Shown here in pieces: positions 1 to 44,036 of a stretch of 44,036 nt of DNA. The notes under the pieces were generated by a model that saw only the letters and a program-made list of their open reading frames with translations, had not been told where the DNA came from and made no database searches. A program made the position numbers and the translations under genes. The stretch comes from Guillardia theta CCMP2712 (lineage: Eukaryota > Protista > Cryptophyta), in assembly GCF_000315625.1 (NCBI RefSeq), contig NW_005434634.1, forward strand, positions 35,110 to 79,145. The letters run 5' to 3'. Position 1 is the first letter of the stretch. Each line of letters starts with the position of its first letter.

Positions 1-1573
1 GAGGAATGAAAGACATACCAGTGGGATGCGAAAGTCAAGGATGAGACGTATTGCGAGTAGCTGTCTCCTGTGCCTGATCCTGTGACCAGCACAAGATCGA
101 TCCTCTCCAGCTTCCTCTCCTCCTCCTCCTCCTCCTCCTCCTCTCCACATATAGTCGAATCTCCCTCCACCCTCGCCCCTCTTCCCTGCTTGGACGGGAT
201 GACCAAGAACGGCTGTTCCCGCATGGACAAGGATCTTGCTGGCAAGGCGGCGGGAGGGAACTTGCCGTATTCTTCGTCTAGCAGCGGCTCAAACCTGTAG
301 GCGATAGGATCCGTAGGATGGAAGATGTTGAAGAATTTCGCTCCTCCTGGCAGAGAGAACTCAGTGGCTCCTTTGGGCCATGACTCCGATAGGATGTCCC
401 CCCTGACCTGTAGCGCACAGTCACACAGCTCAGCAGTAGGCTAGGTAGGTCTCTCACAGTCAGGAACATGGCGATCGGCGAACCCACCGCAAACAGGTTG
501 TCAACCTTGAAGTCCAGCTTCGGCCAACGCCACGACTCCTCAAGGTCACCCGCTCCGCACTCCTCTCCGAGCCCCTCTCCTCCTTGGCCCTGGAAGTCTC
601 CCCCCTCCCCCTCCTGCTCGGTCTGCTCCACCTGATTGGCTAGGAGGTCGAAGGCGATGAGCGAACCGAGGGAGTGGCAGAAGAGAGAAACTTTCCCGCT
701 AAACTTGGGATACTTGGCCACATACTCCTTGTACTTAATATTCAAAAGGTTGGCCACCGCATCCAAGATTTTGTACTTGTACAGTGGGCTGGTGTAGTAG
801 AGAGTGTCGTATGTTGACTCGCATGCCATGTCACGCAGAGCGCGGACAGTGCCGAGCATGATCTGCGACAAGATCTCCTTCGGAACCCTTGGAACGATCC
901 TGTGCCAGTCTATCACATCCACGGCCATCGTCATCGGCCTCTCCTCAAGGTGTTTCCTCGCCATCTGTTCGCTGTTCTTCCTCATCGTCTGCAGGTACTC
1001 GTTCTGCACGTTCTCCTTCACAGCAACTCCGTGGATGCAGATGAGAAGATGGTCAATCAGCGCGTCCTCTGGTAACATGCCTGCATCTTTTGCTTCCACC
1101 GCAGGCCCTTCGTTCCCTCCTTTCCTGTCTTTGCCCTTCACGTCCATCTCCCTCTGCAGCGCATCGTCAAGGCTGCTGAAGCTTTCATTGAGGTTGTCGT
1201 CTGCGATGGCCTTGACGAACGGACACTCTGCGTTGCAACGGCAATGCTCATACATTGGGTTATCATGCTTGTCCCAGCTGTACAGAGCTCTGTTGCAGCT
1301 GAAGCACACGCAGCGGTCGACATGCTCGGCATCTGGGCAGTAGTAGAAGCCAGCTTCAGCAAGATCCTTCTCTGACAGGGGATAGAGACGTTCCTTGGGG
1401 AAGGAAGCTGATGTAGATGGCGAGATCCTCCACTTGAGCTGGAACGATTCTAGCCTTCCTTGCACTGTGTCCAGATCTCTGAATGGGACGATCCTTCCGA
1501 GGGAGAAAGCAGCGAAATCAACCTCAACCATATCATGATGCGAGTGTCCATAGCCTCTACGGGAGTGGCTCAT
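1..1573 (-). CDS. BIR domain + DDHD-type (PA-PLA1 family) phospholipase A1; 3' end runs off the window
   Basis: N-terminal RLESF...LAEAGFYY...CFSC-x16-H-x6-C is an exact BIR zinc-ligand spacing. It is followed by LLICIHGV, lipase motif FCHSLG and NLFAVGSPIAMFLT. After a ~50 nt GT-AG intron (~408-457) the frame reads FFNIFHPTDPIAYRFEPLL (DDHD domain). Another donor lies near position 19. Confidence 0.88.
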
Positions 1574-2400
1574 TGTAGTTCGTCGGGAACGAGTCTGATC
1601 TGTCGTTACGTGGCCATACCTTGCGAGGAGGCGTTGTTATAGATCGAGTCTTGTTTCTTTCACCAAACTTCTCGTGCATTCATGCTTTTCCTCGGATCCT
1701 TGCATCAATTTCAGAGGAGCTGCTTCGCGTTTACGCCAACTAGCCTCAACGAGATCTTATCTTGCTATCTACGTCCCCACTGGGGATGTCAGAAGGATCG
1801 TTCTCGACTGATCTAGGTCTTCTCGATCTTTCTCCTAGCTCTTCTCCTCAATCCTTTCGCCATGTTCCCCTCTGTGTCTAGCGTCTTCATCCCCTTCCTC
1901 CCTTCCCCTTCCTCCTTCCCCTTCCCCTCACCCTTCCACCACCCACCTCAGCTTCGTGTTGCCCGACATGGAAATCGCCTAAAACGTTATATGTATAAAA
2001 CTGTTTAACCAGTGATAAATAAAATTATACATTAAAAGTTAGTTAACAACAACTTTGTATCATAATGGCCAAACCAATATAGGGCACCGGTACACTTTTA
2101 AAATATACATAAAACAAATCCGTTACGGATGGTACATTGCCCGTTACTGTCGCTGACGCAGGCGCTATGCTGAAGGGAGGAGGAACGAACTAGGACCGAA
2201 GAGAAGGGAAGCGAGGGAGTAGAAGAGGGCAGGAGAGTTGGGAAGGGATAGAGAGCTAAGGAGTGATGGACAAGGATAGATGGTGAGAGCACCGAAGCAA
2301 ACGGTCGTTGTGATTTCGCACTTGCAGCCAGATCGCATGGTCGAGGAACAAGGTGATGAAGTAAGACAGAAAGTGATCAGGAAAGCAGACGATATGAGAG

Positions 2401-2556
2401 AAACAGTGATGTAGAAACCTGTCTTGGCTGATTCTATACGTGAAGACTTCTTAAACAGTGATGTAGAAACCTGTCTTGGCTGATTCTATACGTGAAGACT
2501 TCTTAAACAGTGATGTAGAAACCTGTCTTGGCTGATTCTATACGTCAAGGCTTCTT
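2401..2556. repeat. Tandem repeat, 3 x 52 bp
   Basis: AAACAGTGATGTAGAAACCTGTCTTGGCTGATTCTATACGTGAAGACTTCTT at 2401, 2453 and 2505; the third copy has 2 substitutions. Confidence 0.95.
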
Positions 2557-2681
2557 AACGACACTCGATGATTCTAAAAGCGTTCTCTCAGGTCACCTCG
2601 GCCGAAAACCCGAGGATTCATTGAGAGATACTATCACCCTGCTGAACGGATAAGCCTTCAGTAGCTAGTTATCAGCTCACC

Positions 2682-3489
2682 ATGATCAAGGGGATTCTGG
2701 TGATCAATAATCATGGCAAGCCTCGTCTAACGAAGTTCTACGAGCATCTGGTAAGAGGTACTTGATGTTGGCTCAGTATGTGATGCCCCGCGTTCTTTCC
2801 AGCCTGTGGAGCGACAACAGCAGATGATAAGGGAATGTTTCACTCTGATCTCAAAACGTTCTGATCGCGTCTGCAACTTTCTTGAAGATGTCGGGGCGTA
2901 AGTTGACTGGAGGAAGGACCGGTCGTTTGCCACTGTCCTGACCGTCATGGGTTGCAGGTGGTCGAAGGACACGAAGCTTGTTTATCGCGTTTATGCCACC
3001 CTCTACTTCATCTTCGTCGTCGATGGCTCAGAGTCCGAACTTGGTAGGCTTGTCTCGTCTCACTCTTGTGTCTCACTCGCCATTGCAGGAATTCTTGACC
3101 TCATCCACGTATTCGTTGAGAGTTTGGATCACGTAATAACCTTTCCAGCTTGTCTCCCCTGCCCCTGCATGCGATGTTGAGACTGTTGTGCAGGTTTTCG
3201 AGAACGTCTGTGAGCTGGACTTGATCTTCCACACCGACAAGGTCTGCATGCGAGATGTCGGCTCCTCCTCGCTCCTCATCCTCCTCAGGTTCATCATATC
3301 TTGGATGAAATCGTGATGGGCGGGATGGTGCTGGAGACTAATCTGCAGGAGATTCTGACAGCGGTAGGTGGAGTCGATCATGTTAGCAAGGGAATGAGTG
3401 ATGAGCAGGTGAAGGAGCAGGAAGAGCTAGAGACCAAGGGGAGCAAAGTTGCATCAGCCAAGTTGAAGCTGAAGAATCAGCTGCGGTAA
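2682..3489 (+). CDS. AP3S: AP-3 adaptor complex sigma (small) subunit, multi-exon
   Basis: Spliced product MIKGILVINNHGKPRLTKFYEHL / QQQMIRECFTLISKRSDRVCNFLE / KLVYRVYATLYFIFVVDGSESEL / GILDLIH / FENVCELDLIFH / ILDEIVMGGMVLETN. Introns are ~50 nt GT-AG (e.g. 2751-2802). NNHGKPRL and MGGMVLETN are typical of sigma-3. Confidence 0.93.
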
Positions 3490-3769
3490 GTTGATGATGA
3501 TTCAGAGAGCAGCTGGTGATGATGGAAGGGAGAGGGTTAGAGATGATGGTATGATGGGGATGATCTTGGGACATCAAGAAACGAGAGCAGATATTGAAGT
3601 TGTTTGGCAGCGAGTGACCGGTCTGCGGGAGTTGCAAGGAGAGTCTGCGGTGCCCGACGAGGGAGGGCGGGGGGGGGGGGGGGGTGTTGGAAGGGAAAAA
3701 AAAAAGGCAATCTTGTCATTTTCTGTTTGTTCTATCAATTACAAGTCATGGCTGCAGTCGGAGTGGGGT

Positions 3770-6136
3770 TCAGCTCATGTCCTTGCTCAGAGGCGTCAAC
3801 TTCCCTTACACCCCTTCCTCCTGCTCACCTTCCGATAGCCCACGCGCTCAGTAGCGAAATTCCGAAGTACCAGGCGGCCTGCGGAAGCATCAGCGGCCCC
3901 GTCATGCTTGGTCACCCGTACCATGGTACGCTTCATCCTCGCTCTCGCCCCTTCTCTCCCCCCCTCCGCAGTGCAGTCGACAGTGAGCGCCATTGATGCA
4001 GTAGCACCACTGCTGCCAATAGGATGTTCTTGTTGAAGCTTTGGAGGAGAGGAGGGAGGAGAGGAGGAGGGGAGAGGAGGAGAGGGAGGAGGAGGAGAGG
4101 GAGGAGGAGGGTCGACAGCTAGCATGCCTCCAATTCTGGTCTTTTGATCTAGCAGTGCAGAAATCTGTAGGTGGATGACGATCAGAACAAATCATGTGAA
4201 GGAGAGGAGAGCGGAGGACATCTAAGAGGAGGAGCAGATGGGGGTAAAGAGTAGCAGGAGAGTAGCAGGAGGAAGCGAGTGAAAGAGAGGGAGGAGGGAG
4301 ATGGGATGGGAAGGGAGGAGTTGCTGGAAGGATGTAAGGAGAGTTGAGCTGACCTGTGTCTTCAGATCATTCACTTCTGCCCTCAGCCCGCTTTCTCCTT
4401 CCAACGTTGACCGAATTGCTGGGGAGAAATCAGAAGAAGAAAGGCGATGTAGGAGGAAGAGGAGGAGAGGGAGAAAATGCAGGGCAGTTGAGCAACGGGA
4501 AGAGAAGGTACCAGTGAGATTTGATTGGACGATAATTCTTTCCCTCGTTCGCAGCAGATACGTCATTCTGCAAGGAGAATGAATGCAGTGAAGATGAGCA
4601 CTATGCAGTCATGCTAACAAGAAGATTATGCTGTTCGCAAACAAGATGCCGATGGTACTCCACATAGAAAGTTGTCGTATCCTGTCAGTCCTGTTGTTTT
4701 TGAAGTGTACACAAGTGGTCAAAAATGTTGATCTCCTTAAGTTTCAACTACCATAATTGTTCTTCGTGGAATCGTTTCCGAAGTCCTTCCATGAGTTCTC
4801 TACAAGGTTATTCATTGTGGGACGAGCAGACAATAGAGCATATCGGCATACCTCAGAGCAGATTCCACAGCAGCCTCCCTGGGAGTTTTGCATCAGTCTT
4901 CAGCATGATGTACAACACAAGGAGGGTCGTCTCCTCCACTCACGAATTTCGAATCTTTCTTTGAAACTCATGCAGAGAAATTCCCAGATTGCGCTGGAAA
5001 AAAGAATTCAGCAAACGATACAACCCTGCATGATGATGCGATTCAAAGATATCAATCGTTTCATGTCTCACTTCTTGAGCAAGTAAATCTTGGTATCGGC
5101 AGAACTGTATCTCGTCAGTACAGCGATGGCATTCACCTCAACTTCACCTGCGCATCCGTCCAAGCATGCTTTGTCACTGCAAGAGCTGTGATTTCATTCT
5201 GCGTCCTCCTGCAGGGATGGGATGGTGAGTTCAAGATACCGACAAGTCTGTCATGCCTATGCTCCTGGTCTGTCTTATCGAAATCAGATCTTGCGGCTCG
5301 ATATTCCTCCTGGAGAACATGTTGGGATGGCGAACAGCAGCATTTTCACTGCAGGTCTTCACGATCTTAAGCCATCAAACTCACTTGTGACTTGCGAAGA
5401 TGGACTTCAAGGTCAGTGATGGCGTGTTTCAACTTCTCCACCTAGCCGCCTTCACATGTTGAAATGACATGACAGATACCTCACCTCCGTCCACCCACTC
5501 TTGTCGTTGATGTAGAGGATTGCTTGCTCAATGGCAGGTTGAAGTTTCTTTCTGTTTCGTTGCATCTCAGAAGGAGAAATTGGAGAGATGCAACGCGATG
5601 TTGTACCTCAGCACCTTGCCAACAGCTTTGGTTGTCCGTGAATATTGGTCCTTGAAGAATTCAGAGCTTGTTTCTTGAACTTCTTGCTTGTTCATCTTTG
5701 CGAATGGTGGCAAATTTTGTATGAATGTTTTCAAGGACATCTTGTTGGATTCATCTTGTGGAAGAGAGTTCTCGACCTGACTTTCTGGTCTCTTTACACT
5801 CGAATCTTCCACGTTCTCCTTCACGTTCTCCTTCACAGACGCTTTGCAGTCTGCAGAGATGTTTGGCCCCGCAGCTTCGCTCAAGATCTGATCGATAGAT
5901 CGAGGAGGTAAATCGTGGAATTTCTCTGCCTCCTTGGTCTTTTCGAATCCATTGTCTTGTTGCATTGGTTTCTTGTTGAAATGTTCATGATGATAGATGT
6001 CATCGGCATTTTGCTGTTTGTTCTCATAATGTTCCTTCAAGCGAACGCTACAATCTATTCTGAAAGATCTCCTCTCAAACCTGCTCCCTGACTGCAACAA
6101 ACTTCGTTTCACTACCGTTTGCAGCCGTCGGATCAT
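3770..6136 (-). CDS. SHE9: Mitochondrial inner-membrane She9/Mdm33 family coiled-coil protein, multi-exon
   Basis: Arg/Ser-rich N-terminus (MIRRLQTVVKRSLLQSGSRFERRSF). Spliced exons read YINDKSGWTEVEKLKHAI, RRTQNEITALAVTKHAWT and LRKRFHEEQLW-TDRIRQLSMWSTIGILFANSIIF, matching the She9 motifs NDxxGYxxIExLK, QxEVNELLxRKHxW and RYHEEQIWSDKIR + TM. The 3' end is approximate. Confidence 0.8.
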
Positions 6137-6326
6137 TTTTTTGTGTTATTTGCAGTGATCGAAGTAAAGAATCCCACGAGTTATGAAGATATTCTGTCAC
6201 TTTCAAACACACGCACACATAGGTCTTCCTATTATCTCTCCCTTCTTCGCTCTCTCCCTTCTCCTCCCCCCCTTCTCTCACTATCTTTTTTCTTCGTCAT
6301 TTTCTACTTTTTCGCCGCCATGGAAT

Positions 6327-6910
6327 CGGGGCAACGGGGGTCGAATTGAACATTCTGGGGTGGTATATCATTTCGAAATACAATTAGGGGTGGGGTACAC
6401 AATGTAGGGGTACTTCTGTTTTTCAATCACTTACTACCAGTCAAGGAAATGTCATGTTCAGCGAAAAGTAGGGGTAGTCTCTCCTTATGGGGGTAGGATA
6501 CCTGAAAACTAGTGAGTGAAATTGGGTGAGGGTAACCGAGTCCTTGAAAATCATGGGTGGGGTACTTTGCTTACATCGTGGGTGGGGGTCCTCTGGACTG
6601 AGCGAGGTTTGAGGCATTGGTGGGTATTCAGCAGAGGAAAAAGGGGTACATGAAACGTAGTGGGGTGGGGACATGTTGACCACAGGGTTCATGAGTTTGG
6701 ATCAAGGGGTAGGGGTATTGACAATGAGGTGGGGGTAGTCAATGCCAGCTAGGGTGCAATAACCTACCCCATTGCTAAACTTGTAGCTTTTATGAATATG
6801 AGGGGTAAAAGTATCACTAGCTCAAAAAGTTGTTGGTAGGGGTACTAATTCCGACACTCTACCAGGTGGGGTGATGGTGCACAAATGGTGCCTGGGGTGG
6901 GGGGTGGTGG
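6327..6910 (+). promoter_or_regulatory. GGGGT(A/G)-rich intergenic block between divergent She9 and Tic20 genes
   Basis: About 20 GGGT/GGGGTA/GGGGTG runs, almost all on the + strand, with no credible ORF. Function unknown. Confidence 0.45.
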
Positions 6911-7428
6911 AGATTCGCGGATCATGGCGGCCGCTGCGAAGTTCACGATGGCGATGGCGATGGCGATGGCGATGGGAACCGAGGTGATGAGGATGGAGAG
7001 GAGGCTCAAGATGAAGAGAGTGTACGAACAAGATGCGCATGGCTGAGAGAAGAGCATGATTTTGATAGAAGAAAGTGGAAGGATTATGCTAATTAAGACA
7101 CTGTGTTACACGAGCTAGGGAATGAGGCTTGTAGAAGGAAGGGATCCCAGTGCATATAAGCTGAAGATGGAAGATGGATAGAGAGATGCAAGAAGGTAGG
7201 AAGGAAAGGATACGGAATGAGAAGATGTGAAGAAGGGCATGGCAGAGTCGTTTCTCTCTGAGAAATTGGAATGTTCTCCAGTTGCATTATGCGAGGATGA
7301 AAAATGTTACAGAAGAGCGTGAAACAGTCTGGCTGGTCTGTTCAGATGGATGAGGGATAGCAAGTAGCGCAGAGAACACAAATGATGATGAAGGAGAGAA
7401 GTGACTACTGCCATGACACTGGTGACAG

Positions 7429-8831
7429 GCTTTTGTCGGGGTGACTCGTTTCTCGACTACACTTGCAGTCCCATCTTCTTCCCTGCAGCTGGGCTTCCGT
7501 GAGGTGAGAGGAGGAAGATTATGAAAGAGAAGGAGGAGGATGAGGAAGGGGAGGGAGAAGAGGGGGGTTACGATGGGGATGGCAATTACGAAGATGATGA
7601 TACTAAGCTGGTTTCTGACTCATCCAACGCAGAGGCATCCGCTTCGTCTGGCTCCTGTCTCTGCCAGGAGGGATCGAGTAGCGAAGCAGGACATCAGCAT
7701 GAACATTGTCAAGGAGGGAGCGCTCAGAGTTGTCTCGTAAGTTCTCACTTTCTAGTTGACTTCTACCATTCTTTTTGCCCTAGTATGAATGTTTCAAACT
7801 TTCTTGTTGAGAAAGAACGACGAGCAAGTCTGAATTGTGCACACAGATGCCTGCCTTACATTCTCCCTATGATGGACTCTCTGAGCTATGGTCGTTTCCT
7901 CTTCCAGAAGGTGCGTGTGAGTGCTTGCAGGGAGCGCGTCCTGACGTGAATCTTCAAGATCCCCCTCTTGGCTTTCATCTTCATGAAGCCGCTGCAGCCA
8001 TTCGTCGAGCTTGCACAGGTAACAGCAGACGAGGATGAGGAAAGGAGGAGGATTGGAGAGGAGAGACGAGAAGGGGGAAGGAGAAGGTAGGAGTAGAGGG
8101 CAGAAGAGGAAAGCAGATGGGAACAGCGAAGTGGAGGGGAGCAGGAGGGGTGCGGGATGCTCTTTGCGTTGGATGATACTTTGCTGCAAGGCCTTCCCCA
8201 TGATCTCCTTCGTCGCTTTCCTCGGCCTCTTCCTCTTTGTCGTTCGCAACCGCAAAGTTCCTCGCTTCATCCGGTAGCCTCCTCCTCGAGCTGCCGGGGG
8301 AGCTTGTGACATGTTTGCGGCAGCTTCAACACGATGCAGGCACTGCTGCTGGAGATCCTCTTGATCTTTCCTCAGATCCTCACGAGCGGCAACATGGGTG
8401 GCCTCATCCCCTTCGTCTTCACCGAGTTCGTCTCCAACATGACCTTCTATGCCATTGCCGCCATCGTTGGTGAGGAAGAGGCGATGTGGAGGAAGAGCTA
8501 CGGGATTGGAGGAGGGAGGAGGAGGGGAGGGAGAGGAGAGGAAAGGAGAGGAGAGGAGGAGGGGGGATGGGGAGGGGATCTTGTTCAGCATGCCTCGAGG
8601 TTGAGACCTAACACTGTCATAGGGTACTCCTGCATCTCCAACCTCCGCGGGGAGCTGCCTTGCAAGATCCCGGTACATTCTCACTGCCCTTTCAATGCTC
8701 CGTTCCTCCCTCACTTCCTCCTCCTACTGCCCTGCTCCTCTGCCGGTCTTTATTGGTCTGACTCTTTCCTACAGGTCATCTCCACTGCTGTCTTCCAGCA
8801 GATCGGAGGAGGAGCTGGATTCGACGACTAG
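7429..8831 (+). CDS. TIC20: Tic20/Ycf60 family plastid protein-import channel, multi-exon; start codon not resolved
   Basis: Spliced exons CLPYILPMMDSLSYGRFLFQK, FVAFLGLFLFVVRNRKVPRFIR-FNTMQALLLEILLIFP and GYSCISNLRGELPCKIP-VISTAVFQQI. FIRFNTMQA is the Tic20 signature. The upstream exon AFVGVTRFSTTLAVPSSSLQLGFR looks like a transit peptide. Confidence 0.87.
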
Positions 8832-8984
8832 ATGTTTCTTCTCTTTCACTTCACGAGCATTTCACATACACTCTAAAGACATCACCTTTCCCTCTGCATC
8901 CCCCCCCCCCTCCGCCCCTCCTGTTGTATCCTCTTGTCCTGCCCTCTCTCTTGCCCTTTCCTCCCCGACTTCTTCCTCCTAGTT

Positions 8985-11597
8985 CTACGACACAAGGAAG
9001 TACTCCTCGTCCGTGCACGAAACCAATCCTTTCCCCAGCAGCCCGTCGAGCCACTCGTGTACCTGCTGCATGTGAGCTGGGCCCTTCAGTCATGTGCTGA
9101 CGTCACCTGTCTTGGCTTCACCTCCACCTCGTAGGTCTCGTGCAGTTGTCGGATGATGTCATCAACAGTCACGCCCTGGAGGAGAAGCAGTGAGGTGCAG
9201 AGAGGGAGAGGGAAGTAAGAAGGAAGGAGGGAGGAGAGAGAAGGGAGGAGGGATAGTAAGGGCAAGAAAGAAGGAGAGGGTCAAGACTAGAAGAGAGAGG
9301 AATGAGTCGACTCTGAAGGTGAGACAAGGGGAGGGCAGGATGAGCTTCGGTTCACATTTTGCTCTCCTTTCGTCTGCGAGATCGAATAAATGACCTCTAG
9401 CACCTACCAATGAATGTCAGCTCATCACCAGAGCTTTGCTCAAGCTTATCTCTTCCCCTCCTCCTCCTCTTCCTCCTCCTCCTCACCTCGTCCTCCATGT
9501 GTATGGTTTCTTCTACTGCAGAGACTGAGGGGATGGAGAATCAAATGCAATCCGTTCCCTCCTCCTTCACACCTTCGTTCCCTCCTTGTGCTGTCCCCGC
9601 TGTCCCCCAGTCAGACTCCATCGGCTTCCGATCGATTTCTGCCGACGAAGGGGATTTCTTCTCGAATTGCTGAAGAAACGCTTGGCAAGCTTCGTCTGTC
9701 TGCAAGACCTGGATGCTGGCAGTAAGGACGGGGAGTGTCGGAGGAGGGTTGGGAGTATACAGCAGCAGGAATTCCTTCCTGGTGCTTCTGGGCGAAGTAA
9801 ACAGACTGAGAGAAGGCGTCAGAGCAACCAGAGGTGGTCAAGTTAGGAGACGAAGAGGCTGTAGGGTTGAGAAGAGGATTGCAGGGGGAAAAGTGAGATA
9901 CCAATTAGGCAAATGGGAGATGCTGTTTATGGGGAGTGAGTGAGTGAGTGAGTGAGTTGGCGAAGGAGAAGGAGGGGAAGTAGAGAAGAGAGGAGGAAGG
10001 GCAGTTGCGAGGTTTTACCTTGAGCAAATTCTGCACTGAGGGTTTTCCGGAGCTGGTTGGGCGCGTCACGCAACACCGCGAGGAGGAAGACAAGACCTCT
10101 CGTCGGACGACAGAGAAGAAATCAAAGATTGAATTCCAACGTTTTGCTGAGAAACAGAGAATGATGACATGAAAAAGTTTGAGTTCGGAGGAGTGAGGAA
10201 TGAAAGAAAGGGGAGCGCAACTCAGGCAAGAATACTCGTCACGTACAGGATTTGAAAACAAGGTCCCTTGAGATCTTCGCCTCTTGACCTGAGTGAATCA
10301 AATCATCCCCTACTAACATTTGCAACGCCCTGCCTCCCTTTAGCTCGTCTTTACCCCCTGCCATTTCCCATCTCCCGCCTCTCGAACCTACCGCAACGGC
10401 ATTGTCGATCCATCGAGACATAGTATCCTGAGACAGACTCAACCATCTCACCTTCCTCTTCTCCCCACTTTCCCTCCCTCCCACCCTCCCTCCCTCCCTC
10501 CATGCATACATCCTTTCCTTCTCTCCATCCTACTCGCCCCCCTTCTGCCACCGATCTCCTCACCCTTTGCACCATCGCCTCCCGTGGAAGGGGAATCCCA
10601 GTTTGCAGCGAGAGGGTCTGAGCATATCTTGGAAGAAACAATCACAAGAGAGTTCAGGAGAAGGATGGAAATACTGCAGCTGTCGCGGAGTCGGTTCAAG
10701 AATTTCTCCCACATCGTTGTCATCTCTGAAGAAAGCGATCCTCAGCTTTTCATCATCACCAACATGATTGTTGTTGTTGTCGTCCCTATCTACATCTTTC
10801 ATCCATCCATCAATTACTTCCTCTCCACCATGAACGCCATCGCCACCATCACCACAAGACTCTCGCCTGTTTGTTTTAATCGCCGGATCTTCGTTAGATG
10901 ATAGTGGGTGTGATTGATAGTTCTGCAAGAAACGCAGGGATCTAAGGAGATGCAGTACAAACGATCATGCAGCTCATCCTGCTGCTCACCTGTGACCTGC
11001 TCTGCGAAAGCTTCATGTCTGATTCTTCCTTCAACTGTCAACAACATTTCACATAGTCAATGTCCCATTTTCTGTTATCATCAGCGCTCACCCAACTTAT
11101 GACTCTGGAGCACTCTGATTTGGAGTTATAGGCCTGCACGGGGACCTCCACACCCTGAACACATCAGCCGTAAGAAGCGAACAATACGCCGATGGATCAC
11201 AGACCATTCTTTCAGCTAACAGCTTCACGAACGCAAGTTGTTTCGCTGAAGATTCGTCATCAAGAAACAGGTCGTGACCGATTCATGAACATCTCTGAAC
11301 CTGTAGGTGGAGAGTCTATGATAACTGGTTGCATGCTGGCGGACTGGTCCTCATCGAATTGTGATCCATCACCTATGAGAAATGGGGTGATCGATTGTAG
11401 GCAGAATAAGCAAACAGCAGGAACCTACCTACTGACGAACTCTGAGAGCGAAACAATGCCCTCCCCATGATTGCTTCGAATTTTCGTGGCGGAGATGCTG
11501 CAAGGACATAAGTCAAAGTACAATCTGCCGCGTCAGAGGCGACAAGCAGGAGGAGCAACAGCAGGAATACTTGAGGAGCTGGATCTCTTGTTTTCAC
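8985..11597 (-). CDS. Hypothetical protein: signal-like N-terminus, three ~40 aa helical repeats, C-terminal winged-helix-like domain; multi-exon, start unresolved
   Basis: Hand-spliced via GT-AG introns: FLLLLLLLVASDA...; PPTAKQLAFVKLLAERMGVEVPVQAYNSKSECSRVISWL; EPTPRQLQYAQTLSLQTGIPLPREAMVQRDTMSRWIDNA; KPSVQNLLKSVYFAQKHQEGIPAAVLQTDEACQAFLQQF; C-terminus GVTVDDIIRQLHETYEVEVKPRQVHEWLDGLLGKGLVSCTDEEYFLVS*. Confidence 0.65.
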
Positions 11598-11759
11598 CTG
11601 TCGCTCGAAACTTTCCGCCTGATGGCAGGAGTTGACACGTCTTCTGCTTGAGGACGAGACGTCCTGTGACCGCTGAACACACCGTTGCTTTCACTGTCGC
11701 TCCTCCTGCTCCTCCTAGCCACCATCCCCGCATCGCAAGCATTGTGTCCCCTGCTTCTA

Positions 11760-11910
11760 CCCCTGGTAGCAATGTGGGGCAACGGGGGTACATGAATATC
11801 GCAGGGGTACCTTGAGTGACAGCCAGAGGGGTACTTCGTGCTTGGAGACCCCACGGCCAGGCCCATTGGGTGGGGACAATGGGGGTGGGGGTAGGGGAAG
11901 AAACAGGGGG
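11760..11910 (+). promoter_or_regulatory. GGGGTA-rich intergenic block upstream of GGT
   Basis: Repeated GGGGTA/GGGGTG runs. Shares GGGGCAACGGGGG with the block starting near 6327. Confidence 0.4.
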
Positions 11911-12254
11911 CACAGGGACATGACATGCAAAAAATGCTCTGAAGAGGCTTGAGGATGCGAGGAGGAGAAGGGGGGGAGGGGGGAGGGGGGGAGGAGGAGG
12001 AGGAGGAGGAGGAAGATTCATGATCAAGATCCGATCAAGATGAGTGTGATGAGGATAGGAAGCATGTTAGAAACTCGATCGGGGAAGGTTGCAAGAATGA
12101 GAACGAGATATATAAACGAGTCCTGCAACCAACGATGATGGTACTGTGAACGGAGATGGCAGTGATGAGATGCGGGAATAGTCCAGTGAATTCGTGACTC
12201 GCAATATTCTGCAGAACCATCGTACATCCTGTATCGTATGCATCACCCTCAAAC

Positions 12255-13549
12255 ATGAGAAGTGGCGACGACAAGATTTACGAAAAATCCTCGCTGCTTC
12301 CGACCACAGTGAGTTAAATTTCACACAACAACAACATGCTGAGCAAGTTCCTTCCCAGGCATCGCTGAATAGCAAGAGAGTTGCGATCGGAGCAGCTGTG
12401 ATCACCCTAGTCATCGTGATAGCTGTCCTGGCCTTGACCTCCTCTTCATCCAATGGCGCCTCCTCCGTCCCACTACAGGATGATACCAAAGCAGGGGGCT
12501 ACCTCAAGGACGGCAAGGAGTTCTCCATAGGAGCAGTCAGCTCAACCCATTTTCTCGCCTCTGAAGCAGGGTACCAGACTCTGAGGGAGGGAGGAAACGC
12601 TGTGGATGCCGCGGCGGTCATGCAGTTTGTTCTCAATGTGGTTCAGCCGCAGTCGACAGGGATAGGAGGCGGGTGTTTCGTGCTGCTCTACAACTCGAGC
12701 ACGGGAGAAGCAAGCGCGTTGGACGGGAGGGAAGAGGCTCCTTCCTCCTTCCACGAGAACGCGTTCTGTGGCGATGCCGCATGCGGGGTTGGGCCTTGCA
12801 ACTGCACAGGAGGGTTGATGGGGACGTACAGCGAGAGAGTAGGGAGCGGGTTTGCGGTCGGAGCTCCGGGAGTCGTGGCGGCGATGGAGAAAATGCTGGA
12901 GGAGAAGGGGACGATGAAGTTGTCTGAGGTTGTGAAGCCAGCGGTCAAGCTCGCTAGAGACGGGTTTCCAATGTATGAACATCTCCGCAGTAAGATCCAG
13001 GTTGTTGTTGTTGAGGAGGGAGGGAGGGGGAGGGAGGGGAGGAGAGGAGAAGTTGTCAGAGGTGGTGGTGGAGAAGGAGGGAGAGGATTGGTGGCGGCGA
13101 GGAAGGAGGAGGAGGAGGAGGAGGAGGAGGAGGAGGAGGAGGAGGAGGAGGAGGAGGAGGAGGAGGAGGAGGAGGAGGAGGAGGAGGAGGAGGAGGAGGA
13201 GGAGGAGGAGGNNNNNNNNNNNNNNNNNNNNNNNNNNNNNNNNNNNNNNNNNNNNNNNNNNNNNNNNNNNNNNNNNNNNNNNNNNNNNNNNNNNNNNNNN
13301 NNNNNNNNNNNGAGGAGGAGGAGGAGGAGGAGGAGGAGGAGGAGGAGGAGGAGGAGGAGGAGATTACATTGACGAGTGATGTCAGGCGGCTATTCCTAGA
13401 CTGAGAAATCACGAAGCAAGCTGTAAACTCTTCCTCAATAGCAAATGTGACGCACCGAAATTGAAGGTCGGAGGCAATGACGATGATGGTGGTGGATATG
13501 ATGATCATTGAGATGATGATGCTTGAGATGTAGATGATGTAGGAGGTTC

Positions 13550-13590
<41 letters not shown>

Positions 13591-13597
13591 GTGGTGG

Positions 13598-13638
<41 letters not shown>

Positions 13639-13663
13639 GTGGTGATGATGATGATGGTGGTGG

Positions 13664-13704
<41 letters not shown>

Positions 13705-15288
13705 GTGGTGGTGATGATGACGGTGATGATGACGACGACGATGACGATGACGAAACAAGACTTTTTTCATTGTTGTTGCTACTTTTGTGATCGCCCAGTG
13801 ATATCAAAGAATTGAGGAAGCATATGATTGAACATAACGTGGCAGAACGGAGAAATTTTCAAGAATCCAGACCTTGCGAATACCTTGGAGGCGCTGGGAA
13901 AGCAAGGGAGTCAACTTTTCTATCAAGGTCAAATAGGAAGAGACATTGTTGATACGGTACAATTACCATCTTTCACCATCATTGCAGCGAGTTACATGTT
14001 GGTTCGTGCAGTTGAGAAGTTCCGGTCCCCCAAAGACTATCAGAGCTGGTTTGTTGACGATGGAAGATCTTTCAAATTACAAGTATGTTCTGAATGTGTA
14101 TCATATCACATTCACCTTACATTTGAGTTGCAGGGCAGTTTGGAGGAGAGTGGTTAACACAACCTATCGAGGATATCAGGTGTGAAGAAGGAGAAATTCG
14201 TTTCAGATGCTGAAAAATTGCTGTTGTTCCTCTTCTTTCGCGTTTTTTCTTTCTGTTGTCTTTGCTTTTCTCTTCCTTTCTCTCGTCATCGTCTCTTCCC
14301 CTCGTTGTCTCTCCCTCCTGCTTGTCCTCCTCCTCCTCCTCCTCCTCCTCTTACCTGTCCTCCTCCTCCTCCTCCCACTCTCTCTTCCCTGATGTCATTA
14401 CTCAGGTGTTGGGGATGAGCCCGCCGTCGGCAGGAGGAGTGACGATGGCGAACGCTCTCAACGTCATGGAAGGGTTTGACTTGAAGAGCATGCCGAAGCA
14501 CGGCGTAGAGAATCTGCACCGTATGATCGATGGGATGAACATGGGTGAGATATTGTTTCAGGAGAGGGAGAAAGGTTACCTGGTTCGAGTTTCAAAGTCT
14601 GTTTTCTGTTCAGTTTGTCATCATTGTATATCATTGGATTGCCCTTGTCTTTGTACTCGCACCTGTGCTGATTCCAAGGTGTACATTTTTGATTTTTCAT
14701 CGACATGTTTGTCTTGTTCTCATCTCCGATCGTCTCCATCTGATCAGCTTGCTCAGCATGGGCGGACAGGAACAAATATCTTGCTGATTCCGACTGGGTT
14801 GACATCCCAGTGAGATATGAAAACGACGAGTACTGTCAGCAGTTTACCAGCAGCTCGACCTGTCCGATTGGATGCGGGTGGGAAATGCAAGACGGAGGGT
14901 CGGAGGAGGGGAAGTTTGCAATGAGCGGAGGGAGGCAAATTTCAGGATGTAGAGCCATAGGGTTGTTGAGCAAGGATTATGCGAATGCGCGAAGAGATCG
15001 GTTCAGCAATCTGTTTAGGTGATGATGTTGAGATTGAGAACTGACAAGCTTCGCTGATGTTATGAGTAGGATTGCTCCTGTTCCCCTGCCTCCTGGCAAT
15101 TTCAGCAAGATCTCTGATGATACTTGGCTTGCTGATTACAAGGACAAGTTGGTGCTTGCTGGGTTAGTGTGAGGGAGTTTGAGAGGTTTGCAGAGTTGGG
15201 ACAACACACCTTTCGATCGTTGACAGGTGATGATGATGATGATGATGATGGAGATGATGATGATGATGATGATGAAGATGATGATGGA

Positions 15289-15352
<64 letters not shown>

Positions 15353-15921
15353 ATGATGATGATGATGATGATGATGATTATGGCGATGATGATGATGGTG
15401 AAGATGATGATGATGGAGTTGGAGATGATGATGCTGCTGAGGCTGATGATGATGATGATGATGGAAATTTTGGTGGTGGCGGCGGAGGGTTGGTGGTGGT
15501 TGCTGTTGATGATGAAGTAGATGGGGTAACATGATTTCGATGACAACAACTATCGAAGAAAACTTGGGAACTGGAATAGTTGTCAACGGTGATAGGGGAA
15601 GGCGGAAGGAGGAGGAGGAGGANNNNNNNNNNNNNNNNNNNNNNNNNNNNNNNNNNNNNNNNNNNNNNNNNNNNNNNNNNNNNNNNNNNNNNNNNNNNNN
15701 NNNNNNNNNNNNNNNNNNNNNNCTCTGCTCCTGCCCCTTCTCTCTTCCTACAGCTTGCTGCACTAATTCTCCACCTCGTTTGTCTTGTCCTCTCCTTCCT
15801 CCTTGCGGTCGCTCATCGTCATTTTCTTCTCTCCTCCAAGTTTTGCCTCCTCTCACTTCTCCTCTGCAGTTTCGGTGGAAAGAGGCCAAGATCCTCAATG
15901 ACCCCGACGATCGGTAGCTCC

Positions 15922-15956
<35 letters not shown>

Positions 15957-16309
15957 CGCTCCCGCTCCTGCTCCTGCTCCTGCTCCCGCTCCCGCTCCCG
16001 CTCCCGCTCCTGCTCCTGCTCCCGCTGCTCCAGCTCTTACTCCTCTCTCCTATCCCCTCTCCCTCCCTCCCTTCTTCCTGCCCCTCATTCACCAGCCTCT
16101 CTCCCTTCCTGCTCCTGCTCGTGCTGCTCCTCTACCTTCTCTCAGATCTTTCGCAGTTCTCACCCCGGACGGCAAGCCCTACCTCGCTATCGGCACACCG
16201 GGAGGAGGAAGAATAACCTACACAGTCTTCAATGCGCTCCTCGCCATCCTCGACCGCAAGGAGACGCTCAAGGTCTCCAGGCTCCTTCCTGCCCCTGCCC
16301 CAGCCCCTT

Positions 16310-16363
<54 letters not shown>

Positions 16364-16535
16364 TCTTCCATCTTCTGCACCTGCTCCTCCTGTCTCTCTT
16401 GTCATTCCTTCTTCCTCTCCTCGTGCTTCCTCCTTTCCCTCTCTCGACTGAAGGTTGTGCGACAGGAAGCAATCGATGCCCCCCGATGCATCTCAATGAA
16501 CGGCGTGACAGAGCTCGAGTCAGGTGAGCGAAGCC

Positions 16536-16613
<78 letters not shown>

Positions 16614-16870
16614 GCTGCTGCCGCTGCTGCTGCTGCTGCTGCTGCTGCTGCCGCTGCCGCCGCTGATATTTCTCAGCGTACAACTGCAACTGCTCTGCAG
16701 CTCTACCAGACGACCTCTACCTCGTCAGCGCTCTTCGTGCCCGCGGCCTTCGCTTCACCACCTCCCCCTCCTCCTCCACCTCCCCTACCTTGAAGCCGCA
16801 CTCCTCCTCCCCGACGGCTCCATCTCCTGCTATGCTGACCAGCAACGAATGCAAACAGCGCAGGGTGAGT
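12255..16870 (+). CDS. GGT: Gamma-glutamyltranspeptidase (glutathione hydrolase), type II membrane anchor, multi-exon; 3' end uncertain, spans two assembly gaps
   Basis: Motifs GGNAVDAA, VVQPQSTGIGGG, DGREEAP, PAVKLARDGF, NPDLANTLE, YRGY, MSPPSAGG, the autocleavage site GTTHLSIVD (~15198-15225), SMTTTIEENLG, KRPRSSMTPTI, IGTPGGGRI and EAIDAPR. First exon 12255-12308 splices in frame to the TM-anchor exon. Confidence 0.93.
13105..13750. repeat. Intronic microsatellites (GGA)n and (GAT/GGT)n with an assembly gap at 13212-13311
   Basis: Directly visible trinucleotide arrays inside GGT introns. Confidence 0.95.
15228..16665. repeat. Intronic microsatellites (GAT)n, (GCTCCT)n, (GCT)n in GGT; gap at 15623-15722
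   Basis: Arrays at ~15228-15465, ~15921-16030, ~16311-16362 and ~16538-16665, each just after a GT donor. Confidence 0.9.
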
Positions 16871-16880
16871 CTCGTGCGAC

Positions 16881-16935
16881 CTGACCTGACCTGACCTGAC
16901 CTGACCTGACCTGACCTGACCTGACCTGACCTGAC
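16881..16935 (+). repeat. (CTGAC)11 pentanucleotide array
   Basis: 11 perfect CTGAC copies followed by CTGTC x2, inside a putative intron (GTGAGT at 16865, AG at 16985). Confidence 0.95.
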
Positions 16936-17084
16936 CTGTCCTGTCCTGAATTCTTCTCTCTTCATCTTACTTTTCTCGTCATCAGCGTTCTGTCACGGCA
17001 AACTCGACAAGAGCGGCTGGAGGAAGTGAAAGGGAGGAAAACAGAGCATGTGAGAAATACAAGTAAACAAGTGAATCAAGTCGT

Positions 17085-19874
17085 TCATAACTTCTTGGTC
17101 CCTCCCCCCCCCGCTCCTCCTCCTCCTCCTCCTCTGCCCCGCCTCCCTTTCTTTGCCTCCCTCTCCTCCCCTCTAAAGTTTCTCCTCTCCTCCTCCCTTG
17201 CGCTCTTGGGGAGTCGCAAGATGAGGAGGACAGCATTGACGGGTACCTGAAAGAAGACGCGGAGAATCCTGCAGAGGATGATTCAGAGTTGAGGGGAGGC
17301 AACTTTGAGGACAGGGTAGATGAAGAAAGGAGGGAGGAGGGAGGAGGGAGGAGGGAGGAGGGAGGAGGGAGGAGGGAGGAGGGAGGAGGGAGGAGGGAGG
17401 AGGGCGGGAAGAACGTGAAGGCGTGATGAATGGAAATGAGATGAGGAAGGAGAATGGAGGAAGGGGGGAGGGGGGAGGAGCAGGAAGGAGGGATGAAGGA
17501 GGAGGGAGGAAGGATGAAAGAGGAAGGACTAGACAACAAGGAGGGAAAGAGGAGCGTTGGAAGAGGAAGTGGAGACCTGTCGATGTAGTGCTCGTGGAAG
17601 CTCAGGGAATTACAAGGAAGGAAACCAGCCTTCATGTAGAGACTAAGAGCATGAGAGTTGTTCTCCTGCTACATGCTTCAGTCCTGTCCCTCCCTCCCTC
17701 CAACGTTCTTCTCCTGTCCCAACCCTCCTCCTCTATCCCCTCCTTGCCTCTCAACTCACTACCACCACAACCTACTCCTCCTATCCCTCTCCCTCCCTCC
17801 CTTCTTCCTCCTCTTCCTCTCCCTCCCTCCCTTCTTCCCTCTCTCCATCTCTCTTCTCCTACTGTGTTGCACGCTCTACTTTGAGCTATCCACCCGCTTT
17901 CCCTTCCCCCCCCCCCCCCTCCTCACAACACAACCTCCTCCTTCCTCCTCCCGTCCCACCTGTACATGCAAGTAGATTGACTCGACTGCTCCATCCTCTG
18001 CCGCTAGAGACTCCGCGTCCAGAAGAAGAGCATTTCCAACGCCGTGACGACGAAATTCTTCCCTAAAAATGGAGTGAGGTGAGCAAAAGAAGATTTACAA
18101 CATCTCAAGAAACAATTGACTTGAACATCTCCATCCTCCACCATCGTTTCGATACGGATCTCTCATCATCATCATCACCACCACCACTACCACCACCACC
18201 ATCGTCATCATCTCTTCGTCATCGTCGTCGGTGGCCTCCTCCTCCTCCTCCTCCTCCTCCTCCTCATCGTCATCATCATCATCATCGCCGTCGTCATCAT
18301 CATCATCAATCGTCATCATCATCATCATCGTCATCGTCATCATCTCCTTATCTCATTCTCATTCTATTTCTCTTCCTTCCTCCTTATCACCTGACGCTCA
18401 TCGAAGACAAGTAGATCCAGCTTCCCAGCAAGCTGCTCTTGTTGAACGACGCATGTGTAATCACGTCGAGAGATCCAAGAACAACTTCGGGATGAAACAT
18501 CTGCCATAACAACAAGGAATTGAAGAAGTAAAATGTCTGACATATCTCAGATGTGAGATTCTATACTTGACTTGTCATTGCCGTTCTCCTCTTCTCGTAC
18601 TCTTTTTTTGTGCACAGACCTGAAGAAGGCGTTAAGAACCTCCTTCACAATTTCTTTATCATCATCGTCTCATTTTTGTGTTCCCCTTCAAACTGGGCGG
18701 GAGGAGGAGGAGAAGGGGCGAACAAGGAAGGAAGAATAGAAGAAACAACAAGGGGGAAGGAGTAGTAGGAAGAAGGAGTAGAAAGGAGGGAGGAGGGAAA
18801 AAGAGGAGAAGTAGGAAGGAGAAAGAGGAGGGAGGAGGGAGGAGGGAAGATGAGGAGAAAGGAGTCAAGAGAGAGAATATTTTCAGCTTCATCTTTCACC
18901 CACCCAGTTGGAAGGACTCATTCAAATCACTTTGCATCATCTCCGTTGCCAGCCTGATCACCATCAAGACAGAAGTTGACATCATGAACAAACAAGGTCC
19001 TTTCATACCTCTCCAGCTCCACAGATCGACAGCGAGCGGCTGCTACACGATATCGTGTCTTGTAGCTGCAATGCATCAGTGAGATTCAAGACAGGAATAT
19101 ATCTCTGCTGTTATGATCGTTAGATAAGCTCAACAACACATCCAAGTGTCAATCAGTTCGACCATGCGTTCAACATGGTTCGAGCAAATCTTTCAGTCGT
19201 CTTCTAGTTTGTTTCTCTCTCAAACATTCGAGGAGGAAAGGAGGACATGTTGTAAATTTACCTTCCTCCAATCCATTCTCTCAGCCTGTCGATGTAATTC
19301 TTGCTCTTTGCACTGACAGGAAGATTATGATATGCCATACTGTCTCGTCCAAACGACTTGCAACGCAAATGAGCGATGGCCTGAAAGTGACGATCATCAG
19401 ATTTATCAAACAAACTTCATGTAAGACATAGCGGTCTCCATGTCAGACATTCAAATCGCACGCTCCTCCCATCGTATCTACCCTTAAAAAGATACTTCTA
19501 CCTTGTAACACTTTGCAACATGTACACCCTCTTTCACTCACCTCTACATCTTCCAACGTCGCTTCTTTGACTTCGATTGCAATGGATCCACTCAAAAAGT
19601 TCTCATCAAACATGCGCCAGAGAGCATCGTGATGGGAAGAGTTGGTAAATTTCTTCTCATCTCCTCTGCTCGCTTCACTTTCCCGTGCTCTCCTCATGAC
19701 AAATTTCCTTGTCATCTTCGTTCCATGTCTGACATGGCAATCGCAATGATTACATGATCTGCTCACTGCCATGCCATTTCTCGCAAGTGTTTGTGTTGGC
19801 AGCGACGAAAATGCGGAAAGGACCAAGAAAGTTTCACTGCACAGTAGAAAGAAAAACAAGAGCTCGACGATCAT
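17085..19874 (-). CDS. GNAT-family N-acetyltransferase with bipartite plastid presequence, multi-exon
   Basis: N-terminus MIVELLFFFLLCSETFLVLSA-FSSLP (signal peptide + F). Exons IEVKEATLEDVE-AIAHLRCKSF, WIYLSSMSVR-EEFRRHGVGNALLLDAE...IYLHVQ-ENNSHALSLYMKAGF carry GNAT motifs A and B. The last exon is tentative. Confidence 0.82.
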
Positions 19875-20489
19875 GGTGGGTGAAGTAAGTGAGAGTGGCA
19901 TCTCAACGACTTTACATGTCGTGATCTCTTGACTTGGTCATCTTCATAACTTCAAGCACCTTCGCTTTGTCCGATCATGCGAGTTCCGTTCAAATTTCAT
20001 TTCCCCAATACAAAGCCTTGCCAACATCTTGCTTTTCACACACCTCTTGTCATACATCATTCTACCCTTTGTGCTTCATGTTAACCTTGATCTTCCTCTC
20101 CTACCATCTCCTCTTGTTCAGTCTCCTCCGCCTGCCTCTCCTCTCCCCTCCTCTCCTCTCCCTTCGCACTCCTCCGTCCCTCTCCCCGACACTCTGGCCC
20201 CCGAATTTGGAACTACCCCCTCATGACTTATTCTCCATTACCTACCCTACCAAGTTAGATGTAAAATAGGGGGGAAAGGGGGATCTTGTGACCACCCTAC
20301 CCCCTGGATGATTTAGCCAAGAAACAAGGTGGATGATGCTGATGACGATGTTGTCGTTGAGCTGATCTGGTGGTGGTGGTGATGAATTCGTCTTCGTCAT
20401 CACCACCATAACACATAAGGTTTTCATCGAATGATGATGACGAGGACAGCAACGGTGTGATGGCATTCATCTAGAAGAAGCGCATCCAA

Positions 20490-21807
20490 ATCTAACTCTG
20501 TCTACCTGATCTCCTTTCCCCTTGCTTCCTCCTCTCTGTATCATTGGAAGCTTGAGCCTTCCCAGTGTTACTGCAGTCGGTCGAGTTTGACTCGTTCAAT
20601 TTAGCATTGATGTGGTTCGTCAACGGCTCAACCAACCTGGGACATGAAGTTACGATCATCAAATATTCTTGAAAACTCAACAGAGTTACCAGGAAAGATT
20701 CGATTCTCCAAAGATGTCTTCAATGCTGTTTGCATCTTGCAACAGACTCGAGATCTGTGAAACATTGTTCGTCTCGGTCAAGCATGAAGGCAATCTTCGT
20801 CTCTGGTCACCTGAGGGTCGGAGAGGAATGATTCGCTGATATCACTGTAGAGGTTGGGAATCGCAGCTGAATCTGCTTGCTCGGTGTTTTCTTTAGCTAA
20901 AATTTGATCCAGCCAATCAACACCCAACTTAAGGTGGAAATCTGACCAATTAAAAAAGAACTTACCTGTTTCAGTAATTTGTTTGGGCTTTTCGTGAGAG
21001 ACTGCAACGTCCTCGGTGGTTGTTTGTTGCACAGGCTGTACGTCCACCGTTGTTCTCGAGACTTTCCTTCTCTTATTGCTGAGGGTAAGCAGTCAATCCC
21101 CTCCAAAGCAACTGTCTGGCGTCCACTACCTTTCCTGTACAGTCTGAGTTTCTATTCTTTCTGAAAGCATGCAGTCAGTGAAGTTAGAGGAAAGCTATAT
21201 CACAACTTGAGGGATCAAAATCACCTTTCAAATCTTCACAGCTCTTCGGCTTCGATGGATGGGACAATCCACCCATTTGCAAAGATCGCATTATCTTGTA
21301 GTCCTCCAACAATCTCGCCATGTTCTCCATCACCTGACAGAGCAAAGGCGTCATGCTGCAATCCTGTAAAGGATCGTACGAGGTAGCGATGTACGCAAGG
21401 CAAACCTACATTGGATACATGGTTTGCTGTGTTTGGATCATTCCTTTTACGTCGCCATAGGTCAGGTATGGTGAAACAGAAGGTAGGTAGACTAACATGT
21501 ACATTGAGGAAATCTTTTCCCTTTGTTGCTTTTCTTCCTTCAGAGCAACATATTCTTCCTACGAGCTGAGTCAGGTAGGCTGCATTCAACTCTGTAGAGC
21601 AACCAAAATGGAACACAGATTCTTGACCCCCTTCCTGCCAGGTCGAATCGAGGACAGAGTTTCCCTTGCCTCGTGCTCAAACCACTTGATGGTGTTTGGA
21701 AATTTATCCTTATCTTGCCGAAGAAATCCTAGGACGAGGTGCGAGATCTCGGCTCGGCGCATAGCTTGGGGATCAGAGAAATCGGTCTTGCGGTGTGCAT
21801 CAGCCAT
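20490..21807 (-). CDS. LisH-domain protein with NPAT/Mxc-like N-terminus, multi-exon; 3' end approximate
   Basis: RAEISHLVLGFLRQDKDKFPNTIKWFEHEA is a LisH motif. A 45 nt intron (21559-21603) joins KNLCSIL to EEYVALKEEK, resembling NPAT 'ARLVLGYL...KNLTTILNEYVAMK'. Confidence 0.65.
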
Positions 21808-22149
21808 ACTTGGTGGTCAAGGAATCTGGGAAGAACAGTCAGACCATGTGAGATTGATTCTTTCTCTTCAAACAACACAAATCGTTGGTGACCCCAATCT
21901 TGGCATTTAAACATTATCAAGTTCTCGACACATCATATTATCCCTTCCTCTCATCCTCTTAGCCATTGTCTCCGCTCCCCTCTGCTCTGCTCTGCTCTGC
22001 TCTGCTCTGGCTGCCATTCTACAGCTTTTTCCCCCGCCAAATCTCCCAGCATTCGGATGAATGGATACGAGTGGGGAAGAGGGTCCCGTCCGGCCGCTGG
22101 CATTATACTTGAGGAGTCGACTAGTACTTTTCAGTCAATAAAAGAGTTG

Positions 22150-22530
22150 ACATTTTGTACGGGGGGGTGGGGTGATACCCGGAATGATATGGAGAGGGTA
22201 GGGTATTGATTGAAATCTCAAGGGTGGGTAAAGCAAGTACACAAATAGTTGATTTTCACCGGGGAATCGGGGGTACTGGCACAGACGGTAGGTACACTTC
22301 GTCATGGTAGGGTACTATGGAGGAATTCTATACGGGTAGGGTATGAAAATGTCTTCTACGACCAATGAAGACGGTGGGGTGGGGTAGTCAGAGTGTCCTC
22401 TGTCAGGGGTGGGTAGTACAACAGATTGTCCAAATCTTCATAGAAGGTGGGGTGATTTTCAGGTCAAATAAGGGGGTATGGTAGATAAAGAGGGGACAGG
22501 GAGGGGGTACGGTGTGACGGCACCGGGTGG
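22150..22530 (+). promoter_or_regulatory. GGGGTA-rich intergenic block between the divergent LisH gene and the channel gene
   Basis: Many GGGTA/GGGGTG runs on the + strand; non-coding. Confidence 0.45.
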
Positions 22531-23153
22531 TTGCGGTTAAAATGCTCGCAAAAGTAAATTGAGACTTGATGAGCGTCTGTAGGAGAGTGAAGGAGGAGAG
22601 TGAAGGAGAGGAGAGGAGAGGAGAGGAGAGGAGAGGAGAGGAGAGGATGCAATGATAGAGAAGAGGAGGACACGGTGACTTGATAGGATGAGGGCGAAGA
22701 TAGGTGACAAGAGCGAGATGAAAGCCAGGCAACTGAATCTCCAACAGATGAATCGTGTTTGCCGAAGAAGTGCATGATGAGAGATAGATCAACAATGGGC
22801 TGAGGGTTTAGGGCTTAGGGGTCTCCGGAGAGTTGCCTACACAGGGTCTGAGCACCAAGTTGCAGGAAGATTTTGTTGAAATTGACGTAATGCTTTTGCT
22901 TACTGTATTCCTGAATCAGGAGTGAAGAATCAGATGTTCGGAATGCGACAGCTCGTTGAACCTTGGCATGGGCTTTTGTCCACAGTTGATGACGCTGACG
23001 AGTCACACTAGATTGATGCGAGCACGATCAAGGATTCAGACTTGCTGCTCCGAGTTCTTGAGGTCTGAATGACTTTACCGTGCATGCGTCATGCAGTCCT
23101 CAGCAGCTAAGGTTCTGGTTCTCTGAGCTCCAATCCAGCTGGTTGGCATCAGT

Positions 23154-25790
23154 ATGGCGAATAAGGTAGCTCCAGAAGACGAAGTCGGTCATGAGAAGTT
23201 GGCTGCGAAGCGGGTCCGGTTTTCACGTCAGGAGACTATCACTTGGCACAGTTGCTTTGTTCCAGGTACGACCGTGTATTCCCTTCCTGTCTCGCTTGGG
23301 ATGGTTCGATCTGAACTTGTGGGGCAGGTTCGAATGTGCTGGAGCCCTACTCAACGGGGAGGTTGACGTGGGATTTGTGGATCATCTTCCTTCTGGCAGT
23401 GACTGTTTTCACCGTCCCTTACGCGCTCGCCTTTCAGAGCTCTTCCTGCGGGAGCCAGAGGTCAGGCGGAAAGGAGGCGGGGATGGGAGAGTGTGACATG
23501 AAGCTGCAGGGGTCTAGGAGACACCATCTTCCTGTGGTTCATGGACGCATGCTTCTGGACGGACATCTTCATCCACTTCAACACTGCCATCGTCGTCACA
23601 GACCCTTACACGTGCAAGATGGAGCTCGTGTTGTCCAGGAGGGAGATCGCCAGACAGTACCTCAGACTCTGGTTTTGGTTAGACGCGTTCGGATCTCTTC
23701 CTGTTCAAGCGATCGAGGATGCGCTTTCTTCGGGAACTTGCTCGCTCTCGTCCATAAAAGCTCTGCGGTTCAATCGACTGGTGATGGCCGAGCCTGACGA
23801 GCTGATGTCCTCTAACCACAATCTCAGGCTCGACTTGCTCGTCTGGCCAAGCTGGTTCGACTGTTGAGGCTTGCCAAGTGGAATCGCATCATCACGAAGC
23901 TCAAGGTTCCCGTTCTTGCTGTTAGTCGCGCGGCTTACCGAGGACCGCAGGACTCTCTTGCGATCCATCCGGGTTATCTCAAGCTGCTGGAGATGGGCTT
24001 GTTTGGCATCGTCCTGGCGCACATCCTCGCGTGCATCATCTACGGTTACGTGGAAGTGGAGTCAGTTTCCTCCCCGTTCCCCACCTGGGCGAGCGAGGCG
24101 TCCATTACCATCCCGGGGTCTGGTATCTTCGTACTCAAATGCCCTGACATCTCCCTGGATTCTCAGGGGGACGCTCTCCCTCCCTGCCACGAGTACTCGC
24201 TCTCAGAAGTCAACTGCTCTCGCACTGTCATTAGCTTCACGTCCAATGGTCAGCAGGTCAGTTGTCTACAGCCGGACTCTAGCTGGAAGAAGGAGGCGCC
24301 TGACCTAGTCAAGTATGTCATGAGCTTGTACCTGATCTTCATGACTCTCACAACGGTCGGGTATGGTGACCTGACCATGAAGAATATCTACGAGATGTTC
24401 CTGGGCATCGCTGTGATGTCGGTCGGGACAACGGCGTTTGCCATCGTTGTCGGCAACATGACGGACCTAATCGGCAACTTGGACGTCCGAGCTCTAGAGC
24501 TCAAGGACAAGATGGACGAGCTTGACGACTTCATGCACCAGGAAAACCTCCCGATCAACCTGAGGGTCAGGACGAGACGTTTCTTCGAGCATGTGCACAA
24601 TCACTCAAGGGAAGTTCCTCCTGTTGTGCGGGAACTCCCCATCACCCTCCAGTCGGAGGTCTCGCTGTACCTGTATGCCGATTTGATCAGAAAGGTTCAC
24701 TTCTTCAAACGTTGCAGCAAGGAGTTCGTCACGGACGTGGTGAGGAGGTGCAAGCCAAGGACGCTGGCACAGAGCGACTTCCTTTTCCTGGCGGGAGAGT
24801 ACGGGGACAGCATGTTCTTCATCATAGATGGGACTCTTGAAGTGCAGGTTGACGCTCAAAACAACATCTTCGCCCTGCTGGAGAGCGGGTCCCACTTCGG
24901 GGAGAAGTGTGTGCTGGGGATAGAGAAGTTCCGTCCTGTCACAGTCAGAGCTCTGACTTGGTCGAACCTCTTCTCGTTGAGTTCAGACGACCTGGAGGAA
25001 TGCATCTACCGCCATCCCGACTCGCACGAGATGTTCTTGTCCATCTCTTTCAGCGGCATTGACTCTCAGATCGCCACCCTCTCGTCTCCGGCTATGAAGG
25101 CGAAGAAGAAACCTCGGATGCTGCAGCACCTTTCCAGCCTCCTCTCCTCTGACATCATCCATGAGCACGAAGGCAATGGCGAGAATGCGCGTGGTAGCGG
25201 TCACGGGGAGGCGCCGGGAGTGCTCAAGAACAGCATGTCGGACGTCGTGCAGGATGTGAATTCTGCTGTGCAAGGAAGGCAAGAGCAGCAGCATCCTCAG
25301 ATTGTGAGGAGATCGGCAGGAAGCATGCACAGGAGAAATTCTGACCCGAGATTGAAAGAGATCTCCATCGCTCAAGCGCAGAGGCTCGAGGACGGAGCGT
25401 AAAGGAGCTGCCGCCTGTTGTCCAGCGGGCGATGAGGAGGACAGAGTCGAATCAACTCGCCAGTGTGGTCGGGGCGAGCCTGTCCAAGTTGGTTGTCGAG
25501 ACTCCAAAGGCTCAAGTCGACTTTGATATGCTGGAGCGCTACAACAAGGTAGGAGGAGGGAGAGGGAGAGGGAGAGGGAGAGGGAGAGGGAGAGGGAGAG
25601 GGAGAGGGAGAGGGAGAGGGAGAGGGAGAGGGAGAGGGAGAGGGAGAGGGAGGGGGCCGGGAGGAAGGGAGAGAGGCAGGGAAGAGACATCTCACGCTTG
25701 TCCCAGCAACGCGAACTGTCGAAGGAGAAGCGGAGGAGGTTTGCCGAGGGCATTGTGAGGCTGGAGAAGCTTCTGAGGAAAGAACTATGA
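23154..25790 (+). CDS. Voltage-gated 6TM K+ channel with cyclic-nucleotide-binding domain (KCNH/HCN/CNG superfamily), multi-exon
   Basis: S1 WDLWIIFLL, S2 DIFIHFNT, IARQYLRLWFWLD, S4 ALRFNR..RLARLAKLVRLLRLAK, pore TLTTVGYGD, C-linker, and CNBD FGEKCVLG...RPVTVRA. C-terminal exons are inferred to a stop at 25788-25790. Confidence 0.93.
25557..25650. repeat. (GGGAGA)n intronic microsatellite
   Basis: About 15 tandem hexamers after the GTAGGA donor. Confidence 0.9.
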
Positions 25791-26931
25791 CGGCGTCGTG
25801 CAGCGTAGAGTGGAGGACAGAGAGGGTACGAGGGGAGGGGGAGGAGGGAGGAGGGAGAAGAGGGAGGGAGATGAACATTGTGGATATCGTCAGGGTAGGG
25901 AGGAGAGAGGAGGAAGCGAAGTTGGCAGGATCCTGGAGAAACAAACAATCAGGGGAGATGAAGGGAAGGCAAGGGGAAGGGAGAGTGTTGTTTACGAGAG
26001 AGAGGGAGAGAGCTCTCAAATTTTTGTCTGCACATCATTTAACAACTTTAGAAAGAGTTGATTTACATACGAAATAAAGCACAAATACTCGGAGATGAAT
26101 TTTAAGCAAATTTGATAGTAAATGAACTACAAATACGTTTGAAACAATAGCAAACATGTCTGACGGGAAATCCTCTGAGACGACTTCAAGTATACACATC
26201 CCAGTGACAAGCGAATCACCATGATATGTGTCAGGACCGAGGTTCTCATGTGTTTGATCAAAACACGTATGCATATCAGTATAACACCTCTATGCCAACT
26301 ACAACACATGTTCACATCATGCTGAGATCTTCTGGAAATGAGGACAATTTCACTTCGCAACGAGACGATCAAGGACACCAACCTCTCCCTCCTCCCTGCT
26401 CACAACCTCGCCTCCCTTCGNNNNNNNNNNNNNNNNNNNNNNNNNNNNNNNNNNNNNNNNNNNNNNNNNNNNNNNNNNNNNNNNNNNNNNNNNNNNNNNN
26501 NNNNNNNNNNNNNNNNNNNNCTTCCTCGCCCTCGTCCCTGGCCCTCGTCCCTCGCCCTCCTCCCTCGCCCACCTCCCTCGCCATCCTCCCTCGGAAGAGC
26601 GAGGAGGGGGGTGGGTGAGGAAGGTTGGATGATGTTTACCTCCAGGTGCTCAAGTTTGATCCTTTCACTCCCACGAGAATGCAGAAATTCTCTCTTCCTA
26701 CGAGCGACGAGCATGAACAAAGTACGAACAATTCTTCCTCTTCCTCCTTGTCCTCTTCATCATCCACCACCACCACCACCACCACCACCACCACCACCAC
26801 CTCCTCCTCCTCCTCCTCCTCCTCCTCCTCCTCCTCCTCCTCCTCCTCCTCCTCCTCTTCCTCCTCTTATGTCTACACCCTCGCTTTGTTCTTGTGCGTC
26901 GCATTTGTATACAGTGTGAAAGCAGTGGCGA

Positions 26932-26970
26932 TGATGAAGACGGGGGCCAATGGAGGAGGAGGAGGAGCAA

Positions 26971-27029
<59 letters not shown>

Positions 27030-27967
27030 AGCATGAAAGTGATCTTCCTAGACGTGGACGGAGTCCTCCTGCCCTTTGGGGACGAATGCGATCAAGACAA
27101 GTTTACAAGTGAGTCCATGGAGAGCCTTTCCGCGACCATGGCGGCAACGAGCGCTACTCTTGTCCTCTCCTCAACATGGCGATGCGGCAGACAGCAGGAG
27201 GTACTACAGCAGTTCAGCAGCTTCTGCAAGCAGCATCCAGCCTCTCCTCTCCGTTCCCTCCTCCTCCAGGATCAATTTCCCCACACCACCTGCCCTCGCA
27301 TGCACAACTACAGGCAGTGGGAGATCGCGGAGTGGCTGCGGCAGGCGGAGGAGGAGGGAATGAAGGTGTCAGGATGGTGCGCCATCGACGACGAGGAGCT
27401 CGTCTCGTGCTCGCCGGGAGACGGTGGAGGGACGCACAACGTGCGATACGCCAGAATGTTTCAAGGGCGATGCGTCAAGACGGCGAGCAGGTATGAGCAG
27501 GAGGGAGGGAGGAAGGGAGGGGAGGAGGCGGCGGAGAAGCTGCGGAATCGGACTGTCTGATGGGGGGGTTGGGGGGGGGGGGGGGGAAGGGAGGGACGGA
27601 GGGAAGGAGGGAGGGAGGAGGAAGAAAAAGAGGAGGAGGAGGAGGGGAGGGGGGGAGGAGAAGGGAGGATAGTGACAGGAGCAACAGCAGGGGGCTGCTG
27701 ATGGAACATGTGGAGGCATGCAAGCAGGCACTGAGCCTCAAGTATGAAGGCGTGCAAGAGGAAAGTGCGAATGCGATGAGAAAGGAGAAGGAGGAGGGCG
27801 GGAGGGAGAGAGCGAGGAAGGAGAAACGAAAGAGAGCGGAGGAGGCGCCGAAAGCAACTTTATCATCTGCAACTCGACAGGAGGCAGAGGGAGGTGGTCA
27901 GGGTTCTAGGAGGAGGAGGAGGAGGAGCGGAAAGGTCATGGGTAATGCCATTGGCTCTTTCCGTTGA
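26932..27967 (+). CDS. HAD-superfamily phosphatase, HAD_SAK_2 (Swiss Army Knife RNA-repair-like) type; 5' end uncertain
   Basis: MKVIFLDVDGVL (motif I), LVLSSTWR (motif II), RQWEIAEWL, WCAIDDEEL (motif IV) and CVKT-ASR, then an intron at 27491, then GLLMEHVEAC. This capless HAD pattern is characteristic of HAD_SAK_2. Confidence 0.8.
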
Positions 27968-28198
27968 GGGTGTTGAAGAAATAAGGTCTTGAGCTTGCCT
28001 TGGATACGCACTGCACCCACCTGCCTGTTTCTCAGTCTCCCTCCTCCCTCCTTTCCTTCCTCTAGCTCTCCCCTCCTCCATCCACCCCTTCAACTCCCTC
28101 CCTCCCTCCCTCTCTCCTCTTCCCTCCTGTCCTCACCCCGGAGGAAGCAATTTGTTTGAGGCCTGGAGGTTCTCCTTGCTCTTCTCGTCCTGCCAAAT

Positions 28199-29932
28199 TC
28201 ACAATCTCAGATCTCTCCTTCCTCCTTCCTCTCCTTGCACCTTCCTAACTTCCTGGCACTTGAGCGAGGATGCATAAAAGGTCTTCCTGTTGATGTGATC
28301 GACATAGTACTTCCTACCATTCCTGTCGTACGCGACCTCCCATCCCGACGGCAGGTCTGCCTCTCTTTCTTTCTCCTTCTTCTCCTCCTCGTGTTCCATG
28401 TCCCAAGTTCGCCCCATCCCCCTCCTTGACCCGAGAGCGATCGCGTTCGCTCCTGTCGCCAGCAGGGGGGGAGTGGGGAGGATGTGCCCTGGCACCCCTC
28501 CCCGGCTCTCTCCTTCATGCTGCAAGCGGTGCGGCAACGAGCGAATCTGAGGAGCAGGTACGTTGCGCTGAAGCCCGCCCCTCCCCGCCTGCTCCTGCAC
28601 TATCGGCCTTCTCAACCCGTTCGGAGCACAAGGCAAAGTTTGAGGTGGAGGAGCGGCAGGAGCAGGAGCAGGAGCAGAAGGAGGTTTCCACTCCTGGCAG
28701 GAGAGGAGCTCTTGCAAGGACATGCAGCGGATGCCATGCTGACAGCACTCGAGCGAGAGCGGCCTGTCCTCGGTGACCATGACAAAGCTGTTCTTCCTAG
28801 CAGTGTGACAGTCGCGCAGGAACGAGAGGATGCGCAAGTCGAAGGACCTGGCGTCACCTCCTATCGTCCTCCTGTAGTGATCGTCCACCCGCCGGTCCTG
28901 CAGCTCCCAGAAGCTCAGGAGAGAATGAGAGTTGCTCCTCTTGAGGGCTCGCTCGATGTGACGGAAGGTGCTTCTAGCCTGGAAAGAAATCTTCTCGTTC
29001 CCGTTAGACCGCTTCTTGTCCAGCTCTTCAAACACCGCGATCGGGATGAACACTTTCACTTTCTTCTGGTCCAGCCTCTCCAGCCAGGAGCAGAAGTCTG
29101 GGCTGGCATCCAAGTAGATGTTAGTGTCAATCATCAACCGGCTCCTGGCATCGTCTTCCGGCCGTAGGCTCCTCGCAGCCATGACTTCCATGGCGCTGTC
29201 CAGCCGCAGGTCCTTCATCGATTGGTTGATGCGATCCAGAGCTCGTCCTGTCGCAAGAGACTCGAAGCCGAACGACAGCAGGTCTATCCTCCTCATCGCT
29301 CGCAACCTCTCGAGCGCCATCCGAGTGCATGAAGCGTAATCCTCCATCGAGTAGAATACATTCCTTTTCATGTTGAGACAGACGCGGTTCTCTATCTTTC
29401 GGGAGATCGCCTCCAGGATCTTCATCTCTCTCTCCTCGTCTTCTGCAGAAGGCAACTTCTGAACCCTCAAGACGTACTCGTTCATATCAACAAGTTTTCC
29501 CTTCTCGATGCAAGCTGACAGGAAATCCTCCTTCACCAGTGGCAGCCCCTTCCCTATGGCTGTCGCAAGGGCAGCTGCACGCTTCTCGGAGTCAAGAGCT
29601 GCCTGAGTTGTGATCACATGAGTGACTTTCTGCGTCACTGACTGCGCGCACGACCCCGACCCCAACTCCACCAGCTCCTTCAACGTCTGCTGCGGTCTGG
29701 TGAACTTGCCCGAGAACGCAAACACCATCCCATGGAAGACAGGCAGTTTCTGCTCATCGTTCTTTGATGTAGACTTCATCTCAACTGACTCGCTGCTGCT
29801 GCTGCTCCAGCGGCCTCTTGCTGCGACCCTCCCGCCGTTTCCTGACCCTCCTATGCAGGAGGGAAATTCAAAAAGGCGTGTGAAACGACATAAACGTGAC
29901 TTTCCCGACACTGCGGCCGGCCCGGCCGGCAT
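28199..29932 (-). CDS. BRCT + PIN (Swt1/PIN_4-like) RNase + C-terminal WW domain protein; intronless
   Basis: BRCT: FHGMVFAFSGKF...VTQKVTHVI...LPLVKEDFLSACI. PIN: LMIDTNIYL...FIPIAVFEELDKKR...ARS...DLRIL...MVTEDRPL. WW: LPSGWEVAYDRNGRKYYVDHINRKT. The true start may be the later MKSTSK (~29779). Confidence 0.85.
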   Translation of the reverse strand: MPAGPAAVSGKSRLCRFTRLFEFPSCIGGSGNGGRVAARGRWSSSSSESVEMKSTSKNDEQKLPVFHGMVFAFSGKFTRPQQTLKELVELGSGSCAQSVTQKVTHVITTQAALDSEKRAAALATAIGKGLPLVKEDFLSACIEKGKLVDMNEYVLRVQKLPSAEDEEREMKILEAISRKIENRVCLNMKRNVFYSMEDYASCTRMALERLRAMRRIDLLSFGFESLATGRALDRINQSMKDLRLDSAMEVMAARSLRPEDDARSRLMIDTNIYLDASPDFCSWLERLDQKKVKVFIPIAVFEELDKKRSNGNEKISFQARSTFRHIERALKRSNSHSLLSFWELQDRRVDDHYRRTIGGDARSFDLRILSFLRDCHTARKNSFVMVTEDRPLSLECCQHGIRCMSLQELLSCQEWKPPSAPAPAPAAPPPQTLPCAPNGLRRPIVQEQAGRGGLQRNVPAPQIRSLPHRLQHEGESRGGVPGHILPTPPLLATGANAIALGSRRGMGRTWDMEHEEEKKEKEREADLPSGWEVAYDRNGRKYYVDHINRKTFYASSLKCQEVRKVQGEEGGRRDLRL

Positions 29933-30068
29933 ATCAGTGAGTTCGGCCGTGGCCCGGCCGGGCCCCGGTGTTCAGCCTGACAGTTTGGTGCTTGGAAAAT
30001 TACGTTGAGATCGGATCGGAGGATCATTGGGCTCCGATGACGGTCTGTCACTGAGGGCCGACTCTAGC

Positions 30069-30367
30069 CTCATGACGCGGCTACATGAAGCCGTGAAAAG
30101 TAATCGATACGGTATATTATATTTTAAATTGATTTAAAAGTATAATATTTCAATAATATTTCAACGTTTCGAAATGTCGTTCCATGTTGTAAACTGTGTA
30201 GTACAGAGTGTGTAGCCGCGAAATTTCGCGGTTACGTACGCGGCTACACTCCTATAAACTAAACTTTTAGTATTGCAATCGAACAGTATTTTGTTCAATT
30301 GCCGTTAGGTAAATTCAAATTCCAAATAACTTCTTTTCGATGCGTAGCCGCGTAGCCGCGACATGAG
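30069..30367. mobile_element. Putative MITE-like element with 16 bp terminal inverted repeats
   Basis: CTCATGACGCGGCTAC (30069-30084) and GTAGCCGCGACATGAG (30352-30367) are inverted with 1 mismatch. The interior is AT-rich with further GTAGCCGCG copies. No clear target-site duplication. Confidence 0.5.
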
Positions 30368-30819
30368 TTTTTACAGTCTACTTGTTTACGCGCCCGTGAC
30401 GAGGCGGTGCGGTCTCGTGACGGGCGCAACAAGGCCGGCGACTCCTTGGACTCATCAGGAGCGTGACGGCCAAGGTAACTCAGTCCCTCCCTCGTGACCC
30501 TCCGGGTTATGACCGGGGCCCCTCCCAATTGCCTCCCGGTCTGACAGCCGTACTCGCCCCGGTACTTACCCCGAACGACCCGTTTGATCTTACAAGTTAT
30601 TTTAAGATTTGTACCGATTTAAACTATAAGTGGATGTCCCAAAAATAGCACCTACAATGATGTAGCAAGTGGCTCAGGTACCAAAGTTTAGTTATTTGGA
30701 ATCAGAACCTCACCCTCAGTATTATAAATGTTATTTCTGGTTGGAACTTTTAGGTTTTAAAAGGCCCCCATTGGCCTGTGTAGTAAATCTCCGAAACACA
30801 TTGTTTCGATTAAGTCCCA

Positions 30820-31170
30820 ACAAGTAGGTCACACGACTCGGGGGGTGGGTGTCTACCCTGGAAGGCAAAAGGTGGTGTCCCCTGGTAGGGTCATTGAGTA
30901 CGGGGTCATAACTTGATATTTCCAGGGTGATCTGCACTATGTTGATCATTTGGTGGGGTATCCAAGCCTGGGGTGGATGGAAATGAGGTGGGGAGGGGTA
31001 CCTTGTCTGGAAACAGGTGTAGGAAGGTGTAGTAAAAATGTTCTAAACCTTTAAACTTACGACTGAAAAGTGCAGGGGGTTGATACAAGGGAATAGAGTG
31101 GGGTGGGGTGGATCCGATGTTGATTGACTACCGGTGCAGAAGACATGGATAGGTAGGGTAGGGTCACACT
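30820..31170 (+). promoter_or_regulatory. GGGGT-rich intergenic block upstream of the kinase
   Basis: Repeated GGGGT(A/G/C) runs on the + strand; non-coding. Confidence 0.4.
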
Positions 31171-31524
31171 TGGAGAAAGGCCAAGTGCGGTGTCCCTTAC
31201 GGTAACAAGACAGCATGACGGGATCCGCAACCGAAGGCAGTCAAAGAAGTAGAGGGAGGCGATGAACGCGAGGATAGGACGGAATAAGATCAGCAGAGCG
31301 AGAGAGGAAATGAGATTTTCGGTGTACACCGTCTTGAACTCAAAATGATGCATCATGATGAAAATTTGAATTTTTTGTTACGTACCTAAATGGGTAGGAT
31401 ACGTTGATCATTTCTTATCACATTTTTCAAGAATACCACATGCTTGATGCAGGCAAACAGTTTTGCTTGACGTTTTTCTCACATGAATGCCGACAACCTT
31501 TTGACATTCTTTTCGTTTCAGAGT

Positions 31525-32915
31525 ATGGACCATTGTGCCCCTCATCCAGAGCCCGGAAGTAGTAGACAGTGCAAGGACCTCGAACAAAGTGACAGCATGG
31601 TATCCCATCGCGTTGGCCGAAGGGATTCAGAGGAAGGAGAGGGTTACATGTCGAACGAGTATGACTCCCTTGGTCTCCTCATCGACGGGAACGGTCTCAA
31701 GGCTTTCCACTCCTCAGCAGGGCATCCCGACGACGCAATGGCACAGCCGCTCCCGGCATGTAGGGACTGCAGCATCTCAGACGTCCCGATCGTTGAGATC
31801 CTGAGAAAGACAGAACGCTGGCATCTCAAACGATCTGCATTCAACTTTGAAGGTGATGACGCGTTTTCTTCCTCACCAAACCTTGTCTGACAGACTTTGT
31901 TTTGCAGGCTCAGTGCTACTGGGTGAAGGCTCAGTCGGGACGGTCATGAAGGCGAAGCTCAACGGGAGCCCGGTGGCAGTGAAGATCCTCCGAGAAGATC
32001 TCAAGTCGTCGATGCAGCATCTCAAGGATCTGATCCAGGTACGTCTCAGTTGCCCAACCATCGTTTGCTGATTTTTGGTCGCAGGAAGTATTGGCTGCGT
32101 CTATCCTTGGAAACCGGCACCCCAACTTGGTCGGTTTTTATGGCGCATGCCTGGATATGGACGACCTCCGTGTCGTCTACGAGCTCGTTGATGGGCAGAA
32201 CCTGGAGGAGATCCTAAACCTGAAGAGCTCGACAATCTCACAGAAGCGCTGGAGACCCCCCCTCGAGCTGGCGCTGAGCTGGTCGAAGCAGATGCTGAGT
32301 GCATTGACGTTCCTCCATCACGGCCAGCCGTCCATCATACACAGAGACGTGAAACCCTCCAACCTATTTCTCAGCTCGAACCTCGAGGTGCTCAAACTCG
32401 GCGACTTCGGCCTCTGCAAGGTGCTCTACCACGAGCGCGAGCACATTGGAGCTAGAGGGCAGATGAGCGGCAACACTGGGTCCTGGAGGTACATGGCGCC
32501 CGAAGTCTTCACAGAGCAGGGAGGGTACACTCACTGCTACACGACGAAAGTAGACATCTACTCAGCTGCCGTCGTGATCTGGTGCATGTGCACGGGAGAG
32601 CTGCCGTTCGCTTCCATGGACCCTCACAAGATTGCGCTCATGGTCTGCCGGCAGGGTCTCAGGCCTCCCCTACACTTCCTCAAGAATCAGCGAGTTGCCA
32701 AGATCCTTCACAGAGCGTGGTCGAGCGATCCGAGCAAGAGGCCGTCGGCGGCTACCATGGCGCTGAAGCTGAGCCGTGTCGGCACGGGGGACGAGGATGT
32801 GCCCATGAGGGACGAGGATGTCTCCGCTAACTTTCATGGATCCTGGCCTCCTCAGAAGGTCTGGGGCGGAGGCGCCATTCCGACCAGAGTTACTGTGATG
32901 GCGTCAAGAGTGTAA
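31525..32915 (+). CDS. Tyrosine-kinase-like (TKL, MAP3K/MLK-like) Ser/Thr protein kinase, 3 exons
   Basis: LGEGSVGTV, VAVKIL, RHPNLVGFYGAC, IIHRDVKPSN, DFG, GSWRYMAPE, KVDIYS, PF...GLRP and AWSSDPSKRPS. Introns at ~31853-31908 and ~32039-32084. Confidence 0.93.
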
Positions 32916-33594
32916 CATACGGCTGTGTCCGAGACTCGCGGATTGAACCCCAACGGCTCCGTCGCAGTCAACTTTGTGCTTTACTAGATACTGAATTAAC
33001 TTCTTAACCACCTTGATTACCGTTGAAGGGTGTCTTGAGTGAATTGAACTTCCGAAAGAAACTAGCCTAGTAGTGCGTCCTTCTGCCGAGTCCTGTTTGA
33101 CCGTCACAGTAGCACGGTGGGCTGAACCCGCCGGTCCCCGCCGACCTCAGTCTGACCGCAAAGTGACGTTACTGCACTGGGGGGTCTGCGGCCAACAGGC
33201 TGTCCCCCCGGGCGATCCGGCGAAGCTCACTGTCAGTGACAGGCCCTGTGGTCCGTCCGTCCGTCACTAGTACTGCGGCAAGAAGTTTCAAGTAACTTCC
33301 GTTCCGAGCCGACTCGGCGAGTGGGCCACCCGGTGACCGTACTGAGGCCGGGCGTAAACTTGCCGGAGTCCGAGTCACAGGCACCTTCGAAGCCTTCCGT
33401 TCCGAGGCCGGAGTCCGATCTGGATTGCGGAAGTTTTTCGAGCCGAGTCACGAGGCTGCAGGCCGCTTCGGGCCGGGCGCCGGGGGGAGGCCCCGGGCCG
33501 GCCCGGCGGTTCTGGCCCGGTTGTCCACGGTTGACTATTAGTGACCAACTTTTTTTTAAGCTCCCAAAATAGAACCTCAAGGCGGTGTCGAGCG

Positions 33595-35218
33595 ATGGCG
33601 CTGGGTTCATACGAAGCCGTGGAGGAGGGGAGGATTGCGAGGGGAGAAGGAGGACGGGGAAGGAGATCTCGTCCTGCTGTTGCTGCTCTCCTCCTTGTAT
33701 CTGCCATGGCAGCTTGCGTCCTCCTTCTCATCCAGGACAGCAGGGAGGCGCAGCTCCCTTATGGCCATCGACACCTCAGCAAAGGCGCTCGTCTCATCCA
33801 TCTCTATGCACCTGCTGAAGCACGGAGCGAAGATGTCAGCTGCACAGGTCAGCCAACTGATCCAGAGCTGGCAGAAGAATCCAATCATGCTCGAGGTCGC
33901 CAAGTCGAGGACCCAAATGCTTGCCCCCGCAGCTCCCGCACACAAGTCAGAACTAGAGGGAGAGTCGAGCTTGTGCACGAAGCAGGACGTCATCATCCAG
34001 AAGCTGGATCAGCTCCTGAAGAAGTTGGGTGGAGAAGAGCTCTCGCTCAATATCACTCTCGGGAAAGTTCAGGAGGAATGGAAGGACGCGCTCGACTCGT
34101 GGCTTTCCGCTGAGGCCAACTACCGCCTGCGTGTGGAGCAGGTTTGCACAGCTCGTCTGCACGTGATGCAGGAATGAACTGACATGTCTGTACAGAAAAA
34201 AGAGGCAGATGAAGGTATGAAGTACGCTCAGGACCAGTACGAGAAGTACAGGACTGCTGACAAGGAAGCCGTGGCACACTATCAGCACATGGCGGAGAAG
34301 CATGCACAGGAGCGCCAGGGGCTCGACGACGAGGAGGCGTTGATCAGAGAGATCATGCGGATGATCGGTAGAGCATAACTCGATGTGCATCGTCCTTGAC
34401 CCGCATGTCAGGTGTCCTCCATGATGTCAATGCCACAGATCGCAGCATTGCGGCGGGTGGACGCGACAGCATCAAGGACTCTGAGACTGGAGTGTCTGAC
34501 CCGTAAGCTGTCAATGTGAAAAGAAGCGCTTTCGATGATGCTCGTGTTGTCGTAGGTACGGCAAGTACCTGTCCAAGACCAAGGCCCAGCTGATGGCAAA
34601 GATCAATCAGCTCAAGCAGCTCGCTAAGCAGACTGGGCTGAGCTCGACGAGCCTGGCCAGGATCACCACTCTACCTGTGTACAGCGAGACCGAGGAAGTG
34701 GCAAAGATCTTGAGAGAGATGCTGGAGGTGAGAGAAGTATCAGACTCTAGGGGTCAGGAAGTGACTATCGTGACTGCAGGACATTGCTAGTCGCCGCAAG
34801 GTTCTTGACGAATCAGAAGCACAAGCTCTGAAGCTCAAGGAAGACACCCACGCCAAGCTGGTGCCCTGCTACACTTGCGCTTGAAATGATCCGCTAACGG
34901 CCGTCGAACAGATCGAGTGGGAGATGAAACTGACCGACCTTGGCAAGCAGAAGGACAAGGCAAAAGAATCCTACGAGGCCGAGCAACTCAAGCGTGAGAA
35001 GCTGAGCGGAAACGAGAAGATCCTTGAGATCAAGCAGAAGGACGCGACCGAAGACGCGAAGAAGCTTGTGAGTCTCAGTGTGTGCCCAGCCTGCTCGAGG
35101 TCTGATACATGTACAGATCCCTCCTTACGAACGAGAGATTTACGTCATCACTATGATCAAGATGAAGATCGTGGATCACTGCAAGAACCAGCCCACCGAC
35201 AATGCAAGTGGAAATTAA
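33595..35218 (+). CDS. Membrane-anchored coiled-coil protein, paralog A; apparent 1-nt frameshift after the anchor
   Basis: Anchor AVAALLLVSAMAACVLLLI, then (shifted frame) SSLMAI...WQKNPIML...RTQMLAP...LCTKQDVIIQKLDQLLKKLGGEELSLNITLGKV. Multi-exon, ending IPPYEREIYVITMIKMKIVDHC...GN*. Strongly similar to the gene at 35521-37256. Confidence 0.75.
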
Positions 35219-35239
35219 GATGGCCAGGACAGAGGAACA

Positions 35240-35276
<37 letters not shown>

Positions 35277-35520
35277 ACTCTTGTTGAATCCCTTTGTTAC
35301 TTTGTTTTGCCTCCGTCGTACTCGGGGGTCGCCATTGAGCTATGAGTCTTACTATGGTGACAAAAGTCCGACTGTAAGTCCAAGACCCGAATCTTCATTA
35401 TCAATTAAACTGAAAGATTATACACTCTGTCTTTGAAAAAGAATGCGTACCACATACAGAAAACGTCTGAATGGTTCCGTCCAACAAAAACTTTGCAAGC
35501 TACCATCTCCCACATCAACC

Positions 35521-37256
35521 TCAAGCACCTGCTGCAGCTCCTGCTGCTGGGGCAGCTGCCGCATCAGCTCCGGCAGCAGCTCCGTTGATGCTGTTGCAAT
35601 GATCATTGATCTTGATCTTGATCATGGTAATGACGTAGATCTCCCTCTCGTAAGGAGGAATCTGCAGTTGATGTGTCAACAGGCCTGCAAGGTTGACGAC
35701 GAGGAGAATTACCAGTTTCTTCGCGTCATTTTTGGCCTCCTTGTCTTGGATCTCCAAGATCTTCTCGTTTCCGTTGAGCTTCTCACGTTGAAGTTTCTCG
35801 CTCTCGTACTGAGAAGAAACGCGATGTCAGTTGGCATGCCATGTCAGTCGCCTTGAGGCCAGGGCTCACGTCTTCCTTTGCCTTGTCTCTTGCCTTACCC
35901 AGCTCAGCAATCTTCTGCTCCGACTCAACCTTCCAACAATCATTAAGAGCTGCTAGTAGATCAACAAAGCTGAAGACCAGTTTATCATGGTAGCTGTCCA
36001 CCGTCGCCTGAGCTTGCTTCTCTGAATCATCAAGGATCTGCTTCCTGGTCTCGATGTCCTGCAGTGAAGGTCACCAGAGTGCAGGCACGTCATCTTCCTC
36101 TGCTCACGTCGAGCATCTCCTTGAGGATCTTGGCGATCTCTTCAGTCTCGCTGTAAACTGGCAGCTTCGTGATCTGCGCGAGTTTGTCCCCCTTAATCAG
36201 CCCAGACTTCTTGATCATCTGTTTGAGCTGCGAGATCTTAGCCTCCAGGACAGCCTTCGTCTTGCTTGCATAAGTGCCGTAGCTGTCAACACGTCAGCAG
36301 GTATGACAAGGTATCGACGGGTATCACGGGTCAGAGACGCCGGTCTCCGAGTCCTTGATGCTGTCCCTGCCACCAGCTGCAATGCTCTTGTCGGTGGCCT
36401 TGATGTCATGCAGGACCCCTGCAAGGAGAGCGTCAGGAGGGGCAAGGGAGAGCGTCAGGAGGAGCAAGGAGAGCGTCAGAAAGGGCAAGGGCGAGCGTCA
36501 GGAGGGCAAGGAGAGCGTCAGCACCGACCGATCATTCTCATGATCTCTTTGATCAGCTCCCTCTCGGAGTCAAGCTCCTCTCTCTCGGCCTGGTGCTTAG
36601 CAAGCATCGCATTCAGGTTTGCCTTGGCTTCCTTGTACGCCGTCATGTACTTCTCGTAGTCGTCTTGGACGTATTTCAACCCATCGTCGGCTTCCTTTTG
36701 CTTAACTCACAGTGTGAGGACGTCAAAACAACGTTCTGAAAAATTCAATTACCTGCTCAATGCGCAGGCGGTATGAAGACTCGGCCTCCAGCCACGAGTC
36801 CAGCGCCGCCTTCCACTCTGCGTCAACCTTGCCTAAGGTGATGTTGAGCGAGAGCTCTTCTCCGCCCAACTTCTTCAGCAGTTGATCGAGCTTCTCAATA
36901 ATGACATCTTTCTTTGCACACAACTTGGAATCAGAACCTGCCTCATTCTGAAGTTTCGTAGCTCCTAGCACATTCTGTGGGGCCAGCATCTGCGTGCGAG
37001 CCTTGGAGGGATCGCCGAGCATGAGCGGGTTCTGCTGCCACTTCTTCAGGTACAGCCCCAGCGCCGTGGTTGACATGGATCCCCCTGTTCTCAGCAAATG
37101 CATCGCTAGAGCGTGCAGCTGTTTCTCAGGCTTCACTATCGCCATGAGAGAGGAGGAAGAGGAGGAGGGAGAGACGAGCAGCAGCAGAGCTGTAGCCGCC
37201 ATGGCCGCGACGAGCGTCGCGCCGACCGCCAGTGCACGGCGGTCGTGGACTGCCAT
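35521..37256 (-). CDS. Membrane-anchored coiled-coil protein, paralog B
   Basis: MAVHDRRALAVGATLVAAMAATALLLLV...SSLMAI...WQQNPLML...RTQMLAP...LCAKKDVIIEKLDQLLKKLGGEELSLNITLGKV...; ends IPPYEREIYVITMIKIKINDHC...AAAGA*. Shares intron positions with paralog A (after RLRxEQ, MI-G and KKL). Confidence 0.85.
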
Positions 37257-37297
37257 GTCAGGCTATTTCGGGAGCAGGTTGTTTGACAAGTTGTCAT

Positions 37298-37640
37298 AGG
37301 GTGGGTACATACATAGAGGGGTGGTGATGACTAAGGGGTTAAAGCAAAGGGGAACATAGGGGTGTGTTTCACAACTAGGGGGGGAGGAAAGGTGGGGGTG
37401 GGGGTGTCAGTGTCGAATTTGAGGGGTGGGGGTAGTGTTTTCTCGATAATTGACATCAGAGCGGTTGGTCACAGGGTGGGGTACCATGGAAAAGAATTGA
37501 TGGGGTGAGGGTAGCGCTCTAACGCAGGGGTAGCCTTGAAAAGGGTACACTACAATGGGGTACTTGTAACATAAATTCAAGCTGCACAGATGGGGTAGAA
37601 TACAAGGGAGTTGGGGTGGGATAACCAAGGGGTAGTGTGC
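37298..37640 (+). promoter_or_regulatory. GGGGTA-rich intergenic block between divergent genes
   Basis: More than 15 GGGGT(A/G) runs on the + strand. Confidence 0.45.
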
Positions 37641-37694
37641 AGCTTTCAGAATGGAATGGTTGGAAAGAATCACTGGTAAGAACGAGCGGAGACG

Positions 37695-37858
37695 AGAGAG
37701 GAGAGGAGAGGAGAGGAGAGGAGAGGAGAGGAGAGGAGAGGACACGAGACGAGACGAGACGAGACGAGACGAGACGAGACGAGACGAGACGAGACGAGAC
37801 GAGACGAGACGAGACGAGACGAGACGTGAGGAGACGAGAGGAGACGAGAGGAGAGGAG
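37695..37858. repeat. (GAGAG)n and (GAGAC)n pentanucleotide arrays
   Basis: Directly visible tandem pentamers. Confidence 0.93.
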
Positions 37859-38009
37859 GGACTTGTTGAGTTCGTTGAACGTCGTTGGAGATCTCATAGA
37901 GGACACTGGTAGCAAGAGGGCATTGAAACTGAAGTTTGATAGCGGACAAGCTTCTCACTCTTTGGCAGGAATTTTGATCGCTCCTCCTCAACGCGCCGAG
38001 TCAGCGGCC

Positions 38010-39257
38010 ATGTCGCATACTTCTATCACAAACCCCTGGGATCTTGACCATTACGAGCCGCCCGTCGATGAGGATGAGTGGTACCAAGAAGAGCTCAAGA
38101 AAGAGGACGTCAGGTCGATGAAGAGCGGGTCGAGCAGGCATTCAAGCGCCCTGGGGTCTTCTAGGGACGAAGAGCAAGAAGGGTCCTCTGCTGTCGTTTC
38201 CTTCCAGCCGAACAAGGCTAAAGAGGAGCAGAAAATTTGCCCTGACTGCCATCTGAGCCTTAGGAGACCCAAGATCAGGCCGTCCAGCGAGAGCAGGACC
38301 AACACCTCGCACACTGAGGAGGAGGACGACGACGAAGAGGACGTTTGTATCTGCACTCCTTGCAAGCTCTGCAATAAGCACATGTGCGGCCTTGCTACCA
38401 AGAAGATGAAAGACCCTCGACGAGCTGACGAGCTGCGGGCGCAAATTCATTCCAGGGTAAGGAGCAGCAGCAGCAGCAGGGTCGGGTCAGAAGGAGGAGG
38501 AGAGGAGGGGTAGGGGAAGGAGAGGACATCTGAATTTGTCTCAGATGAGCCATTGGAGGAAACGGCAGGAGTTGTGGAAGGCTCAAGTTCTAACGGTAAA
38601 CCTTTGATCAGCTCGCTGTCTGTTTGTTTCTTTCTTTTCATCCTGCCGTCTACAATCTCGTTGTTCTCTCCCCCTCCCCGCTCTTCCTTCCATCGCTCCC
38701 TTACCCCTTCCTCTCCATCATTGTGCCCTTATCTCTTTCCCTCCCCTGCTTCCCTCCCTCTCACTCGTTCTGCTTTGTTCTCTCAGCCCGGACGGGACAG
38801 TTTTGTCGAAGTCAGGCAGGTGAATCTGATGAAATCTTCTGCCCTGAGCAAGTTTGCTGACGTTTGATCTCTCCTCCCCTCCCCTCCCCTTCCCCTCCTC
38901 TTCGCTCCCCTCTGCTTTCCTCTGCTCCCCTCTCCTCTCCCCTCCTCTCCTCTCCTCTGCTCTCCTCTCCCTCCAGTTGGAAATCGACACAGGAAGGATG
39001 GAGCACAGCAAGACTTGCTCGTGTGCTGTCTGCCGATCAACGGTGGAAGCCTGGGCGGATGCTCTCGTGAGAGATCGCGATTCTCCTCCTCTTCTCCTCC
39101 TCTGACTGTGCAACAGGAGGAGCGATGCATGAGGGTGCAGAGACGAAGCATCGCGTCCAAGTGGCGGGGGATGCGAAACCCAACAGATACAGGTTATGAG
39201 AATGATGCAGGAGGGGGTGGTGGGGGGGGGGCAGAGGAAAGAGCACGAGTAGAGTAG
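38010..39257 (+). CDS. Hypothetical protein with Cys clusters (CPDC...CICTPCKLCNKHMC), multi-exon; 3' end tentative
   Basis: Coding-like first exon from MSHTSITNPWDLDHYE to a GTAAGG donor at ~38457. Further short exons are flanked by CAG/GT. No family recognised. Confidence 0.55.
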
Positions 39258-39679
39258 AGTAGAGGACAGTACAGTAGAGGACAGTAGAGAGTACAGAGCA
39301 GGGACAGGAGGCAGCGGGTGACAGGCGCAGGAGGAGTGGAGGTTGAAGGGGACGAGCGCAAGGAGGAGGAGGGGACGGGGAGAGTCTAAAGTCTGACATG
39401 AACTGTAGTCTGCTATGCGGACCCCGAACACTTCGCATATGAGGAAACGATCCCTTGAGAAGGAGGAGGGTGGGGCGAGGAGGAGGAGGAGGAGGAGGAG
39501 GAGGAGGAGGCGCAGCAGCAGCAGCAGCAGCAGCAGCAAGAAGAGTAGCAGCAGCAGCAGCAAGAAGAGTAGCAGCAGCAGCATTGTAGACGAATAAACT
39601 TTGTAGAATAATCAAACAATTTTTACAGATCTTATCATATCACATGTTAACGCAAGCATCAAGAAATAAATCCAATCCT

Positions 39680-40592
39680 TCACACTGACCTGCAGAAGAC
39701 CGCAGGCTCGTCAACGAACGTATCAATACAAGTGCTACATCACCGAGTGTACCGTCCCAGCACTCACTTCGCCTGATCGAACATCTGTTCGATCTTATCC
39801 TTCAAGACATTCTGAACCTTCATGATCACACACTCGAACCCTCCCTTTCCCTCTCCTCTCCCCTCACCTCATCCCGGCACCTCCTGACCTCCGACAAGAC
39901 CGTAATGCTGTCAGGTTCCCCCTCCTGCTTCTGCCAGCCAGTCAAGCTCCTCCCCCTCCAGTCTTCCTCCCACCCGCGTGCCGTTGGCTGCATTGAGCAG
40001 CAGCGCGATCTTTGCGCAAGCAGCCTTGGAGATGACAACCTGAACGTTGAGGGAGTGAGGGGAGGAGGACGAAGACGAGGACGAGGTACAAGAGGAAGAG
40101 GAGGTGGAGATGGAGGAGGACAAGATAGTGACGGACAAGCTGGGAGGGAGGAGGGCAACAACGTAAACAAGAACGAGGACGAGCACAAGACATTGGAAGA
40201 AGGCAGCAGGGGAAGCATGCAGCTTTTACCCGGATGTAGGGGTTGGTAGCGATTTCTTCTCCAATCGTGCTCGGCTACATCAAAGATGTCAAAGGTAAGC
40301 GAAACATTCTCATCTTCTTCCTCTTCTCTCCCTCCTCTTCCATTCCCTCCTCCTCCTCCTGACTCTCTTCCTCGTCCTCGTCCTCGTCCTCGTCCTTCTC
40401 CTCCTCCTCTTCCTCCTCCTCCTCCTCCCCCTCCCCCTCCCCCCTCCCCCTCTTCCAGTTCCTCTTCCTCTGAAAGTCGAAATGAGTTCAAATCATTTCC
40501 CACCAGGGTAGGAAGGCGATCTCGACGCAGCTGCTGTACATTCCTTATTCTCTCCATCACCAGCCCCTGCTCCCTCCACTTATTCCTCTCAA

Positions 40593-40637
<45 letters not shown>

Positions 40638-40721
40638 GTCATTACCACCGTCGTCGTCGTCATCATCATGTCCACCATCATCATCATCATGATCATCATC
40701 ATCATGTCCGTCATCATCATG

Positions 40722-40760
<39 letters not shown>

Positions 40761-41615
40761 TCCATCATCATCATCATCTCCATCATCGTCGTCTTCTTGA
40801 ACGCACGTTGTCAGGCTCCAACGCAGCTGCAAACTTGTAGTTGCTCAACGTGTACTCATGCCTGTCCAGGTCACGACATGTCAAGTTTTCAAAGGACATG
40901 TCAACGTGAGAGAACAGGTGAAGAGAGAGAATGTCAGGTGCGGACTCACCCGCAAAAACTTTAACACTCGACGGCAAATCTGACGAGAAACTTCAGCACG
41001 AGCAACCTGACCCTCGGACTCTCACTTGAGACCCTCATGAGGATCTTCGCCATCTCCGCCGCTGATCCCTGACACAAGCATCACGTTCGACATGCTCCCA
41101 CGCTCCTCCTCTGCTCCTCTCCGCTCCTCCTCCCTCCGCTCCCCTCCGCTCCCCTCCTCTCTTCCCCTACTCCTCCTTGTGCTCTCCCTCCAGCTGCCGC
41201 TGGGTTCAGCTACTTCACCTCGAAGAACTTGCCCGTCCCGCCAGCAAACAACGTGTCCCCGGTGAAGACAGCAAGAGTTCTCNNNNNNNNNNNNNNNNNN
41301 NNNNNNNNNNNNNNNNNNNNNNNNNNNNNNNNNNNNNNNNNNNNNNNNNNNNNNNNNNNNNNNNNNNNNNNNNNNNNNNNNNNNNNNNNNNNNNNNNNGT
41401 TCAACTTCGGTCTTGACGTCCTAGGACGTCCACTCTGCGCATGAGGGTGGCTAATGCACCTCTCTCACCTGGCGACGCCAGCTTATCAGGTAACCATACG
41501 AAGTGCGAACAAGGAGGGGAGGGAGAGCACCTGAATGATGAGGGAAGGATCCTTGCACAGAGCTCGAGGAGGGAACCAAAACCTTGAGGGGGTCAGGAGG
41601 AGGCGGCGGAGGGAC

Positions 41616-41697
<82 letters not shown>

Positions 41698-43820
41698 ACG
41701 AGGACGAGGAGGATGAGGAGAAGGAAAAGGAGCACGAGGACGAGGTGGTAGTGGTCGTGGTGGAGGAGGAGGTAGCAGCATTACATGTCACCCTCCGCTA
41801 CAGGATCCGTCAGGCCAGGAATCGAATCTTCCCTCGATCCGTAAACCTGTGGGGGATACAAAGTCAGGCATGAGAGAGGAAAGAGAAGGGGAGGAGGAGA
41901 GACGATGACGCGAGGGGAGGTTAAAAAGGTGTACAAAAGGAGGAGAGGAGTGCAAGAGAGCAAGAGACAGATAGCAAGAAGAGCAGGAGGGGCAAGAGCA
42001 GAAGGAGCAGGAGGATCAGGAGGAGCAGGAGCAGGAGCGGGGGCAGGAGCAGGAGCGGGGGCAGGAGGAACCTTGACATCAGGAAACTTGTGTAGAATCG
42101 CTTCGTTCCCACCCGAGTGATCCCAGTGAGTGTGCCTGATGGAAATCTTTCACTCGCTTCATGTCGCAAGTTTACAGCTCTACGTCGTGAGGATCCCCGA
42201 CAAGGTCAACCCCTCCAGCTTGATGGCGGCCAGGGCCACCTCAGCGTCTGCAGGAGGAGGAACGTCGTGCGTTCAGCCTCAGGAAGACGAAAAGTTGTAT
42301 GTGGTGAAGGGAGANNNNNNNNNNNNNNNNNNNNNNNNNNNNNNNNNNNNNNNNNNNNNNNNNNNNNNNNNNNNNNNNNNNNNNNNNNNNNNNNNNNNNN
42401 NNNNNNNNNNNNNNNNNNNNNNNNNNNNNNNNNNNNNNNNNNNNNNNNNNNNNNNNNNNNNNNNNNNNNNNNNNNNNNNNNNNNNNNNNNNNNNNNNNNN
42501 NNNNNNNNNNNNNNNNNNNNNNNNNNNNNNNNNNNNNNNNNNNNNNNNNNNNNNNNNNNNNNNNNNNNNNNNNNNNNNNNNNNNNNNNNNNNNNNNNNNN
42601 NNNNNNNNNNNNNNNNNNNNNNNNNNNNNNNNNNNNNNNNNNNNNNNNNNNNNNNNNNNNNNNNNNNNNNNNNNNNNNNNNNNNNNNNNNNNNNNNNNNN
42701 NNNNNNNNNNNNNNNNNNNNNNNNNNNNNNNNNNNNNNNNNNNNNNNNNNNNNNNNNNNNNNNNNNNNNNNNNNNNNNNNNNNNNNNNNNNNNNNNNNNN
42801 NNNNNNNNNNNNNNNNNNNNNNNNNNNNNNNNNNNNNNNNNNNNNNNNNNNNNNNNNNNNNNNNNNNNNNNNNNNNNNNNNNNNNNNNNNNNNNNNNNNN
42901 NNNNNNNNNNNNNNNNNNNNNNNNNNNNNNNNNNNNNNNNNNNNNNNNNNNNNNNNNNNNNNNNNNNNNNNNNNNNNNNNNNNNNNNNNNNNNNNNNNNN
43001 NNNNNNNNNNNNNNNNNNNNNNNNNNNNNNNNNNNNNNNNNNNNNNNNNNNNNNNNNNNNNNNNNNNNNNNNNNNNNNNNNNNNNNNNNNNNNNNNNNNN
43101 NNNNNNNNNNNNNNNNNNNNNNNNNNNNNNNNNNNNNNNNNNNNNNNNNNNNNNNNNNNNNNNNNNNNNNNNNNNNNNNNNNNNNNNNNNNNNNNNNGTG
43201 GAGGTGGTGGAGGAGGAGGAGGAGGAGGAGTGAGAAGGAGCAGCCGCAAGGGGAGGGAGGGAGGGTAGGAAGGAGCAGCGAGAGGGAGGGCGGGAAAGAA
43301 GGAGGAAGAAGAGGAATGCTGATATGCACTTCCCAACAACGCACCAGCAGGGTCAACGGCCAGACATGTCTTCGACTCCTCGTCCACAATCAGAAAACCT
43401 GCGACGAGTGTGAGGTAGCGGCAAGGGGAGTAGAGCAGGAGCGTACAGTAGTTGTCATGAAGGATAGGAACGATGGTGATGTGGCAGCCGGGCATGATAG
43501 GTATCCTCGTCTGCAACAGGAGGGGAGTAAGCTCTGAGCAGGCAAGGCGTACAGATACATCACCGAAGTCGAGTGAGGAGGTTGTTTCGCACAATCTGAA
43601 CAAAGCTTCTGGTGCAACGACAGTCCGACTCTGGTCTTGTAGATGGCATACCTGCATACTGTCAGCTCTGAAGCCCGACGAGACTTGATGAGGACTGTAG
43701 AGGGAGCACTCACCCGACTGAGAACGCTCCCTTCGAGAGAGCTTGCAGCATGTCTTTCGATCTACTAGATGACAAGCGGTGAGCCTCGCAGACTGTGAGG
43801 TCTTTGTCTACAAGTGCCAT
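39680..43820 (-). CDS. Hydroxyacylglutathione hydrolase (glyoxalase II), PNKD/MR-1-like metallo-beta-lactamase, multi-exon; spans gaps
   Basis: Spliced motifs IVPILHDNY-xFLIVDEESKTCLAVDPA, GILTTHTHWDHSGGN (THxHxDH), VYGS, VFTGDTLFAGGTGKFFEG, FAGHEYTLSNYKFAAALEPDN and PSTIGEEIATNPYIR. The N-terminal GYAIYKTRVGLSL...PPHS resembles the PNKD extension. Confidence 0.9.
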
Positions 43821-44036
43821 CTCCACCTCCTCCCGCACCTACTCTCTACAATGCACCTCTCGGGCAAGAAAAGAAGGGAAACTTAGAATGAGGAGGGAGG
43901 CAACAGGGGAGTGAGGGAGCAGGGTCACTGAAGGGAGAGTGACAGGGTCAACATGCTTGCATTCCAATGTGTGGCGGTGGTGGTGATGAAAGACGAGGAG
44001 GAGGAGGAGACGCGGCGGCGGCGGGCCGGGGGGGGG

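What the first reader, a model, noticed from the sequence alone, without database searches (positions are those of the whole stretch)
8985..11597. Uncharacterised protein with three bacterial-type 'PTxKQL' helical repeats, a winged helix and a targeting-like leader
Seen only after manual splicing. Three ~40 aa repeats share P(T/S)x(K/R)QLx(F/Y)xxxL(A/S)xxxGxxxPxxAxxxxxxSxxI; repeat 3 is degenerate. They are followed by a C-terminal segment patterned like the RPA32 C-terminal winged helix (GVxVDDI...V.EWLD.L...G.V..TDEEYF). From memory, the repeat resembles short repeats in C-termini of plasmid type IA topoisomerases and small alphaproteobacterial proteins; this is unverified. The hydrophobic leader suggests ER-mediated targeting. 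Inference: a candidate nucleic-acid-binding protein for the plastid or periplastid/nucleomorph compartment with an architecture I do not recognise.
Basis: partly seen in the sequence, partly recalled or inferred. Interest (0 to 1): 0.72.

Follow-up and report, generated by a model that had tools for sequence, protein, structure and literature searches.

The report
Cryptophyte protein with bacterial topoisomerase-tail repeats

Summary
**What holds.** The gene lies on the minus strand. Spliced transcript contigs from three runs, plus one JGI contig, join 19 exons in one open frame of about 393 aa. The organism is Guillardia theta CCMP2712. GenBank's 271-aa model (GUITHDRAFT_109537) is mis-predicted.

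- **Repeats 1 and 2** are alike (z 9.7). They are homologous to a bacterial unit that no library curates. That unit occurs in the C-terminal tails of conjugative-plasmid type IA topoisomerases and in 97-aa two-unit Rhodobacterales plasmid proteins (hhalign 98% probability, E 1e-13).
- **Repeat 3** is weak by sequence (p about 0.003 against the variant tail units) but has the same predicted helix pattern.
- **The C-terminus** folds as a winged helix (Z 9-11 to hundreds of solved ones). It aligns end to end with G. theta's own RPA32 C-terminus (z 7.2), but stays below the Pfam cut-offs.

**What fails.** The hydrophobic leader lies inside intron 1, has no ATG, and is absent from every transcript. 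ER, plastid or periplastid targeting is therefore unsupported. The real N-terminus is basic and presequence-like.

**Function.** Not shown. It is most likely a non-catalytic adaptor in DNA transactions. I found no paralogue and no other eukaryotic relative, but the searches were limited. Interest is moderate.

The parts
8929..11747 (-). Transcribed span seen in spliced contigs (19 exons). Exons: 11747-11598, 11497-11427, 11370-11301, 11245-11205, 11154-11092, 11034-10990, 10922-10867, 10725-10675, 10627-10563, 10426-10390, 10286-10247, 10146-10097, 10052-10019, 9805-9759, 9706-9573, 9524-9487, 9403-9355, 9174-9105, 9060-8929.
   Evidence: Joints and contig pieces. Missing joints solved. Exon sum of 1243 nt equals the contig length. 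L028 is an exact substring.
8985..11742 (-). Coding region from the first ATG in the longest contig to the stop codon (393 codons plus stop). The true start is not pinned: the frame is open to the contig's 5' end, and a second in-frame ATG (residue 59) lies in exon 2.
11498..11597 (-). Intron 1 (100 nt, GT..AG).
   Evidence: Joint 11497->11598 in X1, X3 and X9; frames
11430..11742 (-). N-terminal 71 residues: basic, rich in Ser/Thr/Ala, 11 K+R against 1 D+E, no hydrophobic core, predicted disordered. Presequence-like, not a signal peptide.
11023..11310 (-). Repeat 1 (residues 93-134 of the model; P0004 77-118), split over exons 3-6. A canonical topoisomerase-tail unit.
   Evidence: 23-24 bits to the bacterial unit profiles. 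Best single match is the Thermovibrio plasmid topA tail, 16/39 identical. pLDDT about 85.
10286..10697 (-). Repeat 2 (residues 174-215; P0004 158-199), split over exons 8-10. A canonical unit.
   Evidence: 48 bits to the profile of all units and 31.5 bits to the profile of units the query had not selected. 47% identity to the Ancylobacter plasmid topoisomerase tail, E 1e-3. Model pLDDT 90.
10271..10285 (-). KRRRS: a short basic, NLS-like patch directly after repeat 2.
   Evidence: Sequence; inference only
9652..10048 (-). Repeat 3 (residues 247-290; P0004 231-274), split over exons 13-15. Divergent, and closest to the 'variant' tail units.
   Evidence: z 4.1, 10/3000. Same helix-short helix-helix pattern, pLDDT 72-80. 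Not significant against the canonical profile.
8988..9504 (-). C-terminal acidic winged helix (residues 324-393; P0004 308-377), exons 16-19.
   Evidence: H-H-H-strand-strand order in AF2. VIA Z 9.4-11.2 to winged helices. Foldseek top hit is the P. abyssi Rpa2 WH. Pfam MCM4_WHD 23.1 bits and RPA_C 16.8 bits, both below cut-off. z 7.2 to G. theta RPA32C. pI 4.4.
10726..10866 (-). Intron 7: GC..AG, 141 nt, in frame and without a stop. Occasionally retained.
   Evidence: Joint ends CT..GC, and X1 contig 10699-10813 crosses the acceptor. Part of it is kept in GenBank model P0001.

Best explanation
**Shown.** A genuine, single-copy, intron-rich nuclear gene of Guillardia theta is transcribed and spliced into an mRNA for a protein of about 393 aa. 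The parts, in order:
1. A basic, disordered, presequence-like N-terminus of about 70 aa.
2. Two canonical copies and one divergent copy of a ~40-aa unit (helix, short helix, helix). The unit is homologous to the repeat units in the C-terminal tails of conjugative-plasmid type IA topoisomerases and in small two-unit plasmid proteins of Rhodobacterales.
3. A strongly acidic C-terminal winged helix of the RPA32C/MCM kind.

**Inferred.**
- The protein has no catalytic domain and works as an adaptor in DNA replication, repair or recombination.
- The three units do whatever they do in topoisomerase tails. By analogy with other type IA C-terminal repeats, that is holding DNA or a conserved partner.
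- The acidic terminal winged helix docks partner proteins, as RPA32C does.
- Each G. theta unit is closer to a bacterial unit than to its sister unit. The unit array was therefore probably acquired from bacteria as a block and then fused to a eukaryotic winged helix.
- The protein does not enter the ER route. A mitochondrial or nuclear location is more likely than a plastid or periplastid one.
For: - **Splicing and expression:**
- **Identity of organism and gene:**
- **Repeat homology:**
  - tblastn to 186 plasmid records, almost all annotated as topoisomerase or small hypothetical protein.
  - The hosts are true type IA enzymes (Toprim + Topoisom_bac), with the units in their tails.
  - Profile of 18 bacterial units: P0004 63.9 bits.
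  - Profile of units not picked by the query: repeat 2 scores 31.5 bits and repeat 1 scores 24.4 bits, with no shuffle above 12.1.
  - hhalign 98.1%, E 1.2e-13.
  - Structure searches of the ESM Atlas return topoisomerase tails and small Pseudomonadota proteins.
- **Block acquisition:** repeat 1 against Thermovibrio scores 70 and repeat 2 against Ancylobacter scores 92, while repeat 1 against repeat 2 scores 51.
- **Winged helix:**
- **Acidity:**
- **No catalytic domain:** Pfam, NCBIfam and PHROGs find nothing else.
- **No signal peptide:**
- **Single copy:**
Against: - The function is inference only. No member of the unit family has a tested role, and no solved structure matches by sequence.
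- The unit's best structural matches are generic three-helix bundles at Z about 5.
- The G. theta units are near neutral and the winged helix is acidic. Direct DNA binding is therefore not favoured by charge.
- Repeat 3 is weak by sequence.
- The 5' end and the start codon are not fixed. The frame is open to the end of the longest contig, and a possible AG acceptor lies 4-5 nt upstream of that end. An unseen upstream exon cannot be excluded.
- The bacterial hits were first found with repeat 2 as query, so part of the profile score is circular. The control addresses this.
- No other eukaryotic relative was found, but only at limited sensitivity.
Confidence: 0.55

Rival explanations
1. One reading: a nucleic-acid-binding protein carried by an N-terminal signal peptide through the ER to the plastid, periplastid space or nucleomorph.
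For: G. theta does use signal peptide plus transit peptide for these compartments (established knowledge). The N-terminal 70 residues resemble a transit peptide in composition. The 5' end of the mRNA is not pinned, and the frame stays open upstream to 12027 with a hydrophobic stretch there.
Against: The proposed leader is intron 1 and has no ATG. There is no RNA depth at 11803-11900 in any run, including X3 at about 280x over the gene. No hydrophobic core exists in the supported N-terminus.
Confidence: 0.08
2. A nuclear or cytosolic RPA32C-like docking protein. Translation starts at either ATG, the basic N-terminus is only a disordered region, and the KRRRS patch serves as a nuclear localisation signal. 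The protein competes with or complements RPA32 in recruiting repair factors.
For: End-to-end similarity of the winged helix to G. theta RPA32C, including the shared ...DEE[YH]F..S end. RPA_C and MCM winged-helix hits. Basic patch after repeat 2.
Against: RPA_C is below its cut-off (16.8 against 22.6 bits). No OB fold is present. The N-terminus has 9 K+R and no acidic residue in its first 55 residues, which is more typical of an organelle presequence. The repeat units are of bacterial type.
Confidence: 0.27
3. A lineage-specific orphan whose helical units and winged helix are general protein-protein modules with no link to DNA metabolism.
For: No relatives with the same architecture. Acidic overall, pI 5.2. 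Three-helix bundles and winged helices both serve many roles.
Against: Both domain types have their nearest relatives in DNA-transaction proteins: type IA topoisomerases, RPA32 and MCM.
Confidence: 0.1

Closest known systems
C-terminal tail units of conjugative-plasmid type IA topoisomerases (annotated 'DNA topoisomerase', topA or topB/Topo III in Ancylobacter, Bradyrhizobium, Phaeobacter, Paracoccus, Xanthomonas, Microbulbifer and Thermovibrio plasmids). No curated family covers them.
   Same: Same ~40-aa motif, P-[ST]-x-[KR]-Q-[LIV]-x-[FY]-A ... L-P ... S-x-W-I-D, and the same predicted helix-short helix-helix unit. Canonical and 'variant' units occur together in one array. Profile and hhalign matches are significant.
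   Different: The G. theta protein has no Toprim or Topoisom_bac domain. It is encoded by an intron-rich eukaryotic nuclear gene, ends in a winged helix, and its units are near neutral rather than basic.
97-aa two-unit hypothetical proteins of Rhodobacterales plasmids (for example WP_289896919.1 and WP_020952636.1; at least 1361 clusters)
   Same: They consist of two copies of the same unit. Repeat 2 is 35-45% identical to their first unit.
   Different: They are stand-alone, basic (pI about 10.5) and bacterial, with no winged helix and no known function.
RPA32 C-terminal winged helix (Pfam RPA_C, PF08784; human 1dpu; P. abyssi Rpa2 WH 9f27)
   Same: Winged-helix fold at the extreme C-terminus; acidic. 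The pairwise alignment to G. theta's own RPA32C spans the whole domain (z 7.2). 9f27 is the Foldseek top hit.
   Different: Below the RPA_C cut-off (16.8 against 22.6 bits). No OB fold precedes it. Structure alone does not separate it from PadR, IscR, cullin WHB, Stn1 or MCM winged helices.
MCM4 winged-helix domain (PF21128)
   Same: Best Pfam score of the C-terminal domain: 23.1 bits, E 7.6e-5. MCM WH structures are among the Foldseek hits.
   Different: Just under the cut-off of 24.4 bits; no MCM AAA+ core.
DUF3072 (PF11272)
   Same: Repeat 1 matches profile positions 12-54 of 56 at E 6.5e-4. One ESM Atlas feature hit carries this family.
   Different: Below the cut-off (19.9 against 27.5 bits). 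Repeat 2, repeat 3 and all 16 bacterial units tested give no DUF3072 match.
Red-beta C-terminal three-helix domain (8tfu, 6m9k), which binds lambda exonuclease and the SSB tail
   Same: Best structural match of the repeat-2 model: Z 5.5, rmsd 2.0 over 51 residues.
   Different: Z is no higher than for unrelated three-helix bundles in the same list, and identity is 8%. This is a shape resemblance only.

Membership tests
Plasmid type IA topoisomerase tail unit (uncurated 'PTxKQL' unit) | Significant match to a profile built only from bacterial units | tested here: met
   Repeat 2 scores 48 and 31.5 bits and repeat 1 scores 23 and 24 bits; no shuffle exceeds 12.1. hhalign 98.1%, E 1.2e-13.
Plasmid type IA topoisomerase tail unit (uncurated 'PTxKQL' unit) | The third copy also matches the unit profile | tested here: inconclusive
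   Canonical profile 0.7-4.7 bits; hhalign probability 2%. The best match to the variant units gives z 4.1, 10/3000, and the helix pattern is the same.
Type IA DNA topoisomerase | Toprim and Topoisom_bac catalytic domains | tested here: not met
   Pfam finds neither in P0004. Both are found in the bacterial hosts of the unit.
RPA32 / RPA_C (PF08784) | Score at or above the Pfam gathering cut-off (22.6 bits) | tested here: not met
   16.8 bits, E 0.012. G. theta's canonical RPA32 on another contig scores 29.9 bits.
RPA32 / RPA_C (PF08784) | An OB-fold DNA-binding domain upstream of the winged helix | tested here: not met
   The AF2 model shows only helices and disorder before residue 308 of P0004; there is no OB family in Pfam.
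Winged-helix fold | Three helices followed by a beta hairpin, superposable on solved winged helices | tested here: met
   H308-325, H333-344, H350-362, E367-369, E373-375. 319 chains at Z of 8 or more; best Z 11.2, rmsd 1.1 over 66 residues. Prediction level, pLDDT 57-76.
MCM4_WHD (PF21128) | Score at or above the cut-off (24.4 bits) | tested here: not met
   23.1 bits for the domain alone and 19.6 bits for the whole protein.
DUF3072 (PF11272) | Score at or above the cut-off (27.5 bits) | tested here: not met
   19.9 bits for repeat 1 only; 0 of 16 bacterial units match.
Cryptophyte plastid or periplastid pre-protein (bipartite leader) | N-terminal hydrophobic signal peptide in the translated mRNA | tested here: not met
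   The proposed leader is intron 1. The supported N-terminus has a maximum Kyte-Doolittle value of 1.3 over 15 residues. SignalP and ASAFind are not available here.
Mitochondrial presequence protein | Basic, acid-free, amphipathic N-terminus recognised by a trained predictor or by import assay | not testable with these tools
   Composition fits: 9 K+R and 0 D+E in the first 55 residues, with amphipathic windows at residues 45-63. No predictor or experiment is available.

The most novel reading that the evidence does not exclude
A cryptophyte captured the non-catalytic tail array of a bacterial conjugative-plasmid type IA topoisomerase and fused it to an RPA32C-type docking domain. The result is an organelle (probably mitochondrial) genome-maintenance adaptor with no counterpart in other eukaryotes. 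It would also give the first functional handle on a very large bacterial plasmid domain family that no database describes.
Probability: 0.2. Interest if true: 0.65.

Novelty: new variant of a known kind. Interest (0 to 1): 0.45.

Why it matters
- It corrects a public gene model. GUITHDRAFT_109537 is given as 271 aa; the transcripts support about 393 aa.
- It shows that a bacterial plasmid module with no Pfam, NCBIfam or PHROG model and no known role (at least 1361 protein clusters) has been built into a spliced, expressed eukaryotic gene.
- The fusion partner, an acidic RPA32C/MCM-type winged helix, hints that the module works in DNA transactions. That makes the bacterial family's function testable from a new angle.
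- It also warns against reading targeting leaders from unspliced algal DNA.

Tried and rejected
- **Pfam topoisomerase repeat families.** PF13342 and PF13368, searched in six frames over the whole genome, give no hit in the window. The PF13368 hits belong to a separate topA-like gene.
- **Pfam on single exons by reference.** Nothing usable; the exons are too short.
- **DUF5710.** It sits at the end of the Bradyrhizobium topoisomerase, but it is a different domain from the PTxKQL unit.
- **DUF3072.** Only repeat 1 matches and below the cut-off; the bacterial units do not match.
- **NCBIfam and PHROGs.** Nothing for the unit.
- **PDB.** Nothing by sequence for the unit or for the winged helix. 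Foldseek with the unit model returned noise.
- **Homology searches.** The word-index search with the two-repeat alignment found no candidates. With the 271-aa model it found only the gene itself and P0004.
- **Wider collections.** The JGI metagenome scan with P0004 found no relatives, and phage genomes gave no match.
- **RPA32C by BLASTP.** With composition adjustment it found nothing. A Smith-Waterman alignment with shuffles did find it.
- **Literature.** No paper names the gene or DUF3072. A search on plasmid topoisomerase tails gave nothing relevant.
- **Stray contig.** A loose-ended X3 contig at 11699 is low-complexity (GAG)n from elsewhere, not an alternative exon.
- **Joined model.** My own joined exon model was sent to no search tool, so that step is left out. 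Searches used exon references and the database proteins P0001 and P0004. Residues 1-16 of the model were searched only as part of exon 1.
Full report
**Where and what.** The window belongs to an assembly of 87,145,349 bases in 669 contigs. The database protein that matches the gene is EKX44416.1 / XP_005831396.1 / L1J7C2, 'hypothetical protein GUITHDRAFT_109537' of Guillardia theta CCMP2712. The gene lies on the minus strand.

**Splicing**
- About twelve presumed RNA runs from several studies hold roughly a fifth of the sampled words of the 2.8-kb stretch, as spliced mRNA would.
- Laying four runs on 8700-11900 gave one contig per run that skips the same segments. Fifteen joints are listed, all GT..AG on the minus strand except one GC..AG.
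- I placed the three joints not listed by demanding the right contig length and splice signals.
- The resulting 19 exons sum to 1243 nt, exactly the length of the X3 contig. They give one open frame from the contig's 5' end to the stop at 8985-8987.
- A JGI contig of 1225 nt (sample 3300017164) is an exact substring of this joined sequence.
- The JGI contig's protein, P0004 (377 aa), equals residues 17-393 of the model.
- The GenBank model P0001 (271 aa) is wrong in three ways: it starts inside exon 5, keeps part of intron 7 and skips exons 11-13.

**How the joined model was handled**
- I joined the exons only inside scripts, to translate them and to compare them locally.
- My joined model was sent to no search tool, so that step is left out.
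- Database searches used exon references and the proteins P0001 and P0004 that the tools returned.
- Residues 1-16 were searched only within exon 1.

**The leader**
- Its 'start codon' is GTG, which is the GT donor itself. Its frame has no ATG upstream.
- The supported N-terminus begins at the ATG at 11742. Its first 55 residues hold 9 K+R and no acidic residue.
- It has no hydrophobic core (maximum Kyte-Doolittle 1.3 over 15 residues, against 2.6 for the intron peptide). It has amphipathic basic windows around residues 45-63 and is predicted disordered.
- This resembles a presequence, not a signal peptide.
- Caveats: the frame is open to the contig end, a possible AG acceptor lies 4-5 nt upstream of that end, and in-frame ATGs exist at 11793 and 12021. 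However, no run shows RNA depth at 11803-11900, even X3 at about 280x over the gene.

**The repeats**
- Repeat 1 (P0004 77-118) and repeat 2 (158-199) align without gaps. The score is 51, z 9.7, and no shuffle of 2000 reaches it.
- No Pfam, NCBIfam or PHROG model covers them. The only hit is a sub-threshold DUF3072 match for repeat 1.
- tblastn of repeat 2 against plasmids found 186 records, with a best E of 1e-3. The annotated features under the hits are, with one obvious exception, either 'DNA topoisomerase/topB' or small hypothetical proteins.
- The only match of repeat 1 is the topA of a Thermovibrio plasmid.
- The two topoisomerases scanned carry Toprim and Topoisom_bac, and three of the seven fetched sit beside type IV secretion genes.
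- The topoisomerase tails hold one to three units of the same motif, plus 'variant' units that end in ...C-x-x-[FYW]-L.
- The small proteins are two units long and form at least 1361 clusters, all unnamed.
- A profile of 18 bacterial units scores P0004 at 63.9 bits: repeat 2 at 48 and repeat 1 at 23.
- The bacterial proteins had been found with repeat 2, so I rebuilt the profile from units the query had not picked. Repeat 2 still scores 31.5 bits and repeat 1 scores 24.4, and no shuffle exceeds 12.1.
- hhalign of the bacterial alignment against the G. theta repeats gives 98.1% probability, E 1.2e-13.

**Repeat 3**
- It fails against repeats 1 and 2 and against the canonical profile.
- Its best matches are the variant tail units: z 4.1, 10 of 3000 shuffles.
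- AlphaFold gives it the same pattern of 13-14-residue helix, 4-residue helix and long helix as the other two, at pLDDT 72-80.
- I take it as a probable third, variant-type unit.

**Origin of the units**
- Each G. theta unit is closer to a bacterial unit than to its sister. The scores are 70 and 92 against 51.
- Intron positions differ between the units.
- This fits acquisition of an already diverged array rather than duplication in place. That is an inference.

**Fold of the unit**
- With a small alignment, repeat 2 models at pLDDT 90 as a compact helix, short helix, helix.
- Shape searches of the ESM Atlas return tails of type IA topoisomerases (Aquificota, Campylobacterota, Pseudomonadota) and small Pseudomonadota proteins.
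- Among solved structures the best match is the Red-beta C-terminal domain (Z 5.5). That is no better than unrelated three-helix bundles, so it says nothing about function.

**The C-terminus**
- AlphaFold predicts three helices and a hairpin.
- Re-alignment of Foldseek's candidates gives 319 chains at Z of 8 or more, all winged helices. The best is Z 11.2 with rmsd 1.1 over 66 residues.
- Foldseek's first hit is the Pyrococcus Rpa2 winged helix. MCM and human RPA32C also appear.
- The Pfam matches are all below cut-off: MCM4_WHD 23.1 bits and RPA_C 16.8 bits.
- Language-model neighbours include RPA_C and MCM winged-helix clusters at 0.86-0.87, which are leads only.
- G. theta's own RPA32 lies on another contig.
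- Its C-terminus aligns with this domain over 69 columns to the last residue. Both end in ...DEE[YH]F..S. The score is 57, z 7.2, 0 of 5000 shuffles. BLASTP with composition adjustment missed this.
- The fold is established at prediction level, and kinship with RPA32C is plausible. Family membership is not met, and there is no OB fold.

**Charge and function**
- The winged helix has 5 K+R against 15 D+E (pI 4.4), and the three units have pI 6.3-8.5. The bacterial two-unit proteins have pI about 10.5.
- This argues against a classical basic DNA-binding surface in the G. theta protein. It favours protein docking by the winged helix, as in RPA32C.
- No catalytic domain is present.
- My best reading is a non-catalytic adaptor in DNA transactions, located in the mitochondrion or nucleus. 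This is inferred from the company these two domain types keep, and is not shown.

**Uniqueness**
- Only this locus matches P0004 in the G. theta genome, and the bacterial profile finds no other exon there.
- No relative of the whole protein was found among 5.8 billion proteins within the allowed length band. None was found in JGI metagenome contigs or in phage genomes.
- These searches are of limited sensitivity for divergent eukaryotic relatives.
- No paper mentions the gene.

**Verdict**
- This is a new domain combination of recognisable kinds of modules. It is of moderate interest, mainly as a eukaryotic foothold for an undescribed bacterial plasmid module.

Noticed in passing
window 10726-10866 (minus strand): Intron 7 is a GC..AG intron of 141 nt with no in-frame stop. 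One X1 contig (10699-10813) crosses its acceptor, so it seems to be retained at times, which would insert 47 residues between repeats 1 and 2.
   Followed up: partly
window 8985-11154; P0001 = EKX44416.1: The public gene model (271 aa) disagrees with the transcripts. It starts in exon 5, keeps part of intron 7 and skips exons 11-13, so it lacks the N-terminus, half of repeat 1 and half of repeat 3.
   Followed up: yes
L006-L014 (plasmid loci) and P0005-P0124: The bacterial PTxKQL unit occurs in plasmid type IA topoisomerase tails and in 97-aa two-unit Rhodobacterales proteins (at least 1361 clusters). It has no Pfam, NCBIfam or PHROG model. In pAMI8 the small gene sits beside an antirestriction gene.
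   Followed up: partly
G000:C6:707059-707666 (L002-L005): A separate G. theta gene for a bacterial-type type IA topoisomerase with Toprim_C_rpt repeats, followed by an HMG-box-like open frame.
   Followed up: no
G000:C71:334530-334901 (L029): The canonical RPA32 C-terminal domain of G. theta (RPA_C 29.9 bits). I used it as the comparison for the winged helix of this gene.
   Followed up: partly
window 11748-12027 (minus strand): The reading frame of exon 1 stays open for 95 more codons upstream (proline-rich, then a hydrophobic stretch), with ATGs at 11793 and 12021. No RNA depth was seen at 11803-11900.
   Followed up: partly
window 13212-13311, 15623-15722, 26421-26520, 41283-41398, 42315-43197: Runs of N (assembly gaps). 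The last one explains the apparent GC of 0.18 at 42-43 kb.
   Followed up: yes
P0003 (297 aa): An unrelated protein with three AP2-like repeats matched exon 15 only through a short '...EEAAQAFLQ...' helix. This is a chance resemblance.
   Followed up: no
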